Notes under the pieces: generated by a model
Seen by the model: only the letters and a program-made list of their open reading frames with translations
Databases searched by the model: none
Told to the model about the DNA's origin: nothing
Assembly (NCBI GenBank): GCA_001797365.1
Contig: MGPH01000030.1
Location: 1,963-65,962, forward strand
Length of the DNA stretch: 64,000 nucleotides
Source of the DNA: Deltaproteobacteria bacterium GWA2_45_12
GTDB taxonomy: Bacteria > UBA10199
Direction of reading: 5' to 3'
Made by a program: the position numbers and the translations under genes
Shown: positions 1 to 64,000 of the stretch, piece after piece
How the letters are laid out: each line of letters opens with the position of its first letter
Numbering within the stretch: the stretch's first letter is position 1

Positions 1-729
1 TTCAATGTCGGCACGCACCCTGTCTTTGGTTGCCTGCAGGTTTTGGGACAATAAGACAACAATGCTTAAAAAAATGGCTTCAAGGGAAACTCCCGTGGTT
101 AAAAGGCCAAAGGGGTAGGGGTCAAAGGGGATTAATTTTGGGATCAGGCCTAAATTCACAACAATCCACACAAGAAAAATAATCAGGTTTGCGAGCAAGA
201 AGGACATGCTTCCGGCAAGTTCGGTAATGCGATCGGCCATTTTTTGGGTCCAACCCAACTCACCAGCAATTTCTTCATTGGCATTTTTAGCCACCCGCGC
301 CCGGACCAGATTATTGGTTTGCCTGATCTGGTTACCCAGGGCACTTAATAAATGGATGGAGGCTTCGGGTTTTTGTTTTAAAAAATGGATCAAATCCTCC
401 CGGCCCAAACAAGCAAGCTGGGAAGTTTCCAGGGCGATGGCCGTGGCTGTACGTGGACCATGATCCAGAAGAGAAAGTTCCCCGAAAATTTCTCCGGGTT
501 CGGCCACCTTCAAAATGATTTTTTGCCCCGTGTGGTCGCGTATCGAAAGCTCTACATGGCCACTGACCACAAGATAAAGGCAGTTGCCGCTATCTCCAAA
601 ATCAAAAATGGTTTCCCCTTCGGCAAAGGACATGTTTTCAAAATTTTTTAAAAGCTCTTTGGCCTCGTTGGGTTCCAGAAATTTAAAGAGAGGTGTTTGG
701 TTGAGCCAGGTTTCATTAAAAAAAGTCAT
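1..729 (-). CDS. cyclic-nucleotide-binding domain protein fused to a DUF1003-like membrane domain (start codon at 727-729; 3' end runs off the window)
   Basis: Manual reverse-strand translation from the ATG at 727-729 gives MTFFNETWLNQTPLFKFLEPNEAKELLKNFENMSFAEGETIFDFGDSGNCLYLVVSGHVELSIRD...GEIFGELSLLDHGPRTATAIALE (cNMP-binding/Crp-like beta-roll), then a hydrophobic LLANLIIFLVWIVVNLGLIP segment. It is missing from the ORF track only because it lacks a stop inside the window. The plus-strand ORFs 206..463 and 385..651 are antisense artefacts. Confidence 0.6.
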   Translation of the reverse strand, partial: MTFFNETWLNQTPLFKFLEPNEAKELLKNFENMSFAEGETIFDFGDSGNCLYLVVSGHVELSIRDHTGQKIILKVAEPGEIFGELSLLDHGPRTATAIALETSQLACLGREDLIHFLKQKPEASIHLLSALGNQIRQTNNLVRARVAKNANEEIAGELGWTQKMADRITELAGSMSFLLANLIIFLVWIVVNLGLIPKLIPFDPYPFGLLTTGVSLEAIFLSIVVLLSQNLQATKDRVRADIE

Positions 730-840
730 GGGGTTTTTTAGCATGAAAGAATTTTGATGGCGATGACAAAAAACCTGAGGCTTTTTGAAGCTTTCGCTTT
801 TCATTTTCAAGGGAATCCTATAAATTAAATTTCTTCATTT

Positions 841-2439
841 ATGAATTGGAAGCAAAATAGTTTTATCCCCTACGCTCGTTGGCTTCGGGGACGCGCCTTG
901 CTGGGTCAAAACCCCGTGGCTTGCCACGGAATCTTGGGTCCAGGGCTTGCCCTGGGGTTCATACCATTGATTGTCATTTTTCTTATTTTTTTAGGTGTTT
1001 TATCGGGAGCATGCCGTTTTTTTTCATCGGGCCATAAAATCCCTGTCAAAAAAATTGTCCTTGAAAACGGATTCACGGCTCTTTTGGTTTCGCGACCGGG
1101 GGCTCCTGTTTTTTCGGCCTATCTCCGTATTAAAGTCGGAAATGTTGAAGAATCACCGGGATATTCCGGCCTGGCCCATTTTTTTGAACACATGGCTTTT
1201 AAAGGGACCGATAAAATTGGCACCAAAGATTATAAACAAGAAGAGATTATTCTAGACCGGATTCATGACGTAGGAACCAGGCTTACAAAGGCGCGGCAAG
1301 AAGGAAAGCCAGAGCAAGAGTTAAAACCCCTTATCCAAGAACTGAACAGATTGCAGAAGGAGCAGCAAACTCTTTTGGAGTCCAATGAATTTGCCCGCAT
1401 TTATCAACGTAATGGCGGGGCGGACATGAATGCCACGACCACCAACGATTACACCAGCTATTTTGTTTCACTACCTTCCAACAAACTTGAATTGTGGGCC
1501 TATCTTGAAAGTGAGCGTTTGCTGCATTCCGTTTTTCGTGAATTTTATAAAGAGCGCGATGTGGTGGCTGAAGAGCGGCGCATGCGTTATGACAATGATC
1601 CCGATGGCCACTTGTATGAGGAACTCATGCTTTTTGCCTTTGACAAGAGCCCTTATCGCGTTCCCGTTATCGGCTTTGCCAATGAAATCCATGGCTACAC
1701 GGTCGATGCTGCCAGAAAATTCAGGGAAACCTATTATGTCCCTTCCCGCATGGTGTTAAGTATTGTGGGCAGTTATGACTTGAAAGAAGCCGAAAAATGG
1801 ATACGTCAGTATTTTGGGAAATTGTCCGACAAGAAATCACCGGATCAGGTTTTTGAAAAGGAGGATTTTTCAAAAAATTTTCCCAGGGAAAAAGTTCTGG
1901 AAAGTCCTGATGAACCACGTTTTTACATGGTGTTTCATCGACCGGCCAACCCGCATCCTGATGACGAGGTTTTTGATGTGCTTGAAAACTTGTTGTGTGA
2001 TGGCCGGACTTCGCGACTCTATCGTGTTTTGGTGACCGAGAAAAAACTGGCTTCCCAAGTGGGTTGCTATGCCTCGTTACCCGGTTCAAGGTTGGATGGT
2101 GTTTTTACTTTCTATGCGCTTCCATTTCCCAATGTGAGCAACAGGCAGGTGTGGCAGGAAATTCTTGATCAACTTGAGTTGATGAAGACGGAGTTGGTCA
2201 CCAAAGAAGATCTGGGGAAAGTGATCAACCAGATCGACGCGGGTTTATTATGGGCGCTTAACGAAAATATAGGGTTGGCCAGCATGCTTACCTTTTTTGA
2301 GAGTTTGGCCGGAGACTGGCACTATGTTTACCGTTTAAGAGAAAGGGTCCGTCGCATGACGCCCGAAGATGTGCAGAGGGTGGCTAAAACCTATTTTGTG
2401 CCCAACCGAAGGGCCAGTGTCTTCATGGAAAAGAAATGA
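841..2439 (+). CDS. M16 (pitrilysin/insulinase) family zinc peptidase, catalytic subunit
   Basis: HFFEHMAFKGT = HxxEH inverted zinc-binding motif; 532 aa ORF. The first ~42 codons are encoded by the A-element repeat and are probably not translated. A likelier start is TTG at 967, giving a hydrophobic signal-like N-terminus IVIFLIFLGVLSGA. Confidence 0.85.
   Translation: MNWKQNSFIPYARWLRGRALLGQNPVACHGILGPGLALGFIPLIVIFLIFLGVLSGACRFFSSGHKIPVKKIVLENGFTALLVSRPGAPVFSAYLRIKVGNVEESPGYSGLAHFFEHMAFKGTDKIGTKDYKQEEIILDRIHDVGTRLTKARQEGKPEQELKPLIQELNRLQKEQQTLLESNEFARIYQRNGGADMNATTTNDYTSYFVSLPSNKLELWAYLESERLLHSVFREFYKERDVVAEERRMRYDNDPDGHLYEELMLFAFDKSPYRVPVIGFANEIHGYTVDAARKFRETYYVPSRMVLSIVGSYDLKEAEKWIRQYFGKLSDKKSPDQVFEKEDFSKNFPREKVLESPDEPRFYMVFHRPANPHPDDEVFDVLENLLCDGRTSRLYRVLVTEKKLASQVGCYASLPGSRLDGVFTFYALPFPNVSNRQVWQEILDQLELMKTELVTKEDLGKVINQIDAGLLWALNENIGLASMLTFFESLAGDWHYVYRLRERVRRMTPEDVQRVAKTYFVPNRRASVFMEKK
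866..972 (+). repeat. A-element copy 1 (multi-hairpin ~107 bp repeat)
   Basis: Near-identical to 13381..13484 and 20137..20262. Contains stacked hairpins CCGTGGC-TT-GCCACGG and CCAGGGC-TT-GCCCTGG. Lies inside the annotated N-terminus of ORF 841..2439. Confidence 0.7.
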
Positions 2440-2443
2440 TTGC

Positions 2444-2471
2444 GTAAGGGCAATTCATGAATTGCCCTTAC
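2444..2471. repeat. REP-like 28 bp perfect palindrome GTAAGGGCAATTCATGAATTGCCCTTAC
   Basis: Perfect dyad 5 nt after the M16 stop. Same palindrome at 11529, 31993 and 41113; a near-copy at 26225; compensated variants at 41555 and 53756; a half-copy near 20035. Confidence 0.8.
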
Positions 2472-2535
2472 AAAGTACATGGTAAGCCCCGTCGTGTTTG
2501 ACAACACGATAGGTCAAATCATGAAAGGATAATAC

Positions 2536-3960
2536 GTGCCTATCAGGCGATTATATTTGGGAATTCTTTTTTTGTTTTTTTGCTTGAATCCAGGGAGTAT
2601 TTTTTCTTTTGATTCCGCCGTCCCCCCCTTAGAGGCAAAACCCCTGCCCCAATTTAAAACGCCCGAGATAAAGACCCATGTTTTTTCCAATGGTCTCAGG
2701 CTTTATTTCCTTCCCAACGATGATCTGCCCCTGTTTCAGGCCAATGCCATGATTCAATTTTCTTCTCTGGACGAATCCCGGGAAAAAAGGGGGTTGGTTC
2801 AAATGTTGATGAGTGCCATGGAAACGGGAGGGACAAAAAAACAGTCGGGGGATGAAATTGATAAAATTCTTGAGTATCGCGCGGCTTCCATTGATGCCCA
2901 GCACTCTCATGAATGGTGCAGTCTTTCGGCCAAATCCCTTTCAAAAGACCATCCGCTTATTTTACAGCTTCTTTTTGACATGATGACCCAACCTGCTTTT
3001 GAAGAAAATAAGGTCGAACTTGTCCGTAAACGCATGTTGGATAGCATTACAAGACGCAATGAAGACCCGGGAAATATTGCCGATCGTGAGTTTGCCCAAA
3101 GCATGTATGGGGAGTCTAGCCCCTTGGCCCGTCTCTTTAACCAAGAGACGGTAAAAAACCTGTCACGGGAGAACCTGTTTTCATTCCTGGATGCTAATCT
3201 CGACCCGGCCCGTGTCTGGATTGCCGTTTCAGGGGATGTGAGTTGGGAGAAGCTGGTGGCCCTTGTTGAAAAACTCAATGAAAATTTCGTTTCAAGGAAA
3301 ATTTCGCGTCCATCCCGTGATCCTGTTTTAAAGGAATGGAAACCCGGGGTTGAATTTGTTTCCAAGGAGACAAATCAGGCTTCCATTATTGTGGGGCATT
3401 TTGGGGAAAAAAGATTTAACCCTGACAAATATGCCCTGATGTTGGCCAATTATGTTTTGGGGGGAACCACCTTTGGATCACGTTTGGGAGATACCATCCG
3501 GACCAAGCTGGGATTGGCTTATGCCATTAATTCCAATTTTGGTTTTGAAACGGATTATGGTCTTTTTAAAATGAAAGCCCAAACCAAGTCGGCTTCAACA
3601 GCCACGGTCATCGGTGAAATGAAGCATATTTTGGGGGAGATGATCCTGGATTACCCCGTCACTCAAGCCGAGCTTGATGAAGCCAAAAAAGCGATCTTAA
3701 ATAATCTCATTTTCCAGTATTCAGACCCCTTTGAAATTGTTATGGCCCGCATGCATTATGATTATTACGGGTATCCACCCGACTATTTTGAGGTTTTTCA
3801 GAGGGAAATCGCCCGGGTGACGGTTGATGAGGTGAATGCTGTTCTCAAGAAATATTTTTATCCTGACAAGCTCAAAATTCTTGTTGTGGGGGATAAAAAA
3901 GCGGTTGGAAATCTGTCAGAGTTTGGTCCTGTTGTGGATCGCCCCTTAGATAATCAATGA
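2536..3960 (+). CDS. M16 family peptidase, non-catalytic/partner subunit (no HxxEH)
   Basis: 474 aa with insulinase-like fold features and no zinc motif. Adjacent to and co-oriented with the catalytic M16 gene, the usual arrangement. N-terminal signal-like segment LGILFLFFCLNPGSIFSF. Confidence 0.72.
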   Translation: MPIRRLYLGILFLFFCLNPGSIFSFDSAVPPLEAKPLPQFKTPEIKTHVFSNGLRLYFLPNDDLPLFQANAMIQFSSLDESREKRGLVQMLMSAMETGGTKKQSGDEIDKILEYRAASIDAQHSHEWCSLSAKSLSKDHPLILQLLFDMMTQPAFEENKVELVRKRMLDSITRRNEDPGNIADREFAQSMYGESSPLARLFNQETVKNLSRENLFSFLDANLDPARVWIAVSGDVSWEKLVALVEKLNENFVSRKISRPSRDPVLKEWKPGVEFVSKETNQASIIVGHFGEKRFNPDKYALMLANYVLGGTTFGSRLGDTIRTKLGLAYAINSNFGFETDYGLFKMKAQTKSASTATVIGEMKHILGEMILDYPVTQAELDEAKKAILNNLIFQYSDPFEIVMARMHYDYYGYPPDYFEVFQREIARVTVDEVNAVLKKYFYPDKLKILVVGDKKAVGNLSEFGPVVDRPLDNQ

Positions 3961-3961
3961 T

Positions 3962-5626
3962 ATGAAAGAAAAACTTGAAATCCTTTTGTTACAGGCTGTC
4001 CTGAAAGCCTATCCCAATTCCATAAGCTCCTTGCAGGTGGAAGTGCCCGCCGATTCCAAACACGGGGACTTTGCCAGCAATGTGGCCATGGTGCTGACCA
4101 AGGCCCTTAAAAAAAATCCGCGAGAAATTGCCCAGACCATCAAGGACAATATTGATTTGTCCGATGGAATGATCGGGTCCGTTGTTATTGAAGGCCCTGG
4201 TTTTTTAAATTTTAAGTTAACCCAGGGTTTTTGGATTCGTGCCCTCAAAATCATTGATGAACAAAAAAAAATGTTTGGTGTGTGCCAGGCCTATAAAGGA
4301 AAAAAAGCCATGGTGGAGTTTGTCAGTGCCAATCCCACCGGTCCCCTGCATATCGGACATGGCCGTAATGCCGTTGTGGGAGATACCATTGCGCGCCTGC
4401 TTTCAGCGGTTGGGTATGAAGTGACGCGTGAATATTATGTCAACGATGGGGGAATTCAAATTTCAACCCTCGGGCGCTCGGTCTATGCCCGTTATCTTCA
4501 AAAACAAGGGGTCGAGGTTCCCTTTCCCGAAGATGGCTATCAGGGGGATTACATTGCCGATATCGCCGCTGAACTTTTGCCCCGAAGTGCTGAATTTGAA
4601 AGGATGCCCAGGGATCAGATTATTGAAACCTTTGGACGTTATGCGGGGGATAAAATCCTTGGTGAAATTTTGGAAGATTTGCGTCGTGTGGGAGTGCAGT
4701 TTGATTCCATTTTTCAGGAATCTTCCTTGTACAAGCAGGATAAAGTTCGTCAAACCATAGATGAACTCAAGGCAAAAAATCTGGTGTATGAACAGGAAGG
4801 GGCTCTTTGGCTTCGGTCAACTTCCTTTGGTGATGACAAAGATCGCGTTCTTATCAAGAGCGATGGTTCTTATACCTATCTTTCGCCGGATATCGCCTAC
4901 CATCGTGACAAATTCAAACGGGGGTTTGATCTTTTGGTGAATGTTTGGGGCGCTGACCATGCCGGGTACGGCCCAAGGCTTAAAGCGGCCCTTTTGGGTT
5001 TGGGTTATCCGGCCGATCATTTACATCTCGTTTTTATTCAAATGGTCAGTTTGATCAGGGAAGGCGAAACTGTTTCCATGTCCACCCGACGGGCCACTTA
5101 TGAAACCCTTGAAGATGTTGTCAAAGCCGTTGGAAAGGATGTGGCCCGTTATTTTTTCATGATGCGATCCTATCAGGCCCAACTTGAATTTGATATGGAG
5201 CTGGCCAAAAAGGAAACTTCCGAAAACCCTGTTTATTATATTCAGTATGCCCATGCGCGCATATGCAGTATTTTTGAAAAAGCCCTTGAAGAGCAAAAAA
5301 TTGCGGTTCCTGCTTATAAAGATGAATGGAGTGCTTTGCTTGGGTTGCCTGAAGAAACCGAAATGGCGCAGCTTCTTTTGGAATATCCGGAATCTATTTT
5401 AAAGGCCGCTTCCGAAATTACCCCCCATCGTGTGGCTCACTATGCCCTTGAATTGGCCAGGGCCTTTCAGTCATATTATGACAAGGCACGCAGTGATGAT
5501 CGTTATCGTGTGGTGGGGCATGACAAAAAAACCACACAAGCCAAATTGTTTTTCTTAAGTTGTGTCCGGCAAGTGCTTCAGAATGCCATGCATGTTTTGG
5601 GTATTGAAGCCCCGGAGAAAATGTAA
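3962..5626 (+). CDS. argS: arginine--tRNA ligase
   Basis: 554 aa; class I HIGH motif PTGPLHIGHGRNAVVGD; DALR anticodon-binding-like C-terminus. Confidence 0.93.
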   Translation: MKEKLEILLLQAVLKAYPNSISSLQVEVPADSKHGDFASNVAMVLTKALKKNPREIAQTIKDNIDLSDGMIGSVVIEGPGFLNFKLTQGFWIRALKIIDEQKKMFGVCQAYKGKKAMVEFVSANPTGPLHIGHGRNAVVGDTIARLLSAVGYEVTREYYVNDGGIQISTLGRSVYARYLQKQGVEVPFPEDGYQGDYIADIAAELLPRSAEFERMPRDQIIETFGRYAGDKILGEILEDLRRVGVQFDSIFQESSLYKQDKVRQTIDELKAKNLVYEQEGALWLRSTSFGDDKDRVLIKSDGSYTYLSPDIAYHRDKFKRGFDLLVNVWGADHAGYGPRLKAALLGLGYPADHLHLVFIQMVSLIREGETVSMSTRRATYETLEDVVKAVGKDVARYFFMMRSYQAQLEFDMELAKKETSENPVYYIQYAHARICSIFEKALEEQKIAVPAYKDEWSALLGLPEETEMAQLLLEYPESILKAASEITPHRVAHYALELARAFQSYYDKARSDDRYRVVGHDKKTTQAKLFFLSCVRQVLQNAMHVLGIEAPEKM

Positions 5627-5736
5627 GTGCGACCGGCCCTGTACAGATACTACCCTTCGACTAGGCTCAGGGTGTCCATTATTTATCAAATTATAGGACA
5701 TGGTGAGCTTCGTCGAACCATGCATTGGGATAATGT

Positions 5737-6486
5737 ATGTCTACCGAACGTACCATCCAACTAACTCTGGGCCAAGTTATTTTCATCAGTGTTTCTGTTT
5801 TTGTTATTGGATTTTCACTTTTTTATTTGGGGGCGCGCTTCGGCCCCCAATTTTTCTGGAATATTGACCTGGTAGCTCTTCATTCTTCTTCCATTTTACC
5901 TCCCGAAGTCAATGAGGCCGAGTTGGAAGCTCTTCTTAAAGAAACCAAAAAACCGTTTGTGAATTGGTATGATCATTTGGAAAAAAGGGGGGGAGAAGTA
6001 GTCAGTAAAAATCTTTCCGCACAAAAAGATCCTTCTTTTTTGGAAATTGAAGATGAAGTGAAGACTCAGCCCATCGAACAAAAACCAAAAATAGAACAGA
6101 AGCCAAAACAGGTTGCTGCGGTGAAGCCAGATCCAAAACCGGCATCGCAAGGTGTGCCCACCAAGCCCCAAGTCCAAGAAACACCCGTTCCTAAAAAAGA
6201 AGATCCTTTGGCCAAGGTGATTGATCACTTGTCTGCACCTTCTGTGGCGATTTCTTCTGCACCATCCATGTTGCAGCTAGGTGGGTATTCCAGCTTTGAA
6301 GAAGCCAGTGATGTTCAAAAACGAATCAAGAAACTGGGGATTGGTGTTCAGATGAAAACATTGACGGGTTCTAACGGAAATAAATACCTTTTAAGCATGG
6401 GACCGTTTGGTTCTGCTGATGAGGCCCGCCAGATTCAATCCAGAATTCGACAATATGCCGGTGTTTTTCCTCTCTTGGTCGAATAA
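5737..6486 (+). CDS. SPOR-domain protein (septal peptidoglycan binding; FtsN/DedD-like) with a TM anchor and a Pro/Lys-rich linker
   Basis: N-terminal TM helix; repeats PIEQKPKIEQKPKQ; C-terminal ~75 aa LQLGGYSSFEEASDVQKRIKKLGIGVQMKT...PFGSADEARQIQSRIRQ resembles the SPOR fold. Confidence 0.6.
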   Translation: MSTERTIQLTLGQVIFISVSVFVIGFSLFYLGARFGPQFFWNIDLVALHSSSILPPEVNEAELEALLKETKKPFVNWYDHLEKRGGEVVSKNLSAQKDPSFLEIEDEVKTQPIEQKPKIEQKPKQVAAVKPDPKPASQGVPTKPQVQETPVPKKEDPLAKVIDHLSAPSVAISSAPSMLQLGGYSSFEEASDVQKRIKKLGIGVQMKTLTGSNGNKYLLSMGPFGSADEARQIQSRIRQYAGVFPLLVE

Positions 6487-7815
6487 TTAAAGCAAAGAAC
6501 CTTGAAGAAGCAGGGCCGCAATGGAAAAATAAATGATAAGCCCTCCCACGTCGACCAATGTGGCGACAAAAGGGGCCGAGGCGCTTGCGGGGTCCAGCTT
6601 GAGTCTGCTTAAAATGAAGGGAAGCATCGAGCCGGCGATGGTTCCTATAAGAACCACGCCAATCAGGCTGGCAAAAAGCGTGATGGCAATGAGTGTGTAG
6701 TGTTCACCATAGCTTTCAAAAAAATATTGCCACACAAAAATACGGATAAAGCCGATGACTCCCAAAACCCCTCCCAGCGCCAACCCTGAAAAAATTTCAC
6801 GTTTTGCGACACGCCACCAATCCCGAAGGGTTATTTCTCCCACAGCCATCGCCCGAATGACCAGAGTGGAAGCCTGTGATCCGGAATTACCCCCACTGGA
6901 GATGATGAGGGGAAGAAACAGGGCCAATACGACCGCTTTTTCAATTTCAAGGGCGTAACGACTCATGGCAGAGGCTGTGAGCATTTCTCCTAGAAATAAG
7001 ACTGACAGCCAGCCAGCCCTTTTTTTAACCAGGTCGAAAATGCTGGTTTTCATGTAGGGCATTTCCAGGGGGGATACAGCACCCAATTTCTGGATGTCTT
7101 CAGTGGCTTCCTCAGTCATGACATCGACAATATCATCCACGGTAACAACACCCTTAAGCCGGTTTTCCGAATCGACAACCGGAACGGCCAGAAATTTGTA
7201 GCGTTTGAAAAGTTGCCCCAAAGCTTCCTGATCCATGGCTTCATCGGCTTTGACGATGTGGGTTCGCATGATGTCCCTGATTTTCTTTTGAGGGTCGGCG
7301 GAAAAAAGATCGCGGTAGGATACAACCCCCAACAGATGCTGACCTTCGTCTAAAACATAAATGTAATAAATGTTTTCAATTTGGGCCCGCGTTTGTCTTT
7401 TAAGATAACTAATGGCCTCATCTAAGGGCATGTCGGGACGTAGCCGTGCATAACGCGGATTCATCAAGCCACCGGCATCGTCCTCGGCATAGGCCAAAAG
7501 GGCGGTTACTTCTTTACGCGTGGGCTCGTCTAAATATTGAAGGAGGGAAGGATGCTGCTCTTTGTTGACAATTTGCAGGACATCGGCGGCATCATCGGGG
7601 GGTAAAAGCCGTATCCATGAACGTTTTTCACCCTCGGGCAGATTGGTGAGAATGTCGGCCTGATCCTCAGAAGATAATTGCAGGAAAAAATTTTCGGCCA
7701 CGGGGCGCGATGGAGCGTAAAGGGCTTCCAGGCGTTCTTCCCCCTGAAGAATGGGCCAGACATCTTCAAGCTCTTCTAAAGAAAGGATGTCGTTGGATGA
7801 ACGGGGAAATTCCAT
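6487..7815 (-). CDS. mgtE: magnesium transporter MgtE
   Basis: 442 aa; MgtE-N domain, tandem CBS region and a C-terminal 5-TM domain with a GGNSGSQ-like motif. Confidence 0.88.
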   Translation of the reverse strand: MEFPRSSNDILSLEELEDVWPILQGEERLEALYAPSRPVAENFFLQLSSEDQADILTNLPEGEKRSWIRLLPPDDAADVLQIVNKEQHPSLLQYLDEPTRKEVTALLAYAEDDAGGLMNPRYARLRPDMPLDEAISYLKRQTRAQIENIYYIYVLDEGQHLLGVVSYRDLFSADPQKKIRDIMRTHIVKADEAMDQEALGQLFKRYKFLAVPVVDSENRLKGVVTVDDIVDVMTEEATEDIQKLGAVSPLEMPYMKTSIFDLVKKRAGWLSVLFLGEMLTASAMSRYALEIEKAVVLALFLPLIISSGGNSGSQASTLVIRAMAVGEITLRDWWRVAKREIFSGLALGGVLGVIGFIRIFVWQYFFESYGEHYTLIAITLFASLIGVVLIGTIAGSMLPFILSRLKLDPASASAPFVATLVDVGGLIIYFSIAALLLQGSLL

Positions 7816-7851
7816 GCCTTTTTTTACACTGATTATAGGGTTATTGACAAA

Positions 7852-8505
7852 CTATTTGAGTAAAACCAGGACATCTTCTTTTTTGAAACGCACTTTGGCC
7901 GATCGGGCATGCTTGTCATTTTCTGCCCTGTAACCAAGGGCACAAGCCACCCGTGTGGCATAGCCCGAATCTTGGACGTTTAAAACCTTATCATATTTTT
8001 CCGGTTCAAGGCCCTCCATGGGGCAGGCATCCACACCCAGGACGGCGGCTGAGGTGAGTAAATTCCCAAGGGCCAGATAAATCTGGTTGGTGGCCCAATG
8101 GGTGATGGTGGCATGGCGGGGACCGCTGACAAGATCGGTCATCATCATTTTTTTATAACCGGCCAGTGACTCAACAGCTGTGTGTCTTACTTCGCAAGTG
8201 CGAGCGATGAAACGGTCGATGTCGGTTTCGGTGATATCGGTTTTGGCCAAAAACACCACATAGTGGGAACAATCAACAACCTGTTTTTGGTTCCAGGAAA
8301 GCGGAAGAAGTTTTTCTTTAAGGGTTGGTTCGGTGATCACCAAAAATTTCCATGGCTGAAGACCATAGGAAGAAGGGGTAAGCACCAGGCATTCTTCAAG
8401 GGCATTCCATAGAGGGGGAGGAATTTTTTTCTGCTCCTCAAATTTTTTAACGGCATAACGCCACTTCATTTGAGTCAGAAGGTCTTGTGAAGAAAAAGTT
8501 GACAT
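7852..8505 (-). CDS. nitroreductase family protein
   Basis: 217 aa; nitroreductase-fold signatures; size typical of NfsB/oxygen-insensitive NAD(P)H nitroreductases. Confidence 0.72.
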   Translation of the reverse strand: MSTFSSQDLLTQMKWRYAVKKFEEQKKIPPPLWNALEECLVLTPSSYGLQPWKFLVITEPTLKEKLLPLSWNQKQVVDCSHYVVFLAKTDITETDIDRFIARTCEVRHTAVESLAGYKKMMMTDLVSGPRHATITHWATNQIYLALGNLLTSAAVLGVDACPMEGLEPEKYDKVLNVQDSGYATRVACALGYRAENDKHARSAKVRFKKEDVLVLLK

Positions 8506-8595
8506 AAAATTTCTGCTCCCTCATCCAACAAACAGGACTCCCTATTTTTCAAAGTAATGGGACAAGATAACAGGGGCCAAATCATTCTTGACGCT

Positions 8596-8618
8596 ATATA
8601 TAGGGTCATATAGGGTCA
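8596..8618 (+). promoter_or_regulatory. tandem 10 bp direct repeat ATATAGGGTC x2, candidate operator
   Basis: tatatagggtcatatagggtcacc lies 8-30 nt upstream of the RHH ORF start. Ribbon-helix-helix dimers typically bind tandem direct repeats. Confidence 0.35.
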
Positions 8619-8625
8619 CCACCCC

Positions 8626-8820
8626 ATGGCACGGAAGAAAATTTCCACCACTGTTTACATCACACCCGAACAGGATGAACTGTTAAAACAGTTGCATGAA
8701 AAAACCAGGGTGCCCATTGCCGAATATATTCGGCAAGGAATAGATTTGGTTTTGAACAAATACAAGCACAATCTTCCTGGACAAATGTTTCTTATAGACC
8801 AAGAAGAAGAATCTTCATAA
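8626..8820 (+). CDS. ribbon-helix-helix (CopG/Arc/MetJ-type) DNA-binding protein
   Basis: 64 aa; [43 protein letters not shown] fits the beta-strand-helix-helix pattern. Its stop overlaps the lepA start (TAATG). Confidence 0.5.
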
Positions 8821-10625
8821 TGCCTGAAATTCCCCAATCCCATCGACGTAATTTTTGCATCATTGCCCATATCGACCATGGCAAGTCGACCCTTGCCGAT
8901 CGGCTTATCGAATCAACGGGGGGGCTGGAATTACGTGAAATGCGCGAGCAAATTTTGGATGCCATGGATCTGGAGCGCGAGCGGGGGATTACCATCAAGG
9001 CTCATAGTGTCCGTTTGGTTTATCGTGCCAAAAGCGGAGAAGACTACGAACTGAACATTATTGATACCCCGGGGCATGTTGATTTTAATTATGAAGTTTC
9101 ACGAAGCCTGTCTGCTTGCGAAGGAGCCCTTCTTATAGTGGATGCGGCTCAAGGGGTGCAGGCCCAGACATTGGCCAATGTTTATTTAGCCCTGGATAGC
9201 CAACTTGAAATTCTGCCTGTCTTAAACAAGATTGATCTCCCCAATGCCGACCCTGAACGTATCAAAAAACAGATTGAAGATATTATCGGGTTGCCTACCG
9301 ATAATGCGATTCATGCCAGTGCCAAAACAGGCCAGGGCATTGAAGAAATCCTGGAAGCGATCATCAAGTATTTTCCACCTCCCAAAGGAGACCAAAAAGC
9401 TCCGCTTAAGGCGTTGGTCTTTGATAGTTGGTTTAATACCTATCAAGGGGCGGTCGTGCTTGTTCGGGTGATGCAGGGTTCCATTTCAGTCGGTGAAAAA
9501 ATCAAATTCATGTACACCGGTAAAAATTATGAAGTGTTGCAGGCCGGTTTTTTTACTCCCAAACCGATTCTGACAAAATCGCTTCAAACAGGGCAGGTGG
9601 GTTTTGTGGTGGCAGGTATTAAGGAAGTCAAGGAAGCCAAAATAGGGGATACGATCACCTCACAAGACAACCCAAGCCTGGAGCCACTTCCCGGGTTTAA
9701 AGAAGTCAAGCCCATGGTCTTTTGCGGTATCTATCCGATTGAGCCGAATCAGTATGAACTTTTAAAAGATTCACTCGAAAAACTTCGATTAAATGACAGT
9801 GCCTTTAGTTATGAACCCGAAACTTCCGGGGCCCTTGGTTTTGGTTTCCGTTGCGGTTTTTTGGGTTTGTTGCACATGGAAATTGTCCAGGAAAGACTGG
9901 AACGTGAATACGGGCTTAATCTCATTTCAACATCTCCCACGGTGGCTTACCGTATCTATACGACCAAGGGGGAAATGCTGGCCATCGACAATCCCACAAA
10001 AATGCCGGATGCTTCGGTGATTGACCATATTGAAGAGCCTTTTATTTCGGTGACCATTCATGTCCCCAGCGAATATGTGGGAAGCATTATCCAGTTGTGC
10101 GAAGAAAAAAGGGGAATCCAAAAAAACATCGATTACATTACCCCTGAGCGCGTCATGGTCCATTATGATTTGCCTTTTCCTGAGATGATGTTTGATTTTT
10201 ATGACAAGCTTAAATCGATCACCAAGGGTTATGGTTCCATCGATTACGAATTCAAGGATTTTCAGACTTCCGATCTTATCAAGCTCAATGTGCTTATCAA
10301 TGGAGATCCGGTGGATGCCCTTTCGATCATTGTTCATCGCGAAAAATCCTATTATCGCGGGCGCGAATTGGTTTCCAAGCTCAGGGAAATTATTCCGCGG
10401 CAACAATATGAAGTGGCCATCCAGGCGGCCATTGGGGCCAAGATTGTCGCTCGCGAAACGGTGAAGGCTCTTCGCAAGGATGTGATCGCAAAATGCTACG
10501 GTGGTGATATTACGCGAAAGAGAAAGTTGCTAGAAAAACAAAAAGAAGGTAAAAAACGCATGAAACAAGTGGGGTATGTGGAAATTCCCCAGGAAGCGTT
10601 TTTAGCTGTGTTGAAAATTGATTAG
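8820..10625 (+). CDS. lepA: elongation factor 4 (LepA)
   Basis: 601 aa; GTPase G1 [10 protein letters not shown]3 [12 protein letters not shown]; LepA-specific C-terminal domain. Confidence 0.95.
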
Positions 10626-10714
10626 ATGCATGTTGTGCGGAGGTGCAGAGGTGCTGATGTTAAAACTATAAAATTAAGATTTTTAACATCCGAACATCCG
10701 CACAATAAAAAAAT

Positions 10715-11521
10715 ATGCCCGATCCCTTAAACAAAGACGGTCTCCATAAACTTACCCGTGACTTGAATTCCTCGGCCAAGAAAAAAGGCGTTGTTCGCGA
10801 ATATGTTGAAGCCCTTCTTGTTGCTGTTTTGCTGGCCTTTGTGATTCGTTCTTTTCTTATTGAACCTTACAAGATCCCTTCCAAGTCGATGGTTCCCACA
10901 CTCTTGGTCGGGGACCATATCTTTGTGAACAAATTGGCCTATGGGTGGAGAATTCCCGGCACCAAAAAATGGCTCACCTATTTTGGAGAGCCCACGCGCG
11001 GGGAGGTGATGGTTTTTATTTACCCCGAGGATGAAAAACTCGATTTTATCAAAAGGGTGGTGGGGCTTCCTGGTGATCATATTCGCATGACGGACAATAA
11101 GCTTTATATAAATGATGTTGAAATCACCAACCAGGATATCGAGGTGGTGGGTATCAATCCACAGGACAAACGGAATCTTCTTTTGCCAGAGGCAAAAGCT
11201 TCAGAACTTCCCAAGGACATAAAAGGCATTCCATTTTTCAGGGGATATTCAAATTATCAAATCAAGCTTGAAGACATGATTGGATCAAAACACCTGATGC
11301 AGCGAAGCAAGCTTTTACCCAATAATGATTCTTTTGACCTTACTGTACCCGCTGACACCTATTTTGTGATGGGGGATAACCGGGACCAGAGTGCGGATAG
11401 CCGGGTTTGGGGTTTTGTACCACGCAAAAACTTGAAGGGCCGGGCGATTTTCATTTGGCTTTCCCTGGATTCTGATTTGGGGGGAGTTCGTTTCAAACGC
11501 TTTGGTAAAAAAATCATTTAG
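10715..11521 (+). CDS. lepB: signal peptidase I
   Basis: 268 aa; S26 catalytic Ser box SMVPTL and the GDNRD box GDNRDQSADSR; conserved lepA-lepB synteny. Confidence 0.9.
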   Translation: MPDPLNKDGLHKLTRDLNSSAKKKGVVREYVEALLVAVLLAFVIRSFLIEPYKIPSKSMVPTLLVGDHIFVNKLAYGWRIPGTKKWLTYFGEPTRGEVMVFIYPEDEKLDFIKRVVGLPGDHIRMTDNKLYINDVEITNQDIEVVGINPQDKRNLLLPEAKASELPKDIKGIPFFRGYSNYQIKLEDMIGSKHLMQRSKLLPNNDSFDLTVPADTYFVMGDNRDQSADSRVWGFVPRKNLKGRAIFIWLSLDSDLGGVRFKRFGKKII

Positions 11522-11528
11522 TAACCAT

Positions 11529-11556
11529 GTAAGGGCAATTCATGAATTGCCCTTAC
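11529..11556. repeat. REP-like 28 bp palindrome (copy)
   Basis: Exact GTAAGGGCAATTCATGAATTGCCCTTAC, 8 nt after the lepB stop. Confidence 0.8.
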
Positions 11557-11771
11557 ATAGCGGACACCCTGAGCCCTGTCGAAGGGTTACACGGGGCTTT
11601 ATTTCCTGTGGGAAAATTTTTCCCCTCTGTCAAAATACATTTGACATTTTCTTCATGATTTTCTCCGAAAATATTCCCTAAGTATTTAAAATTAAATGGG
11701 TAATTTTTAAAAATCATATTGGTATGTGATTTGCACTTTGTTTTGGTGCAAATTTCAAAAAAGGGGGAACT

Positions 11772-13343
11772 ATGAAATTTATTGGATACTTTTTATCTTT
11801 TATATTTGTCTTTGTGTTGATGGCTTGCGGTTCTGGCTCAGACAGTAGCAGCGACTCATCAAGCAGTGATGATAACGATCTGGCTGAATCAGCTTATCCC
11901 AGTGGTCTGGCCGTATCTTCTCCTTACTCAAGCTCTGATACAGAAACCAATATTTCGGCATTGGTTATGGCTGCTGTTGGTGATGAGGGGAACGTGACAG
12001 GCCTTCCCTATGAAGAGAAATTGGCCGCCTTGGATGCGGTTGTTAATGGAACAAGTATGAGTGATTGTTTTAATTATGATGCAGATTTGTTCCCGGATGA
12101 GCCCACGGTTTCATGTTATGGACCAGATCTGACATTAAGCGGAACCCATCCTAATGGGGGATTTTCTGGCGGTGGAAGTCAGGGTCTTCCCTCGGGGGAT
12201 CTTGGGCTTTGGGAAGCCAGTGAAGATGGTGGGGAGGCTTGCATTGCTTCCAAGGTGAATTCTGAAATGACGAGTGTTGAAGGACGCATGGATTTTTCGA
12301 TGTTTGCCATGGCCTCTGCTTTTTGTGTGGCCAATAATAACGGGGATACCTTGCCTGCCGTGGGGGGGACTCTTGATCTTTCAACAGCCTTTACTGATGC
12401 TGCCGAGGCTGCCGATTTTACAGGTTTTGATCCCACAACGGTTGTCTTGACCCGCGGGACTGATACCGATGATGGGAATGCCGTTTACACGCTCAACATC
12501 ACCGGTGAAATTGTCAATGAGGATGAAACAACCATGCCCTTTGCCTTGGAAATGACCCATGTTCCTTTGGATGCCACCAATTCGACCTATCAGGGGCTCA
12601 TGCAAGCCACCATTGAAACCAGTGATATTCCCACCTCCAATTGTGGTGCAGGAACTCATACCGTGGGGATGTCGGCTCTTTATGAATTGGCAGCCAGTAC
12701 TGATTTAAGAGTGCAATACAAACAGGCTGTTTTTTGCACCACAGGGGCGACCGATGAGGATATTTTTGATGATGAAGGGGAGGCGGATGCCACTCATAAA
12801 AAGAGTGGGGAATGTTCCGGTGAAACAGGGGTTACCTACAGTGCCACGGGTTGGGGCGATGATTATAATTATCTCCTCATTAATACGGATCCCACGACAG
12901 GATATGGGAACCTTGTTTATGGTTGGCAGGCAGGACGCTGCGATCAAAATACACGCGTCTTCAAGGCTTCCATCAGTGCCGATGGCGGTACAGATAGCAA
13001 TGAAGGAGGCTGCGGCTATTTCGGTTTTGGTGCGGATATTTCGCAAGCAACTCCCGATATCGATGGGATGATTTGTAACTGGACGGGGCCGGGCAGTGGT
13101 GGTTTTGGAAGTCATACGGTCCAGGATTTGGTTCAACGTCAATGTGTTTCACGGGCCAGTGTTACAGACGATTTTGCATCGGTGGCTGCCACTTTGAATA
13201 TTGACTATGCTCCGACCAATAACTGTAATTCAGACGGCTCTCTGTTATGTGATGGAGTGGCTTGCGTGACCACCAATGATCTGTTAGACATCGCTGAAAT
13301 GGATTTTACCGATCCAACAGCCCCCACAGCCCTTGATATTTAA
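11772..13343 (+). CDS. acidic Cys-rich lipoprotein of unknown function
   Basis: 523 aa; signal peptide plus lipobox VLMAC-G; Ser/Asp-rich linker; 22 Cys and many Gly/Asp/Thr; no recognisable catalytic motif. Confidence 0.6.
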   Translation: MKFIGYFLSFIFVFVLMACGSGSDSSSDSSSSDDNDLAESAYPSGLAVSSPYSSSDTETNISALVMAAVGDEGNVTGLPYEEKLAALDAVVNGTSMSDCFNYDADLFPDEPTVSCYGPDLTLSGTHPNGGFSGGGSQGLPSGDLGLWEASEDGGEACIASKVNSEMTSVEGRMDFSMFAMASAFCVANNNGDTLPAVGGTLDLSTAFTDAAEAADFTGFDPTTVVLTRGTDTDDGNAVYTLNITGEIVNEDETTMPFALEMTHVPLDATNSTYQGLMQATIETSDIPTSNCGAGTHTVGMSALYELAASTDLRVQYKQAVFCTTGATDEDIFDDEGEADATHKKSGECSGETGVTYSATGWGDDYNYLLINTDPTTGYGNLVYGWQAGRCDQNTRVFKASISADGGTDSNEGGCGYFGFGADISQATPDIDGMICNWTGPGSGGFGSHTVQDLVQRQCVSRASVTDDFASVAATLNIDYAPTNNCNSDGSLLCDGVACVTTNDLLDIAEMDFTDPTAPTALDI

Positions 13344-13380
13344 GGAAGTGGAAGAAATGTTTTCAAAAACCCCTCTCTTA

Positions 13381-13484
13381 TCCCCTACGCTCGTTGGCTT
13401 CGGGGACGCGCCTTGCCGGGTTAAAACCCTCTGCCTTAGGCGGAGAATCTTCCAGGGCTTGCCCTGGGGTTGATACCCTTGATT
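13381..13484 (+). repeat. A-element copy 2
   Basis: Its 5' two-thirds match copy 1. The middle hairpin is replaced by CTCTGCC-TTA-GGCGGAG (stem retained via different bases and one G-U pair), while the CCAGGGC-TT-GCCCTGG hairpin is conserved. Confidence 0.7.
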
Positions 13485-13534
13485 ATCAAGGAGGGGTTGA
13501 TTCATCCCTTTCCCAAATTTTCGGCTTTTTCCTT

Positions 13535-13563
13535 TGACAAGAGGCCCGTCCCTTTTTAACTAT
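13535..13563 (+). promoter_or_regulatory. sigma70-like promoter candidate for queC (TTGACA-N17-TAACTA)
   Basis: ttgacaagaggcccgtccctttttaactataaag directly upstream of the queC ATG at 13569. Confidence 0.35.
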
Positions 13564-13568
13564 AAAGA

Positions 13569-14255
13569 ATGCGTGATTCTTCCATTATTCTTCTGTCTGG
13601 CGGGCTTGACTCCACCGCCGCTCTTGCATGGGCCAAGACAAATTCGGACGTTATTATGGGGTTAACCCTTCACTATGGTCAGCGGTCGGCCCAACAAGAG
13701 ATAAGGTCTTCGTCGGCTCTTTGTGCGCATTATGATGTTTTGCATAAGGTGGTTGAAGTTCCTTTTTTTTCTGAAATGGAATCTGTGGCTCTCACTGAAG
13801 GAAAAAGCTCTTTTCCCTCCCTTTCGATGAGTGAATTAGATGATGCAGATATTACCGCTCATTCAGCCAAGGCGGTGTGGGTTCCCAACAGAAACGGCGT
13901 ATTTTTAAACATGGCAGCCAGTTTTGCCGAGAACAAGGGGGCCAGTTGGGTGGTTGTTGGTTTTAACAAGGAAGAAGCCCAAAGTTTTCCGGATAATTCA
14001 GAAGAGTTTGTTTCCAAGGCCAATGAATTTTTTAAATATTCCACATTAACCAAGGTGAAAGTCGTTTCCCCCATGGGTTTGAAAACAAAAAAAGAAATCG
14101 TGAAGTGGTGTTTAAAGCAAAAAGTTCCCTTAAATTTGTTGTGGAGCTGCTATCGCGGGGGGGACAAAATGTGCGGGGAATGTGAATCGTGCCTGAGGCT
14201 TAAGCGGGCGTTGCAGGCAAACAAGGCTTTGGAATTAACGGAGAAACTTTTTTGA
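13569..14255 (+). CDS. queC: 7-cyano-7-deazaguanine synthase
   Basis: 228 aa; PP-loop ILLSGGLDSTAALAWA; C-terminal zinc-binding cysteines CYRGGDKMCGECESC. Confidence 0.9.
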   Translation: MRDSSIILLSGGLDSTAALAWAKTNSDVIMGLTLHYGQRSAQQEIRSSSALCAHYDVLHKVVEVPFFSEMESVALTEGKSSFPSLSMSELDDADITAHSAKAVWVPNRNGVFLNMAASFAENKGASWVVVGFNKEEAQSFPDNSEEFVSKANEFFKYSTLTKVKVVSPMGLKTKKEIVKWCLKQKVPLNLLWSCYRGGDKMCGECESCLRLKRALQANKALELTEKLF

Positions 14256-14809
14256 AAACTTTTTTTATAGAAAAAGAAACGGCTTATGATGGTACGCAGT
14301 TACACTCCCACTGGGTTTTGAACCAAACCGGGATTTATGGGGATGTTATTGCCGCCTTCATTGGCCCAGCGCGCGTGGATTTGGAGCATATGGTCGATTT
14401 GGAAGATGTTCTTGCCAAAAAGCCAATTTTTTCACACAAAATGCTCCACTTTATCGCCGAGCATTTCGACGATGATCTTGAAAAAATGATTTTACGTCAG
14501 CGTCTTTTTATCTCGTGTCTTCAAACCGATCTTTTGGAATGTTTACCGGAAGAAAAAATTATTCGCCGTGGGGATGACCTTTTTTCAGAATACTTCAAGC
14601 TTACTGTTTCCATTGCAACAAAATCTTCCGTATCTACTCTGATGCACACAGCCATTAATATTGATAGCCACGATACCCCTGTACCAACCAAGGGTTTGGA
14701 TGATTTCAAATTGAATGCCCAAGCAATGGCTCGTTCGGTGATGAATCGGTATGTGGAGGAGTTGGAGGGAGTGGCAAGAGCCAGAGCCAAGGTAAAAGGT
14801 GTGTTTTAA
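14252..14809 (+). CDS. hypothetical protein translationally coupled between queC and queE
   Basis: 185 aa ORF with a TTG start overlapping the queC stop (TTGA); no recognisable motif. Its position inside the que cluster suggests a queuosine-related role. Confidence 0.5.
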   Translation: MKTFFIEKETAYDGTQLHSHWVLNQTGIYGDVIAAFIGPARVDLEHMVDLEDVLAKKPIFSHKMLHFIAEHFDDDLEKMILRQRLFISCLQTDLLECLPEEKIIRRGDDLFSEYFKLTVSIATKSSVSTLMHTAINIDSHDTPVPTKGLDDFKLNAQAMARSVMNRYVEELEGVARARAKVKGVF

Positions 14810-14810
14810 T

Positions 14811-14895
14811 TCCCTCTCCCTGGAGGGGAGAGGGTTAGGGAGAGGGTGATCCCGTGTGCACCCTCCCTCTAACTCCCTCCCCTCAAGGGAGGGAG
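14811..14895 (+). other. three tandem GC-rich hairpins in the 98 bp spacer before queE; the last one sequesters a Shine-Dalgarno-like GGGAGG
   Basis: CCCTCTCCC-TGGA-GGGGAGAGGG; TTAGGGAGAGGGTG-atcccgtgtg-CACCCTCCCTCTAA; CTCCCTCCC-CTCAA-GGGAGGGAG. The last ends 12 nt before the queE ATG. Confidence 0.5.
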
Positions 14896-14907
14896 GATTG
14901 TTTTCAA

Positions 14908-15630
14908 ATGTCCAATGCCCGAATCATCGAAATTTTTTCTTCCATCCAAGGCGAAGGCCTTTGGGTAGGTAAGCCGCAGGTGTTTGTGCGTTTCCACGGT
15001 TGTAAACTTCATTGCACTTATTGCGACACTCCACTTACGCACCATAAAATCAAAGAGTCCCGCATTGAATTCCCGCCATACAGCAAAAATTTTGAAAAGC
15101 ATCCGTTGGAATGGGGAGCCGAAGAGCTGAGCACACAAATCGCCCGTTTTGAAATTCCCTCCCTTGCCTTAACCGGGGGAGAACCGCTGGAGCAAATCGA
15201 TTTTATCGAGCCGTGGTTGAATCAATTGAACGGAAAATATGAAATCCTTCTTGAAACAAGTGGGGTGGAAGTGGAAGCCCTAAAAAAGGTTATTTCAAAA
15301 ATAGATATGGTGAGTCTGGATATTAAACTTCCTTCCTCTAGTGGAGAAAGACCCTTATGGGAAACTCACGAAAAATTTTTGGCAGTGGCAAAAGAACGTC
15401 CTCATTATGCCAAGGTGGTCTTTGATGAGAAAATGACGGAGGAAGAAAAACAAAATTTAATAAAAATCCTTCAGAAAAATCCTGGTCTCATCATGATTTT
15501 TCAGCCCGTTTCGCCGCTTCAAAAAAGAGATATGAAATCTTGCCTCGATATTTTTAGCTTTTTCTCCAATCGGTTTCCCAAGCAGGCCAGGCTTCTTCCG
15601 CAAATGCATAAGTTTTTGGCGGTTTTGTAG
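14908..15630 (+). CDS. queE: 7-carboxy-7-deazaguanine synthase (radical SAM)
   Basis: MSNARIIEIFSSIQGEGLWVGKPQVFVRFHGCKLHCTYCDT carries the QueE-type cysteine cluster. The ORF-track start at 14854 reads through the hairpin repeat and is likely spurious; the ATG at 14908 is used. Confidence 0.85.
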   Translation: MSNARIIEIFSSIQGEGLWVGKPQVFVRFHGCKLHCTYCDTPLTHHKIKESRIEFPPYSKNFEKHPLEWGAEELSTQIARFEIPSLALTGGEPLEQIDFIEPWLNQLNGKYEILLETSGVEVEALKKVISKIDMVSLDIKLPSSSGERPLWETHEKFLAVAKERPHYAKVVFDEKMTEEEKQNLIKILQKNPGLIMIFQPVSPLQKRDMKSCLDIFSFFSNRFPKQARLLPQMHKFLAVL

Positions 15631-15765
15631 TGGGAAAAGCCCCAGAATGGGGTTTCAAAACCTCTCTCAAGCATTAGAAAGCATGTGATTCCAATGGGTT
15701 AGTGCCTATTGTGATTGGCATGAGACTTGCTCTTAACTTAACCCTACGATCTTGTTGGTAAGGTT

Positions 15766-18700
15766 TTGGGTGGAAGTGATGGGATGACTATGGCTCCCCT
15801 TAAAGATATTCTTTACACGATAAAAAATCCTCAACAGCTCGGCTCGAGCGATCTTCTATGCGCTCCTCCTCCTGGCTCTGATGTGTTTAATCAATCTCCT
15901 TGTACGGTTAGTTCTTTTTCTGCTGAAACGGTGAGCCAGAAAGCGATGAAGAGTGGTTTGATTAGCCCTGATCAAGGTATGGCTTTTAAAAACAGGCTGA
16001 AAGCCTATTTTCGAGAAAATCTTAAAGACACCCAAGTTGATACTCTCGAAGAATATAGTGCGATCTCCAATCTAAACCTTCTTGCCTACCGTCATACCTT
16101 AGAAACAGTTTTTCGCGATAGGAACAATTGGGCGACCTGTTCGGTTCAAGAAGGAATAGCTCTTAAAAGTGCCCTCATGGACAGTGACCTTTATAGGAAA
16201 GTGGCGAATAAAGAAGGAGCTAAATTACTTCATGAACTCGACAATCTTCCATGGGGTGTATTGGCTGAGGAATCCGTTTTTAAACATTGGGTGAATACTT
16301 ATCAGGATAATACTTTCATCAATCTTCTCTTTCACGCGGCAAAGGCAGAGTATCCCGTTGACAAAGCACTGGTCAAATTAATGAAGGAAAAACCAGAGCG
16401 GATGGACCCCATGGATTTTGCTTCCATCCTTCCTTTGAATCTTGCTTCGGTGAATGAATATATCCTTGGAAACGGTGGTCATCCTCCTGAAATTTACAAA
16501 GATCTTCTTGAAAAGGCGCGGGATGATGAAGGCTTCATGAGTTACAGTGCCATTTTAACTTACGGCCTCAACCATGCGCATCCGGAGGCTTTGAGGGAAG
16601 CCAAAGAAATCATCCTTTTTGATTTCCATCATATTTTTGTGCATTTGAGTTCGGATGCAAAAATAGCCCTGAGAATCCTTCTTATACCGCCCCAGGCAAG
16701 GCCAGCTCAAGTCCCTCAATTCTTTGCCGAGGACTTAGAACAGATTCAAGCGGAAGTTCAAAAAGCCTTGCCCGATGTTTATAGGCAAGACAATAATCAC
16801 GCCGCCGAGCTTTTAATCCTCTTTTTGTTGGGATTCGGGGATGAAGATGTTTTTCACGGGGATTGCTGGGAACATCTCGTTTCCATGGAGACCAAGAGAA
16901 AGGGCGATTTTGAGAAGGCCAAAAAAGAATTTGTACCCCTTAGTTTTCAAAGTATCGTGACTGCCATTATGTTTCCCGAGGATGATGCCCTTGATAAGAA
17001 GGCCGCTGTGAAGGCGCTCGTGGTTGCTGCCAAATTGTGGAACCGCGAAGAAAAAGAAAATCCCTGGCCTTATGAGGCTCCTCTGATGCGTCTTCAGGAA
17101 ATCATTAACAAGAGGGGAAATGTCACATTGGAAGCAATGCAGGCCCTCTACAATGTACTGATCGTTAGGAAAGAAGAAGACGAAGAGGTGGAAGCTCAAG
17201 TTCAGCAGAGAAGGGATTTTGCCTTTAAATTTTTTGATAAAGGGATGGAGGCTCAAAAACTAGCTTCTTTTTTTGAAACTTATCTCCAAGATTTTAATAA
17301 TCAAGGCAAGGATGAAGAACTCGATAAATTAATGGGGAATCTTCTTCTCCCTGAAAACAATGCATCCCCAATCTCGCCGCCGGAGCTTCAAAAAACCTAC
17401 GATCTTTTGTGTCTTTTTGCCGGATCACAAACTATGACCCTGGCTGAAAAAGCCATTCCTCTCTTGGTTAAATTAGAGAATCATTCTCTTTATCAACAGA
17501 ACGAAAATTCCCCGATCCAAGTATTAAAACAAATTGTTTTGGACAAAAAGGCAGCTCATCAAGAAGCGTGGGATGCTTTGGCCGGCCTTGTTCTTAAGGA
17601 TAAAAAGCCCGTGGTTTTAGAGGATGAGAAGAAGAAAAAATATATAGGGAATATCGCTGCCATTGCCGGGCCCGAAGAGCAATATTGGGATAATGGTCAT
17701 GTGCTGGATGCTGCTCAGGTTCTTTTGGATTTAGAAAAGAAAACCCACGATGAATTCATTCATCAAACTTTGGTAAGCTTGGATACGGGGGCGTTGGAGA
17801 GTTTGGTGGGGGATTATGCACCTTCTCAGGAGGATACTATGAAGATATTCCATCAGCTCATGGAGCGATGGAAGACGAATCCACCCAAGCATTTTATGAT
17901 TACAGACGATTCGGTATCTGATGGAAAAACTTCTTCTATTAACTTTGCCGCAATCATAGGGCAGGCTAATACGCAAAATCTTGGGATGATTAATGAACTG
18001 ACTCAAAATTTTTCTGACGGTGAAAGAAGAAGAACTCAACAGCGTACTGGGCTTAATCAGGTAGAAATTCCTTCGATTGTTGAAGCTTCTGAAGATACTT
18101 CGGATGCTGAAATCGATGAAAATAAGGGAGATGAAAAAGTATCAGATCCTCTTCAAGCTCTCTCGGATCTGGCCAAGCTTGGGAATGTTTCGGCCTTTGA
18201 ATTCATCCTTGGGCGTTTTCAAAAAGGCGATATTTCCATGGTGAAACCCTTAAAAAATATTTTAAATGATGATGATGCTTCAGAATTTCATTCCAAAATA
18301 ATCGATACGGCGAGGGAGACTTGTCTTCAATTTACGGACCCTGCTTCTAAGAGAGCATCCTTTGATCTCTTAATTGTGGCCGCCGAAAAAGAAAGACCCG
18401 GTTGCTGGGAAGCCTTGTTTCTATCGGCAACGGAACATTTTGAGCTGAGCGTTTCTTGGGAAGGATTGGCCAAGGAGGCCGCTATGGCTTTGCTTAGCAT
18501 GGGAAGTGGCACAGACCCCGAGCAAGTCGATGCGCTTCGCGAATTGGATATTTATCTCGCTTCTCTTGTAGGGTCTTCGGAAATGGCGACGGGTGAATAT
18601 GATCCTCTTCTCGACGATTTTCTGACTTATCCCCATTCCTCTCAATTAATGGAGTTGGAAGCGGCCCTTGAGAAATATAGAGAGAATAGGACCAAACCGC

Positions 18701-26338: not shown

Positions 26339-27697
26339 ATGTTTTTTAAAGATCCACGTGTTCGTGTTGGGGCCTTTATTGTTGCCATTCTTTTCATCCT
26401 TACCTACGCCACCCTTAAAGTAAGTAAGCAATCGTTTCTTCCGGGTGGAAGCCAAAAATATTTCATGGTGATTGGGTCGGCTGTGGGGATGAGCCAAAAA
26501 ACCCCCGTTCAAATTGCCGGCGTGCAAGTCGGTTATGTTTCTGAAATTGAATTGCTCGATCATTCGAAAGCCAAACTCACTTTAAAATTAAGTAAAAAAG
26601 TCAAATTGGCCGATGGAATAGTGGCCCGTGTCCGCTCAATGGGTTTTTTGGGAGATACCTATATTGATCTCATTCAACCCGTTGAAGTGACATCGTGGCT
26701 AGAGGCAGAAAGTACTATTCCGGCCCAAAGCACGGGGGGTGATTTTGGGTCGCTGGGAGGGGAGCTTTCTGATGTGACAGGGGATGTCAAGGCCATTACA
26801 AGCACTCTTCGAAAATACATGGCAGGGGACGATTCAAGTTTTGCGCATACCTTAAACAATATTGAACGGTTAACCGAAGCCCTTGGCCGTGTCTCTGTTC
26901 AAAATGAACAGAACCTGAATGCGATCATCGGTAATTTCAAATCTGTTTCAGAAAACCTGAATCTTTTGATTGCCCGCAATTTTTCAAGAATTGATAACAC
27001 GGCCGGCAACATGGAAGAAATTACCGACAAAATAAGAAGAGGGGAAGGCACTTTGGGAAAACTGGTTAACGATGATGCCACCGTTGAAAAATTAAATGAG
27101 TCCATTGACAATTTAAATGATCTCTTGGGAAGTTCAAACAAGCTTCAGCTCGACATGGGCTACCATACCGAATATTTATCCTCCACGGAGCAGTTTAAGC
27201 ATTATGTGTCGTTGGCCGTAAAGCCAAAGCCCGATAAATATTTTCTTTTTGAATTGGTGGATGACCCGGCCCCCGACACCAAGCATAAGACAAAAACGAG
27301 TCAAATCACCACCAACGGGGTGACGACAACCGTGCGCGAAGAAATTGAAACGGATGATACGGATCGATTTATTTTTTCAGCTCAGTTTGCCAAACAGTTT
27401 TATGATTTCACTCTGCGTGGAGGGCTTATTGAATCCAGTGGTGGGGCAGGGATGGATTATAAAAAAGGCCCTTTTGGAGCGCAGTTTTCCGCCTTTGATT
27501 TTGAAACCAAGCACGGAGAAAAACCCCATCTTAAAGCCACGAGCACCTACAATATCACCAAAAGTTTTTATATCATGGGGGGGGCCGATGATTTTATCAA
27601 TCCCGAACAGGATACCGATTGGATCATGGGGGCCGGTATTTCGGTGACCGATGATGATCTTAAGTCGGTCTTGGGAATGTCACGATTGAAACCGTAA
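26339..27697 (+). CDS. MCE/MlaD-family protein with a long C-terminal extension
   Basis: 452 aa; N-terminal TM helix and an MCE domain (QIAGVQVGYVSEIEL...LKLS...LADGIVARVRSMGFLGDTYIDL); no mlaE/mlaF neighbours. Confidence 0.7.
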   Translation: MFFKDPRVRVGAFIVAILFILTYATLKVSKQSFLPGGSQKYFMVIGSAVGMSQKTPVQIAGVQVGYVSEIELLDHSKAKLTLKLSKKVKLADGIVARVRSMGFLGDTYIDLIQPVEVTSWLEAESTIPAQSTGGDFGSLGGELSDVTGDVKAITSTLRKYMAGDDSSFAHTLNNIERLTEALGRVSVQNEQNLNAIIGNFKSVSENLNLLIARNFSRIDNTAGNMEEITDKIRRGEGTLGKLVNDDATVEKLNESIDNLNDLLGSSNKLQLDMGYHTEYLSSTEQFKHYVSLAVKPKPDKYFLFELVDDPAPDTKHKTKTSQITTNGVTTTVREEIETDDTDRFIFSAQFAKQFYDFTLRGGLIESSGGAGMDYKKGPFGAQFSAFDFETKHGEKPHLKATSTYNITKSFYIMGGADDFINPEQDTDWIMGAGISVTDDDLKSVLGMSRLKP

Positions 27698-27705
27698 ATA
27701 TGTAG

Positions 27706-27762
27706 GGGCGATCCTCGTGATCGCCCGTTCAGGGTAGTGACAGGTTGCGACCTGTCACTACC
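27706..27762 (+). terminator. two tandem perfect hairpins after the MCE gene (GGGCGATC-ctcgt-GATCGCCC; GGTAGTGACAGGT-tgcg-ACCTGTCACTACC)
   Basis: 8 bp and 13 bp perfect stems 9-65 nt after the stop at 27697 and immediately before purH. No U-tract follows, so they are not classical intrinsic terminators. Confidence 0.35.
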
Positions 27763-27775
27763 AAAGGAAATTAAC

Positions 27776-29329
27776 ATGCCTCAAATAAAACGCGCCATTA
27801 TCAGTGTTACAGACAAAACCGGGATTGTTGAATTCGGAAAATTTTTGCAAAGCATGAATGTTGAAATTTTATCCACCGGCGGCACGGCCAAGGTGCTTCG
27901 CGAAGCGGGAGTGAAGGTTGTGGATGTGTCCGAATATACGGGCTCGCCGGAAATTTTAGATGGGCGTTTAAAAACAATCCATCCCAAAATTGAAGGTGGC
28001 TTGTTGGGGATTCGTTCCAATCCAAAACATCTTCAGGAAATGAAGGCTAATGATATCCATCCCATTGATATGGTCATTGTGAATCTTTATGAATTTGAAA
28101 AAACAGTGGCCAAACCAGGCGTGCATTTAGAAGAGGCTATAGAAAACATCGATATCGGAGGCCCCACCATGCTGAGGGCTGCGGCCAAAAACCATCCCGA
28201 TGTGACCGTGGTTGCTGATTTCAACGATTACCCTTGTCTTATAGAAGAGATGAAAAAATCATCTGGAAGCATTTCTTCTGAAACCAATTTTAAATTAGCG
28301 GTGAAAGTTTTTCAAAAAACCGCGCAGTATGATTCAGCCATTTCCAATTATTTGACTCCCAAAATCACCACGGAAGGTTTCCCGGATATTTACCAGATCA
28401 GCCTCGCAAAAGTGCAGGACCTTCGTTATGGAGAAAACCCTCATCAGAAGGCGGCTTTTTATAAAGATGTACAAGCGCCGACGGGAAGTCTGGTGGAAGC
28501 CAAACAAATTCACGGCAAGGAACTTTCGTTCAACAATCTTTTGGATTTGGAAGCGGCCCTCAATTGTGTGCGCGAATTTTCTCTTCCCGCGTGCGTTATC
28601 GTTAAACACACGAACCCTTGCGGGGTGGCTGTGGGTAAGGATTTGGCTGAAAGCTATGTGCGCGCCAAAGAAGCCGATCCTGTTTCGTGCTTTGGCGGGA
28701 TCATCGGGTTAAACCGTGTTGTCGACCCGGCTTGTGCCCAGGCTATTTCAGAAACTTTTTACGAATGCATTATTGCGCCGGGGTTTGAACCTGCTGCCTT
28801 AAAAATCCTCGAAGCAAAAAAGAATATCCGTTTAATGGTTTTGGCCCCCGTAGGGGCGCAATTTATTGCGCCCGTTCTCGACATCAAACGTGTCGGTGGG
28901 GGACTCTTGCTGCAGGACAAAGATTTGGGGAGTGTCGATATTCGCACCGTCAAGGTTGTTTCCCAAAGAAAACCCACAGAACAAGAATATAACGAACTTG
29001 ATTTTGCCTGGAAGGTGGCCAAACACGTCAAATCAAACGCCATCGTTTTTACCAAAGACGGTCAAACTTTGGGAGTGGGGGCTGGCCAAATGAGTCGGGT
29101 CGATTCTGTCAATCTTGCGGTGATGAAGGCTAAAAAATCACTTAAGGGTTCTGTTCTGGCTTCCGATGCCTTTTTCCCTTTTCGTGATGGTTTGGATGCC
29201 GCTGCCAAGCAGGGCATTACGGCGGTTATTCAGCCTGGTGGTTCTGTCAAAGATGAAGAAGTCATCCAAGCCGCCAATGAACATGGCCTGGCGATGATCT
29301 TCACTGGCATGCGGCATTTTAGGCATTGA
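27776..29329 (+). CDS. purH: bifunctional AICAR transformylase / IMP cyclohydrolase
   Basis: [20 protein letters not shown] (MGS-like IMPCH domain) plus a C-terminal AICARFT domain. The ORF-track start at 27737 reads through the upstream hairpin. Confidence 0.93.
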
Positions 29330-30455
29330 TCGGGAATTCTTTAAAGTATTCAAAAGGGCTTATGACGTGGAGTTTGTTTTTTGAGTATGATTTTTTGAGT
29401 TGTCCTACAATTTGTACTGCATTTTTGGGATTTAGTTTTTCAGCATAATATTGAAGTGATTTTGAAACTTCATCATCGCCCCATTTTACTTCAATTAAAT
29501 CTTCCACATTGCCATCTTTAAGAACGACAAAATCAACTTCACGGCCTTCCTTGTCACGAATGTAATTCAATTCCATTTTGTAACCGAACCTGTCCTCAAT
29601 ATAATTAAGTTTTTTAAGCAAGTGGGTGGCGACCAGATTTTCAAAACGAGCTCCTTCATCGCCCATAATGTCGGCATTATCGAAAAAGTAAATTTTGGGG
29701 GGCTTAAGAATGGCCCGTGCCAAATTGTTTGTATAGGGTTTGACTTTAAAAACAACATACATTCGTTCCAAAATATCGACCCAATTTTTGACAGCATTGA
29801 AAGATACATGCAAGTTTTCGGCTATATTGGCAATGACCACAGCAGATCCGACCCTTTTTCTGAGCAAATCAAGAAGCAGGGCAAGGTATTGTATGTCTTT
29901 GATGGGTTCCAGATCACGGACGTCATTGCGCAGAATTTTTTCATAGCGTTCTTTTCTCCATCGTCTGGCTTCAATTTCATTTCCATCCAGAAAAGGTTCG
30001 GGGAATCCACCCACAGTCATGAGTCTTCCAAACACTTCTTTTTTATTTAACTTGGCTGGATGTTCTTCCAAAGAAAATGGATGGAGTCGCCAAGAATGAT
30101 ACCGCCCCATGAGTGAATCGCCCCCGCGCCGATAAGTGTCCAAACGGGCACTCCCCGTGATCAAAAACTGGTGTTTGTCACGGTACTTGTCGAAAATTCC
30201 TTTGAGCCAGTTTTTCCATCGTTTGTATTTGTGAATTTCATCCAGAATGATGAGCTTTTCCTGTTCCAACCATTTAAGGGACAAAATATTGCTCTTATCT
30301 TTATCGAAGTCCCAATTGAAATAAACTCCGTGATCGTGGGCTTGTTCATGAAGAATGGTGTTGGCCAAGTAGGTTTTTCCAACCTGTCTGGGCCCACTTA
30401 GAAAAACCATCTTTTTTTGCAGATCCTTGACGATAAAAGGGGTCAAATAACGCAT
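29319..30455 (-). CDS. AAA-family ATPase (AAA_14/DUF4143 architecture)
   Basis: 378 aa; Walker [12 protein letters not shown]. Confidence 0.7.
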
Positions 30456-30549
30456 ATGGCTATATTAACCCACAGGTTAATAGGGTCAAGGCTATTTTAA
30501 CTTATAGGTTAAAATAGCCATCACGGCATGCGACATTTTAGGTATTGAC

Positions 30550-30578
30550 GTAGGGACCCCGTAATGCGGGGTCCCTAC
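30550..30578. terminator. 12 bp-stem palindrome GTAGGGACCCCG-taatg-CGGGGTCCCTAC spanning the CCA gene stop
   Basis: Perfect stem at the 3' end of the minus-strand cca gene. A second 12 bp palindrome, GGCTATTTTAAC-ttatag-GTTAAAATAGCC, lies at 30493-30522. Confidence 0.4.
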
Positions 30579-31966
30579 ACGGTGAATTTCTCTTTCACCA
30601 ATTTCTCCAAGATTTCCTTCGTATTCAGCTCTGGTTCATCCAGTACTTTTTCCAATAGAAATTTTTGGATTTCACCAATGATGGGGCCGGGTTTGTAGCC
30701 CAGGGCCATGATGTCGTGGCCGTTTAAGGCCAGGTCTTTGGGGCCGAACGGGGGTTTTTTGTCCAATTCATCCTGGATTCTTTGGCGCAAATTTAAAATA
30801 CCCTTCATGCTGTCGGGGTAGCGCCCTCCTTTTTTATCGGCAATGCGCAGGTCGATCAAATCAAAAATATGATCCTTTCCGATTTTATTGACAAAGCGCC
30901 TGATGGCTCGTTCGGAATAAAAAGCCTTGGTTTCAAACATGTGGTTAAAGGTCATGTTTAACACCTTGCCGATGTTGACTCCAATGCAGGTGGCTTTATA
31001 TTCATTAAGCCATTGCTTCGCGATGCGCTTGGAAACGATCTGGTGATTGTAAAAAGTGGTTTTGTCCTTGTCTTTGTCATAGTTCACTGTGGCGGGTTTG
31101 CCGGCATCATGTAAAAGGGCGGCAAACATAAGGTCAATATCCCCCGGTTTGTCCAATTCTGCGGCACTACGAGCGGCATCTAATACCTTCATGGTGTGCT
31201 GATAGACGTCCTCATTTTTTTTCATGGGTTGCATGACACCAATCATGGGAGGGATGAAAGGGAAAACAAATTCAAGCAACCCCACCTCGCGCATAAGGTC
31301 AAACCCATGGGAGGGTTTTTCGGCCATGAACAATTTTTTGATCTCCCCGATGATGCGTTCTTTTGAAATTTCGCGAATAAGGGCGGCATTTTTTTTCATG
31401 CCGGCGATTGTTTCCGGTTCAATGGTCAAATGAAATCGTGCGCTAAATTGAACGGCCCGAAGAAGGCGAAGGGGGTCTTCAACAAAAGTGTTTTCAAAAA
31501 CCTGGCGGAGGATTTTTTTCCTTAAATCTTCCCGCCCGTTGTAGGGATCAAGATACTCCTGTGTTTTCAAATTTTTCGCGATGGCGTTGATGGTAAAATC
31601 ACGACGCCCCAAATCTTTTTCAACAGGGATATGGGGATCAAAATCAACCTCGAAGTCACGATGTCCGGGTCCGACAGATTTTTCAACGCGCGGCAGGCTT
31701 AAATCAAATTCGATATCGTTTTTTTGTCGGGGACGAAACTTGATGATGCCAAACGATTTTCCCACCGTATTGACCCATCCTTCCTTTTTAAGAAGGCTCA
31801 TGAGCGACTCCATGGGTAGGCCAGTGATGAGAAGATCGTTGTCTTTATGGGGGATGCCCAAGAGTTCATCGCGCACATTGCCGCCCACAAGATAAACTTC
31901 ACCACCGGTTTTAAAAATGGAATCGACGAATGGGAATTGATTGCAGAGAGAAGACATCAGAAGCAT
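30575..31966 (-). CDS. cca: CCA tRNA nucleotidyltransferase / poly(A) polymerase family with an HD domain
   Basis: GGNVRDELLG nucleotidyltransferase head motif, with HD residues in LLHDAGK. The start is taken at MLLMSS (31964-66), because the ORF-track start at 32002 lies inside the REP palindrome. Confidence 0.8.
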   Translation of the reverse strand: MLLMSSLCNQFPFVDSIFKTGGEVYLVGGNVRDELLGIPHKDNDLLITGLPMESLMSLLKKEGWVNTVGKSFGIIKFRPRQKNDIEFDLSLPRVEKSVGPGHRDFEVDFDPHIPVEKDLGRRDFTINAIAKNLKTQEYLDPYNGREDLRKKILRQVFENTFVEDPLRLLRAVQFSARFHLTIEPETIAGMKKNAALIREISKERIIGEIKKLFMAEKPSHGFDLMREVGLLEFVFPFIPPMIGVMQPMKKNEDVYQHTMKVLDAARSAAELDKPGDIDLMFAALLHDAGKPATVNYDKDKDKTTFYNHQIVSKRIAKQWLNEYKATCIGVNIGKVLNMTFNHMFETKAFYSERAIRRFVNKIGKDHIFDLIDLRIADKKGGRYPDSMKGILNLRQRIQDELDKKPPFGPKDLALNGHDIMALGYKPGPIIGEIQKFLLEKVLDEPELNTKEILEKLVKEKFTV

Positions 31967-31992
31967 GGTTCGACTAAGTCCGCCATGCCTGG

Positions 31993-32020
31993 GTAGGGGC
32001 AATTCATGAATTGCCCTTAC
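31993..32020. repeat. REP-like palindrome copy (GTAGGGGCAATTCATGAATTGCCCTTAC)
   Basis: Lies between the divergent or convergent ends of the cca and PpiD-like genes. Confidence 0.75.
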
Positions 32021-32050
32021 AAGATGGGGGAAGCTAGTCGAAAAGGGTAA

Positions 32051-33190
32051 TTAAGTGGATTCAACAATCTTGATTTTGGCTGATTTCTTTTTTTCTTCAA
32101 ACCATTGATCAAAAATTGATGCAACACGTTCTTCTTTTAATTTTTGGATTTCTTCCTGTTTTTTGGTTTCAAACTCGGTCCAGTCCGCTTGTTTTTTTTC
32201 AACAAGCTTTACCAGATAGATCGCATCCCCTGTGTCAATAATGGAATCGAGAATGGGTTTTTCAGGGGACAGGCCGGCCAGTTTTTGGATGTCGTCAGGA
32301 CGAATGCCGGGGAAGGCTATTTGCATCTCATTTAAATTCACACTGTCGGTTTCATCTTCCAGAAGTTCATTTTTTTTAACAAAGGATGCAACATTGCCGC
32401 TCCCTTTCCATAAAGGAAGCATTTCCTGGGCAAGCGAGTCAGCTTTGGCATGCCCCGTTTTTTTGTTTAATTCCTGAACGGCTTCCTGTTTTAAAATATC
32501 ATCAGGGGGAAGGGTTTCTTTTGTGGATGATTTTTTCTGGTCAATCCAGGCCTGAATTTCTTTTTCATCCGGAATGTTTTTTTCGGCCAAAGGCATGAAT
32601 TGAAGACTTACCTTTTTGAATTTGAAACGCGTATTTTCACTGGCAAAATGGCTTTTGACTTCGTTGTCGGAAACAACAACCATGTTTGAGAAATATTGGA
32701 ACAGTTTGGCTTTGGTGAGGGCATTTTTAAGCCATTCTTCGTAATCAATGGCATACCGATTGGCAAACCAGGGACGAAAGCGGCTTTGATAAAAAACAGA
32801 ATCAAATTTTCCATCTTTTTGGGCCTGGGGTGTTTTTTGGATGGCATCGGCTAGTTCGGCATTGGAAACAGCAAGTCCTATTTTTTCGGCTTCAGTGACC
32901 AGGATTTTTTCATTGATAATGCCATTTAAAACCATGCTCCGGAATTTTTGTTCAAAACTTTCGGGAAGGTTTTTATACATTTCGTTTGATTCCTGTTTTT
33001 CAAGGATTTGTCCCTGCAAATAGGCCACCGTAATGGGTTCCCCGTTGACTTTGGCGACAACAGCCGAAGGGTGGTTCTGGCTCTTTCTAAGGGTGCCCGA
33101 ACCAAAAAAGAAAATGAAGACAACGGCGATAAGGCCCAGGATGGCTTTGGTGATCCATGTGGAAGCATGTTTTCGAAGAATGGTTAACAT
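32051..33190 (-). CDS. PpiD/SurA-N-domain periplasmic chaperone-like protein (membrane anchored; no clear parvulin domain)
   Basis: 379 aa; N-terminal TM helix ILGLIAVVFIFFFG, then a SurA-N-like region. Confidence 0.5.
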   Translation of the reverse strand: MLTILRKHASTWITKAILGLIAVVFIFFFGSGTLRKSQNHPSAVVAKVNGEPITVAYLQGQILEKQESNEMYKNLPESFEQKFRSMVLNGIINEKILVTEAEKIGLAVSNAELADAIQKTPQAQKDGKFDSVFYQSRFRPWFANRYAIDYEEWLKNALTKAKLFQYFSNMVVVSDNEVKSHFASENTRFKFKKVSLQFMPLAEKNIPDEKEIQAWIDQKKSSTKETLPPDDILKQEAVQELNKKTGHAKADSLAQEMLPLWKGSGNVASFVKKNELLEDETDSVNLNEMQIAFPGIRPDDIQKLAGLSPEKPILDSIIDTGDAIYLVKLVEKKQADWTEFETKKQEEIQKLKEERVASIFDQWFEEKKKSAKIKIVEST

Positions 33191-33288
33191 AATTTCTCCA
33201 AAGTAAACTCAAAGGCCTTGGCATTGCAACAAATTTCTTGCTTTGATGGCTTTGCTTCTGATACTTTGAAAAAATATATTAACCTTAA

Positions 33289-34332
<1,044 letters not shown>

Positions 34333-34369
34333 GGCAGTTTTTACATTCCCATTTTTGCCTTAAAAATTC

Positions 34370-35191
34370 ATGAGAAAAAGAATTCTCCTGTCGGTCGCTT
34401 TACTTCTGACTCTTTTGGTCATTCTTCATCAACATTATCAAGAATCGGGTTCATCCGGTTTTTATCCTGCCAAGACAGTCAATTTTGTTTATCGTCCCTT
34501 TCAAAATCTTGCTTATGTGACAAGTAGGTTCGTCAAAAATACCTGGAAACACTATATAGCCCTGGTCGATGCCCAAAAAGAAAATGAAGCTTTAAAGAAA
34601 CAGATTCATCAAAAACAATTGCTGGTGGTGGCTTTGGAAGAACGCATTAAGAGCATCCTTAAAGTGTCCAAAGCTCAAAGCTATGCCGAAGATTTAAAAT
34701 TGGACGGAGTGCCGGCTCATATTTTGGCCTATGATCCTTTTGCCCAGATTCAGTCCGTGTGGGTTTCCAAAGGATCTGAAAATGGGGTGGTGTTGAATTC
34801 GCCGGTTATTAATGAACGTGGTTTGGTAGGGCGTGTGATTCGAGTTTTAGAAGATAGTTCCCTGGTTCTTTTGATGGTTGATTCCCACTTTTCGGTGGAT
34901 GTCATTAATACCGAAAGCAGGGTGAGGGCCTTGGTGGTGGGTTCCGGGGTGGATGCCATCCGTCTCAAACGCTATCCCCTTATTTCACACATTGAATATT
35001 TTGATTTGGGCCAGCCCTTTAAACGCGGAGATCTTTTGGTGACCTCCGGGCTCGGCGGTATTTATCCTGGCGGTATTCCTGTGGGAACGGTGGCCGATAT
35101 TCGGAGGGCCGAAGATTCATCAGTCGATCGGTCAACCGTCATCCCGGAAGTCGATTTTTCAACACTTGAAGAAGTGGTGATCTTGCAATGA
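34370..35191 (+). CDS. mreC: rod shape-determining protein MreC
   Basis: 273 aa; N-terminal TM helix, coiled coil, C-terminal beta domains; position after mreB. Confidence 0.8.
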   Translation: MRKRILLSVALLLTLLVILHQHYQESGSSGFYPAKTVNFVYRPFQNLAYVTSRFVKNTWKHYIALVDAQKENEALKKQIHQKQLLVVALEERIKSILKVSKAQSYAEDLKLDGVPAHILAYDPFAQIQSVWVSKGSENGVVLNSPVINERGLVGRVIRVLEDSSLVLLMVDSHFSVDVINTESRVRALVVGSGVDAIRLKRYPLISHIEYFDLGQPFKRGDLLVTSGLGGIYPGGIPVGTVADIRRAEDSSVDRSTVIPEVDFSTLEEVVILQ

Positions 35192-35745
35192 AAATAATCT
35201 TTGTCATTTTGGTGGTCCTTTTTTTGCTGCCCTTGCAGATGTTGTTTCGATTTTCTTTGGGGAACATTTCCCTGAATCTTGAATTTTCAATCATCCTGAT
35301 TATTTTCATCGGTTTTGAATTTGGACTTTTTGAAGGGTTGGTTTCAGTGGCTGTTCTTTCACTGATGTTGGAAGCTTCCAGTGCCATCACTCCTTTTTCC
35401 ACACTTTTTGTGGGATGTTTTGTTTTTGTGACCATTTATCTTCTTATGGATCAGTTTTATACCGAGGCCTATGTCACCAAAGCCCTATGGGTCGGGTTTC
35501 TCACCTTGTTTATCAAATTTTTGTATGGCTTTGTCCTGTACCGCGAAGTGGCCCATTTGGACAAAGTCTGGTTTTGGGAACAATTATTTGTTCAATCTGT
35601 CATAAATGCCCTTATTGCCATCCCGAGTCTCTTGTTTTTGGATAGGAGCTTATCGTTCTGGCTGACGAAAACATCCAGAAAAAAAGCCCAAATCACGGGA
35701 GCCGACTATTTTGTTTCGAAGAGCAAGCAGAGACGGTATTTGTAA
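35188..35745 (+). CDS. mreD: rod shape-determining protein MreD
   Basis: 185 aa polytopic membrane protein overlapping the mreC stop. Confidence 0.65.
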   Translation: MKIIFVILVVLFLLPLQMLFRFSLGNISLNLEFSIILIIFIGFEFGLFEGLVSVAVLSLMLEASSAITPFSTLFVGCFVFVTIYLLMDQFYTEAYVTKALWVGFLTLFIKFLYGFVLYREVAHLDKVWFWEQLFVQSVINALIAIPSLLFLDRSLSFWLTKTSRKKAQITGADYFVSKSKQRRYL

Positions 35746-35763
35746 TTTTCACCCTCTCCCTCA

Positions 35764-35786
35764 CCCTCCCCCCTCAAGGGGGAGGG
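35764..35786 (+). promoter_or_regulatory. hairpin CCCTCCCCC-CTCAA-GGGGGAGGG sequestering a Shine-Dalgarno-like G-run 10 nt upstream of mrdA
   Basis: Same loop (CTCAA) and stem type as the hairpin at 14873..14895 before queE. Confidence 0.45.
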
Positions 35787-35796
35787 GATATATATT

Positions 35797-37680
35797 ATGC
35801 CCCTTTACACCTCAGATGAAGATGTTGGTTATCTCCAGAAAAAAGTGGGGCTCTTGCTGATTTTTATTTTTTTATTCCTGTTCATTGTTGTTGCCAGGCT
35901 TCTTTATCTGCAGGTGATCAAGGGGCCCAACTATCGTATTCTTTCTGATCAAATCTCTGTTCGTGAAGAGGAAATAAGAGCCAAAAGGGGGCTTGTGCTT
36001 GACCGTAACGGGAAAGTACTTGCTGATAATCGTTCCATCTTTGAGATTGTCGCCATTCCCCAAGATTTAAAAGACAAAGAGGAAACAATAAAAAAACTGA
36101 CAGAGCTTGTTCCTTTGACCACTGAAGAAATTAACGAGAAGCTGAAAATGGCCCGGGGCCAGCTTCCCTTTTTCCCCGTTGTATTGGCCAGTGATGTTCC
36201 CTATGACTGGGTGGCCAAAATCAGTGAATACAACAAGCCTACCGATGACGAAATGGGGCCTTCGACCTTGCCTGGGATTGAAGTCCGCAGGGCCCGTATC
36301 CGACGTTATTTATATCCTGATTTGTTTTCACATGTGATTGGTTATTTAAAAGAGGTTGACAGGGAAAATTTGGAGAAATTGAAAAAATCCCATGGGGATC
36401 ATTACAGCATGGGCGATCTGGTGGGAACCAGTGGGCTTGAGACGACCTACGATGAATATCTTAAGGGCACCGACGGGGTTTTGGCCCGTGTGGTTGATGC
36501 TCGTGGCAAGGAAATACGCAATAATCCGGATGTCACACTCATTGGGGAAAGGGCCAATCTGACTCCGGTTTCGGGTTATGATTTGCAGACCGGCCTTGAT
36601 TTTAAGGCGCAGGAAGCAGCGAGCCTTTCTTTTAAAGGAAGAAGAGGGGCGGCTGTTGCCCTTGACCCCAATACAGGGGAGGTGATCGTTCTCTACAGTG
36701 CCCCCAATTTTGACGGCAACCGCATTATCAAAAATATTGACAAACCTTACTGGCAAAAAATCAATTTGGATCCCGACAAATATCTTTATAATCGGGCCAT
36801 ACAAGCCACTTATCCTCCGGGGTCTACCTATAAGATGGTGACAAGTTTGTCTGGTTTATCTTCCCAAAAAATAAATCCGGAAACGGTTTTTCATTGCAGT
36901 GGAGGGCTCCAATTTGGAAACCGTGTTTTTCATTGCTGGAACAAACATGGACATGGGGCCGTTTCCCTTGTACGTGCCCTCACCCAGTCCTGCGATATTT
37001 TTTATTATCAAACCGGACTGAGGGCAGGGGTGGATACATTAAATCAATACGCCCATCGTTTGGGGCTTGGTGAAAAAACGGGCATTGATCTTCCTTATGA
37101 AAAAGCCGGGCTTATTCCCACCACCGATTGGAAACAAAAAAGATTCAAGCGGCCATGGATTGAAAGTGAAACGCTTTCCATTTCCATTGGTCAAGGATAT
37201 GACCTGGTGACTCCCCTGCAAAATGCCCTCATGGTGGGAATTATTGCCAATGGGGGGCATAAGTTTGTTCCCCATGTTGTCAATAGACTTGTTGACTCCG
37301 AAGGAAAGGCTATTCTGGAAATAAATGACAAAATAGATCCGGAACCTTTAAATCCTGAATATTTGAAATGGATTCATGAAGGTTTAATCCAGGTGGTTCA
37401 CGGGCAGGGAACGGCCGGACGCCTTCGGGCCAGTAAATTCAAGATTGCCGGCAAAACAGGAACAGCGCAGGTTTTAGGCTATGAATCCAAAGCGGCTCAT
37501 TCCGAGCGCACCAAGGACCATGCCTTGTTTGTGGGGTATGCTCCGTATGATAATCCCCAGATTGCCGTTTCTGTTGTGGTTGAAAACGGGGGGCATGGGG
37601 GCAGTGAAGCAGGGCCGGTGGCCATGGCCATCATTGATGCTTACTTGGAACCGCGTGTTGCAGTAGATTCTCGCCCGTGA
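35797..37680 (+). CDS. mrdA: penicillin-binding protein 2 (peptidoglycan D,D-transpeptidase)
   Basis: 627 aa; STYK active-site motif (PPGSTYKMV) and KTGT (AGKTGTA). Confidence 0.9.
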   Translation: MPLYTSDEDVGYLQKKVGLLLIFIFLFLFIVVARLLYLQVIKGPNYRILSDQISVREEEIRAKRGLVLDRNGKVLADNRSIFEIVAIPQDLKDKEETIKKLTELVPLTTEEINEKLKMARGQLPFFPVVLASDVPYDWVAKISEYNKPTDDEMGPSTLPGIEVRRARIRRYLYPDLFSHVIGYLKEVDRENLEKLKKSHGDHYSMGDLVGTSGLETTYDEYLKGTDGVLARVVDARGKEIRNNPDVTLIGERANLTPVSGYDLQTGLDFKAQEAASLSFKGRRGAAVALDPNTGEVIVLYSAPNFDGNRIIKNIDKPYWQKINLDPDKYLYNRAIQATYPPGSTYKMVTSLSGLSSQKINPETVFHCSGGLQFGNRVFHCWNKHGHGAVSLVRALTQSCDIFYYQTGLRAGVDTLNQYAHRLGLGEKTGIDLPYEKAGLIPTTDWKQKRFKRPWIESETLSISIGQGYDLVTPLQNALMVGIIANGGHKFVPHVVNRLVDSEGKAILEINDKIDPEPLNPEYLKWIHEGLIQVVHGQGTAGRLRASKFKIAGKTGTAQVLGYESKAAHSERTKDHALFVGYAPYDNPQIAVSVVVENGGHGGSEAGPVAMAIIDAYLEPRVAVDSRP

Positions 37681-37798
37681 GAATCTACCCAGCGCCACAG
37701 GCGCGTTGAGGGGGAGGCTCCAGCGGCTTTGCCGATGGAGGGGGCGACGCGAGCCCCTATAATAGGGCAGGGCAACCCTGCCCCTACGGAAGAATAAT

Positions 37799-38905
37799 AT
37801 GATGCTTGAACGACCCTTGACGCGATTTAACTGGTTTTTTTTCTTTGTGGTGATTTTGCTGAATGTTTTTGGCTTGATCAATTTGTATAGTGCCACTTCA
37901 AGTTTTGAAGGTCAGGTTTCAACCAATTATTTTAAGGCTCAAGCCCTATGGAACGGGATCGGAATTTTTCTTTTGTTTTTTATTGTTCCCATTCATTACA
38001 AGCATCTGAAGTCGCTCAGTTTTCTTATTTACGTGGGGGGATGTGTGTTCTTGGTTCTTGTGCTGATTATCGGGAAAAAAGTGCATGGGAACCAAAGCTG
38101 GATTGTACTTGGGCCCGTGAGCCTTCAGCCGACTGAACTGGCAAAGATCGGCCTTATTTTTGGATTGTCCAAATATCTTGCCGATATCAAAGACACAGAT
38201 TCTTTTTCTTTCAAGACTCTTTTGCCATCGCTTATGTATTTGATGGTTCCTTTTATTCTTGTTTCGCTGCAGGGAGATTTGGGCTCGAGTCTTTTTTATA
38301 TTTTTATTTATGGAACCATGGTGCTCATTCATGGCATCAGGATCCGTCTTTTGGCACTGGCTTCGGGTGTTTTGATGGGGATTGTGGTTATTGCCTACCT
38401 CTTTGTACTTTCTCCTTATCAAAAAGACCGTGTGCGGAATTTTTTGAACCCCGAGCTTGACCGTAAGGGGTCCGGGTACCATTTGGTTCAGTCAAAAATT
38501 GCCGTCGGCTCCGGCCAATGGTTGGGAAAGGGCTATCTTAAGGGCCAGGCCCACAAGCTTAAATTCATTCCCGAAAGGCATACGGATTTTATTTTTAGTG
38601 TGCTGGCTGAGGAGTGGGGCTTTGTCGGATGTTTTCTCGTTTTAAGCCTGTTCTTTTTGTTTTTTTATCTGGGGATGGACATTGCCGCCCATGCCAATGA
38701 CCGATATTCCTTTTTCATGTCCGTGGGTATTTTGTCCCTCTTTTTCTGGCATATCATTGTCAACCTTTGGGGGATTTTGGGGTTGATGCCTCTTACCGGG
38801 GTGCCCCTTACTTTCTTTAGTTATGGAGGGTCCTCGGTGATTACAAACTGGATTGGCATTGGCTTGTTGCTTAATATCAGTTATCGCCGATTTATTTTTA
38901 CCTGA
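37799..38905 (+). CDS. rodA: SEDS-family peptidoglycan glycosyltransferase RodA
   Basis: 368 aa; 10-TM FtsW/RodA family; completes the mreBCD-mrdA-rodA cluster. Confidence 0.9.
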   Translation: MMLERPLTRFNWFFFFVVILLNVFGLINLYSATSSFEGQVSTNYFKAQALWNGIGIFLLFFIVPIHYKHLKSLSFLIYVGGCVFLVLVLIIGKKVHGNQSWIVLGPVSLQPTELAKIGLIFGLSKYLADIKDTDSFSFKTLLPSLMYLMVPFILVSLQGDLGSSLFYIFIYGTMVLIHGIRIRLLALASGVLMGIVVIAYLFVLSPYQKDRVRNFLNPELDRKGSGYHLVQSKIAVGSGQWLGKGYLKGQAHKLKFIPERHTDFIFSVLAEEWGFVGCFLVLSLFFLFFYLGMDIAAHANDRYSFFMSVGILSLFFWHIIVNLWGILGLMPLTGVPLTFFSYGGSSVITNWIGIGLLLNISYRRFIFT

Positions 38906-38970
38906 CAAAAATCATTGAGAAAATAACGGGGCTGTAATAGTTTCTGTTTTCATTTTTCAGGAGGCAGATC

Positions 38971-40275
38971 ATGGCTAAAAAAGATGTTTTAAGTGTCGTT
39001 GATAAACGCACAGGAAAAGAATACGAACTTCCCATTGTGGATGGCACCATTCATGCCACAGATTTAAGGCAGATCAAGGTTGACAAAAATGATTTTGGCC
39101 TGATGAGCTATGATCCCGCTTTTCAAAATACCGCCGCATGTCGCAGTAGCATTACTTACATTGATGGCGATAAGGGCATTTTACGTTATCGTGGGTACCC
39201 CATCGAAGAGCTTGCCGAAAAAAGCACTTACCTGGAAGTGGCCTATCTTCTTATTTACGGCGAGCTTCCCAATGCAGCCCAGCTTAAGGAATGGAACCGG
39301 AATATCATCTATCACACCATGATCCATGAAAAAATCCGCAAGTTCATGGACTGGGGATTTTTATACGATGCCCATCCCATGGGGATTATGGTGGGTTCGT
39401 TGGCGGCTTTGTCCACGTTCTATCCCGATGCCAAAAATATTGCGGATGAAACCTGCCGCAATCTTCAGAGCTATCGTATGTTGGGTAAGGTGACGACGGT
39501 GGCCGCTTATACCTACCGTCACAGTTTGGGGCTCCCCTTTGTTTATCCCGACAACGAGCTTAGTTATACGGGTAATTTTTTGAACATGCTTTTTAAAATG
39601 ACCGAGCCCAAGTTCAAACCCAATCCCGTTTTTGAAAAAGCCCTTGATCTTCTTTTCATCCTTCATGCCGACCACGAACAAAATTGTTCCACTTCCGCCA
39701 TGCGTATTGTGGGTTCGTCCCATGCCGATCCTTTTTCGGCGTTATCAGCGGCCACCTGTGCCCTTTACGGGCCCCTTCATGGCGGGGCCAACGAGGCCGT
39801 TGTACGCATGCTTAAGGAAATCGGGTCGATTGCCAATGTTCCCCCATTCATCAAAAAAGTGAAGAAGGGGGAAGGCAAGCTCATGGGGTTTGGCCACCGT
39901 GTTTACAAAAACTACGATCCACGGGCCAAGATCATCAAAAAAATGGCAAACAAGGTGTTTGCAGAAACGGGAAAAAATCCCCTCCTGGACATTGCCCTTG
40001 AGTTGGAGCGCATTGCCCTTGAAGACGATTATTTTATAGAACGCAAACTCTATCCCAATGTCGATTTCTATTCGGGGCTTATTTATCAGTCGATGGGTTT
40101 TCCCATCTCCATGTTTCCTGTTCTGTTTACCATTGGCCGCACGGCAGGCTGGGTGGCCCAGTGGCGTGAGCTTATTGTTGATAAAGAACAAAAGATCGCC
40201 CGCCCACGGCAGATTTATACGGGGTCTGGTCTCAGAAAATATGTTCCCTTAAATAAGCGTGGGAAGAATAAATAA
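38971..40275 (+). CDS. gltA: citrate synthase
   Basis: 434 aa; catalytic His and Asp motifs (GPLHGGANE, GFGHRVYK, DPRA). Confidence 0.92.
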   Translation: MAKKDVLSVVDKRTGKEYELPIVDGTIHATDLRQIKVDKNDFGLMSYDPAFQNTAACRSSITYIDGDKGILRYRGYPIEELAEKSTYLEVAYLLIYGELPNAAQLKEWNRNIIYHTMIHEKIRKFMDWGFLYDAHPMGIMVGSLAALSTFYPDAKNIADETCRNLQSYRMLGKVTTVAAYTYRHSLGLPFVYPDNELSYTGNFLNMLFKMTEPKFKPNPVFEKALDLLFILHADHEQNCSTSAMRIVGSSHADPFSALSAATCALYGPLHGGANEAVVRMLKEIGSIANVPPFIKKVKKGEGKLMGFGHRVYKNYDPRAKIIKKMANKVFAETGKNPLLDIALELERIALEDDYFIERKLYPNVDFYSGLIYQSMGFPISMFPVLFTIGRTAGWVAQWRELIVDKEQKIARPRQIYTGSGLRKYVPLNKRGKNK

Positions 40276-40287
40276 AGAGGGCTGCCC

Positions 40288-41070
40288 ATGAGTGTCATCA
40301 CGCTGACCACGGATTTTGGTTTGGAAGACCAGTATGTGGGTTCGCTTCATGGGGTTATTGTCAGCCTTAATCCCCAGGCCCGCATTTCCGACATCTCCCA
40401 CCTCATTCCTTCCTATGACATTGCCCAGGCTTCCTATGTTTTGGGCGGAAGTTATTTTTTGTTTCCCAAGGGGAGCATCCATGTTGTTGTGGTGGACCCC
40501 GGTGTGGGAAGCGCGCGCAAGCCCATCCTTGTGCAGACAGAAAATTATTTTTTTATTGCCCCCGATAACGGTGTTTTAAGCCTGGCCCTGGCTCGTGAAA
40601 AAATTGTCCGTATCATTCATTTAACCAATAGCGATTACTTCAGGTCAAAATTGAGCCACACTTTTCATGGAAGGGATATTTTTTCCCCTGTGGCCGCTCA
40701 TTTATCCAAGGGGGTAAGCCCCGACGTTTTTGGGCCCGAGCTTACATGCGTTACACGACTTGATTTGTATGCTCACCAGGTTCAATCAAAAAAAATCCGC
40801 GCCCGCATCATGGCCATTGATAAATTCGGAAATGCCGTTCTCTATTTTCATGAAGATGATTTTAAAGAAAAGATGCGGAAGAATTCTTTTGTCTTAAAGG
40901 TGGGCTCCCATCAAATCAAGAAATTAAACGATGCTTATTGGCAGGTCAAAAAAGGGGACCCCATTTTACTTTTTGGGAGTTTGGGGTATCTGGAACTGGC
41001 AACCAATCAGGGGAGTCTTGCCAAGAAATGGAAGTTAAAGAGGGGGATGGTTGTGGAGCTTTGCCTGTAA
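40288..41070 (+). CDS. SAM hydroxide adenosyltransferase family protein (DUF62; SAM hydrolase/fluorinase-chlorinase fold)
   Basis: LTTDFGLEDQYVGSLHGVI...DISHLIPSYDI...HVVVVDPGVGS. Confidence 0.8.
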   Translation: MSVITLTTDFGLEDQYVGSLHGVIVSLNPQARISDISHLIPSYDIAQASYVLGGSYFLFPKGSIHVVVVDPGVGSARKPILVQTENYFFIAPDNGVLSLALAREKIVRIIHLTNSDYFRSKLSHTFHGRDIFSPVAAHLSKGVSPDVFGPELTCVTRLDLYAHQVQSKKIRARIMAIDKFGNAVLYFHEDDFKEKMRKNSFVLKVGSHQIKKLNDAYWQVKKGDPILLFGSLGYLELATNQGSLAKKWKLKRGMVVELCL

Positions 41071-41082
41071 GAGGCCATTCTT

Positions 41083-41140
41083 GTAGGGGCAATTCCCGTA
41101 AGGGCGGCTTGTGTAAGGGCAATTCATGAATTGCCCTTAC
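41083..41140. repeat. REP-like palindrome: partial copy (41083-95) plus a full copy (41113-41140)
   Basis: ttgtaggggcaattcccgtaagggcggcttgtGTAAGGGCAATTCATGAATTGCCCTTAC lies between convergent genes. Confidence 0.75.
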
Positions 41141-41547
41141 GGTTTCCAATGAAAGGTCAAATTTATCTTAATATCCGGATGCAGTGAGTGATGCACCGGG
41201 CAGGTTTTGGCGGCTGCGATGAGTTTTTGCTGTTCTTTTTCAGGGATAAGATGGGGAATTGTGAACGCCACATTCAGCTCATCAATGCGGCGCGGCAGTT
41301 TTTGAGTCATCTTTTTTTCAACCTGAAGCGTCATTCCTTCAAGCGGAATATTATCGCGCTTGGCCACAATCCCCATGATGGTGGCCATGCAGGCCCCTAA
41401 AGAAGTGGCTGCCAGGTCGGTGGGAGAAAACGATCGTCCCTTGCCTTGATTGTCCGGCGGGGCATCCGTTGTGATTTTAACCTTTGAAAGCTCGTGAATG
41501 GCTTCTACTTGAAGGTCGCCAAGATATTTTAGGTGCATGATGCTCAT
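41137..41547 (-). CDS. OsmC/Ohr-family peroxiredoxin-like protein
   Basis: Conserved Cys pair context (SLGACMATIMGIVA; AKTCPV). The start is taken at MSIMHLKYL, because the ORF-track start at 41568 lies in the REP variant. Confidence 0.72.
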   Translation of the reverse strand: MSIMHLKYLGDLQVEAIHELSKVKITTDAPPDNQGKGRSFSPTDLAATSLGACMATIMGIVAKRDNIPLEGMTLQVEKKMTQKLPRRIDELNVAFTIPHLIPEKEQQKLIAAAKTCPVHHSLHPDIKINLTFHWKP

Positions 41548-41554
41548 AAAAGCG

Positions 41555-41582
41555 TAGGGGCAGTTCATGAACTGCCCTTACG
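41555..41582. repeat. REP palindrome variant with a compensatory pair (GTAGGGGCAgTTCATGAAcTGCCCTTAC)
   Basis: T-to-G and A-to-C changes at mirror positions keep the dyad perfect. Confidence 0.7.
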
Positions 41583-41624
41583 ATTTTGATACCATCATTA
41601 TAAAATGCTGACAATTTTTTTATC

Positions 41625-42128
41625 ATGAAAATACTTTTTGATTCGAAAACAATTTCAGATCGTGTGGCCCTCATGGCCAAGCAAGTCAATCACGATTACA
41701 AAGATAAAAATTTGGTCGTTGTGGGCGTGCTTAAGGGGGCCTTTATTTTCATGGCGGATCTGGTGCGTCATTTGACGGTTCCACTTACCGTTGATTTTTT
41801 ACGTGTGGCTTCTTATCAAGGTCAAAAATCTTCCGGGGCGGTGCGATTGGAGCTGGACACAACCCAACCCATTCAAGGGAGGGATGTTTTGCTGGTAGAA
41901 GATATTGTCGATACAGGGCTTACACTTGCAGCCATCAAGAAACATCTCATGGCCCAAAATCCAAGCAGTCTTAAAATCTGCACTCTTTTATACAAAGAAA
42001 AAAAGAAGGGGCTGAAAAAAGAGTGTGACTACATCGGTTTTGAAATTCCGGATGTTTATGTGGTGGGTTATGGCATGGATGAAAATGGCCAGTTTCGGGA
42101 ACTATCGGAAATTCGGATGCTTACTTAG
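41625..42128 (+). CDS. hpt: hypoxanthine phosphoribosyltransferase
   Basis: PRPP-binding VLLVEDIVDTGLT. Confidence 0.88.
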   Translation: MKILFDSKTISDRVALMAKQVNHDYKDKNLVVVGVLKGAFIFMADLVRHLTVPLTVDFLRVASYQGQKSSGAVRLELDTTQPIQGRDVLLVEDIVDTGLTLAAIKKHLMAQNPSSLKICTLLYKEKKKGLKKECDYIGFEIPDVYVVGYGMDENGQFRELSEIRMLT

Positions 42129-42200
42129 GTAATCACTTTTCTTGAAAAAGGCCCATAAAAAATTAGACAAATAGTGATTCTTGCTTTATCTTTTCGGGCT

Positions 42201-44399
42201 ATGACAAAAAAAATCCATTTTTTAATCATTTCCTTTTTCTTTCTCACCCTCTTTTTTAATCCATCATACGCCCAGGAACAGGGTCAGCCAAAAACAGATC
42301 TTCTTTTCATTATTGATTCCTCCGGAAGCATGGCCTCCCTTCTTGAAGGGCAGCGCATGATTGACTGGGCCAAAAAGGCTGTGAAAAGTGCCGCAGCCCA
42401 ACTGCCGCCCGAGGCTTACGCAGGACTTCGTGTTTATTCCCACCGTATCGATAAAAGTAACAAGGAAGCTAGTTGCAAGGATACGGAATTAGTTGTTCCC
42501 ATTTCTTCAGGAACAGGTTCGCTGATTGCGGCCTCTGCCGACAAGCTTGAGCCCCGCGGATGGACACCTATTGCCTATACTCTTTCGCAGGTGGAAGCCG
42601 ACTTTAACCAGAATGTCGAAAAACTTCATACCATTATCCTGGTCAGTGATGGGGAGGAAACCTGCGGCGGCGATCCGGCTGCGGTCATGCGCGCTTTGGT
42701 GGCCAAAGGGTATAAATTCAAGCTCTGCACGGTAGGGTTTAATGTGGAGGATGTGGCCAAACAACAACTCATGGCCTTAGCCAGCGAATTTGGCTGCACT
42801 TACACCGATGTTCGTAGCGGTATGTCGTTGGAGCAGGAATTGGCCAAGCTGACACAGCAAAGTTTTCTCATTGAAAAGAAGGTGAACCCAAAAAATCAAA
42901 TACGCGGTGGAGACAGTTTTAATGATGCCGTCCCCATTGAAACCAACAAGAGATACAGCCTGGACCATCATCAAAGGAAGGATCAATACGATTATTTTTC
43001 GTTTAAACTAAAGCAAGGTGAGGCCGTCTCTCTCCGAGTTTTCCCGGTTGAAAAATGCCTGGATGTCGTCGGGGATCAGGCGACAGAGCGCGCCAGCAGT
43101 TCGTGCGACTACGATGGGCTGCGGTATGTGTTGATGGATGGGCAGCAAAAAGAATTGGAGAGGTTGTCATTTTTCCTCGTCAACAAGCAGCATGAAACCG
43201 ATTTCTATACTTCTTCAGCACCAGGAGAGACCCTCTACTATCTCATCATTGGTAGCCCCTATGATGAAATGCATAAAGATCATGAATTCATCCTGACGAC
43301 CAAGCAGGGTACTTATACAGTGACGGGGTCATTGGGGGACGCCAATACGAATAATGATGCAGGGGATAATTTTTCTACCGCCATTGTTCTGTCTCCAGGC
43401 ATTTATGAAAACAACAGTGTTTCCAAAATGGATCAAGTGGACGTCTTTAAGGTGGTTTTGAAGGAACCTTCTTTGGTAAAACTTGTCGGTACCCATGTGA
43501 AAAAATCGGATTATGCGGATATTGATTTTGAGATTTTGGATGAATTAGGGGCCGTTCTTGGTAGCCAGGACCTTAGCGAAGGCAATTCCTATTCATTCCA
43601 GCCTCAAAGTCCGTTATCGGGCGCTATCTATCTGCGGGTCAAAATCGATTCCGTCATTGTGGATTCGGATACGGTCAATTATTCAATGGGTGTGTCGGTA
43701 AGCCCTGCACCGGTGGAGTTGATCGCAAAAGCCGTCGAAAAAACGCCTCCTCAAAAATCATCGGTGGAAGAAGTGGATGAAATGGAAGAGGTGGTTTTGG
43801 ATATAGTGCCATCCCCTCAAAAATTTACTCTGTGGCTGGGATTGGTTGCCTTGGCCTTTGCGCTGTTTGCTGGCCTGTATGTATTTTTCTTTGTGGTACG
43901 CAAAAAGGTCGCCGTGGATTTGTTCTCAAAAATTTTAGGGTGGTATGAGATCTTTGCCAGCATTATCGGCATGGGCACGGCTATTTGGCTAGCCACCAAG
44001 CAGCCTTCGCTTGCCTGGCAGATCGTGCTTTTGGTGATGCTTGGAGGCGTTGGTCTGCTTGGCATTATCGCCGGTGGAAATCTCTTATTGAACAAGGGGA
44101 GCAAACTTAGTTTTATTTGGGGAGGCCTCCAAGCCCCCTGGATTTACCTAAACCTTCATTGGGTGGTGGTGAAATATAGTCTTTCCTTGTTTTGGGGCCT
44201 GCCTGTTTACTTCTTCTTTGAAACGTCCCAAAACCCTATCGTCAATGTCCAGTCCAAAATGCATCTCGGGGCCCTATTTGGCTTATGGGCGCAATTCCTT
44301 TTCCCGGGAAGGGGCATGGGGATTGGTCTGGGCGTCAATCTGGCCGCGGTCCTGTTTTTGGGATTGTTGTATTTGAACCAGAGAAAAAAGACGAATTAA
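42201..44399 (+). CDS. von Willebrand factor A domain protein with a C-terminal polytopic membrane region
   Basis: Signal peptide; MIDAS DSSGS (FIIDSSGSM); about 6 predicted C-terminal TM helices. The start is taken at MTKKIHF (42201). Confidence 0.65.
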   Translation: MTKKIHFLIISFFFLTLFFNPSYAQEQGQPKTDLLFIIDSSGSMASLLEGQRMIDWAKKAVKSAAAQLPPEAYAGLRVYSHRIDKSNKEASCKDTELVVPISSGTGSLIAASADKLEPRGWTPIAYTLSQVEADFNQNVEKLHTIILVSDGEETCGGDPAAVMRALVAKGYKFKLCTVGFNVEDVAKQQLMALASEFGCTYTDVRSGMSLEQELAKLTQQSFLIEKKVNPKNQIRGGDSFNDAVPIETNKRYSLDHHQRKDQYDYFSFKLKQGEAVSLRVFPVEKCLDVVGDQATERASSSCDYDGLRYVLMDGQQKELERLSFFLVNKQHETDFYTSSAPGETLYYLIIGSPYDEMHKDHEFILTTKQGTYTVTGSLGDANTNNDAGDNFSTAIVLSPGIYENNSVSKMDQVDVFKVVLKEPSLVKLVGTHVKKSDYADIDFEILDELGAVLGSQDLSEGNSYSFQPQSPLSGAIYLRVKIDSVIVDSDTVNYSMGVSVSPAPVELIAKAVEKTPPQKSSVEEVDEMEEVVLDIVPSPQKFTLWLGLVALAFALFAGLYVFFFVVRKKVAVDLFSKILGWYEIFASIIGMGTAIWLATKQPSLAWQIVLLVMLGGVGLLGIIAGGNLLLNKGSKLSFIWGGLQAPWIYLNLHWVVVKYSLSLFWGLPVYFFFETSQNPIVNVQSKMHLGALFGLWAQFLFPGRGMGIGLGVNLAAVLFLGLLYLNQRKKTN

Positions 44400-46840
44400 A
44401 CTTCATATCCATCCCTACGCATGATTTCGGCGCGGATGATTAAATAGTCATAAAGGAATCGTCTTACTCGTTCCAGCCTTGATTCTATATCTATATCAAG
44501 CATGGGTATAAAAATTGAACTCAGTATGTCAGGAGTGTAATCAGGAACCTCACCATAGTAAACATAGGCCACAAGAATCATTTCCAACCAAAAACTATCT
44601 TCTCGGGGATAAATAAATTTTCCTTCTTTGACATCGTGTACCTTTTCATAACGATCACCGTTAAAGAATTTAAACAAGGCCGCTTCGGTTTTTTCGTTCA
44701 AAAGGGAATAATATTCAGATTGTTCAGGTGGAATGTGTTCCAAACCTTCCGGCCCCAGGGGGGTAAAATGCCACGGATAGGCAATGTTCCTGCCTTCTTC
44801 GGGGATGTATTTTTCAAGAAACTCGTCTTTTCGGGTGAGGTAGTAAAACAAAAAGAATTTGCTTTCATCCGACCACGCATAACCATCGAGTACTTTTCTT
44901 GCTAGATCCAAAGACAATTCAACCTTATCATCACTTCCCCGAGTGTGTAGCCATAGCAGCGTGGCTCCCAACCGTGGCGGCATCGCATCAAGGGGTTTAA
45001 TGTTCAATAGCTTTGCCATTAATCCCAAAAGACCCATGAATTCGTGCAATACTTCAAGCTTTTGATCGTTGCTCCATTGCGTATCTTTCAACACTGCCTT
45101 GGCTCGGCCCTCGAAAAGTAAGTTTTCAACGGCATCAACTAATTTTAAATCACCAAAATCTTCAAAGACGACTCGCGCTATGTTAAGACCCTTAGCATCA
45201 TGTATGCTCTTACGCCCTTGGTAGAAAGCGTGGGCTCTTTCATTGGCTTCTAAGACTTCGGCAATCGCCGAAGTTCTATCGAGCCTTCTTGTCGCCATTT
45301 CTTCAAGTTCGGTAAGATAGCGTTTATAAGCCTCGATGAGTGCCAATGTTTCTTGAACTGTTGGGGTTGGTTTTGCCTTGTCCTCGTTGGGAATTAAAAA
45401 AGCATATTTTTTTCTGAAGAGGGCGAGGGCTCTTTGGGAAAACTCCCTGTATTCGGGGGTTATTTCCAGGATGGGGTCTGGGTCTCGTGCTATTGATTCT
45501 GCATTTCTAACAAAACGAATCTCAACTGAGTCCCATTTACGCGGCGCTCGTAAGGTTGGACCATTTCTCCAAACCCCACTTTCTGTTCCCCAGATAAGAC
45601 AAAGGGAATGAAAAATTCTTGCACGTACCGTCTTATAAAATTCATCTTCATGCCCTTCGATTTTTTTGGTGCCATCGACATCCAAATTTACAAAACGACC
45701 ATCATCAGTGATGAGATACGTATTGTATTTCATGTCCTCCATGCGGTAGCCTTTTTCGGCCAATTCTTCGTACATGCGCATGGCCGTGCGTGCGTATCCG
45801 ATTCGTTTTGATGGATGTTGAAATAAAGGCCTGAGTCCTTGGGGATTGCCTAATGGTTTCATGGAATCATAACGATAATGATCCCCAAAATACCACCCAG
45901 TCACGTATTCCATCAAATAGGCGTTGTGGGCCACAAATTGCCTTTTCACAACTCCTGTTACGCCTTCAAGAAGAGGCAAGCTTTCCCGAAAGACGTGCTC
46001 CCAACCGGCTTTAAACAGCTTCAAGCAGATGGGCTTGCCTTGTTCGTCGCGCAATAAATAAACATTTGCCGATGCCCCATCTCCCAAAATTTTTTCCACA
46101 GTATAGATTGTTTCATTCAATAAACAGGACCTTCCTATTTGTACGGTCAGTTTGGAAACGATGTAAGCATTTCTTGCTATGGGTTTATGGGGCACCTCAC
46201 TTGGTGTAAGTATTTGGCCCTGTTTTAATATTCTTAAATAAAGAAAATCTCCTTCAATGATAGGACCTTTAATAGCATTTGTTGCTAACAGGGAATAAAC
46301 ATCCGAGGTGGGGTCACTTTCAATGCGGCTCGTAACGACATAGGTAACCCTGCCTATGGTGATCGTTGTTCCTAGACTAATGGGTGGTAAATCCCTGGTT
46401 AGATCTTCATCGACTATTACAGCACTTCCGGAACCACCTTCTGAAACAGTTAGGCTTCCCACTTGAGCTCGATGATCGCCCGGTGGATCGGAAGCACCCA
46501 TCATCTGCGGTCTTCTTAAGGGCAGCGTGCCTAATTCTTCTATAGCTCGAGTTGGTACTTTTTGTTCTAGGCCCGTTAGTTCTAAGCTTAAGGGCAGGGC
46601 CATGGCCGATGCGGCTTCTGCGAGCGTTTTAAAACGTGTGGGGGGAGTAAGCCTGAGGGCTAAAGGAACGGGGGCCAAAGAGCCATCATCGTACCCGTCT
46701 TTTGTATGTGATTTTGGGGTTGATGAGGGGGCATTTTTGGGATGTACCCGTGGTGCCCCGCTTACCCCAAGCCTGAAAGGGCCGCCCGGCATGGGGCGGA
46801 GGGGTATTGTTCTGGGAGTAAAAGAGAGAAGCTTGCTCAT
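44396..46840 (-). CDS. 814 aa protein with a divergent eukaryotic-like Ser/Thr kinase fold and a Pro-rich N-terminus
   Basis: Gly-loop LGDGASANVY, Lys motif ICLKLFK, Glu in FRESLPLLEG, hinge LMEYVTG, a catalytic-loop-like YRMEDMKYNTYLI (D-x-K-x-N) and DVDG in place of DFG. Its stop overlaps the stop of the convergent VWA gene. Confidence 0.5.
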   Translation of the reverse strand: MSKLLSFTPRTIPLRPMPGGPFRLGVSGAPRVHPKNAPSSTPKSHTKDGYDDGSLAPVPLALRLTPPTRFKTLAEAASAMALPLSLELTGLEQKVPTRAIEELGTLPLRRPQMMGASDPPGDHRAQVGSLTVSEGGSGSAVIVDEDLTRDLPPISLGTTITIGRVTYVVTSRIESDPTSDVYSLLATNAIKGPIIEGDFLYLRILKQGQILTPSEVPHKPIARNAYIVSKLTVQIGRSCLLNETIYTVEKILGDGASANVYLLRDEQGKPICLKLFKAGWEHVFRESLPLLEGVTGVVKRQFVAHNAYLMEYVTGWYFGDHYRYDSMKPLGNPQGLRPLFQHPSKRIGYARTAMRMYEELAEKGYRMEDMKYNTYLITDDGRFVNLDVDGTKKIEGHEDEFYKTVRARIFHSLCLIWGTESGVWRNGPTLRAPRKWDSVEIRFVRNAESIARDPDPILEITPEYREFSQRALALFRKKYAFLIPNEDKAKPTPTVQETLALIEAYKRYLTELEEMATRRLDRTSAIAEVLEANERAHAFYQGRKSIHDAKGLNIARVVFEDFGDLKLVDAVENLLFEGRAKAVLKDTQWSNDQKLEVLHEFMGLLGLMAKLLNIKPLDAMPPRLGATLLWLHTRGSDDKVELSLDLARKVLDGYAWSDESKFFLFYYLTRKDEFLEKYIPEEGRNIAYPWHFTPLGPEGLEHIPPEQSEYYSLLNEKTEAALFKFFNGDRYEKVHDVKEGKFIYPREDSFWLEMILVAYVYYGEVPDYTPDILSSIFIPMLDIDIESRLERVRRFLYDYLIIRAEIMRRDGYEV

Positions 46841-46947
46841 CTATGGGTTATTTCGGTCATTTTTAAGAAAAGTTGTGGAGTTTTATGGAGTGGTTTATGG
46901 GGTAGAGACGAATGTTGGTGGGAAGTTTTGAGGTGGGGGCTATAGGT

Positions 46948-48732
46948 TTATTTTACCGACCATCCATTGGCTTCGCATATTTCAACATATGCTTCGGCAA
47001 TGCATTGAGTGCGCTCCTTAGCCGCCCGTTCAGCTTCTTTTCCTTGGTGTGCAAATCGATCGGGATGGTTTTCTTGCATCAATCGTAGAAAGGTTTTTTT
47101 AATGTCTGCTTGGGACGCGTCCCTGGCAATACCCAAAACGTAATAATAGGGATCTAGGTCTTTCCTTGTAGGCCTTTGATGGGTCTTTTTCCCTTGCTGG
47201 TTCGGCCCTCTTGCCTCTTGCTGTCCTGTTGTCTGTGGCGTGGGAATTTTAAAAGCTTTCGCTTTTCCAAATTTAACCCATGTTCCCGGTCCGACATACA
47301 CCTGACGATCAGAGCTTTTTAAAACCTCGATCCGGCCTCCAGGATGAAAAATATAAATAACCTTCCCACTCCCATCATGGGTTTCACTACTGATTCTAAG
47401 GTTAAAACCTTCTTTTTCTCGTTTCACTTGAAAATGAACTCCGCCATCATAATGTAATCCGTGGGAATGAGGGTAGATGTATCGATCAAAATCACTGAGC
47501 GATCTTAACCAAGCAGGCATGTTTCGAATGGGGAATCCAAATTGTATGAGTTGCCCCCCTATTTTATAAATCCGCCCCAATCGCAAGAAAACGGTTTCTC
47601 CTGCTGGTACTTGTCGTTTACTTCCACTATCAAAAACTTCTAATTCACCCTTTTCCAGACGAATCCCGAGGCCTTTGCCATTTTCTGGACTGTAGAAGAA
47701 TTCATAAGTCGATCCTCCGATGCTTTTTTTGAAAGGTGTATGGGGTTGATCATAGGCGTAAATGAGCCATCCCGTCATCCAAAGTGGCATGAGGGATATG
47801 GGGTTGATGAAACGATAGTATTGGCCGGGGCCATATTGGATGAGGTCCCCATCCACAAGAATATGTGTGGGCTTTTCTGCATTTAATGCGCGACGGTCAC
47901 GGTTGTTAATAACATGGAGTGGTTCACCATTTTTCCATGTCAACACAGGGTTGCTTTCAGCATCGTAGGAGATGCTTCCTTGTGAGGGGCCAGCATCAAT
48001 AGCTACAGATGCTTTGTTGTCAACGGCGGCTCCAATAAGAGCTGCCCCCATCGCTTCAGGCATTTCATCAAAGGGTTTGGTGAATTTGAAATATTGTTTG
48101 CCTATCTTAATGACCGCATCAAAAGGAATGCATTCTTCTTTTCCGGGTTTTAGTAAAACAGGTTCTTCCCCATCACGTAAAATGACCATGTCATAATAAT
48201 CCACCGTGAGGGTATTTCCTGTAGGTTGCCCATTGATCAGGCTATAGCCCCTTCCTGCTTGATACCGAATTCCATAATAGGGTTTTTCGTTAAATCCTCC
48301 TACCCTTTGACCCGGATTGCTCACAGCTTTTACACAGCTTTCAATGAAATAACTCGGCATGGGTTGGATTAATCTCTTATAGAGGAAAAATTTTCTATTC
48401 CCCATTTTGACCGAATCTCCTTCTTGGAGGACCTCTTTTTTACCAGAGGAATTCAGAACGATTTTTGTTTTATTCTCCTTTTTGACAATGACGATGGCCT
48501 CTCCTCCGGTCCATTCAAGAGTGAGCGCCCAAGGGTCTTCTTGGGTTACCTTTGCCTGAGCATGACCTATGTTAATGGTGGTTCCTTCAGGTTTTAAAAG
48601 AGTGGTGGCCAAAGCAATTTCTTCGGACTGGTTCATTTTTTCAAAGGGGCTACGAAACACAAAGGGAGGTTCATGGCCAAGGGTGATGATATCCCCATCT
48701 TTAAGTACAAGCTTCTGATCTCTAGAGTCCAA
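46948..48732 (-). CDS. C-terminal fragment: six degenerate FHA-like repeats + DnaJ J-domain (HPD)
   Basis: Repeat ends DIITLGHEPPFVF, DSVKMGNRKFFLY, DAVIKIGKQYFKF, DLIQYGPGQYYRFI, RIYKIGGQLIQFGF and TWVKFGKAKAFKI. J-domain DPYYYVLGIARDASQADIKKTFLRLMQENHPDRF...KEAE...EAY. Confidence 0.6.
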   Translation of the reverse strand: MDSRDQKLVLKDGDIITLGHEPPFVFRSPFEKMNQSEEIALATTLLKPEGTTINIGHAQAKVTQEDPWALTLEWTGGEAIVIVKKENKTKIVLNSSGKKEVLQEGDSVKMGNRKFFLYKRLIQPMPSYFIESCVKAVSNPGQRVGGFNEKPYYGIRYQAGRGYSLINGQPTGNTLTVDYYDMVILRDGEEPVLLKPGKEECIPFDAVIKIGKQYFKFTKPFDEMPEAMGAALIGAAVDNKASVAIDAGPSQGSISYDAESNPVLTWKNGEPLHVINNRDRRALNAEKPTHILVDGDLIQYGPGQYYRFINPISLMPLWMTGWLIYAYDQPHTPFKKSIGGSTYEFFYSPENGKGLGIRLEKGELEVFDSGSKRQVPAGETVFLRLGRIYKIGGQLIQFGFPIRNMPAWLRSLSDFDRYIYPHSHGLHYDGGVHFQVKREKEGFNLRISSETHDGSGKVIYIFHPGGRIEVLKSSDRQVYVGPGTWVKFGKAKAFKIPTPQTTGQQEARGPNQQGKKTHQRPTRKDLDPYYYVLGIARDASQADIKKTFLRLMQENHPDRFAHQGKEAERAAKERTQCIAEAYVEICEANGWSVK

Positions 48733-48751
48733 ACGAGTTATAGTATCTCCT

Positions 48752-50188
48752 TAAATCCGGCGTGAATGGTGTAGGGAATGCCTCCTTTGCTCAACACTGA
48801 CAGGCATTATAGAGTTTTTTGTGGCTAGTATTGAACCTAACTTTTAGTTAGCTTCAATACATGCGTTCTGGGGCTCGAAAAATCCGTACAAAATTCACCG
48901 CGTCTGGCCTCACTCATTTCGGTGGAATTTATCTCTTTCATAAATTTCTCCAGCAACTAAAAATACGATCCTGCTTCTTCCGACACCTGTCTTATTCTCA
49001 GAGAAACAATCAGTATTCTTTGAGCGAAATGATTTTGGCTTTGATTTATCCAATGATTCTTGGTTTGGAAAAAATCGAAGTGTCTTCTCTTCTGAAAACA
49101 AATGGCGTCTTTCATTTTCTGACTGGGCTCCCAACCTTTCCCGATCCTCAAACATTGCGCCGATTTTTGGTGAGGTCATCGACGGAACTGCTGCCGTCAC
49201 TTTGGAAAGTCCACAATGATCTCAAAAAATATTTCATCCTTCAATCTTCTACCCTCTCAAGTTTCTGTTTTGATTTTGATTCCACCGCGAAGACTCTCTA
49301 CGGAAAACAGGAAGGCGTGGTCAAAGGTTACAACCCCGGACATCCAGGAAGAAAATCCTATCACCCGCTGGTCGTCTCAGAAAGTTCTCTCAAGGATTGT
49401 CTGGGTGGATTTTTAAGGCCGGGGAACGCTTACACCTCAGATGGTGTGGTTGATCTTTTTCAACAAGCCCGTTCTATTCTGCCAACTTCCATCCGCTTGC
49501 GCACCCGTGCCGATTCAGGGTTTTATGATGGTTCTTTTGTCCGGACGCTGGACGAAAATCACGTGAAGTTTGCCATTGTTGCCAAGACATCTTCTCCTCT
49601 GAAGAAACTTTTTCTTTCGGCCCGCTATCAAAGAATCAACGACCGATTCTCAACCTCCGAGCTTTTGTATCAACCCGGCAAATGGAAAAAACCTTATCGC
49701 TATGTCGTCTTGAGAAGGATCGTTGATCCGGAAGACGACGGACTCACTCTTTTTACCTTGGACCGATATGCCTACTCGATGATCGTCACCAATCTCGATA
49801 TCACACCCTACGGAGTCTTCGATTTTTATAAAGCTCGAGCCGGGTTGGAAAGGATTATCCGGATTTTGAAAAACGACTTTCCTTTTGCCGGAGCGCCGAC
49901 CAATCATTTTTGTGCGAATGCTCTCTACGCGGAACTTTCTCTTTTGGCGTACAATCTCGTCATGTGGTTCAAGCGACTTTGTCTGCCGGGTGATTGGCAA
50001 TCCTTCACGTTGGAATCACTTCGGCACAAATTATTGCTGATGCCGGGAGAGTTGGTGCATACCGGAAATATTCACACACTCAAATTTCCGAGAAACAGTC
50101 CCAACAAGGATGTCTTTGAATTTGCTCTGAAGAAAATTAAAACGATGGACTCGCTGGTCTGAAAAATGGTGTTTTCACGCCGGATTTA
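48752..50188 (+). mobile_element. IS1380-family insertion sequence (~1.44 kb) with 15 bp perfect TIRs TAAATCCGGCGTGAA and a 9 bp direct repeat GTATCTCCT
   Basis: Left IR 48752-48766; right IR 50174-50188 (reverse complement identical). Direct repeats at 48743-48751 and 50190-50198; on the right a single G (50189) separates the IR from the repeat. Confidence 0.8.
48861..50162 (+). CDS. IS1380-family DDE transposase
   Basis: 433 aa; VKGYNPGHPGRKSYHPLVV matches the GYNP...Y.P hallmark of IS1380/ISEcp1-type transposases. RADSGFYDGSFV carries the second catalytic Asp. Confidence 0.85.
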   Translation: MRSGARKIRTKFTASGLTHFGGIYLFHKFLQQLKIRSCFFRHLSYSQRNNQYSLSEMILALIYPMILGLEKIEVSSLLKTNGVFHFLTGLPTFPDPQTLRRFLVRSSTELLPSLWKVHNDLKKYFILQSSTLSSFCFDFDSTAKTLYGKQEGVVKGYNPGHPGRKSYHPLVVSESSLKDCLGGFLRPGNAYTSDGVVDLFQQARSILPTSIRLRTRADSGFYDGSFVRTLDENHVKFAIVAKTSSPLKKLFLSARYQRINDRFSTSELLYQPGKWKKPYRYVVLRRIVDPEDDGLTLFTLDRYAYSMIVTNLDITPYGVFDFYKARAGLERIIRILKNDFPFAGAPTNHFCANALYAELSLLAYNLVMWFKRLCLPGDWQSFTLESLRHKLLLMPGELVHTGNIHTLKFPRNSPNKDVFEFALKKIKTMDSLV

Positions 50189-50851
50189 GGTATCTCCTCT
50201 CTTAACTTCAATGGGCAGTCCCCATACATGATAGGTGATTGTTACTTCATCAAAATAAACAGATCCTTGGAGTTTATATTGGTTGTGGAGACGGTATTGC
50301 CCCTCCTGTCCATGATTCACTTCGACAGAAAATCCCTCATTCATAAAAGTCCGGAAAACTCCCGCTTCAAAGATTGCTGGCATTTCCTCGCTGGGTGGTA
50401 CCGCAGCGGGAACAATAGCTGGAGGCGGTTCAGGAGCTGGAGGCGGAGGAACGGCACGAGCAGATCCACCCGAATCTTGAGCCACATGATGGCGAAAAGG
50501 AGTTTGCAGTCGATAACCCGGATTTGTAGTTCTTCGACCCGATCCATCGTTGGAAGCCATTTCGGGAAACAGAGCTCTGACCCCATCTTCTCTTAAACTT
50601 GGAAGTTGTTGCCCTTTCAAAACAAATTCATCCCTTCCATCAGAAGGGGCCCCCACAGCCAGTCGACGATTTTCTCGAGAACGTGAGACAGGTTGAGGAG
50701 GTTGAAGATCAGCTGGAGATGAAGATGGAGACAAATGAGGTCGCAAAGATGCGCCCGGTTTAGTTCCCCTAACGCGAGGGAAGGGGCCCCATCCTACGGG
50801 ACGAACACTGGGGCGAAAAGGCAGCACATTATTGGTACGAAAGATGGCCAT
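50186..50851 (-). CDS. N-terminal fragment of the interrupted gene (Pro-rich, 221 aa)
   Basis: AGGAGG lies 4 nt upstream of the ATG at 50849-51; PPPPAPEPPPAIVPAAVPP low-complexity segment. Confidence 0.6.
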   Translation of the reverse strand: MAIFRTNNVLPFRPSVRPVGWGPFPRVRGTKPGASLRPHLSPSSSPADLQPPQPVSRSRENRRLAVGAPSDGRDEFVLKGQQLPSLREDGVRALFPEMASNDGSGRRTTNPGYRLQTPFRHHVAQDSGGSARAVPPPPAPEPPPAIVPAAVPPSEEMPAIFEAGVFRTFMNEGFSVEVNHGQEGQYRLHNQYKLQGSVYFDEVTITYHVWGLPIEVKRGDT

Positions 50852-50925
50852 GCCCTCCTAGCTTCGGCTTTTTTCAAAATAAGTTGTTTGGGGTAGAACT
50901 TCATTTTACGCGTGGTGTCAAAGCT

Positions 50926-52740
50926 TTAGGAAGGTCTTTCTTGGAGGGCTCTTTGCAGACCTTCTATTCCCTGAGCCATCATGCTTTTAACAAAGTCATT
51001 AGAAGAGCCTTTTTTTCTGAACACAATAGCTGAAGCCCCTTGTGGAGAAGCATTCAGGTCGTTATCTATTTCCAAACCCAGTGTCTGCATTAAGTTTGCA
51101 TCCGGGCTATAGGGAAGAAGACTTCCTAACATGTTCGGAACAATGGTGGGCCCATTTCGTGGATCCGTAAATAAATAACCCTCTGGCACAAGAGCATCAA
51201 CAATTCGAATAAGGGTGAGCAGGCTAAAAATCCTGTCCCTCCGATCGCCATCGAGATAATCCTGAACAGGATGGAAGTAAGCCCCATGCATGGGAGGAAA
51301 TTCAACAGGGGTCACCACATAATCTCCCCTGGGTTGGAGTGTTATCCTTTTTTTAAGAGAATCACCGGGAATCCTTAGTGTAGCGACCGCAGCGGCTTTT
51401 TTTCCATGCCCCCTCATCCAAGTGACCCCTCTAACAGGAGTGGCTGAGGTACTCGAAATGAACGCCTCATAGGCTTTTCTTTCGGCCCTCACTTCCTCCC
51501 GCCACCGTGCCCCATAGGCTTGCCAAAACATCTGAGCGATTTCGGGATCATCAGGATAGAGTTCATAGGGGACCCAACTTAAAAAAACGGTAAGGGTACC
51601 ATCAAACTCATCAATGAGCTTAAGTGGTTCTGGTTCATCATTATAAACAAGGACGCGCATTTTTGGATCCAGACTCGCTAAAAGAAAGGGCTCATAAGTA
51701 GCATAGAGGGTACGTCCATTAGGATGATCAAATTTTAAATATCCAGGGCCAAAATTACCAAAAACGATTTCCTGATAGCGTTCCCTTAAACGAGGAATGA
51801 TGTTTTCCCTTAAATAAATCCATTCGGCAGCTCGTCGCGCAAACGTGGTGAAGTTGCGTATGATTCTGATGTCATCCCTGGTGCGACCGCGGTTCTCTCT
51901 GGCTTCCCTTAAAGAAGGAGTCGCATGGACGACGCCCTCTGGTCCCATAGCCAAGCGTGCTTGCGTCGCTCGATATACATTATCAGCTGTAACAATTCGA
52001 GAAACCCGTTCCATTTCAGCTCGGACGGAATCTGGTAGAGGTTCGACAGGAGTCACTGCGCCCACTTCCATTTCATCGGCAAGGGATGGGATATGGGCTA
52101 AAATCAACCCTTCTACATGGGCCGGGTCTGCTAAAAAATTTTCTGCACCAGCACCCAATTTTTTTACAAATTCTAAAACTCGTTCGATAACGAGGGCACG
52201 ATTAGCAGCTACTATCGTGGGGTCCCGGTCCAGGGCCAAAGCCAGTGAGGCACGTTCGCTTATGCTACTCATGCGAGCCATAAAATCAGGGTTTGAAAGG
52301 ATGCGAGTCACAACTTCTTTACTCTTTATAGCAATACCTTGATCAGGACTTATTGATGAATCTGCAGGCCGATCACTGCTGGCGGCTTTCCATCCCTCAT
52401 GATGATGCCCCACTAAATTCCCATGCCCATCGTATTGGGGAACCCACAAGGGAGCACGAAGGGAAGGAGTGTGTAAGCTTATGTCTGGAAAGGGAGTGGT
52501 TCTATTCCAATATCGATCTTTCCCGATGTCTGGCGCTAGTGAGCTATTTGTATGAAGCAAATCACCTGGTTTTAAGCTTACCTTTGCAACACTTTTTGAA
52601 CGAGAAGGAGGTGGAATAACGGGATGTGGTGTTGGCCTTAATACAAGGCTTCCGGGTACAATACGTGCACCAGAAAAAGATCGAAGGGGTCTATAGAAGG
52701 ATGGCGGACTCATAAATAAATGATAGTTGATCTTCGGCAA
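50926..52740 (-). CDS. 604 aa hypothetical protein (Pro-rich N-terminus; no known domain)
   Basis: The ORF-track start is TTG; the first ATG is at codon 10. It is in frame with, and separated by a single TGA from, the upstream squalene/phytoene-synthase-family ORF. Confidence 0.5.
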   Translation of the reverse strand: MPKINYHLFMSPPSFYRPLRSFSGARIVPGSLVLRPTPHPVIPPPSRSKSVAKVSLKPGDLLHTNSSLAPDIGKDRYWNRTTPFPDISLHTPSLRAPLWVPQYDGHGNLVGHHHEGWKAASSDRPADSSISPDQGIAIKSKEVVTRILSNPDFMARMSSISERASLALALDRDPTIVAANRALVIERVLEFVKKLGAGAENFLADPAHVEGLILAHIPSLADEMEVGAVTPVEPLPDSVRAEMERVSRIVTADNVYRATQARLAMGPEGVVHATPSLREARENRGRTRDDIRIIRNFTTFARRAAEWIYLRENIIPRLRERYQEIVFGNFGPGYLKFDHPNGRTLYATYEPFLLASLDPKMRVLVYNDEPEPLKLIDEFDGTLTVFLSWVPYELYPDDPEIAQMFWQAYGARWREEVRAERKAYEAFISSTSATPVRGVTWMRGHGKKAAAVATLRIPGDSLKKRITLQPRGDYVVTPVEFPPMHGAYFHPVQDYLDGDRRDRIFSLLTLIRIVDALVPEGYLFTDPRNGPTIVPNMLGSLLPYSPDANLMQTLGLEIDNDLNASPQGASAIVFRKKGSSNDFVKSMMAQGIEGLQRALQERPS

Positions 52741-52758
52741 AAGAAAGGAAGGGTTGCT

Positions 52759-53745
52759 TCATTTTAGAGAATTTTGGATGAGTTTATGAGAAAAAGTCAG
52801 GAAACAGGAGGTGATTACTACCCTTTTTAAGGTTTTCCGGGAGATTTTATGAGGGAGGGTGGGGTCTAATAAGTTTGGGTCTTCTTTTAGGAAACGAAGG
52901 GTTTCCAAGCCGATCATGCAGGGGAGAAGTGTGGCTAGGCGGGTGGTGGCGTGTTTGCGTGGGATTATTTCCATGTATTTTGCAGCATATTTTAAATGGC
53001 CCAAGGCCCGTTGGATCAGGTTTTCTATCAGGCGGTCAAGAGCGGGTTTGTTTTGGGGATCCTTTAAATTTGTGGGAGTCAGGTTGAATTGTTTCAGAAT
53101 TTCAAGCGGGATATAGCATCGCCCCATGTTTAGGTCGCAAGCAAGGTCCTTGATCACATTGGTCATCTGAAGGCCTTTTCCATAGGCAATGGCCCACTGG
53201 TCTACTTCATTTTCAGAAATTATTTTAAGAGGGAAAGTCAGCTTTAGCATTTGTGTCCAAAAAGGCCCCACAATGCCTGCGGCATCAAAGCAGTAGGTTT
53301 CCAAGTCAGCTTCTGTTTCCAAGGCGACAGGGTTTTGTTTGGTGGCATGGGCAAAACGTATTAGATCTTTTTCCATCCCCCCTATAAGATGAAGCACGAC
53401 ATCGCGAATCAGTTTTTTTTCTTTTTCATCCGTTTCAGAAAAAAGTTTTAAAATGTTTGGCAGTTCTTGAAGTAGTTTTTGTTCATCCGTGAAATTTTGA
53501 TGGGAAATTATTTGGGCAAAAAAATGATCCCAATCTTTTTGCTCATGCCAAGCACCGTTGATCTCGTTTTTTAAGAGACTTAAAAATCTTTCTTTTTCTT
53601 GAACCGGAAGAACCGGTGTGTCGGTGATGGTGTCGGCACTTCTAGCCAGTAAATAGGCCAGTGCCAAGGGAGTGCGTGTTTTTTTAGGCAGGATGCGAAG
53701 CGACAAATAAAAACTGCGCGATACTTTTTTGAGGATGGTTTTCAC
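52759..53745 (-). CDS. squalene/phytoene synthase family protein (HpnC/HpnD-like trans-isoprenyl diphosphate synthase, head-to-head)
   Basis: 328 aa; N-terminal SRSFYLSLRILPKKTRTPLALAYLLARSADTITD (first Asp-rich motif D-T-I-T-D). Confidence 0.7.
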   Translation of the reverse strand: MKTILKKVSRSFYLSLRILPKKTRTPLALAYLLARSADTITDTPVLPVQEKERFLSLLKNEINGAWHEQKDWDHFFAQIISHQNFTDEQKLLQELPNILKLFSETDEKEKKLIRDVVLHLIGGMEKDLIRFAHATKQNPVALETEADLETYCFDAAGIVGPFWTQMLKLTFPLKIISENEVDQWAIAYGKGLQMTNVIKDLACDLNMGRCYIPLEILKQFNLTPTNLKDPQNKPALDRLIENLIQRALGHLKYAAKYMEIIPRKHATTRLATLLPCMIGLETLRFLKEDPNLLDPTLPHKISRKTLKRVVITSCFLTFSHKLIQNSLK

Positions 53746-53755
53746 GTTTTTTTTT

Positions 53756-53783
53756 GTAAGGGTAATTCATGAATTACCCTTAC
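53756..53783. repeat. REP palindrome variant with a compensatory pair (GTAAGGGtAATTCATGAATTaCCCTTAC)
   Basis: C-to-T and G-to-A changes at mirror positions keep the dyad perfect. Confidence 0.7.
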
Positions 53784-53873
53784 CCGGAAATGGTGAGCTA
53801 AGCCTGTGCCTTGAGCTTGGCGAAGATCGAGCCAAGCTTAATATAGAGGGTCTTTGTGTTTTCCCGATGATAT

Positions 53874-54085
53874 CCCCCTTTAAAAAAGGGGGATAAAGGG
53901 GGATTTGGGCCCGCTTTTATCCCCGTTTCTGTATTCCTTTCTCAGTAAATTCTTTCCCAACCTCTTTTTGCATAAGAGATATTTGAATCGGGTACGGGAG
54001 CTGGAACGGGAACAAATCCCCCTGCCCCCCTTTTTTCCCGCATACGGGATCCCGCTACGCGGTGATAAAGGGGGATGATACGGGA
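53874..54085 (-). repeat. B-element (MITE-like, inverted orientation relative to the 61.3 kb copy) with a flanking CCCCCTTTAAAAAAGGGGG hairpin and a degenerate right end
   Basis: GGGGGATTTGGGCCCG (53898-53913) ... CGGGAACAAATCCCCC (..54022). The reverse complement of 53912-54020 aligns with 61275-61380 (ccgttccagctcccgtacccgattcaaatatctcttatgc...ggaaagaatttactgagaaa). Confidence 0.65.
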
Positions 54086-54098
54086 AAAAACCGATGAT

Positions 54099-54737
54099 TC
54101 AAACCATCTGTGTTGAATGCTTCGCCTCAAAAGCTTCAATTTGAGGAATATATCTTTCCGTCATGCCAATTTCATCCAAACCTTCCAGAAATTTTTGTTT
54201 CAGGCCGGCATCCATGAGAAAATGATAAACCTTTTTTTCTGGAGAAAGGTGGAGTGTGATGCTCTGGCTGGGCAGATCAATGGTGGCCTGAAGGGGGGCA
54301 TTTTCCGAAACGAATTTTTTTATTTCATTCACCGTTTTTTCAGGCAGCTCAATAAGCAATAAACCATTTTTTGAACTGTTGTTCCTGAAAATATCGGCAA
54401 AGGCCGGAATGATTTCCCCATGGCGTTCATAAATGGGGGCCATGACAACCTTGAAGCCATACTGGCTAATAGCCCACACAGCATGTTCGCGTGAAGACCC
54501 ACAACCAAAATTATTCCCCGCGACCAAGATGGTGGCTCCCTCATAGACAGGGTTGTTTAATTCAAAGTGGGGATTGGGCTTGCCGTCGGGCAAATAGCGC
54601 CAGTCATGAAATAAATGGGGACCAAAACCCGTGCGGCTAATCGATTTCAAAAACTCTTTTGAAATAATCTGGTCCGTATCGACATTGCCCCGGTCAAGAA
54701 GGGCCATGTTTCCTGTATGAATGGTAAATGGTTCCAT
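54099..54737 (-). CDS. leuD: 3-isopropylmalate dehydratase small subunit
   Basis: LeuD/aconitase swivel-domain motifs (GDNFGCGSSREHA-like AGNNFGCGSSREHAVW); start taken at MEPFTIHTG. Confidence 0.85.
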   Translation of the reverse strand: MEPFTIHTGNMALLDRGNVDTDQIISKEFLKSISRTGFGPHLFHDWRYLPDGKPNPHFELNNPVYEGATILVAGNNFGCGSSREHAVWAISQYGFKVVMAPIYERHGEIIPAFADIFRNNSSKNGLLLIELPEKTVNEIKKFVSENAPLQATIDLPSQSITLHLSPEKKVYHFLMDAGLKQKFLEGLDEIGMTERYIPQIEAFEAKHSTQMV

Positions 54738-54754
54738 AATGGTGTATTTTCCCC

Positions 54755-64000: not shown

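Follow-up and report, generated by a model that had tools for sequence, protein, structure and literature searches.

A sequence with several stacked hairpins, here called the A-element, occurs in three intergenic copies in a 64-kb window (the whole stretch of 64,000 nt that was analysed) of a deep-branching 'Deltaproteobacteria bacterium' MAG. The question raised by this locus is whether the sequence represents a structured RNA module or a mobile repeat, both of which had been considered plausible in the earlier note. The suggestion of a 'REP-like mobile repeat' turned out to be essentially right, with ends homologous to IS200 and copies that are dispersed and non-syntenic, while the RNA part found no support (no Rfam match, random gene orientation, no synteny). 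Thus, the A-element most probably derives from an IS200-group insertion sequence (IS200/IS605 family) and is a non-autonomous, MITE-like element without a protein of its own, a palindrome-associated transposable element (PATE). Judged from its sequence, it is best described as the left end of such an IS fused to the right end, with tnpA deleted, and as ordinary selfish DNA which is no regulatory RNA. No new kind of biology is opened by this assignment. It spares three intergenic 'structured RNA' candidates a mis-annotation, one of them immediately 5' of queC, a place where one could expect a preQ1 riboswitch, and it provides a covariance model and boundary rules that can be used to mask a repeat family of many uncultured lineages. 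It also documents a family of miniature IS200 derivatives that is very widespread, from Patescibacteria to Bacteroidota, with a phage copy, an unusual closed junction and tandem arrays, and that constitutes a convenient natural data set for end recognition and target choice by Y1 transposases.

The three copies in the window

All three copies are located on the + strand, at about 867–972, 13382–13484 and 20144–20262, in agreement within about 1–7 nt with the positions reported earlier (866–972, 13381–13484 and 20137–20262); the exact boundaries of the units, 103–119 nt in length, are uncertain by 1–3 nt. The invariant 20-mer TCCAGGGCTTGCCCTGGGGT occurs three times in the window versus 0.00 expected (100 shuffles). 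A covariance model built on the core of the A-element (R1), run without filters over the 64 kb, gave exactly three hits, all on the + strand (83.9, 83.5 and 56.0 bits), with reverse-strand scores of 29.5 bits or less and no fourth copy in the window. Copies 1 and 3 are 97% identical across 69 nt, copies 1 and 2 92% across 60 nt. The ORFs that cross the units are only read-through extensions of neighbouring genes, and the units have no protein-coding capacity of their own. The gene context described previously could be confirmed: copy 1 is found 5' of the M16 peptidase gene, copy 2 in the gap between the lipoprotein gene (a 523-aa ORF) and queC, and copy 3 about 20 nt upstream of the DUF559 gene, and in the window all three are co-oriented with the downstream genes.

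Copy 1 (867–972, boundaries about ±3 nt; R1 hit 890–977, 83.5 bits), as a whole unit a putative PATE, directly follows the pentamer TTTAT (862–866, + strand, as all features below), read as the target or transposon-adjacent motif (TAM). The related IS of P0192, described below, also starts after TTTATT, and the 5' flanks in Sphaerochaeta read T-N-A-T-T. The 5' hairpin module TCCCC..GGGGA (866–891) is a lineage-specific insert in the left end and resembles a degenerate end hairpin; the module of copy 2, identical to that of copy 1, gives a weak local alignment (score 16) with the right-end hairpin of the P0192 IS. The left-end core, GGGT-CAAAA-CCCCG plus hairpin 1 (903–929), matches the left ends of the P0192 IS and of four other IS, and hairpin 1 itself, CCGTGGCTTGCCACGG (914–929), corresponds to the left subterminal palindrome IP_L. 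The right-end core (940–972), which aligns with IS right ends of the form hairpin-GGGGT-AGTTCATT, begins with hairpin 2, CCAGGGCTTGCCCTGG (940–955, IP_R), followed by GGTTCAT, by the ACC that provides the 3' strand of the closing stem P1 (963–965; P1 covaries across relatives), and by the terminal TTGATT (967–972), the putative transposon-encoded motif (TEM). The hairpins CCGTGGC-TT-GCCACGG and CCAGGGC-TT-GCCCTGG are present as the earlier note had stated.

In copy 2 (13382–13484; R1 hit 13405–13489, 56 bits; 5' flank CTTAT at 13377–13381), hairpin 1 is indeed exchanged for CTCTGCC-TTA-GGCGGAG with one T·G pair (13429–13445), followed by hairpin 2 (13452–13467) and TTGATT (13479–13484). A strain variant (L125, Logan SRR6482819) has C in place of T at window position 13432, such that hairpin 1 reads CTCCGCC, the T·G wobble becomes a C-G pair and the stem is perfect. 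Copy 3 (20144–20262; R1 hit 20181–20267, 83.9 bits; 5' flank TTTAT at 20139–20143) has the distinct 5' module of two perfect hairpins that had been noticed before (20152–20173 and 20174–20191), hairpin 1 at 20204–20219, hairpin 2 at 20230–20245 and the terminal TTGATT at 20257–20262. The flanks and tips of the three copies, i.e. TTTAT, CTTAT and TTTAT on the 5' side and TTGAT(T) at the 3' tip, are read as TAM and TEM (boundaries ±1–3 nt). Terminal inverted repeats are absent, the 5' and 3' ends not being reverse complements of each other, and so is a target-site duplication.

Homology to the ends of IS200-group elements

Autonomous relatives were retrieved in a second sample, for which metagenomes were queried with the conserved strands of a 5' module only (AACGAAGYGAG..YCCGAGCGAG; 138 sites); the ORFs of the fetched loci were screened with an IS608 TnpA query. 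One match was obtained (L172:8250–8693), a Y1_Tnp according to Pfam (PF01797, E=1.9e-33). The flanks of this tnpA gene, ..TTTAATCTCTCTTAGGGTATAATTCCCCGCGGCTTGCCGCGGA.. upstream and ..TAATACCTCGCGGCTTGCCGCGAGGATTATTTATT downstream, share their junction motifs and CUUG hairpins with the A-element, and the best two R1 hits in the 12.5-kb L172 locus are exactly these two IS ends, on the tnpA strand. The IS ends of the loci L261, L262 and L264 were matched by R1 as well, the hits at IS ends being weak (17–20 bits). Homologous TnpA proteins number about 8000 (148 aa), and related tnpA genes were found at several insertion sites, each with a left and a right end. The left end starts directly after TTNAAT or TTTATT and continues ..CTCTTTTAGGGT-AATATT-CCCCG-hairpin, with the ATG about 30 nt further on; the right end consists of the stop codon and GATA-CCCCG-hairpin-GGGGTAGTTCATT, directly followed by the flank, with tips of the form ..TTCATT. 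In short, the autonomous IS end in ..GGGT-nnAAT-(A/T)CCCCG-hairpin on the left and in hairpin-GGGGT..TTCATT on the right.

The P0192 IS, which starts directly after TTTATT, was found in both metagenome samples that contain the window contig (ANAN16-1 SAMN03202995, JGI 3300025308). Its left end CTGGGTTTAATACCCCGTGGCTCTGCCACGGAA and the corresponding stretch of copy 1, CTGGGTCAAAACCCCGTGGCTTGCCACGGAA, are identical in 29 of 33 aligned columns (two are gaps). For copy 3 the alignment spans 27 columns, interrupted by a single mismatch and a single gap, and the left-end hairpin of the P0192 IS differs very little from hairpin 1 of copies 1 and 3. The G+C content of the P0192 contigs is lower (0.37–0.41 versus 0.45 in the window), and therefore this IS may belong to another organism. 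A P0192 IS copy with a different left end (L277, about 330–400) has the perfect hairpin GTAGGGAC..GTCCCTAC upstream of GGGT; hence, 5' hairpin modules occur on autonomous copies, too.

Taken over its length, the left-end half of the A-element aligns with IS left ends and the right-end half with IS right ends, and both end hairpins are homologous to those of the tnpA-encoding IS, on the same strand. Since the hairpins and the junction motifs are homologous to the ends of a tnpA-carrying IS200, the A-element is taken to be the left end plus the right end without tnpA, with hairpin 1 as the left subterminal palindrome and hairpin 2 as the right one. No tnpA was found in the 64-kb window, and among the IS copies retrieved none had the exact hairpin 2 (CCAGGGCTTGCCCTGG) or the P1-forming 3' extension ACC..TTGATT. 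What the retrieved autonomous IS lack is this 3' extension (general form ACC..T-N-A-T-T), in which ACC is the partner of the left-end ..GGGT in P1, and the lineage-specific 5' modules.

PATEs are known from Haloquadratum and from the Geobacillus ISGst (PMC3119063; PMC10055086), and PATE-like elements share IS ends, have similar TAM and TEM pentamers and tolerate changes in spacing (PMC10055086). Like them, the A-element is short and ORF-less, carries the left and right subterminal hairpins of its parent IS on one strand, has neither terminal inverted repeats nor a target duplication, sits 3' of a specific pentamer, exists in multiple copies and would be mobilised in trans. It differs from the known PATEs in its parent, the tnpA-only IS200 group with CUUG-loop hairpins, and in a long-range covarying stem, formed by GGGT and ACC, which gathers the hairpins into a three- or four-way junction. 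Further differences are the extended right end with two pentamer motifs, the lineage-variable 5' hairpin modules and one hairpin that is almost unchanged across many phyla. The PATE is a kind of element already described for the IS200/IS605 family, to which the A-element adds a widespread, neatly folded member. With the IS200 group itself (IS200, IS608 and ISDra2 as models) it has in common the hairpins and junction motifs, homologous to copies that encode the 148-aa Y1_Tnp, the geometry (a right tip about 9 nt beyond its hairpin, and about 20 nt between the left tip and its hairpin) and a target of the T-N-A-T type, cf. TTGAT of ISDra2. Unlike members of this group, the window copies have no transposase gene, and more sequence separates each of their tips from the hairpin: about 47 nt (left) and 17 nt (right), as against about 20 and 9 nt in the autonomous IS.

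Distribution, flanks and empty sites

A scan of 185,579 species genomes with an 18-mer of hairpin 2 returned 120 loci, about half of which represent a coincidental 16S rRNA helix of Solirubrobacterales, while about 55 are the A-element in other lineages. The hosts are Patescibacteria (Moranbacteria, Parcubacteria, Paceibacterota, Saccharibacteria), Bacteroidota, Sphaerochaeta (Spirochaetota; many copies per genome), Oscillospiraceae, Roseburia and Eubacteriales (Bacillota), Desulfobacterota including Smithella, Bacteriovoracaceae (Bdellovibrionota) and Omnitrophota. The core of the A-element is present in at least eight phyla and on one phage contig, where it lies between a small ORF and the capsid gene, antisense to both. 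Two or three copies are clustered within 1.3–4 kb at six loci. Flanking genes shared between any two foreign loci were not found, and the genes 3' of foreign copies are unrelated to each other (TRAP transporter, SulP, GAPDH, pyruvate kinase, GS-III, AbiEi). Distant-mode blastn with copy 1 gave only three short insignificant matches (E 0.3–1) against plasmids and no match against phages. On one Patescibacteria contig (L115, 4679–4929), a group I intron (Rfam RF00028, 72 bits) is situated 4.4 kb from a copy; it appears to be unrelated.

The 11 near-identical copies in Sphaerochaeta always have the 3' tip ..TTTCATT, i.e. the constant end TCATT, and a variable 5' flank (TTATT, TCATT, TGATT, CTATT) which always conforms to T-N-A-T-T. 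As the flank varies while the 3' end stays constant, there is no target duplication in these copies. For the window organism, the nearest available relative (L137) has 59% QueC identity; the order 496-aa protein, queC, DUF366, queE is kept, and the spacer between the lipoprotein gene and queC measures 80 nt and lacks the element, the sequences being too diverged for a precise joint. R1 gave no match over 36 kb of DNA from relatives. Hence, the copies are dispersed, non-syntenic and missing at one orthologous site. Among the same-species contigs, on the other hand, all carry the copies, and a true empty site within the species was not found. Two candidates were discarded: the apparent empty site in L122 is an assembly gap (NN), and the contig L132, devoid of copy 3 and the DUF559 cassette, reflects a rearrangement at another repeat family. 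In the comparison of L132 (6377–6556) with L131 (6377–7060; window about 20060–20745), the breakpoint falls within the repeat CCCCCTTTAAAAAAGGGGG, and the difference is either a strain-level rearrangement or a mis-join. In the assembly GCA_003501025.1, methylmalonyl-CoA mutase follows the patatin gene, in the place of the DUF559 gene and copy 3.

Fold and covariation

The shared architecture starts with the closing stem P1 (..GGGT with ACC..), the junction nnAAT(A/T), CCCCG and hairpin 1, which has a variable stem and a CUUG loop. It continues with CGGAA, optional extra hairpins and GGGT, followed by hairpin 2 (CCAGGG-CUUG-CCCUGG), GGGGT, nnnAT, ACC.. and the tail T-N-A-T-T. In 32 diverse sequences, 88.7% of the pairing cells are paired versus 78.6% in shuffled data, and none of 500 shuffles reached the observed value; when the 3' partner was displaced by 1–3 columns as a control, 41–62% were paired. 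Nine pairs are changed on both sides, five of six in hairpin 1 and four of five in P1. Hairpin 2, highly conserved across phyla, is invariant in this set as a result of the search pattern itself, which had fixed it; in the sample drawn via the 5' module only, compensated variants of hairpin 2 were encountered, e.g. GGGGCTTGCCCC and CAGAGCTTGCTCTG. A pairing of the 3' tail with the junction (GGUnAA with UUnAUU) was not adopted, being confined to some lineages and inconsistent in its covariation.

The structure-preserving variation pointed out in the earlier note is therefore real, as far as covariation is concerned; it is not diagnostic of RNA, as it is also expected of DNA hairpins recognised by a transposase. 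On the + strand, G·T wobbles outnumber A·C wobbles by 46 to 23 overall and by 23 to 6 in hairpin 1. The argument that the G-U pair in copy 2 is a pairing 'only in RNA' fails, because G·T wobbles are compatible with hairpins of single-stranded DNA as well. Copies 1 and 2 do not fold more stably than shuffled sequences (z = -0.87 and -1.73 for RNA folding and about 0 for DNA).

Proposed mobilisation, arrays and the closed junction

By analogy with IS608 and ISDra2, a Y1 (HUH) transposase encoded elsewhere would bind both top-strand hairpins while the replication fork exposes this strand in single-stranded form. It would then make two cuts, one behind the 5'-adjacent pentamer and the other behind the terminal pentamer that belongs to the A-element itself, whereupon the top strand could be excised as a single-stranded circle and pasted 3' of another pentamer of the T-N-A-T type ('peel and paste'). 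Transposition as a single strand would account for stems that covary while the CUUG loops remain constant, and for the about fourfold excess of G·T over A·C in hairpin 1 on the + strand. For IS200/IS605, an orientation on the lagging-strand template and a guide sequence 5' of the hairpin foot have been described (PMC5027513). The + strand of the window is G-rich (GC skew about +0.07 across most of the window), and all three copies reside on it (n=3). This placement is consistent with a preference for the lagging-strand template: given the replication-linked orientation bias of IS200/IS605, the three copies would all be on the G-rich strand as the lagging-strand template, and transcription would not be needed to explain their shared + orientation. 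A DNA guide pairing with the target and terminal pentamers, for which the TTAC/AAAG rule of IS608 was tried, gave no convincing assignment.

Head-to-tail arrays are a further feature of the family. If a unit were inserted after the terminal pentamer of an earlier one, a junction of ..TTTCATT with the next unit would be expected, and the arrays have ..TTTCATT directly joined to CGCAAACG. They comprise 2–4 units with a period of 89–92 nt (L173 5440–5790; L202 2270–2600; L156, L165, L233, L241 and L257), the junctions in these loci being ..TTTCAT(T) followed by (G/C)NCAAACG. Each array unit joins a 5' module, 'D1', to a reduced 3' hairpin; the full junction is often found on the last unit. The D1 module, with the conserved strands AACGAAGYGAG and YCCGAGCGAG, occurs in tandem arrays, and its 3' part is sometimes a bare hairpin only; the sequences do not appear to fit kink-turn, sarcin-ricin or hammerhead motifs. 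About 60 nt 3' of a D1 match in L148 (read on the minus strand), the sequence continues ..GGGTAGTTTGACTGGGGCGGTCTCC.., which looks like 23S rRNA, and a D1-type element may have been inserted in an rRNA gene. In the sample drawn with the 5' module, what P1 encloses varies widely: at one extreme it is just a bare loop (GGT-TTAAT-ACC), at the other the complete junction with two or three hairpins. This range could be due to insertion of IS ends into, or their excision from, a hairpin loop with a target-like pentamer, or it could be due to deletion between AATACC direct repeats. As P1 covaries, forcing the two hairpins into a compact junction, and hairpin 2 is near-invariant in at least eight phyla, the A-element may amount to more than IS ends in decay, and the junction itself could be a selected unit. 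One may envisage it as a pre-synapsed single-stranded DNA substrate or as a transcribed RNA with a function for the host or the element, and the D1 module as an undescribed mobile or RNA element which hosts insertions of IS200 ends in its hairpin loop; such a proposal is regarded as rather unlikely.

Host repeats, structured RNA and omega-RNA

REPs are single palindromes of 20–40 nt with a GTAG head, arranged as inverted pairs, species-specific and linked to one domesticated RAYT gene. The A-element might then be a REP/BIME-type repeat kept by the host through a domesticated single-copy RAYT transposase, and no derivative of a true IS. Both are intergenic hairpin repeats related to IS200/IS605 ends, some of the TnpA homologues bear the JGI name 'REP element-mobilizing transposase RayT', and other REP-like palindromes exist in the window. 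REPs, too, resemble the end hairpins of IS200/IS605 and are moved and processed by Y1 HUH enzymes (PMC3333891). What makes this origin improbable is that the related tnpA genes occupy several insertion sites with left and right ends of their own, as in true IS. Moreover, the A-element combines junction motifs with two directly oriented hairpins on a single strand, and it extends over at least eight phyla and a phage, in contrast to species-specific REPs.

A slightly smaller probability still is assigned to a structured RNA acting in cis or trans, be it a 5'-UTR regulator, a riboswitch-like element or an sRNA gene, for which the three-way junction would be the functional fold. The genuine covariation in the closing stem and hairpin 1, the wobbles of the G·U type that favour the + strand, the co-orientation of all window copies with downstream genes and the conservation of hairpin 2 across phyla would all suit such an RNA. 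Yet the Rfam scan proposed in the earlier note (Rfam 15, gathering thresholds and E<=10) gave no meaningful match for the window copies or for full-length foreign copies. The transcribed orientation likewise does not extend to a general rule: in 58 relatives from other genomes, 21 downstream genes are co-oriented and 24 opposite, as are 21 and 27 of the upstream genes, and random orientation relative to transcription is what the note itself had named as speaking against its RNA module. The mutually unrelated downstream genes, the lack of synteny, the absence of the element from the orthologous queC leader of the relative, the homology of the hairpins to IS200 ends and the unremarkable folding energies of copies 1 and 2 all argue in the same direction. 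A riboswitch or other 5'-UTR function in particular was rejected in view of the diverse downstream genes and their random orientation.

Least probable of all is a double role, in which the PATE would in addition be the source of a guide-type omega-RNA for a TnpB or IscB nuclease encoded elsewhere, with the junction as scaffold and the 3' flank as guide. PATEs 'often encode omega RNAs' (PMC10055086), the pentamers TTGAT, TTCAT and TTTAT look like TnpB TAMs, the long-range closing stem is just upstream of the 3' end, and TnpB omega-RNAs and the Rfam IS605-orfB motifs, too, are structured sequences located at the right ends of IS605-family elements. Yet the parent elements are of the IS200 type with tnpA only, the ISDra2 omega-RNA architecture (pseudoknot, stems 1–4) does not map onto the A-element fold, and the TnpB-associated Rfam families were not matched. 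No tnpB or iscB was detected next to any of about 200 copies or in 1.7 Mb of fetched loci, and no TnpB among the ORFs upstream of copies or in about 5800 ORFs (phmmer with an ISDra2 TnpB query); these are weak negatives.

Other repeats and mobile genes near the putative PATE copies

A second repeat family in the window is the perfect 28–30-nt palindrome GTAAGGGCAATTCATGAATTGCCCTTAC, present in seven copies (2436–2473, 11521–11558, 26216–26253, 31985–32022, 41105–41142, 41546–41583 and 53748–53785), of which at least the first two abut the 3' ends of ORFs; its appearance suggests either a REP-type element or a bidirectional terminator. A third family, ATCCCCCTTTAAAAAAGGGGGAT-n-GGGGGATTTG, is found in both orientations (20067–20114, 20661–20705, 24400–24444, 53861–53908, 58008–58052, 61237–61284 and 61372–61416), and one inverted pair (20077–20113 and 20670–20706) brackets copy 3 and the DUF559 gene in a cassette-like manner. 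Long inverted repeats of 91 and 67 nt, 93–96% complementary, connect 53871–54036 with 61260–61417 and enclose about 7.2 kb, so that the segment 53871–61417 may be composite or invertible. Another inverted pair of 41 nt (14809–14849 and 35749–35789; 88% complementary) is rich in CCCTCTCCC/GGGAGAGGG. An IS4-like DDE transposase gene (48861–50162; DDE_Tnp_1_4, E=2e-53) belongs to a classical IS unrelated to the A-element. Finally, genes of AAA_14/DUF4143 ATPases recur near the copies or near queC of relatives (window 29319–30455; L072; L137 7294–8358; L140 13606–14826), which is probably coincidental mobile or defence-island content.

What the first reader, a model, noticed from the sequence alone, without database searches (positions are those of the whole stretch)
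41083..41582. Genome-specific 28 bp perfect palindrome GTAAGGGCAATTCATGAATTGCCCTTAC in at least 7 copies; two variants keep perfect dyad symmetry through compensatory double substitutions
Copies: 2444-2471, 11529-11556, 26225-26251 (1-nt deletion), 31993-32020, 41083-41095 (partial) plus 41113-41140, 41555-41582 (caGttcatgaaCtg) and 53756-53783 (gTaattcatgaattAc); a half-copy at about 20030-20050. Two independent paired changes at mirror positions are strong evidence of selection on the hairpin or dyad itself, either as an RNA stem or as a symmetric protein-binding site. All copies are intergenic, most within 5-15 nt of a stop codon and between convergent or co-directional gene ends, like REP or BIME elements. 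I did not recognise this as a described REP family.
Basis: seen in the sequence. Interest (0 to 1): 0.55.

Follow-up and report, generated by a model that had tools for sequence, protein, structure and literature searches.

The report
Known REP palindrome, not genome-specific
The repeated 28-base palindrome is real, but it is a local variant of an already published repetitive extragenic palindrome (REP) that travels with a family of REP-associated tyrosine transposases (RAYTs) and occurs almost unchanged in bacteria of more than a dozen phyla.

Summary
There are seven full copies of GTAAGGGCAATTCATGAATTGCCCTTAC (0 expected by chance), plus one arm fragment and one degenerate copy, and all are intergenic. 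Mirrored positions covary.

The claim "genome-specific, not a described REP family" is wrong. These include Cyanobacteria, Chloroflexota, Planctomycetota, Nitrospirota, Bacteroidota/Balneolales, Deltaproteobacteria, Omnitrophica and Kuenenbacteria.

The canonical form GTAGGGGCAATTCATGAATTGCCCCTAC is listed in Table S1 of Quentin et al. 2018 (PMC6006769). There it is a "double-foot" REP of RAYT/TnpA_REP subclass 2.4.

In other genomes the 28-mer flanks RAYT genes or sits in frame inside them (L088, L010, L117, L033, L146). At least 41 of the 120 best RAYT homologues carry its translation, V.A[IV]HELPL.

The window comes from the MAG "Deltaproteobacteria bacterium GWA2_45_12". It uses a minority GTAA/TTAC foot in place of GTAG/CTAC, and it contains no RAYT gene. 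Whether the rest of that genome has one could not be tested.

Verdict: a new member of a known kind. The most likely mechanism is a single-stranded DNA hairpin mobilised by a RAYT, with possible side effects on the 3' ends of mRNAs.

The parts
2444..2471 (.). Perfect 28-bp REP copy. It lies 4 nt after the stop codon of an M16 peptidase gene (841-2439, +) and 64 nt before the next M16 peptidase gene.
   Evidence: DNA hairpin -11.1 kcal/mol, z = -6.7
11529..11556 (.). Perfect REP copy, 7 nt after the stop codon of the signal peptidase I gene (10715-11521, +). A second type of hairpin (GGACA-stem-GAGCnnnGTCGAA-stem) follows at about 11562-11592.
26224..26251 (.). REP copy with a 1-nt deletion in the left foot (GTA-GGGC). 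It sits in the 533-nt spacer between the RES-domain gene and the MlaD gene. The second hairpin type lies directly to its left (26192-26222).
31993..32020 (.). REP copy with a GTAG left foot and a TTAC right foot (G.T on the + strand, A.C on the - strand). It lies 30 nt after the stop codon of the SurA-like gene (-) and upstream of the CCA-adding/poly(A) polymerase gene (-).
41083..41112 (+). Two truncated REP heads, GTAGGGGCAATTC (41083-41095) and GTAAGGGCGGC (from 41098). They are spaced 15 nt apart, upstream of the full copy.
41113..41140 (.). Perfect REP copy between the convergent SAM hydrolase (+) and OsmC (-) genes. The OsmC stop codon TAA (41137-41139) is part of the REP foot. Three independent assemblies break at this copy.
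41554..41581 (.). REP variant GTAGGGGCAGTTCATGAACTGCCCTTAC (paired A10G/T19C, unpaired A4G). It lies in the divergent region between OsmC (-) and the phosphoribosyltransferase gene (+). The ATG in its loop is called as the OsmC start in one annotation (143 aa against 136 aa).
53756..53783 (.). REP variant GTAAGGGTAATTCATGAATTACCCTTAC (paired C8T/G21A, perfect dyad). It lies 10 nt upstream of the squalene/phytoene synthase ORF (-) and 315 nt after the aconitase-C/LeuD-like gene (-).
20006..20052 (.). Degenerate REP copy with an expanded loop (GTAGGGGCGATT...GAATTGCCCCCAC), 10 nt after the ComEA-like HHH gene.
   Evidence: (weak fold, z = -2.0)
30550..30578 (.). Single copy of a different double-foot palindrome, GTAGGGACCCCGTAATGCGGGGTCCCTAC. 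It has the same GTAG...CTAC architecture with another inner stem. Its foot supplies the TAG stop codon of the CCA-enzyme gene.
   Evidence: (-14.6 kcal/mol, z = -7.3)

Best explanation
These are copies of a GTAG-tagged 'double-foot' REP, the palindrome family that serves as the DNA substrate of RAYT/TnpA_REP enzymes of subclass 2.4 (Bertels Group 4).

Each copy can fold, when the DNA is transiently single-stranded, into a 12-bp stem with a CATG loop. The outer four bases (GTAG or GTAA, with CTAC or TTAC opposite) form the 'foot'. Three G-C pairs sit above the foot.

By analogy with the E. coli, S. maltophilia and Marinomonas systems, a HUH/Y1 nuclease binds the folded hairpin. It uses the foot as a guide and cuts and rejoins single-stranded DNA beside it. 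That activity spreads copies into non-essential intergenic DNA.

Copies survive where they do no harm, mainly just past stop codons, where the foot can even supply the TAA or TAG. As transcribed hairpins they may secondarily affect mRNA 3'-end stability or translation termination.

Shown here:
- sequence identity to the published REP;
- hairpin potential;
- covariation of mirrored positions;
- intergenic placement;
- physical association of this exact 28-mer with RAYT genes in other genomes.

Inferred:
- that a RAYT exists or existed in this genome;
- the cleavage chemistry;
- any effect on expression.
For: - Published identity: Table S1 of PMC6006769 lists GTAGGGGCAATTCATGAATTGCCCCTAC under subclass 2.4 (foot GTAG, 12-bp stem, loop CATG, double foot = T). 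The text defines subclass 2.4 REPs by three G-C pairs at the stem bottom and 5' GT[AG]G ... C[TC]AC 3'. GTAA feet also occur in subclass 2.4 REPtrons.
- RAYT association: RAYT-like ORFs lie at or around the 28-mer in L010 (REP in frame), L033, L088 (REPs at both ends), L117, L146, L176, L182, L210 and L218. That is 9 of 259 randomly hit loci, always within about 200 nt.
- RAYT identity: the four ORFs L010, L033, L088 and L117 match NCBIfam NF047646 'REP-associated tyrosine transposase' at E = 2e-12 to 3e-19. The best PDB hit for a profile of them is 4ER8, TnpA_REP. They carry NH[FI]H, W[QH]RN[YF]YEH and YI..NP motifs.
- In-frame REP peptide: at least 41 of the 120 best homologues contain V.A[IV]HELPL, the translated REP, between the HUH and Tyr motifs.
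- The GTAA/TTAC subtype itself lies next to RAYT genes in L088 and L117.
- Covariation of mirrored positions and stable DNA hairpins.
- All copies are intergenic.
- Assemblies break at a copy, as expected for a high-copy repeat.
- Taxonomic spread matches what is described for Group 4/subclass 2.4.
Against: - No RAYT gene lies in the 64-kb window. tblastn with 120 RAYTs hits only REP-encoded peptides, and the one weak extra hit is an AAA_14/DUF4143 ATPase.
- The rest of the MAG could not be searched. Two look-ups of candidate RAYTs led to other samples.
- The majority foot here is GTAA, not GT[AG]G. In the S. maltophilia assay a fourth-position change (GTAC) abolished cleavage, so these copies could be poor substrates.
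- No subclass 2.4 RAYT was among the three TnpA_REP/REP pairs assayed in the one biochemical paper read here (PMC8266576), and I know of no other such assay.
- No empty-site comparison was possible. The nearest relative is only 57% identical at the protein level.
Confidence: 0.85

Rival explanations
1. The copies are inert fossils. The REP family entered this lineage with a RAYT that has since been lost, or the GTAA foot has made the copies non-substrates. They now persist only by neutrality or by host-level usefulness.
For: - No RAYT in the window.
- The foot differs at position 4, which matters for cleavage and cleavage-site choice in tested systems.
- Several copies are decayed: 20006-20052, 26224 and the 41083 fragment.
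Against: - Three copies are identical over all 28 nt.
- The foot change is compensated on both arms (GTAA with TTAC) in 5 copies.
- The same GTAA/TTAC subtype lies directly beside RAYT genes in L088 and L117.
- GTAA feet are recorded inside REPtrons.
- Only about 2% of a genome of typical size was examined.
Confidence: 0.25
2. The primary, selected function is at the RNA level. The hairpin would act as a transcription terminator or a 3'-end stabiliser, and that role would explain its placement after stop codons.
For: - Three loci have a copy within 12 nt of a stop codon, or overlapping one, and a fourth lies 30 nt after a stop.
- REPs are known to affect mRNA stability and termination (background cited in PMC3733652).
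Against: - No copy is followed by a T-run in the direction of the upstream gene.
- Copy 41554 is in a divergent promoter region and copy 53756 is in a 5' leader.
- At 31993 the transcribed (-) strand carries the A.C mismatch, not the G.U wobble.
- An RNA role does not explain identity of the 28-mer across phyla with 33-66% GC, nor its link to RAYT genes.
Confidence: 0.1
3. The palindrome is a symmetric operator bound as double-stranded DNA by a dimeric transcription factor (a regulon).
For: Perfect dyad symmetry. One copy overlaps a promoter-like region upstream of OsmC.
Against: - Most copies are at gene 3' ends, and the flanking genes are functionally unrelated.
- Mirrored substitutions covary so as to keep Watson-Crick pairing. 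That pattern is expected for a hairpin, not for a protein half-site.
- The motif is identical in unrelated phyla and is tied to RAYT genes.
Confidence: 0.02
4. The copies are remnants of a MITE or of insertion-sequence ends mobilised by a DDE transposase, or a DNA-uptake signal.
For: They are short, dispersed, intergenic inverted repeats. Single arms exist (41083, 20040).
Against: - There is no conserved sequence beyond the 28 nt at about 130 sites in the genome-contig loci, and no conserved direct repeat is visible in those printed flanks (not scored formally).
- The element is far shorter than a MITE.
- Uptake signals are lineage-specific and occur inside genes as well, whereas here 7 of 7 copies are intergenic.
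Confidence: 0.02

Closest known systems
Double-foot REP GTAGGGGCAATTCATGAATTGCCCCTAC of a subclass 2.4 REPtron (genome code CchlA01, protein ABB27827.1; Quentin et al. 2018, PMC6006769, Table S1)
   Same: 26 of 28 bases are identical to the window consensus. It has the same 12-bp stem, CATG loop, three G-C pairs above the foot and a foot on both sides. Copies 31993 and 41554 and fragment 41083 carry the canonical GTAG on one side.
   Different: The window consensus has A.T instead of G.C at the fourth foot position (GTAA...TTAC). In an unbiased metagenome sample only 2 of 128 sites have this on both sides, against 81 with GTAG...CTAC. No RAYT is seen in the window.
E. coli REP/BIME with TnpA_REP (RAYT, PDB 4ER8; Bertels Group 2, subclass 2.2)
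   Same: An extragenic palindrome with a 5' GTAG foot, recognised as a single-stranded DNA hairpin by a HUH/Y1 enzyme. 4ER8 is the best PDB match of the RAYTs found beside this 28-mer.
   Different: E. coli REPs are imperfect palindromes with a bulge, have one foot only, usually occur as inverted pairs (BIME/REPIN), and differ between related species. This REP is a perfect palindrome with two feet, occurs mostly singly, and is identical across phyla.
S. maltophilia perfect-palindrome REPs with TnpA_Sm (Corneloup et al. 2021, PMC8266576)
   Same: Perfect stem, GTAG foot and a short loop. In vitro, a mismatch in the stem or a change in the foot impairs cleavage. That fits the covariation seen here.
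   Different: That REP has an 8-bp stem, a 3-nt loop and a single foot, with cleavage at a CT beside the hairpin. The enzyme is from another RAYT group.
Subterminal hairpins of IS200/IS605 elements (IS608, ISDra2)
   Same: Hairpin plus tetranucleotide guide, recognised on single-stranded DNA by a related Y1 HUH transposase.
   Different: Those hairpins bound a transposon that carries its own transposase. Here the 28-mer stands alone, with no cargo.

Membership tests
REP of RAYT subclass 2.4 (GTAG-tagged, double foot) | Short palindrome (20-40 bp) that folds into a stable hairpin | tested here: met
   28 nt, 12-bp stem, 4-nt loop. DNA folding energy is -8.4 to -11.1 kcal/mol, with z from -4.6 to -6.7 on the + strand.
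REP of RAYT subclass 2.4 (GTAG-tagged, double foot) | Many dispersed copies confined to extragenic DNA | tested here: met
   7 full copies plus 2 partial or degenerate copies in 64 kb, all outside coding sequence. The genome-wide count could not be made.
REP of RAYT subclass 2.4 (GTAG-tagged, double foot) | 5' GT[AG]G foot, its complement C[TC]AC at the 3' end, and three G-C pairs at the stem bottom | tested here: met
   GGG/CCC is present in every copy. The feet are GTAG in a minority (31993, 41554, 41083, 20006) and GTAA in most, a one-base departure from the strict consensus. The same 20-nt core carries GTAG on 195 of 256 feet in metagenomes. GTAA feet are listed in subclass 2.4 REPtrons.
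REP of RAYT subclass 2.4 (GTAG-tagged, double foot) | Sequence match to a published member | tested here: met
   26 of 28 bases match the Table S1 entry.
REP of RAYT subclass 2.4 (GTAG-tagged, double foot) | Cognate RAYT gene flanked by, or containing, the same REP (a REPtron) | not testable with these tools
   For this genome there is none in the window, and the other contigs of the MAG could not be queried. For the 28-mer in other genomes the feature is met: L010, L033, L088, L117 and L146.
REP of RAYT subclass 2.4 (GTAG-tagged, double foot) | Cleavage and strand transfer of the folded single strand by the RAYT | not testable with these tools
   Biochemistry only. In the paper read here it was assayed for three TnpA_REP/REP pairs (E. 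coli, S. maltophilia, Marinomonas), none of subclass 2.4.
REPIN / BIME (inverted REP doublet) | Two REPs in inverted orientation a short distance apart, forming a larger hairpin | tested here: not met
   Copies are single. The only cluster (41083, 41098, 41113) consists of direct, truncated heads.
Intrinsic (Rho-independent) terminator | GC-rich hairpin followed at once by a U-run on the transcribed strand | tested here: not met
   Only 41554 has a T-rich tail, and no + strand gene ends there.
MITE | 70-300 bp element with terminal inverted repeats and target-site duplications | tested here: not met
   Nothing beyond the 28 nt is conserved at about 130 sites in the genome-contig loci, and no conserved direct repeat is visible in the printed flanks. 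Direct repeats were judged by eye, not scored.
CRISPR array | Repeats at regular spacing of about 25-70 nt | tested here: not met
   Full copies are 0.4-15 kb apart.

The most novel reading that the evidence does not exclude
This REP seems to break the usual expectation that REP sequences are species-specific, and that may not have been stated in the literature.

The same 28-mer is kept almost unchanged in at least 86 species of about 15 phyla, with genomic GC from 33 to 66%. Meanwhile the RAYTs beside it have diverged to 39-57% identity. Many of those RAYT genes carry the REP in frame inside themselves.

A RAYT gene that carries its own substrate would seed a new REP population after each horizontal transfer.

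In addition, 19% of copies elsewhere sit exactly at the apex of longer hairpins that are specific to each locus. That would point to hairpin loops, including terminators, as the insertion target and so give a handle on the unknown REP insertion mechanism.

The window's compensated GTAA/TTAC foot would then be a natural test of the guide model. The fourth foot base would pair with the first base of the cleavage dinucleotide, predicting TT instead of CT.
Probability: 0.25. Interest if true: 0.5.

Novelty: new member of a known kind. Interest (0 to 1): 0.25.

Why it matters
For this window it matters little. The palindromes are ordinary selfish or domesticated REP copies. Their practical consequences are for annotation and assembly:
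- they supply stop codons;
- they create false start codons and short false ORFs that encode ...AIHELPL... or ...FMNCPY...;
- they break metagenome assemblies.

More broadly, this REP may be useful to people who study RAYTs. It is one sequence, conserved across phyla and embedded in frame in its own enzyme gene, with natural foot variants and a possible preference for hairpin apices. It could therefore help work out how REPs are copied and inserted, which is still unresolved.

Tried and rejected
- Rfam at gathering thresholds and a tRNA scan over the whole window: nothing found.
- Megablast and blastn of the window against the 120 genome loci: no shared sequence beyond the repeat, so none of those loci is a close relative.
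- Full-text search for the 20-nt core: 0 papers. The sequence was found only in a supplementary table.
- Elhai et al. 2008 on small dispersed repeats in cyanobacteria could not be read.
- Attempt to find the RAYT of this MAG by looking up candidate homologues P0042 and P0006: both came from other samples.
- A weak tblastn hit of a RAYT to 29568-29816 is an AAA_14/DUF4143 ATPase, not a transposase.
- Empty-site comparison with the nearest relative failed. It is only 57% identical at the protein level, synteny ends after the SAM hydrolase gene, and its 14.4-kb contig has no copy.
- A fuzzy regex scan for further degenerate copies misbehaved and was discarded.
- Considered and rejected: CRISPR repeat, MITE, uptake signal, operator, intrinsic terminator (see the membership tests).

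Full report
**Observation**

A search with up to three mismatches finds seven copies of GTAAGGGCAATTCATGAATTGCCCTTAC in the 64-kb window, against none in 100 shuffles.
- Three copies are perfect: 2444, 11529 and 41113.
- Copy 26224 has lost one base of the left foot.
- Copy 31993 has A4G only, giving a G.T pair on the + strand.
- Copy 41554 has A4G plus the paired change A10G/T19C.
- Copy 53756 has the paired change C8T/G21A and remains a perfect dyad.

A half-site search adds a left-arm fragment at 41083-41095. It also adds a right arm at 20040-20052, which belongs to a degenerate copy at 20006-20052 with an expanded loop.

Copies 31993 and 41554 are less perfect than stated.

All full copies fold as DNA hairpins with a 12-bp stem and a CATG loop. 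Energies are -8.4 to -11.1 kcal/mol, with z from -4.6 to -6.7 on the + strand.

With maximal ORFs covering 89% of the window, all seven copies fall in the remaining 11% (chance about 2e-7).

The region around 41083-41582 is 100% identical in five independent assemblies wherever they cover it. Three of those contigs end inside or just after copy 41113-41140, as expected at a high-copy repeat.

**Source organism**

Two window proteins are exact matches to entries of 'Deltaproteobacteria bacterium GWA2_45_12' and of a TPA 'Deltaproteobacteria bacterium' MAG (accessions OGP09262.1 and HBF11900.1). One search places the same gene on a contig of GCA_003501025.1. The closest other homologue of its SAM hydrolase is only 57% identical, so the lineage is isolated in the databases.

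**Not genome-specific**

A pattern that allows the five variable positions was scanned against one genome per species. By accession prefix these come from 86 assemblies. They include:
- many Cyanobacteria (Pseudanabaena, Nostoc, Planktothrix and others) and Melainabacteria;
- Anaerolineae and Chloroflexia;
- Planctomycetota and Thermodesulfovibrionia;
- Balneolales, Saprospiraceae, Ignavibacteria-like and Kapaibacteria;
- Desulfuromonadales and other Deltaproteobacteria;
- Kangiella, Omnitrophica, Kuenenbacteria, Thermotogae and Desulfosporosinus.

Several are isolate genomes: Longilinea arvoryzae, Pseudanabaena minima and Kangiella aquimarina. The local GC content of these loci runs from 33 to 66%.

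Nothing beyond the 28 bases is conserved between sites, so the 28-mer itself is the unit.

It occurs in only 19 of 2.9 million viral contigs.

**Identity**

Quentin et al. 2018 (PMC6006769) classify the Y1 HUH enzymes. They describe, for subclass 2.4 (Bertels Group 4), REPs whose stem bottom is three G-C pairs. Some families carry 5' GT[AG]G and its complement C[TC]AC at the 3' end, which the authors call a 'double foot'.

[quoted passage not shown] The entry gives foot GTAG, a 12-bp stem, loop CATG and double foot = T.

The window consensus differs from it only by a compensated A.T pair at the fourth foot position.

The taxonomic pattern fits as well. [quoted passage not shown] **Association with RAYT genes, tested here**

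A motif screen of the fetched loci found RAYT-like ORFs at the 28-mer in nine of 259 loci, always within about 200 nt.
- In L088 (Longilinea arvoryzae) the gene (P0004, LARV_03824) has a GTAA/TTAC copy about 40 nt upstream. A GTAG/CTAC copy supplies its last codons and its stop.
- In L010 the REP lies in frame inside the gene.
- In L117 and L033 it lies 36 and 25 nt from the ORF.

The four proteins (L010, L033, L088, L117) align with invariant NH.H, W.RN.YEH and YI..NP motifs, and L088 shares 39-57% identity with the other three.
- They match NCBIfam NF047646 'REP-associated tyrosine transposase' at E = 2e-12 to 3e-19. That is below the equivalog cut-off, as expected for a distant subclass.
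- Two pass the Pfam Y1_Tnp threshold.
- The best solved structure for a profile of the four proteins is 4ER8, E. coli TnpA_REP.

A profile search returned 7,996 proteins with E <= 1e-10 among the 8,000 candidates scored, which was the scoring cap. Several are named 'REP element-mobilizing transposase RayT' by JGI.

At least 41 of the best 120 contain V.A[IV]HELPL between the HUH and Tyr motifs. That peptide is the exact translation of the REP (GTA GGG GCA ATT CAT GAA TTG CCC CTA). It is the in-frame REP insertion that Quentin et al. single out as unique to subclass 2.4.

**Selection on pairing**

Over 130 sites from the other genomes:
- positions 8/21 read CG 112, TA 12 and one-sided 6;
- positions 10/19 read AT 122, GC 4 and one-sided 4.

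Doubles are far in excess of independence (p = 7e-12 and 2e-5).

However, the two variants in the window are recurrent subtypes found in many phyla. They are not two local events.

The in vitro work on perfect-palindrome REPs gives the likely reason. A mismatch in the stem, or a change in the foot, impairs cleavage by the cognate TnpA_REP.

**The foot**

In an unbiased sample (the 20-nt core in metagenomes), 81 of 128 sites have GTAG...CTAC, 10 have GTAA...CTAC and only 2 have GTAA...TTAC.

The window's dominant GTAA/TTAC form is therefore a minority subtype. It is still common in Pseudanabaena and scattered elsewhere, it lies beside RAYT genes in L088 and L117, and GTAA feet are listed in subclass 2.4 REPtrons.

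In Marinomonas the foot acts as a guide whose bases pair with the cleavage dinucleotide, and changing it moves the cut predictably. By inference, GTAA with TTAC keeps guide and target matched (A4 with T25). This is untested.

**Context in the window**
- 2444 lies 4 nt after an M16 peptidase stop codon.
- 11529 lies 7 nt after the signal peptidase I stop codon.
- 31993 lies 30 nt after the SurA-like stop codon.
- 41113 sits between convergent genes, and its foot provides the OsmC stop codon TAA.
- 41554 sits in the divergent OsmC/phosphoribosyltransferase region. Its loop ATG has been called as the OsmC start in one annotation (143 aa against 136 aa).
- 53756 lies 10 nt before the squalene/phytoene synthase ORF.
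- 26224 lies in a long spacer.

Di Nocera et al. 2013 already noted that GTAG REP termini often provide stop codons.

None of the copies has a T-run on the side that would make it an intrinsic terminator for the upstream gene. At 31993 the transcribed strand carries the A.C mismatch. An RNA-level role is therefore at most secondary.

**What could not be shown**

The window has no RAYT. No close relative exists for an empty-site comparison. Current mobility in this genome is therefore inferred, not shown.

**Verdict**

The finding is a correct observation of an ordinary, published kind of element in a new host, with a minority foot variant.

Two points go beyond the literature I could read:
- The REP is the same across phyla while its enzymes have diverged.
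- A fifth of copies elsewhere sit at the apex of longer hairpins specific to each locus.

Both concern the family at large rather than this window.

Noticed in passing
window 5640-5730 (inverted pair, core motifs starting 5656 on - and 5705 on +), 11562-11592 (+), 26192-26222 (-), about 31960-31990 (-), about 53785-53815 (+, degenerate): A second hairpin repeat family: GGACA, a 4-6 bp stem that varies with compensation (CCCT/AGGG or TGGT/ACCA), and a conserved loop GAGCnnnGTCGA. It lies directly beside the 28-mer at four of seven copies, always in the same relative orientation, and once forms an inverted doublet on its own. It translates to the 'MVR..HH' / 'LSLSKG'-type peptides that, from memory, are common in spurious ORFs of MAGs. 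Five hits occur in locus L045, another Deltaproteobacteria MAG. It is not in Quentin Table S1.
   Followed up: partly
L108 3247, L170 9667, L117 6397, L030 7959, L037 5015, L058 7646 and others: In other genomes, 49 of 252 copies of the 28-mer (19%) have at least 4 and up to 32 further complementary flank pairs, against 0 of 242 shifted controls. The extensions are unrelated in sequence between sites, and some look like bidirectional terminators (A-run, stem ... stem, T-run). The REP appears to sit at the apex of pre-existing local hairpins. This is not seen at the window copies, where the maximum is 2 bp at 11529.
   Followed up: partly
L088 6916-7602, L010 7371-7946, L033 7477-7998, L117 5737-6360: L088's RAYT, which lies beside the same 28-mer, is only 39-57% identical to the other three, so the DNA substrate is better conserved than the enzyme. 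L033 carries a different in-frame REP peptide (VGANGRSPLR) although the 28-mer flanks the gene.
   Followed up: partly
window 30550-30578: A single copy of another double-foot palindrome, GTAGGGACCCCGTAATGCGGGGTCCCTAC (-14.6 kcal/mol). Its foot supplies the TAG stop codon of the CCA-adding/poly(A) polymerase gene. It may belong to a second REP family of the same genome.
   Followed up: no
window 41083, 41098, 41113; also L012 2713-2752, L112 6720-6732, L117, L118: Truncated REP heads (GTARGGG...) lie in direct order a few bases upstream of a full copy. In the window they are spaced 15 nt apart. This recurs in unrelated genomes and may be a trace of abortive copying or slippage.
   Followed up: no
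window 41113-41140; contigs L123, L124, L125: Three independent metagenome assemblies end at window positions 41131-41153, that is inside or just after this REP copy. This suggests the repeat fragments assemblies of this organism.
   Followed up: no
window 31993, 41083, 41554: All three feet with G instead of A are on the + strand side. That gives a G.T wobble on the + strand and an A.C mismatch on the - strand. The + strand has positive GC skew over almost the whole window. With n = 3 this is not significant.
   Followed up: no
window 41548-41581 and 26197-26280, 53729-53896: The REP arm GTAAGGGCAATTCATG resembles a ribosome-binding site plus ATG. It generates spurious starts and short ORFs encoding ...AIHELPL... 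or ...FMNCPY... One annotation starts OsmC at the loop ATG (143 aa against 136 aa).
   Followed up: no
window 24554-25805 and 25001-25049: A RES-domain protein gene follows a 145-aa ORF that was not scanned. From memory, that layout resembles a RES-Xre toxin-antitoxin pair. A 24-bp-arm palindrome rich in C/G runs (TAACTCCCCCTCGCCCCCTCTTAA / TTAAGAGGGGGTTGGGGGGAGTTA) lies inside the overlap region.
   Followed up: no

Follow-up and report, generated by a model that had tools for sequence, protein, structure and literature searches.

Three co-oriented coding units, here called genes A, B and C, span positions 44396-52740 on the minus strand of the window, the whole 64-kb stretch of DNA that was analysed. 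The source is an uncultivated groundwater organism, Deltaproteobacteria bacterium GWA2_45_12, represented by a metagenome-assembled genome (MAG). According to the list of open reading frames (ORFs), genes A and B are separated by exactly 74 nt (50852-50925) and genes B and C by exactly 107 nt (46841-46947), which bears out the co-oriented block with short gaps in a preliminary description of this DNA. Gene A (50926..52740) codes for 604 aa from a TTG at 52740, or for 595 aa from an alternative ATG at 52713, which is the start used in the JGI and ENA gene calls, while gene C (44396..46840) codes for 814 aa. The middle gene is not intact, being split by an insertion sequence into ORFs of 221 aa and 594 aa; the element had been noticed, but not that it interrupts the FHA/J gene itself. 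The cluster is flanked by housekeeping genes, with leuCD and a squalene-synthase-like gene upstream and a convergent VWA gene downstream, the latter overlapping the stop of gene C by 4 nt.

Gene B starts with an ATG at 50851 that is preceded by an AGGAGG ribosome-binding site. Its 5' part (50198..50851, minus strand) covers a Pro/Arg-rich disordered tail (approximately residues 1-160), followed by one half of an FHA-like repeat, R1, and the 221-aa frame (50186-50851) ends at a TAA supplied by the insertion sequence (50186-50188). The in-frame continuation (46948..48750, minus strand) encodes the second half of R1, repeats R2 to R6, a linker and a J-domain, and can be called as a 594-aa ORF from a TTG at 48732 (46948-48732). 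In between, in the middle of R1, lies an insertion sequence of 1439 bp on the plus strand (48751..50189), with a full-length tnpA gene of 433 aa (48861-50162), perfect 15-bp terminal inverted repeats (48752-48766 and 50174-50188) and a perfect 8-bp duplication of the target site, GTATCTCC, on its two sides (48743-48750 and 50190-50197). The transposase matched the NCBIfam model NF033539 over its full length with 254 bits (cut-off 180) and the Pfam model DDE_Tnp_1_4 at 2.3e-53. The element thus has the DDE transposase, inverted repeats and target-site duplication of the IS1380 family, to which it had been assigned on first inspection. This family includes ISEcp1 and typically produces target-site duplications of 4-5 bp; the likeness extends to the single-ORF transposase, the short terminal inverted repeats and the presence of a duplication, but the 8 bp observed here exceed the typical length. 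The 64-kb window contained no second copy of the element, and excision in silico of the element together with one copy of GTATCTCC restored a single in-frame gene B ORF of 818 aa.

The junction between truncated gene B and the insertion sequence recurs in 11 contigs, the 8 listed being from 8 different samples or assemblies, and public data contained no allele other than the disrupted one. The insertion is apparently recent. Since none of the assemblies seen has an uninterrupted gene B, any module that it forms with its neighbours is dispensable at present, and since this is the sole public allele, the module proposed below is probably non-functional as it stands in GWA2_45_12, that is, insertionally inactivated and either inactive or decaying today. 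In the sampled populations the putative adaptor gene is interrupted, with polar effects on gene C being likely. That the disruption is shared by all public assemblies and shows no trace of counter-selection could also mean that the three genes have no functional connection, being orphans that evolve fast or decay, and that the adjacency of kinase, FHA and J genes is coincidental, an alternative that we consider unlikely but deserving of serious attention. It has to be reconciled with the facts that both halves of gene B are still open and that all catalytic residues of C have been kept, so that any decay would be recent at most.

The C-terminal J-domain of B (46951..47157, minus strand, residues ~750-818) matched the Pfam model DnaJ (PF00226) with an E-value of 1.1e-9 and 38.7 bits (cut-off 27.8), and its residues 780-782 (47059-47067) form the HPD motif, confirming the canonical DnaJ J-domain that had been noted before. 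The motif is preceded by a basic stretch, KKTFLRL, and searches against the PDB retrieved J-domains, including that of E. coli DnaJ, at 5.7e-8 to 1e-5. The best NCBIfam match of B was to the J-domain end of DjlA (NF006948, E 1.6e-13). With class III (type C) J-proteins such as DjlA, B shares the C-terminal position of a J-domain with intact HPD, and also the logic that a specialised non-J region picks the client or location while the J-domain recruits DnaK. Unlike in DjlA, the targeting region is an array of FHA-fold domains, with no transmembrane domain at the N-terminus. We rejected B as a DjlA equivalog, its score of 50.9 bits being below the cut-off of 162, with a match confined to the J-domain end and no counterpart of the N-terminal transmembrane domain. 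B is a class-III-style J-domain co-chaperone, the non-J part of which begins with the disordered tail rich in Pro and Arg and continues as a row of six degenerate repeats with the FHA fold. A limited search of the literature retrieved no description of a bacterial J-protein with an FHA-fold array.

Five of the repeats follow each other without interruption (47200..48618, minus strand): R2 (48340-48618), R3 (48040-48339), R4 (47770-48039), R5 (47485-47769) and R6 (47200-47484), while R1 is divided by the insertion sequence (48619-48750 plus 50198-50374, minus strand). Every repeat closes with the motif L-x-(D/E)-G-D-x-(I/V)-x-x-G-x3-F-x-F-x2-P-x3-M-P, and each was detected by an HMM made from the remaining five, with scores that were reached by none of 3000 shuffled controls for R1-R4, by 5 of 3000 for R5 and by 1 of 3000 for R6. 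In an AF2 model of R2 (pLDDT 72, pTM 0.60), the repeats are predicted to adopt the 11-stranded beta-sandwich of the FHA fold, an assignment based on this one moderate-confidence model and an alignment of 6 rows; the FHA-like beta modules previously perceived in the middle gene are thereby upheld, in six copies. The Pfam models FHA (PF00498) and Yop-YscD_cpl gave no match to the repeats even at an E-value of 10, and the sole FHA match of the repeat profile in the PDB was the FHA domain of KIF1A (E 1.3).

The repeats do not carry the set of pThr-binding residues (Gly-Arg, Ser-x-x-His and an Asn in beta6-beta7). The Gly-Arg of the beta3-beta4 loop is found in none of the six, the residue after the aligned Gly being H, H, G, P, G and G, and the Ser-x-x-His (beta4-beta5) is missing from five, being present only in R6. 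The absence of these canonical residues weakens the earlier suggestion that the repeats are phospho-Thr readers, and binding may instead be phospho-independent or occur via a non-canonical surface. Degenerate, phospho-independent FHA-like domains occur in secretion machines (the cytoplasmic domain of YscD/EscD in type III systems, CT664 of Chlamydia and the N-terminal domains of EssC/YukB in type VII systems), where they form the N-terminus of membrane-embedded components. By contrast, B has no transmembrane segment, six copies of the domain, a terminal J-domain and no secretion gene nearby.

Gene C encodes, on the minus strand, a Pro-rich disordered tail (residues 1-125, 46466-46840), a beta-rich region with two IGR motifs (residues 126-235, 46136-46465), an ePK-like kinase core (residues ~236-440, 45521-46135) and a conserved helical C-terminal domain with no assigned fold (residues 441-814, 44399-45520). 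The core contains a G-loop, LGDGASANVY (252-261), the beta-3 Lys274, the alpha-C Glu286, a hinge, YLMEYVTG (308-315), a catalytic loop, D369-M-K371-Y-N373, and a DFG equivalent, D387-V-D389, none of which varies among the three members of the family. Departures from the standard pattern are the replacement of the third Gly of the G-loop (after G253-x-G255) by Ala, M-E in the place of the HR of HRD, a catalytic-loop Asn at +4 rather than +5, and D-V-D in the place of D-F-G. C alone had no match in Pfam and only one at E 0.09 in NCBIfam, while its homologues P0005 and P0004 matched Pfam Pkinase (PF00069) at 5.7e-5 and 2.8e-3, both below threshold. A profile of the three-member family matched PKA in the PDB at E 1.5e-7, in an alignment that takes in the G-loop, the VAIK Lys, the hinge, the catalytic loop and the DFG Asp; 813 PDB chains were below E 10 and all among the 60 listed were protein kinases. 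The divergent kinase fold of the preliminary description therefore stands on the family profile and not on Pfam or NCBIfam, with membership at the superfamily or fold level, short of the Pfam gathering score. As judged from the sequence, C belongs to the Hanks/ePK-type protein kinases, as a very divergent member with all catalytic residues.

Kinase-containing defence systems exist, and the G-loop region of C gave a very weak NCBIfam match to the MADS kinase MAD6 (E 0.089), as might be expected if the kinase were a sensor or effector in an anti-phage or other conflict system. However, that match comprises about 40 residues of generic kinase motif (11 bits, where the cut-off is 460), PADLOC yielded no match at E 1 for any of the four ORFs, the PHROG matches were limited to the J-domain and the neighbouring genes matched housekeeping-type Pfam families only. 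We regard a defence role as very improbable.

When 1.84 billion representative sequences were searched exhaustively with phmmer, only two relatives of C emerged: the C-terminal part of a 4998-aa protein encoded by the same MAG, and a 354-aa fragment on a 1.7-kb contig. In the 4998-aa protein, Pfam models for PP2C and for a methyltransferase domain matched below threshold, and hydrophobic stretches resemble membrane anchors on reading. No homologue of A or B was present within ~6.7 kb downstream of its gene, which counts against a functional link of C with A and B. A preprint reports a connection between giant proteins and a predatory way of life (bioRxiv 10.1101/2023.11.21.568195). This link, together with the recurrence of the kinase and helical module at the C-terminal "warhead position" of a giant protein with PP2C/methyltransferase matches and anchor-like stretches, would fit a scheme in which A, B and C are not components of internal signalling but effectors, translocated to or delivered at the surface against another cell (prey, host or competitor). 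The kinase, J-domain and Pro-rich motifs would then manipulate a foreign proteome, with the disordered N-termini acting as export or docking signals. The same scheme would account for the eukaryote-like domains (ePK, FHA, J and PxxP-rich tails), the extreme orphan status of all three proteins, a pattern of fast-evolving conflict or effector genes, and their mildly raised rare-codon use and mildly low GC3. It is nevertheless an unlikely one in our judgement: A, B and C have no Sec signal and no predicted transmembrane segment, and are thus predicted to be soluble, no secretion-system genes were found among those annotated within +/-10 kb of the cluster, and matches in phage, plasmid and defence-system libraries were limited to those of the J-domain in PHROGs.

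Nor do the N-terminal tails look like a shared export signal, since their likeness is mostly compositional: local alignments among the tails of A, B and C were matched or beaten by 412, 68 and 18 of 500 shuffles. Over the first 80 residues, A, B and C each have a Pro fraction of 0.16, while two of the other ORFs in the window reach 0.12 or more. In A, the first ~120 residues are rich in Pro, Ser and Arg and the remainder is predicted to be mixed alpha/beta; a single-sequence AF2 model was unusable (pLDDT 35). Gene A yielded no matches in Pfam, NCBIfam, PADLOC, PHROGs, the PDB, plasmids, phages or a JGI metagenome scan, and its designation as an orphan is thus maintained.

Scans for promoters and terminators at the locus gave results at chance level only, so that an operon of A, B and C is not demonstrated, as would be expected if the adjacency were coincidental. 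Short gaps, a common strand and a tail composition that is otherwise rare in the window argue against coincidence. The A-B-C order was not seen conserved anywhere searched, which also fits coincidence; since the searches made retrieved no relative of A or of B, a conserved order cannot be shown. In the gene-order comparison, B and C gave self matches only, and A was unmatched in JGI metagenomes, plasmids and phages. In the genome collection, the VWA neighbour was unmatched and the best matches of LeuC were at 68-72% in mixed phyla, indicating that this collection includes neither the MAG nor any close relative of it. A, B and C are best regarded as an accessory cluster restricted to the single lineage in which they were seen.

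Genes for FHA-fold proteins and for Hanks-type kinases are each uncommon in bacteria and are well known to accompany one another in genomes, for which reason C and B are most likely a signalling/adaptor pair; rare and equally divergent kinase and FHA genes are unlikely to lie side by side by chance. The established example is the mycobacterial PknB/FhaA/GarA type, from which the pair differs in that B and C are below every Pfam kinase and FHA threshold, in that B has six tandem repeats rather than one or two, lacks the canonical pThr-binding Arg/Ser/His and is fused to a J-domain, and in that the cluster contains no PP2C phosphatase, a sub-threshold PP2C match being found in the 4998-aa paralogue. 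The common strand, short gaps and common Pro-rich N-termini favour a link among A, B and C. In the mechanism that we propose, the FHA array of B would bind one or more partner proteins, candidates being the substrates of C, among them the N-terminal tails of A, B and C themselves, which are rich in Ser, Thr and Pro. The HPD J-domain would stimulate ATP hydrolysis by DnaK and the bound partner would be loaded onto Hsp70, for its remodelling, assembly or disassembly. We have high confidence in the domain-level description of kinase fold, FHA-fold repeats, J-domain and IS interruption, and put forward the functional link with its kinase/adaptor/Hsp70 mechanism tentatively, as having somewhat less than an even chance. 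A stricter version, in which C marks clients (possibly A or the common Ser/Thr/Pro-rich tails) and B reads the marks multivalently and passes the client to DnaK, is rather improbable. The combination of a kinase with a six-FHA J-protein is unusual, and if this version were true it would represent an undescribed coupling of Ser/Thr phosphorylation to Hsp70, a phospho-addressed chaperone adaptor, into which the sister kinase module on the 4998-aa protein may also feed.

The base composition of the block is that of its surroundings. GC contents in 1-kb windows were 0.426-0.477, as in the rest of the window, and the per-gene values were 0.449, 0.441 and 0.469 compared to 0.450 +/- 0.027 for core genes; only the 221-aa Pro-rich fragment of B reached 0.50. 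The local GC content of about 50-52% against 45% in the flanks, previously given for the block, was therefore not reproduced (44-47%, equal to the flanks), and the compositionally atypical island is not supported either; no tRNA gene was present in the 64-kb window and no direct repeats flanked the block. A horizontally acquired genomic island likewise found no support, the only mobility gene being that of the insertion sequence inside gene B. The atypical codon usage was retained in part: GC3 is 0.33-0.41 in the block genes against 0.467 +/- 0.043, with AGR and ATA codons raised in C and A, but these mild deviations are not specific to the block. The orphan gene at 15766-19197 displays the same trend, which is hence no specific evidence of horizontal transfer, and the presence of this and another large orphan with the same trend (11772-13343) in the window is in keeping with a coincidental adjacency of A, B and C.

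Between positions 44396 and 52740, the minus strand contains four long ORFs and the plus strand a single transposase gene. The minus-strand ORFs are gene A (50926-52740, 604 aa), an ORF of 221 aa (50186-50851), an ORF of 594 aa (46948-48732) and gene C (44396-46840, 814 aa), and the ORF coordinates show that the gaps of 74 and 107 nt quoted in the preliminary description are exact. The transposase (48861-50162, plus strand, 433 aa) is a full-length member of the IS1380 family (NCBIfam NF033539, 254 bits versus a cut-off of 180; Pfam DDE_Tnp_1_4, 2.3e-53). Its 1439 bp element (48751-50189) has perfect 15 bp terminal inverted repeats at 48752-48766 and 50174-50188 and sits between the two copies (48743-48750 and 50190-50197) of a perfect direct duplication, GTATCTCC. 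This target duplication is 8 bp long, whereas 4-5 bp is usual for the IS1380 family. No second copy of the element was found in the 64-kb window. Deletion of the element and one copy of the duplication joins GAGTCCAAACGAGTTATAGTATCTCC directly to TCTCTTAACTTCAATGGGCAGTCCC and brings the ORFs of 221 and 594 aa into one reading frame for a protein of 818 aa, showing that what had been described as the middle gene is one cut gene, here called B. The cut falls within the first internal repeat of B, the 221-aa product stops at a TAA within the terminus of the element, and an AGGAGG ribosome-binding site precedes the start of B (ATG at 50851).

The truncated 221-aa product followed by the transposase was recovered from 11 contigs, all with the same insertion at the junction; the 8 shown represent 8 different samples or assemblies. 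The junction look-up can recover disrupted alleles only, and the inference of a sole allele relies mainly on a search of the reconstructed 818-aa protein against 5.8 billion protein clusters. Since the only match was the cluster of the 594-aa fragment, the disrupted allele is the only one in public data. The disruption looks recent, because both halves of B are still open and the element is pristine, yet this is the sole allele seen. The three genes are probably inactive as a module in the sampled populations, given that the element interrupts B and, within the presumed transcription unit, precedes C.

Exact-protein look-ups found the locus in 'Deltaproteobacteria bacterium GWA2_45_12' (contigs from Rifle groundwater, ANAN16 assemblies). 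Further contigs with it come from a second TPA assembly, GCA_003501025.1, from a JGI metagenome and from several assemblies in ENA and Logan. This MAG and its close relatives are absent from the set of 185,579 species genomes, and the best matches to LeuC (54755-56179) in the genome collection were only 59-72% identical and came from unrelated phyla (Kiritimatiellia, Paenibacillus, Acidobacteriota and Thaumarchaeota). Judging from these comparisons, the lineage is deep-branching or poorly sampled and the NCBI label 'Deltaproteobacteria' is uninformative.

The last ~70 residues of B form the canonical J-domain proposed for it earlier (Pfam, 38.7 bits versus a threshold of 27.8), with the HPD motif at residues 780-782 and PDB matches to the J-domains of E. 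coli, Thermus and human proteins. It is not an equivalog of DjlA (50.9 versus 162 bits). Residues 160-735 consist of six repeats of ~95 residues (R1-R6), each ending in L-x-(D/E)-G-D-x-I-x-x-G-x3-F-x-F-x2-P-x3-M-P. The repeats are too divergent for BLAST, and their alignment was too degenerate to serve as a query in the metagenome scan. HMMs of any five repeats recognised the one left out, at scores that were reached by none of 3000 shuffles for R1-R4, by 5 of 3000 for R5 and by 1 of 3000 for R6. No FHA profile matched them, and Pfam searches with single repeats and sub-regions at E 10 returned only noise (Vault_2, 0.23; Big_11, 0.0044). The preliminary description had taken the repeats for readers of phosphothreonine. 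The FHA fold was upheld, but the phosphothreonine-contacting Arg after the beta3-beta4 Gly is absent from all six repeats (the residues there are H, H, G, P, G and G) and Ser-x-x-His is present in R6 only. The repeats are degenerate FHA modules. Their fold is like that of the FHA-like domains in YscD, EssC and CT664, which are phospho-independent, but B is a predicted soluble protein without a transmembrane segment.

The kinase in C was not recognised in Pfam and NCBIfam scans. Just two relatives, P0004 (39% identity, E 7.8e-70) and P0005 (354 aa, E 3e-4), emerged when 1.84 billion representatives were searched exhaustively with phmmer. Word-index protein searches with C, the reconstructed B and the kinase-family alignment gave self matches only, and AlphaFold was therefore run without a deep alignment. 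P0004 clusters at 90% identity with P0006, a protein of 4998 aa from the same MAG (A2048_02715), in which the ~530 residues homologous to C constitute the extreme C-terminus; when metagenomes were scanned with the kinase alignment, the only gene retrieved was again the giant one of this MAG, 100% identical to P0006. This connects C, a stand-alone kinase, with the module at the C-terminus of a giant protein. Searched individually, P0005 and P0004 produced sub-threshold matches to Pfam Pkinase (5.7e-5 and 2.8e-3; profile positions 1-148). A three-member profile of the kinase region matched the PKA catalytic subunit in the PDB with an E value of 1.5e-7 (813 chains below E 10), in an alignment that extends from the Gly-rich loop to slightly past the DFG position. 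Invariant in the family are G253 and G255 of the Gly-rich loop, K274, E286, D369-x-K371 and D387, while at position 373 C shares Asn with the giant paralogue and P0005 has Asp. The kinase fold suspected earlier is borne out by these results, and because the family-invariant residues are exactly the catalytic ones, C is an ePK-fold enzyme and probably active. Departures from the consensus are M-E-D for H-R-D, Asn at +4 and D-V-D for D-F-G.

A phmmer match of C to designer pentatricopeptide proteins in the PDB (E 5.6e-8) was rejected as a repeat artefact: one stretch of 29 residues (348-376) aligns in turn with all ten identical designed repeats, and no single domain is significant. In the remainder of C, residues 126-235 are rich in beta structure and contain two 'IGR' motifs, and the helical C-terminal domain of ~370 residues is 33% identical to that of the giant paralogue and had no match in the PDB when searched as a profile. 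The ORF of the giant protein lies at L084:2-11545 (contig Ga0154362_131), with 3847 of its 4998 aa within this locus. The kinase and helical domain of C have their paralogous counterpart in its last ~530 residues (33-39% identity), and further upstream it matches PP2C/SpoIIE and a small methyltransferase domain in Pfam, below the thresholds. By reading, hydrophobic stretches of the GLAVLLGALG type were noted between Pro-rich linkers.

Gene A had no match in Pfam, NCBIfam, PADLOC, PHROGs or the PDB, none in tblastn searches of plasmids and phages, and none in the JGI metagenome scan; a single-sequence AF2 model of residues 121-604 was unusable (pLDDT 35). A is an orphan, although its status is less firmly established than that of C. 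All three proteins begin with 120-160 residues rich in Pro, Ser and Arg (A 52740-52380, B 50851-50372, C 46840-46466; residues 1-125 in the case of C), which are probably disordered. Pro makes up 14-16% of the first 120 residues and a fraction of 0.16 of the first 80 in A, B and C, and only two other ORFs in the window reach 0.12. A shared N-terminal signal was rejected, as BLAST and shuffling indicated that the similarity of the tails is largely compositional: the observed alignment score was reached in 412 of 500 shuffles for A/B, 68 of 500 for A/C and 18 of 500 for B/C, so that only B/C is marginal. A motif defined post hoc, RP-x(2-6)-G-[PAG]-[FR], occurs at residues 15-17 of A, B and C (RPLRSFSGAR, RPVGWGPF, RPMPGGPF) and in no other ORF of the window; its statistics are weak.

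A, B and C could also be a set of effectors aimed at other cells, since all three are orphans, their domains are eukaryote-like and the kinase module recurs as the C-terminal end of the protein of 4998 aa, which has sub-threshold PP2C and methyltransferase matches. However, neither a Sec signal nor a transmembrane segment was found in the three proteins and no secretion gene was found within 10 kb on either side, and we consider such a role rather improbable. That the genes constitute a defence system is highly improbable: PADLOC gave no match, and the viral scan, tblastn against plasmids and phages, and PHROGs returned nothing except matches to the J-domain.

Whereas the folds, the catalytic residues, the HPD motif, the IS interruption and the physical linkage are demonstrated, how the proteins work together is inferred. 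FHA proteins commonly partner with Hanks-type kinases, and both are rare. The adjacency of C and B, which are equally divergent, is more likely to be functional than accidental, and we favour a kinase/adaptor pair. A chance juxtaposition of decaying orphans, with which the tolerated disruption and the failure to find conservation would agree, seems unlikely against this adjacency. In the kinase/adaptor pair, the FHA array of B would bind partner proteins, either substrates of C or the Ser/Thr/Pro-rich tails, and the J-domain would then trigger ATP hydrolysis by DnaK, loading the partner onto Hsp70. Since the pockets of the repeats are degenerate, this binding may be phospho-independent.

All parts of the block belong to known superfamilies (ePK kinase, FHA fold, J-domain, IS1380), and none fits a curated family below that level: the Pfam thresholds for kinase and FHA were not reached and B is not a DjlA equivalog. 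A limited literature search revealed no described system with six FHA-fold repeats and a C-terminal J-domain beside a kinase. We rate the three genes as akin to Ser/Thr-kinase/FHA signalling and class-III J-proteins rather than categorically new; the remote-homology result is solid and the architecture unusual. If the proposed link is true, it would represent a new J-domain co-chaperone architecture, with an FHA-fold array as client selector, and a new output of bacterial Ser/Thr kinases in the form of Hsp70 recruitment. The practical weight is limited by the single uncultivated lineage and the IS-broken state of the central gene in all data. More generally, ePK, FHA and J folds can hide in 'hypothetical' proteins under Pfam-level annotation.

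The block had been presented as a compositionally atypical island of 50-52% GC, which the data do not bear out. The GC content of 1-kb windows across it is 0.426-0.477, like the rest of the window. Gene by gene, the values are 0.449 (C), 0.441 (3' part of B) and 0.469 (A), and 43 other ORFs have 0.450 +/- 0.027; a GC content of 0.50 is found in the Pro-rich fragment of 221 aa alone. The claim of unusual codon usage survives in part: GC3 is 0.33-0.41 versus 0.467 +/- 0.043, and AGA/AGG and ATA are elevated in C and A, but import is not thereby proven, because an unrelated orphan of 1143 aa (15766-19197) has the same signature (GC3 0.393, AGR 0.57). We read it as typical for poorly expressed, fast-evolving genes here. 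GC2 is raised in the block genes, reflecting their Pro/Arg/Gly/Ala content. There is no tRNA in the window, and no direct repeats flanking the block were found.

Both flanks of the block consist of housekeeping genes. One carries mreC, rodA, hpt and the genes for PBP2, citrate synthase and a VWA protein, the other a squalene-synthase-like gene with leuD and leuC. The stop of C overlaps by 4 nt (44396-44399) that of the convergent gene for the VWA-domain membrane protein (741 aa, 42174-44399), leaving no space for a terminator between them. This neighbour had no match in the genome collection, and promoter and terminator scans of the locus gave results at chance level. Elsewhere in the window, the 1143-aa orphan (plus strand) is a helical protein without a Pfam family, with low-GC3, AGR-rich codons as in the block, and a Ser/Asp/Gly/Thr-rich protein of 523 aa (11772-13343, plus strand), also without a Pfam family, has a lipoprotein-like N-terminus (...LMACGSGS). 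A patatin-like phospholipase (20745-22121, minus strand; Pfam Patatin, E 2.4e-25) is surrounded by housekeeping genes and is the only other protein in the annotated part of the window from a class often used in cell-cell interaction. A RES-domain protein is encoded at 24915-25805 on the plus strand (Pfam RES, E 1.7e-11); this domain is the toxin type of RES-Xre toxin-antitoxin pairs.

Follow-up and report, generated by a model that had tools for sequence, protein, structure and literature searches.

A divergent protein-kinase-like domain with D-x-D in place of DFG in an uncultured groundwater bacterium

During our analysis of a 64,000-nucleotide stretch of contig MGPH01000030.1 (the window, meaning the whole stretch of DNA that was analysed), one open reading frame on the minus strand raised the question of whether its product, which carries motifs reminiscent of protein kinases, belongs to that superfamily, and if so whether it would be catalytically active. 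A preliminary description of this DNA had read the product as a divergent protein-kinase-like fold and had allowed for either an atypical kinase or a pseudokinase. Our preferred reading, at a probability of roughly 0.6 and based on sequence comparison and modelling, is that the ORF product is soluble and built of several parts, with a core (residues ~233-520) that belongs, as a far-diverged member, to the Hanks-type kinase superfamily and would act as an active phosphotransferase, broadly by the mechanism outlined below.

Reading frame, protein layout and genomic setting

The region of interest corresponds to exactly one entry in the ORF list, and its product can be divided as follows.

44396..46840, minus strand: whole ORF, 814 aa plus stop
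46451..46840, minus strand: residues 1-130, Pro-rich (14.6% P) with weak coding signal
46775..46822, minus strand: N-terminal motif F-x-P...R-P...G-P-F, common only to the neighbouring J-domain gene
46145..46450, minus strand: residues 131-232, ordinary composition and clear coding signal
45281..46144, minus strand: residues 233-520, kinase-like domain, with an extent common to the stand-alone relative P0004
44399..45280, minus strand: C-terminal helical domain (residues 521-814), which of the relatives only the giant paralogue P0003 also has

The 814-aa form is called by JGI, ENA and Logan, and the NCBI annotation begins at M113 (ATG at 46502-46504), giving a 702-aa version. From residue 113 on the frame has clear support from codon usage, which is ambiguous for residues 1-112; the N-terminal motif common to the J-domain gene would slightly favour M1 as the true start. 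The Pro-rich leader, earlier put at about 250 aa, proved to be Pro-rich over about residues 1-130, which are probably disordered, whereas residues 131-232 are of ordinary composition, and a search for homologues of or family matches to this second segment found none. Similarly, of the tail of about 350 aa described as helical, the stretch that reaches about residue 520 is still part of the kinase C-lobe. Nowhere in the protein did we find a hydrophobic stretch long enough for a signal peptide or transmembrane segment.

Immediately upstream on the same strand lies a gene that has been split by an insertion sequence.

46948..48732, minus strand: 3' fragment of the upstream gene (594 aa), encoding repeats and, at the C-terminus, a J domain that has the HPD motif
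48752..50189, no strand assigned: IS element splitting the upstream gene, recognised by inverted repeats, target duplication and transposase
48861-50162, plus strand: DDE_Tnp_1_4 transposase ORF of the IS
50186..50851, minus strand: 5' fragment of the interrupted gene (221 aa), with a stop codon that falls within the terminal repeat of the IS

The element has perfect 15-nt terminal inverted repeats (48752-48766 and 50174-50188) and a 9-bp target duplication (GTATCTCCT). In-silico removal of 48752-50198 fused the ORF at 50186-50851 in frame to the J-domain ORF, restoring an 818-aa protein with a Pro-rich N-terminus, six repeats of ~90 aa and the J domain. Because this upstream gene is interrupted, expression of the kinase ORF is uncertain in this genome. 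We considered FHA-like repeats, which would bind phosphothreonine, as a link between the J-domain protein and the kinase and set the idea aside, as there was no sequence support for the repeats being FHA-like; the repeat profile matched no PDB sequence (best E 0.046, a pilin) and no Pfam family, and nothing similar to the repeats occurs in the kinase protein. In six-frame scans of the window the F-x-P...R-P...G-P-F motif was found in these two neighbouring genes only. Compared with shuffled sequences the similarity of the two leaders was marginal (p about 0.017 over 60 residues and 0.14 over the full Pro-rich regions), and for us a shared N-terminal leader is no more than a hint.

Around the kinase ORF, scans for promoters and terminators did no better than shuffles, and Rfam and tRNA searches of the window gave no match. 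The remaining window genes are ordinary chromosomal housekeeping genes, encoding tRNA synthetases, LepA, PurH, citrate synthase, RodA/FtsW and aconitase-family enzymes. The citrate synthase has at most 72% identity to GTDB species representatives, across many phyla, indicating that the host organism has no close sequenced relative.

Relatives and homology to protein kinases

An exhaustive HMMER search of 1.84 billion representative proteins returned 4 matches, which provided two relatives beyond near-identical copies. Identical proteins are on record as OGP09265.1 (Deltaproteobacteria bacterium GWA2_45_12) and HBF12326.1. The first relative, P0003, is a paralogue in the same genome (GCA_003501025.1, contig DNQF01000146.1); it is 4320 aa long (4998 aa in the other assembly), and its last ~515 residues align to residues 233-805 of the kinase ORF with 33% identity, so that the kinase and helical parts are conserved together as a module over 573 residues (blastp 8e-81). 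Elsewhere along this giant protein there are two enzyme-like regions, one resembling PP2C (E 9.9e-5, below threshold) and one resembling a methyltransferase, as well as three hydrophobic segments. The paralogous module is also on record under OGP09214.1. The second relative, P0004, is a stand-alone protein of 354 aa that aligns to residues ~232-515; it is a singleton from one Logan assembly, where it adjoins an archease gene.

Further searches did not enlarge the family. Queries of a 5.8-billion-protein index with the kinase protein, the family profile and P0004 returned only the kinase protein itself or P0004; no additional relatives were found in GTDB species genomes, the paralogue alone was found in JGI metagenomes, and there were no relatives among viral contigs, plasmids or phages. 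The helical domain (residues 521-814) is conserved in P0003 only, at about 33% identity; it had no Pfam match, and its profile retrieved nothing from PDB sequences. The neighbours of the kinase ORF, the paralogue and P0004 are unrelated to one another, with no conserved neighbourhood, and genomic context thus provides no functional clue.

Single-sequence searches were of little help in placing the kinase ORF. Pfam gave no match to the protein or to the isolated domain even at E<=10, and NCBIfam did not recognise the protein, returning two marginal Gly-loop matches to kinase models (E about 0.09), one of which (MAD6, E 0.089) was restricted to the Gly-loop region. The PADLOC anti-phage defence models matched neither the kinase ORF protein nor four neighbours at E<=1. 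A single-sequence search of the PDB pointed to designer pentatricopeptide repeat proteins, which we rejected as a repeat artefact of the summed score (the independent E per repeat was about 300).

A family profile built from the three domains (those of the kinase ORF, P0003 and P0004) gave a different picture. Searched against all PDB sequences it matched PKA with E=1.7e-7 and retrieved 779 sequences at E<=10, the best 60 of which were all protein kinases; a longer family profile gave 93 matches at E<=1e-3, and those listed were likewise all protein kinases. As a control, the same three sequences reversed gave 0 matches at E<=10, and the mapping of kinase motifs onto this protein is beyond chance. 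Alignment of the family profile to PKA with hhalign had 96.6% probability (E 6.4e-10). Pfam Pkinase (PF00069) was the top but sub-threshold family for both P0003 and P0004 (E 0.0028 and 5.7e-5 for the two relatives, 17.5 and 23.1 bits, relative to a gathering score of 31.7 bits).

An AF2 model of residues 226-520 reached pLDDT 69.8 and pTM 0.70, these values coming from an alignment of 3 sequences only and with catalytic loop residues 370-373 at pLDDT below 50. Foldseek matched this model to 1344 PDB chains at E<=1e-3 (best GAK, E 1.8e-7), and the best 50 of these were all protein kinases. The domain-only model replaced an AlphaFold model of residues 226-814 (589 aa) that was unusable at pLDDT 47; the Foldseek matches of that poor model were all kinases, yet with E about 0.02. 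In the domain model a bilobal kinase fold is seen, with a beta-rich N-lobe that includes helix C and a helical C-lobe. The N-lobe consists of beta1-beta3 (244-276), a short, broken helix C (281-291) and beta4-beta5 (300-311), followed by a low-confidence loop (319-339), helix E (343-362) and beta6 (365-367). The C-lobe continues with beta7-beta9 (375-393), helix F (398-417) and more helices up to residue 517, such that two to three C-lobe helices follow helix F within the kinase-like domain. One insertion interrupts this part.

45485..45583, minus strand: insertion after helix F, residues 420-452, absent from the paralogue and of low model confidence (420-447)

Modelling with structural alignment had been suggested at the outset as the way to decide whether the protein has any structural similarity to kinase folds, and the profile search, hhalign and the AF2/Foldseek comparison all led to protein kinases. 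We regard the protein-kinase-like fold as very likely.

Catalytic residues, proposed mechanism and rival explanations

All of the motifs listed in the preliminary description are present at the sites it gave.

46058..46087, minus strand: Gly-rich loop LGDGASANVY, residues 252-261; G253, G255 and V260 invariant
Minus strand: CLKLFK, residues 272-277
46019..46021, minus strand: codon of K274, the invariant beta3 Lys, equivalent to PKA K72 by alignment
Minus strand: hinge MEYVTG, residues 310-315
45710..45739, minus strand: catalytic loop EDMKYNTYLI, residues 368-377; D369 and K371 invariant
45671..45682, minus strand: DVDG, residues 387-390; D387 and D389 invariant, G390 not

Alignments to PKA by hhalign and HMMER agreed with the earlier subdomain mapping of the Gly-loop (G253/G255/A258/V260 equivalent to PKA G50/G52/G55/V57), the beta3 Lys (K274, K72), the hinge (M310-E-Y-V, M120-E-Y-V), the catalytic loop (D369 and K371, D166 and K168) and the Mg-binding Asp (D387, D184). 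The reading of DVDG as a replacement for DFG held insofar as D387 falls in the register of the DFG Asp; its Gly, however, is not conserved, and the conserved motif is D-x-D. The helix C residue E286 is invariant, with HMMER placing it one residue off PKA E91 and helix C being short in the model.

Across the three relatives, which have pairwise identities of 28-43% and 36 invariant columns out of 206, all eight canonical positions are invariant (G253, G255, V260, K274, E286, D369, K371 and D387; probability by chance about 1e-6, assuming independent columns), as is D389. The third Gly-loop Gly position (A258) is A/G/G, the other Gly-loop positions being invariant. In our reading, invariance of canonical positions at this level of divergence is the signature of selection on catalysis, and since the residues in question are retained in three distant relatives we favour an active enzyme.

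The family also departs from the canon in several places. The His and Arg of HRD are absent (M-E-D, F-P-D and M-F-D in the three relatives), with D369 and K371 kept; the catalytic Asn comes one residue early, position 373 (+4) being N/N/D and the canonical +5 being T/V/T. The DFG equivalent is D-[V/L]-D (DVDG, DVDM and DLDR), with V/V/L at the Phe position and the invariant D389 at that of the Gly. In the model helix F starts at residue 398, just about 10 residues after D387; an APE motif was found in none of the three sequences, there is no activation loop or P+1 loop, and where helix F would be expected to have its Asp all three relatives have Ala.

These departures bear most directly on whether the domain is a pseudokinase, i.e., has kept the fold and lost catalysis, so that, joined to the helical domain, it would serve to bind nucleotide or as a scaffold. 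The loss of the HRD His/Arg, the displaced Asn, the Asp in place of the DFG Gly, the missing APE and the helix F Ala are all in line with this, several of them also occur in pseudokinases, and the protein falls under every curated kinase-family threshold. A pseudokinase, however, is usually defined as having lost the beta3 Lys, catalytic Asp or DFG Asp, and here all three relatives retain K274, D369 and D387, as they do the Gly-loop glycines and the D-x-K lysine, a pattern expected from purifying selection on catalysis. The Z score of IRAK3 (14.3) did not stand apart from those of active kinases (13.7-13.2). We therefore consider a pseudokinase unlikely, though it is the most serious competitor, and an active kinase the more likely of the two.

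If the domain is an active kinase, we envisage that ATP would bind under the GxGxxA Gly-loop, anchored by K274, probably with E286 as its partner; D369 would serve as catalytic base, and K371, the D-x-K lysine, would contact the gamma-phosphate. The metal would be bound by D387, and N373 and/or the invariant D389 may serve as second ligand in place of the canonical Asn, an altered metal site being suggested by the shifted Asn together with the extra invariant Asp. The enzyme would be a non-RD kinase in which the ~10 residues between D-x-D and helix F leave it with no activation loop, APE motif or P+1 pocket, and without an activation loop, control by activation-loop phosphorylation is unlikely. 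Substrate choice would then probably lie elsewhere, most plausibly with the ~300-aa helical domain, for which we infer a substrate-recruiting or regulatory role because it has been inherited together with the kinase domain in two paralogues. A D-x-K lysine is typical of Ser/Thr protein kinases, and Ser/Thr specificity would be the expectation here.

An activation segment and P+1 loop might also be missing from a small-molecule or lipid/sugar kinase of the APH, choline kinase or Kdo-kinase style, in which case the helical domain that comes after the kinase core would form the substrate pocket; in several such families D-x-[D/E] replaces DFG, much like the D-x-D seen here. We consider this improbable. 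Pfam searches at E<=10 with the protein and at E<=1 with its relatives gave no match to APH (PF01636), choline kinase or Kdo/WaaP (PF06293), these families are absent among the PDB sequence and structure matches listed, all of which are protein kinases, and the D-x-K lysine is a feature of Ser/Thr protein kinases. A kinase fold performing other chemistry, as in SelO (AMPylation) and SidJ (glutamylation), is very improbable: bacterial effectors do include kinase folds with non-kinase chemistry, and the metal-binding region is unusual in its extra invariant D389 and shifted Asn, but the ATP-anchoring Lys and Glu, the Gly-loop and the catalytic Asp are in canonical register and no search we ran gave similarity to the SelO or SidJ families.

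A more far-reaching joint reading, which we hold to be doubtful, would combine three elements. The kinase and helical domains would form a lineage-restricted "warhead" module, carried on a multi-enzyme protein of 4320-4998 aa and also as a stand-alone protein; the shared Pro-rich leader would be the label of a group of proteins whose export or co-localisation follows a route not yet recognised; and the module would work with a non-canonical metal site (D-x-D, shifted Asn) and select its substrates without an activation segment.

Comparison with known kinases

The kinase ORF has in common with the Hanks-type Ser/Thr kinases (PknB, YabT and PpkA) and with PF00069 the Gly-loop, beta3 Lys, M-E-Y-V hinge, D-x-K loop and Mg-binding Asp. 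It differs from them in falling under the Pfam threshold, in lacking the HRD His/Arg and having its Asn one residue early, in having D-x-D for DFG with ~10 residues to helix F and no APE, and in having Ala for the helix F Asp followed by a ~300-aa helical domain unique to it. On this comparison the domain is homologous to the Hanks-type, or eukaryotic-like, Ser/Thr kinases and probably works like them.

Its pared-down core resembles those of OspG/NleH and HopBF1, in which the activation segment is also shortened or absent. Unlike these effectors, which are not among its listed top sequence or structure matches, the kinase ORF keeps a fuller C-lobe with helix F and later helices; no secretion signal or system was identified for it, and its host is a groundwater MAG and no known pathogen. 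Such minimal effector kinases have reduced cores and limited sequence similarity to eukaryotic kinases (PMC9950578).

Regarding the NAK family (GAK and AAK1), scores were essentially flat across many kinase families and show no specific relationship to NAK kinases, and we take the J-domain parallel to be, in all likelihood, coincidental.

If active, this protein would be a further case of a kinase core pared down and rewired (no HRD His/Arg, shifted Asn, D-x-D and an activation segment of ~10 residues), here from an uncultured groundwater lineage without close genomic relatives. Curated family models miss kinase domains as divergent as this one, and a profile of three sequences recovers them. 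That the module recurs on a giant multi-enzyme protein is a hint of domain shuffling between the very large proteins of this host. The wider significance is limited in that both fold and likely chemistry are well known and uncultured lineages commonly have divergent kinases; even so, a shifted Asn, D-x-D, hardly any activation segment and a second use on a giant multi-enzyme protein make a combination worth a biochemical look. Set against the known systems, the domain is best placed in a new subfamily of its own within the protein-kinase superfamily, very small and divergent and equipped with a novel accessory domain.

A J-domain gene interrupted by an IS element

The kinase gene (44396-46840, minus strand) has as its same-strand upstream neighbour a J-domain gene, which is split by an IS element:

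46948-48732 and 50186-50851, minus strand: two parts of the split J-domain gene
48752-50189: IS element with a DDE_Tnp_1_4 transposase, 15-nt perfect inverted repeats and a 9-bp target duplication, GTATCTCCT

When 48752-50198 was deleted in silico, we obtained a single in-frame ORF of 818 aa. Residues 155-721 of this restored protein, which draw on both gene parts, consist of six beta-rich repeats of ~90 aa in tandem, each closing with a motif like G-D-x-[IV]-x-x-G-x(3)-F-x-F, and the J domain, with its HPD, comes after them. The repeat profile matched no Pfam family and no PDB sequence.

N-terminal motif and start site of the kinase gene

The kinase gene and the adjoining J-domain gene each encode, at the N-terminus, a short motif, F-x-P...R-P...G-P-F, which six-frame scans of the window detected at no other site; the alignment between the two copies was of marginal significance (p about 0.017). 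The annotated start of the kinase gene differs by source: NCBI places it at M113, giving a 702-aa protein, and JGI, ENA and Logan place it at M1, giving 814 aa. Residues 1-112 had an ambiguous coding signal, and an antisense ORF (46527-46931, plus strand) had an equal score.

46775-46822, minus strand: motif, kinase gene
50780-50818, minus strand: motif, J-domain gene
46502-46504, minus strand: candidate start M113
46838-46840, minus strand: candidate start M1

Other genes of the window and host lineage

Convergent to the kinase gene is a gene for a VWA-domain protein, the end of which overlaps the region of the kinase gene's stop codon by 4 bases. The next gene upstream of the J-domain gene, like the kinase and J-domain genes themselves, encodes a Pro-rich N-terminus.

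42174-44399, plus strand: VWA-domain protein, 741 aa, with signal-like N-terminus, VWA domain and multi-TM C-terminal region
50926-52740, minus strand: 604-aa protein, Pro-rich N-terminus, no Pfam match
11772-13343, plus strand: 523-aa lipoprotein-like protein, Ser/Asp/Thr/Gly-rich, no Pfam match at E<=1e-5
15766-19197, plus strand: 1143-aa protein, mainly helical judging by sequence, no Pfam match at E<=1e-5

Citrate synthase (38971-40275, plus strand) had at most 72% identity to GTDB r232 species representatives, with its best matches dispersed among Acidobacteriota, Binatia, Syntrophobacteraceae and others, and a search of these representatives did not recover the kinase gene. The host lineage thus appears to lack a close representative in that collection.

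Relatives of the kinase, spurious and genuine

Designer pentatricopeptide repeat (PPR) proteins were rejected as relatives of the kinase ORF; their summed E-values (1e-7 to 1e-8) were misleading because the stretch from helix E to the catalytic loop (residues 348-376, 45713-45799), GYARTAMRMYEELAEKGYRMEDMKYNTYL, resembles the PPR consensus. The same genome encodes a giant paralogue:

4770-17732 of contig DNQF01000146.1 (assembly GCA_003501025.1): giant paralogue of the kinase, 4320 aa

In another assembly this protein is annotated with 4998 aa, an upstream 667-aa ORF being fused to it. It contains PP2C-like and methyltransferase-like regions (both sub-threshold), Pro/Thr-rich linkers and three hydrophobic segments, and its C-terminus is the kinase domain with a ~300-aa helical domain that is common to both paralogues.

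What the first reader, a model, noticed from the sequence alone, without database searches (positions are those of the whole stretch)
46948..50851. IS1380-family element inserted in frame into a single roughly 818-codon gene; precise excision restores the reading frame
The 221 aa ORF (50186..50851) and the 594 aa ORF (46948..48732, TTG-initiated, no ATG) are in the same phase on either side of a 1437 bp element bounded by perfect 15 bp TIRs (TAAATCCGGCGTGAA) and a 9 bp direct repeat GTATCTCCT. Both stop codons that delimit the fragments are supplied by the IS termini (TTA at each end reads TAA on the minus strand). Conceptually removing the IS and one repeat gives ...VKRGDT-ITR-LDSRDQKLVLK... 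with no stop. Either this is a recent inactivation, or the two halves are still expressed separately; the upstream half keeps a strong AGGAGG RBS, and the IS carries outward-reading sequence. A 9 bp target duplication is longer than the 4-5 bp usually quoted for IS1380, which is worth noting. On the right side the repeat is offset by one extra G.
Basis: seen in the sequence. Interest (0 to 1): 0.7.

Follow-up and report, generated by a model that had tools for sequence, protein, structure and literature searches.

The report
IS1380 insertion splitting an orphan gene
A small mobile element of the IS1380 family has landed inside one roughly 818-codon gene of unknown function in an uncultured groundwater bacterium; this is an ordinary gene disruption, and the "unusually long" 9-base duplication is really a 6-base one.

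Summary
The core observation holds. An intact IS1380-family element sits between two same-strand ORFs. Removing it plus one target copy (1447 nt, not 1437+9=1446) fuses them into one open 818-codon frame (...VKRGDTITRLDSRDQ...). Both delimiting TAA codons lie in the IS termini.

Corrections:
- Comparison with 23 related IS copies places the ends at CYTAAATCC...GGATTTARG. The element is therefore 48750..50190 (1441 nt) with 17-nt TIRs (16/17).
- The target duplication is TATCTC (6 bp). Relatives give 5 bp (8 copies), 6 bp (5, including this one) and 4 bp (1).

The "single gene" reading is the best supported but is not proven by homology. The protein is an orphan: an exhaustive HMMER search of 1.84 billion representatives returned only its own two halves, and no uninterrupted allele was found. 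Support comes from phase, the absence of a native stop or convincing start at the junction, and an internal repeat that aligns across the junction.

A second strain variant (99.7% identical) carries the same left junction, so this is neither an assembly artefact nor a one-clone event. Whether the halves are expressed is untested. Overall: an ordinary, new member of a known kind.

The parts
48750..50190 (+). Complete IS1380-family insertion sequence, 1441 nt
   Evidence: Ends were set by comparison with 23 related copies (CYTAAATCC...GGATTTARG). The closest relatives are also 1441-1446 nt (L014, L004, L007). There is no second copy in the window.
48750..48766 (+). Left terminal inverted repeat (IRL), CTTAAATCCGGCGTGAA
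   Evidence: It matches the reverse complement of 50174-50190 at 16 of 17 positions. The perfect 15-nt core is reported. The motif is conserved in relatives.
48828..48860 (+). Stem-loop ending at the transposase start codon (arms 48828-42 / 48846-60)
   Evidence: The inverted repeat is 93% complementary. Its predicted energy is -16.4 kcal/mol, z = -4.4. An equivalent hairpin with different sequence precedes the start codon in 15 of 16 relatives at z <= -3.1.
48861..50162 (+). Transposase gene, 433 aa, intact
   Evidence: NF033539 IS1380 family transposase, 254.3 bits (cutoff 180), profile positions 2-418 of 419. PF13701, 181.5 bits. The closest other proteins are 84-87% identical.
50174..50190 (-). 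Right terminal inverted repeat (IRR), CCTAAATCCGGCGTGAA on the minus strand
   Evidence: It contains the TAA (50186-50188) that ends the 221-aa fragment.
48744..48749 (.). Target-site duplication, left copy, TATCTC
   Evidence: It directly abuts the IRL and is identical to 50191-50196.
50191..50196 (.). Target-site duplication, right copy, TATCTC
   Evidence: It directly abuts the IRR.
50186..50851 (-). 5' fragment of the interrupted gene: codons 1-221 plus a TAA supplied by the IS
   Evidence: The last codon, ACT in the restored gene, reads ACC here. Both encode Thr, so the truncated product carries no foreign residues.
46948..48750 (-). 3' fragment of the interrupted gene: frame open from the IS boundary (GDTITR-LDS...) to the native stop; codons 219-818 of the restored gene
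   Evidence: frame 2 translation. The first candidate starts are TTG at 48732 and ATG at 48636.
46987..47148 (-). C-terminal J domain (HPD motif present)
   Evidence: Pfam DnaJ PF00226, 38.7 bits (cutoff 27.8), residues 529-582 of the 594-aa ORF.

Best explanation
A 1441-nt IS1380-family insertion sequence transposed into codon 221/222 of a single 818-codon gene. It has an intact 433-aa DDE transposase and 17-nt terminal inverted repeats, and it duplicated 6 bp of target (TATCTC).

The gene encodes an orphan protein with three regions: a proline/arginine-rich N-terminal region, a beta-rich middle with degenerate internal repeats, and a C-terminal J domain. The host is the uncultured groundwater bacterium 'Deltaproteobacteria bacterium GWA2_45_12'.

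The insertion truncates the protein after residue 221 at a TAA inside the right IS end. It separates the remaining 597 codons, including the J domain, from their promoter and start codon. The most likely consequence is loss of function of the full-length protein (inferred). The insertion may also be polar on the 814-aa gene downstream (inferred).

Both halves remain free of further stops or frameshifts, and the IS itself is intact. This indicates an evolutionarily young insertion, although it is already shared by two strain variants.

Shown: family membership, element ends, the duplication, frame restoration, and presence in independent assemblies. Inferred: the one-gene status before insertion, and inactivation.
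For: - Transposase family: (254 bits against a cutoff of 180).
- Ends and duplication. Of 24 copies, 14 have clean 4-6 bp repeats abutting CYT...ARG. The three copies whose base before CYT is not A (window C, L014 T, L027 T) all repeat that base in the right flank, so that base is target DNA.
- Frame. Only the 1447-nt deletion gives one 818-aa ORF.
- The upstream ORF has no stop of its own before the IS. The downstream frame is open right up to the IS.
- The segment spanning the junction (restored residues 195-257) aligns collinearly with an internal unit at 475-539. The score is 58; shuffles give 31.8 +/- 5.3 with a maximum of 53 in 200.
- The part upstream of the junction, taken alone, aligns to the stretch directly N-terminal of that unit (score 42; 12 of 500 shuffles are as high).
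- The locus is identical in contigs from three assembly pipelines.
- A contig from another sample with 6 SNPs has the same IRL junction.
Against: - No homologue and no uninterrupted allele exists in any collection searched. One-gene status therefore rests on internal evidence only.
- Phase agreement alone has a 1 in 3 chance.
- A leave-one-out profile of the internal repeat hits only the post-junction part, residues 221-249. The repeat evidence for the pre-junction part is therefore weak (p about 0.02).
- The structure prediction was uninformative, with mean pLDDT 35.
- L136 covers only the left junction.
- The 4:2 ratio of nonsynonymous to synonymous SNPs says nothing about selection.
Confidence: 0.8

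Rival explanations
1. Gene fission with retained function. The insertion is as described, but both fragments are still made and used. The N-terminal 221 residues would come from the native start. The J-domain fragment would come from TTG 48732 or ATG 48636. Transcription would come either from read-through across the IS or from a promoter inside it.
For: - Both fragments are still open, with no secondary lesions.
- The insertion is shared by two strain variants that differ by 6 SNPs.
- An AAGGAG lies upstream of the TTG at the junction.
- No terminator-like site on the minus strand lies inside the IS.
Against: - The AAGGAG-to-TTG spacing is 14 nt, which is long. The ATG at codon 33 has no Shine-Dalgarno sequence.
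- Promoter-like hits in the region are at or below chance: 4 found against 5.2 expected.
- The family's known outward promoters are at the other end of the element (PMC9330008).
- The break falls inside a repeat unit rather than between units.
- Open frames are equally expected for a young pseudogene.
Confidence: 0.12
2. There were two separate genes before insertion. The IS landed at the very end of a roughly 221-codon gene or between two genes, and the matching phase is coincidence.
For: - The phase match has a one-in-three prior.
- No homologue spans the junction.
- The 221-aa part differs in composition from the rest: G+C 0.49-0.54 against about 0.44.
Against: - The upstream ORF has no native stop. 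Its stop is IS sequence.
- After IS removal there is no stop anywhere between the two parts.
- No start codon with a well-spaced ribosome-binding site opens the downstream part.
- The junction-spanning alignment to an internal repeat argues against it.
Confidence: 0.05
3. Assembly artefact. A repeated IS was wrongly placed in this contig by the assembler.
For: - Related IS copies in the same metagenomes do produce chimeric short contigs, seen as mismatched flanks in L005-L012.
Against: - A perfect 6-bp duplication flanks the element, and the flanks join into one ORF.
- The locus is identical in ENA, NCBI (GCA_003501025.1) and Logan (SRR6482819) assemblies.
- The same left junction is present in a SNP-bearing contig from another sample.
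- This exact transposase was found only at this locus: 6 contigs, all the same place.
Confidence: 0.03

Closest known systems
ISEcp1 and other IS1380-family insertion sequences (ISfinder family IS1380)
   Same: - Single DDE transposase of about 430 aa that passes the NCBIfam IS1380 equivalog cutoff.
- Short terminal inverted repeats, with the IRR starting CC.
- Short target duplications that begin with T and mostly end with A in this clade. ISEcp1 makes TATGA, 5 bp. Relatives here make TNNNA, 5 bp, in 7 of the 8 five-bp cases.
   Different: - At 1441 nt it is shorter than the 1550-2000 nt range I recall ISfinder giving for the family (my own knowledge, not checked here).
- The duplication is 6 bp here, and it ends in C rather than A.
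- The transposase is at most 87% identical to any other protein in the collection, so by the usual ISfinder practice it would get a new IS name.
- No passenger or mobilised gene is present.
Closest relatives in metagenomes (P0002-P0009, 84-87% aa identity; loci L004, L014) and the P0014 group (68%; L005-L012)
   Same: - Same length class, 1441-1446 nt.
- Near-identical right end, AAAAATGGTGTTTTCACGCCGGATTTARG.
- Same hairpin in front of the start codon.
   Different: - They lie at different insertion sites, mostly on IS-length contigs, as expected for multicopy elements.
- The window copy is the only place where its exact transposase was found.
J-domain co-chaperones with a C-terminal J domain (DjlA-like arrangement)
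   Same: - C-terminal J domain with the HPD motif. Pfam DnaJ scores above its cutoff.
- The best NCBIfam match is DjlA, over the J region only.
   Different: - The DjlA match is 50.9 bits against a cutoff of 162, so the protein is not a DjlA.
- The remaining roughly 750 residues match no family, no solved structure and no other protein.

Membership tests
IS1380 family insertion sequence | Transposase matches the family profile above the curated threshold | tested here: met
   NF033539: 254.3 bits against a cutoff of 180, nearly full-length. PF13701 DDE_Tnp_1_4: 181.5 bits against 34.7.
IS1380 family insertion sequence | Single long ORF flanked by short terminal inverted repeats | tested here: met
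   There is one 433-aa ORF. The 17-nt TIRs match at 16/17, with a 15-nt perfect core.
IS1380 family insertion sequence | Termini beginning CC (ISfinder description, from my own knowledge) | tested here: inconclusive
   The IRR starts CCT and the IRL starts CTT. Relatives show CYT at both ends.
IS1380 family insertion sequence | Target duplication of 4-5 bp | tested here: inconclusive
   It is 6 bp here (TATCTC). Across 14 clean copies in the clade, including the window: 5 bp in 8, 6 bp in 5, 4 bp in 1. If the conserved flanking A and T are counted as IS bases, the duplication would be 4 bp. It is not 9 bp under either reading.
IS1380 family insertion sequence | Length 1550-2000 bp (descriptive range in ISfinder, from my own knowledge) | tested here: not met
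   The element is 1441 nt. The clade spans 1441-1535 nt. This is a descriptive range rather than a defining property, and it does not outweigh the profile match.
IS-interrupted gene (insertional pseudogene) | Removing the element and one duplication copy restores one uninterrupted ORF | tested here: met
   A 1447-nt deletion gives 818 codons with no internal stop.
IS-interrupted gene (insertional pseudogene) | An uninterrupted homologue or allele spans the junction | tested here: not met
   None was found. HMMER over 1.84e9 representatives returned only the two halves. The exact 818-aa sequence is absent from the 15e9-protein collection. The genome and metagenome scans were empty. This is absence of data, not evidence for two genes.
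J-domain protein | J domain with HPD motif | tested here: met
   PF00226: 38.7 bits against a cutoff of 27.8. The sequence ...LMQENHPDRF... carries the HPD motif.

The most novel reading that the evidence does not exclude
The IS insertion is a maintained gene fission rather than an inactivation. On this reading the free-standing J-domain fragment is translated from the TTG at 48732, or from the ATG at codon 33. It would use the AAGGAG that straddles the IS-target junction. Transcription would come from read-through, or from a promoter within the IS running antisense to the transposase. The disordered 221-residue N-terminal piece would act separately. The allele would have persisted in more than one strain variant because it is tolerated or useful.
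Probability: 0.1. Interest if true: 0.35.

Novelty: new member of a known kind. Interest (0 to 1): 0.15.

Why it matters
There is little here beyond annotation.
- The two 'hypothetical proteins' (OGP09267.1 and OGP09269.1) should be annotated as fragments of one interrupted gene.
- The element should be annotated as a new, compact IS1380-family member.
- The comparison across relatives gives a cleaner definition of this clade: ends CYTAAATCC...GGATTTARG, 4-6 bp duplications that mostly read T...A, and a conserved hairpin abutting the transposase start codon. That may help automated IS annotation in metagenome-assembled genomes.
- The target gene is an orphan, so its disruption tells us nothing yet about physiology.

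Tried and rejected
- AlphaFold2 on the restored 818-aa protein without an alignment gave mean pLDDT 35 and pTM 0.21. It is unusable for asking whether the junction lies inside a fold.
- Pfam at E <= 10 on the restored protein and on the junction segment returned only DnaJ, with no FHA or other domain. My impression that the 'L..GD.i..G...F.F' motifs are FHA-like is therefore unsupported.
- The PDB sequence search found nothing below E = 0.1.
- The metagenome scan produced one locus, L015. Its match is 33 residues in a phage-like region outside any long ORF, so it is spurious.
- The first genome-contig scan with the protein found nothing.
- The N-terminal resemblance between the 221-aa fragment and the neighbouring 814-aa protein (LPFRPS..RP..GPF) is not significant: BLASTP E = 1.1.
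- I first set the IS ends at ACTT...AAGT, which gave a 4-bp duplication, ATCT (after). I revised this. The base before CYT varies between copies, and it is always repeated in the right flank.
- The 18-mer end motif scan of genome contigs returns many chance hits. About 140 are expected by my own arithmetic for 596 Gb. Only about 38 of 120 loci carry a transposase, so raw hit counts mean nothing.
- RNAalifold on a MAFFT alignment of the pre-ATG hairpins predicted no structure because the alignment was out of register. Single-sequence folds were used instead.
- The plasmid collection has no match to the IS.
- Promoter and terminator scans were at chance level.
Full report
**1. What is in the sequence**

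The window matches a contig of the metagenome-assembled genome 'Deltaproteobacteria bacterium GWA2_45_12'. The 594-aa ORF is OGP09267.1 and the 221-aa ORF is OGP09269.1.

A perfect 15-nt inverted repeat lies at 48752-48766 / 50174-50188. It has no other exact copy in the window. The 9-mer GTATCTCCT occurs at 48743-48751 and 50190-50198.

The 433-aa ORF is a full-length IS1380-family transposase. NCBIfam NF033539 scores 254 bits against a cutoff of 180, covering profile positions 2-418 of 419. Pfam DDE_Tnp_1_4 scores 181 bits.

**2. Frame arithmetic**

I tested four deletions. Removing 1447 nt gives a single 818-codon ORF with no internal stop, reading ...IEVKRGDTITRLDSRDQKLVLK.... That deletion can be described as 1437 + G + 9, or equivalently as 1441 + 6. 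Removing 1446 nt, or the 1437-nt core alone, gives 50 stops.

The 221-aa ORF ends at a TAA inside the right IS end (50186-50188). Its last sense codon changes from ACT to ACC, both Thr, so the truncated product has no foreign residues. On the other side, a TAA at 48751-48753 in the left IS end closes the frame that leads into the downstream half.

**3. Where the IS really ends**

The transposase has many relatives, at most 87% identical. Most sit on contigs of about IS length, as expected for multicopy elements. I fetched copies with flanking DNA. I also scanned genome contigs for the end motif. About 38 of the 120 loci carry a transposase; the rest are chance hits, in line with my own estimate of about 140 chance matches in 596 Gb.

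Across 24 copies the conserved sequence begins at CYTAAATCC and ends at GGATTTARG. Directly abutting those ends, 14 copies have clean direct repeats:
- 5 bp in 8 copies (TTTAA, TTGAA, TGTTA, TTAGA, TACGA, TCTCA, TATAA, TACTT);
- 6 bp in 5 copies (TTATTA, TGAGTA, TATATT, TAATAA and the window's TATCTC);
- 4 bp in 1 copy (TTAA).

The rest lack a repeat. At least in the P0014 group this reflects chimeric short contigs, since the same flank is joined to different partners.

The base just outside CYT is usually A and the base just outside ARG is always T. I first counted these as IS bases, which would make the window's duplication ATCT (4 bp). In the three duplication-bearing copies where the left base is not A (window C, L014 T, L027 T), that base is repeated in the right flank. 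It is therefore target DNA. The duplications mostly read T...A, like the classical TATGA of ISEcp1 (PMC2887853).

For the window this gives:
- IS = 48750..50190, 1441 nt;
- IRL CTTAAATCCGGCGTGAA and IRR CCTAAATCCGGCGTGAA, matching at 16/17;
- duplication TATCTC at 48744-48749 / 50191-50196.

G is flank on the left and the last IS base on the right. CT is the first two IS bases on the left and flank on the right. That is a 1-in-64 coincidence. The 9-mer is in the same register as the duplication, so it would serve as the repeat for any slippage-type precise excision. It is not a 9-bp target duplication, and nothing here is atypical for the family.

**4. Is it one gene?**

No outside evidence exists:
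- A word-indexed search with the restored protein found only the 594-aa half.
- An exhaustive HMMER search of 1.84 billion representatives, with the J domain removed from the query, found only the two halves themselves.
- The exact 818-aa sequence is not among 15 billion proteins. The 90% clusters of the halves contain only fragments and alternative start calls from the same locus.
- The genome and metagenome scans found no relative.

The protein is an orphan. Its neighbours of 814 aa and 604 aa also match no Pfam family.

The internal evidence favours one gene:
- (a) The upstream ORF has no stop of its own.
- (b) The downstream frame is open right up to the IS, 6 codons before the first possible start (TTG) and 38 codons before the first ATG.
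- (c) The phases agree.
- (d) The TTG lies 14 nt from the nearest GGAG, and the ATG has no Shine-Dalgarno sequence.
- (e) The restored residues 195-257, which straddle the junction at 221/222, align collinearly with an internal unit at 475-539. The score is 58. Composition-preserving shuffles give 31.8 +/- 5.3, with a maximum of 53 in 200.

The repeat evidence is uneven. Taken alone, the post-junction part is clearly repeat-like (score 51; 0 of 500 shuffles as high). The pre-junction part is only marginally so (score 42; 12 of 500), although it aligns to the stretch immediately N-terminal of the same unit. A leave-one-out profile recovers only residues 221-249. I therefore rate one-gene status as likely, not proven.

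**5. Is it real and how old?**

Contigs from three independent assembly sources (ENA, NCBI GCA_003501025.1 and Logan SRR6482819) are 100% identical to the window across the element. A 2046-nt contig from a different sample (ERZ28563591) is 99.7% identical and has 6 SNPs. Four are nonsynonymous and two synonymous, and five lie within 57 nt. It carries the same IRL junction and 114 nt of the IS.

So the insertion is not an artefact, and it predates the split of at least two strain variants.

The exact transposase was found only at this locus, and no second copy or fragment is in the window. The transposase, the TIRs, the duplication and both gene halves are all intact. This fits a young insertion, and equally a tolerated one.

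**6. Consequences (inferred)**

The full-length protein can no longer be made, and the J domain is uncoupled from the native start. Promoter-like and terminator-like motifs in the region are at chance level.

[quoted passage not shown] Here that end points antisense into the 221-aa fragment, not toward the downstream half.

The genes at 52759-53745 (squalene/phytoene synthase family), 50926-52740, the split gene and 44396-46840 are all on the minus strand with short gaps. Polarity on the 814-aa gene is therefore possible.

**7. Verdict**

This is an ordinary insertional disruption by a new, compact member of the IS1380 family. The '9-bp duplication' point, which carried much of the claimed interest, does not hold. 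Interest is low.

Noticed in passing
window 48828-48860; same position in L004, L007, L013, L014, L117, L124, L092, L051, L028, L106, L058, L022, L087, L128: A 13-15 bp bipartite stem-loop ends 0-2 nt before the transposase start codon. It is present in relatives down to about 42% amino-acid identity, with different stem sequences (compensatory changes). Predicted energies run from -12 to -28 kcal/mol, and z is -3.1 to -7.7 in 15 of 16 copies. No Shine-Dalgarno sequence lies outside the stem. It may occlude the ribosome-binding region of the transposase mRNA.
   Followed up: partly
L004-L014 and L016-L135 (table): In this IS1380 clade every clean target duplication begins with T, and 11 of 14 end with A (TNNNA or TNNNNA). 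This matches the TATGA of ISEcp1. Duplication length varies from 4 to 6 bp between copies.
   Followed up: partly
loci that carry a transposase, e.g. L095, L080, L064, L028 (Patescibacteria/CPR), L092 (Dehalococcoidia), L051 (Planctomycetales), L058 (Rokuibacteriota), L022 and L087 (Terriglobia), L013 (Chlamydiae): The same end motif (TTCACGCMGGATYTARG) and a related transposase occur in very distant phyla, including candidate-phyla-radiation genomes. The right end stays almost invariant while the transposases diverge to about 40-60% identity.
   Followed up: partly
L005-L012 (P0014 group): Short metagenome contigs carrying identical IS copies join the same left flank to different right flanks (for example L005 versus L007). 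This is evidence of chimeric assembly across a multicopy IS in the same groundwater data sets.
   Followed up: partly
window 44396-46840 (-) and 50926-52740 (-): The two large genes flanking the split gene (814 aa and 604 aa) match no Pfam family. Like the split gene, they start with a proline/arginine-rich stretch. The similarity between these N-termini is not significant (BLASTP E = 1.1).
   Followed up: partly
window 47944-48000 versus L136: Five of the six SNPs that separate the two strain variants cluster within 57 nt of the 594-aa fragment. This suggests a small recombination tract or a mixed-strain consensus.
   Followed up: no
window 50852-50859: The AGGAGG upstream of the 221-aa ORF is separated from the ATG by only 2 nt, which is unusually short spacing. 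The true start may differ, or initiation may be inefficient.
   Followed up: no
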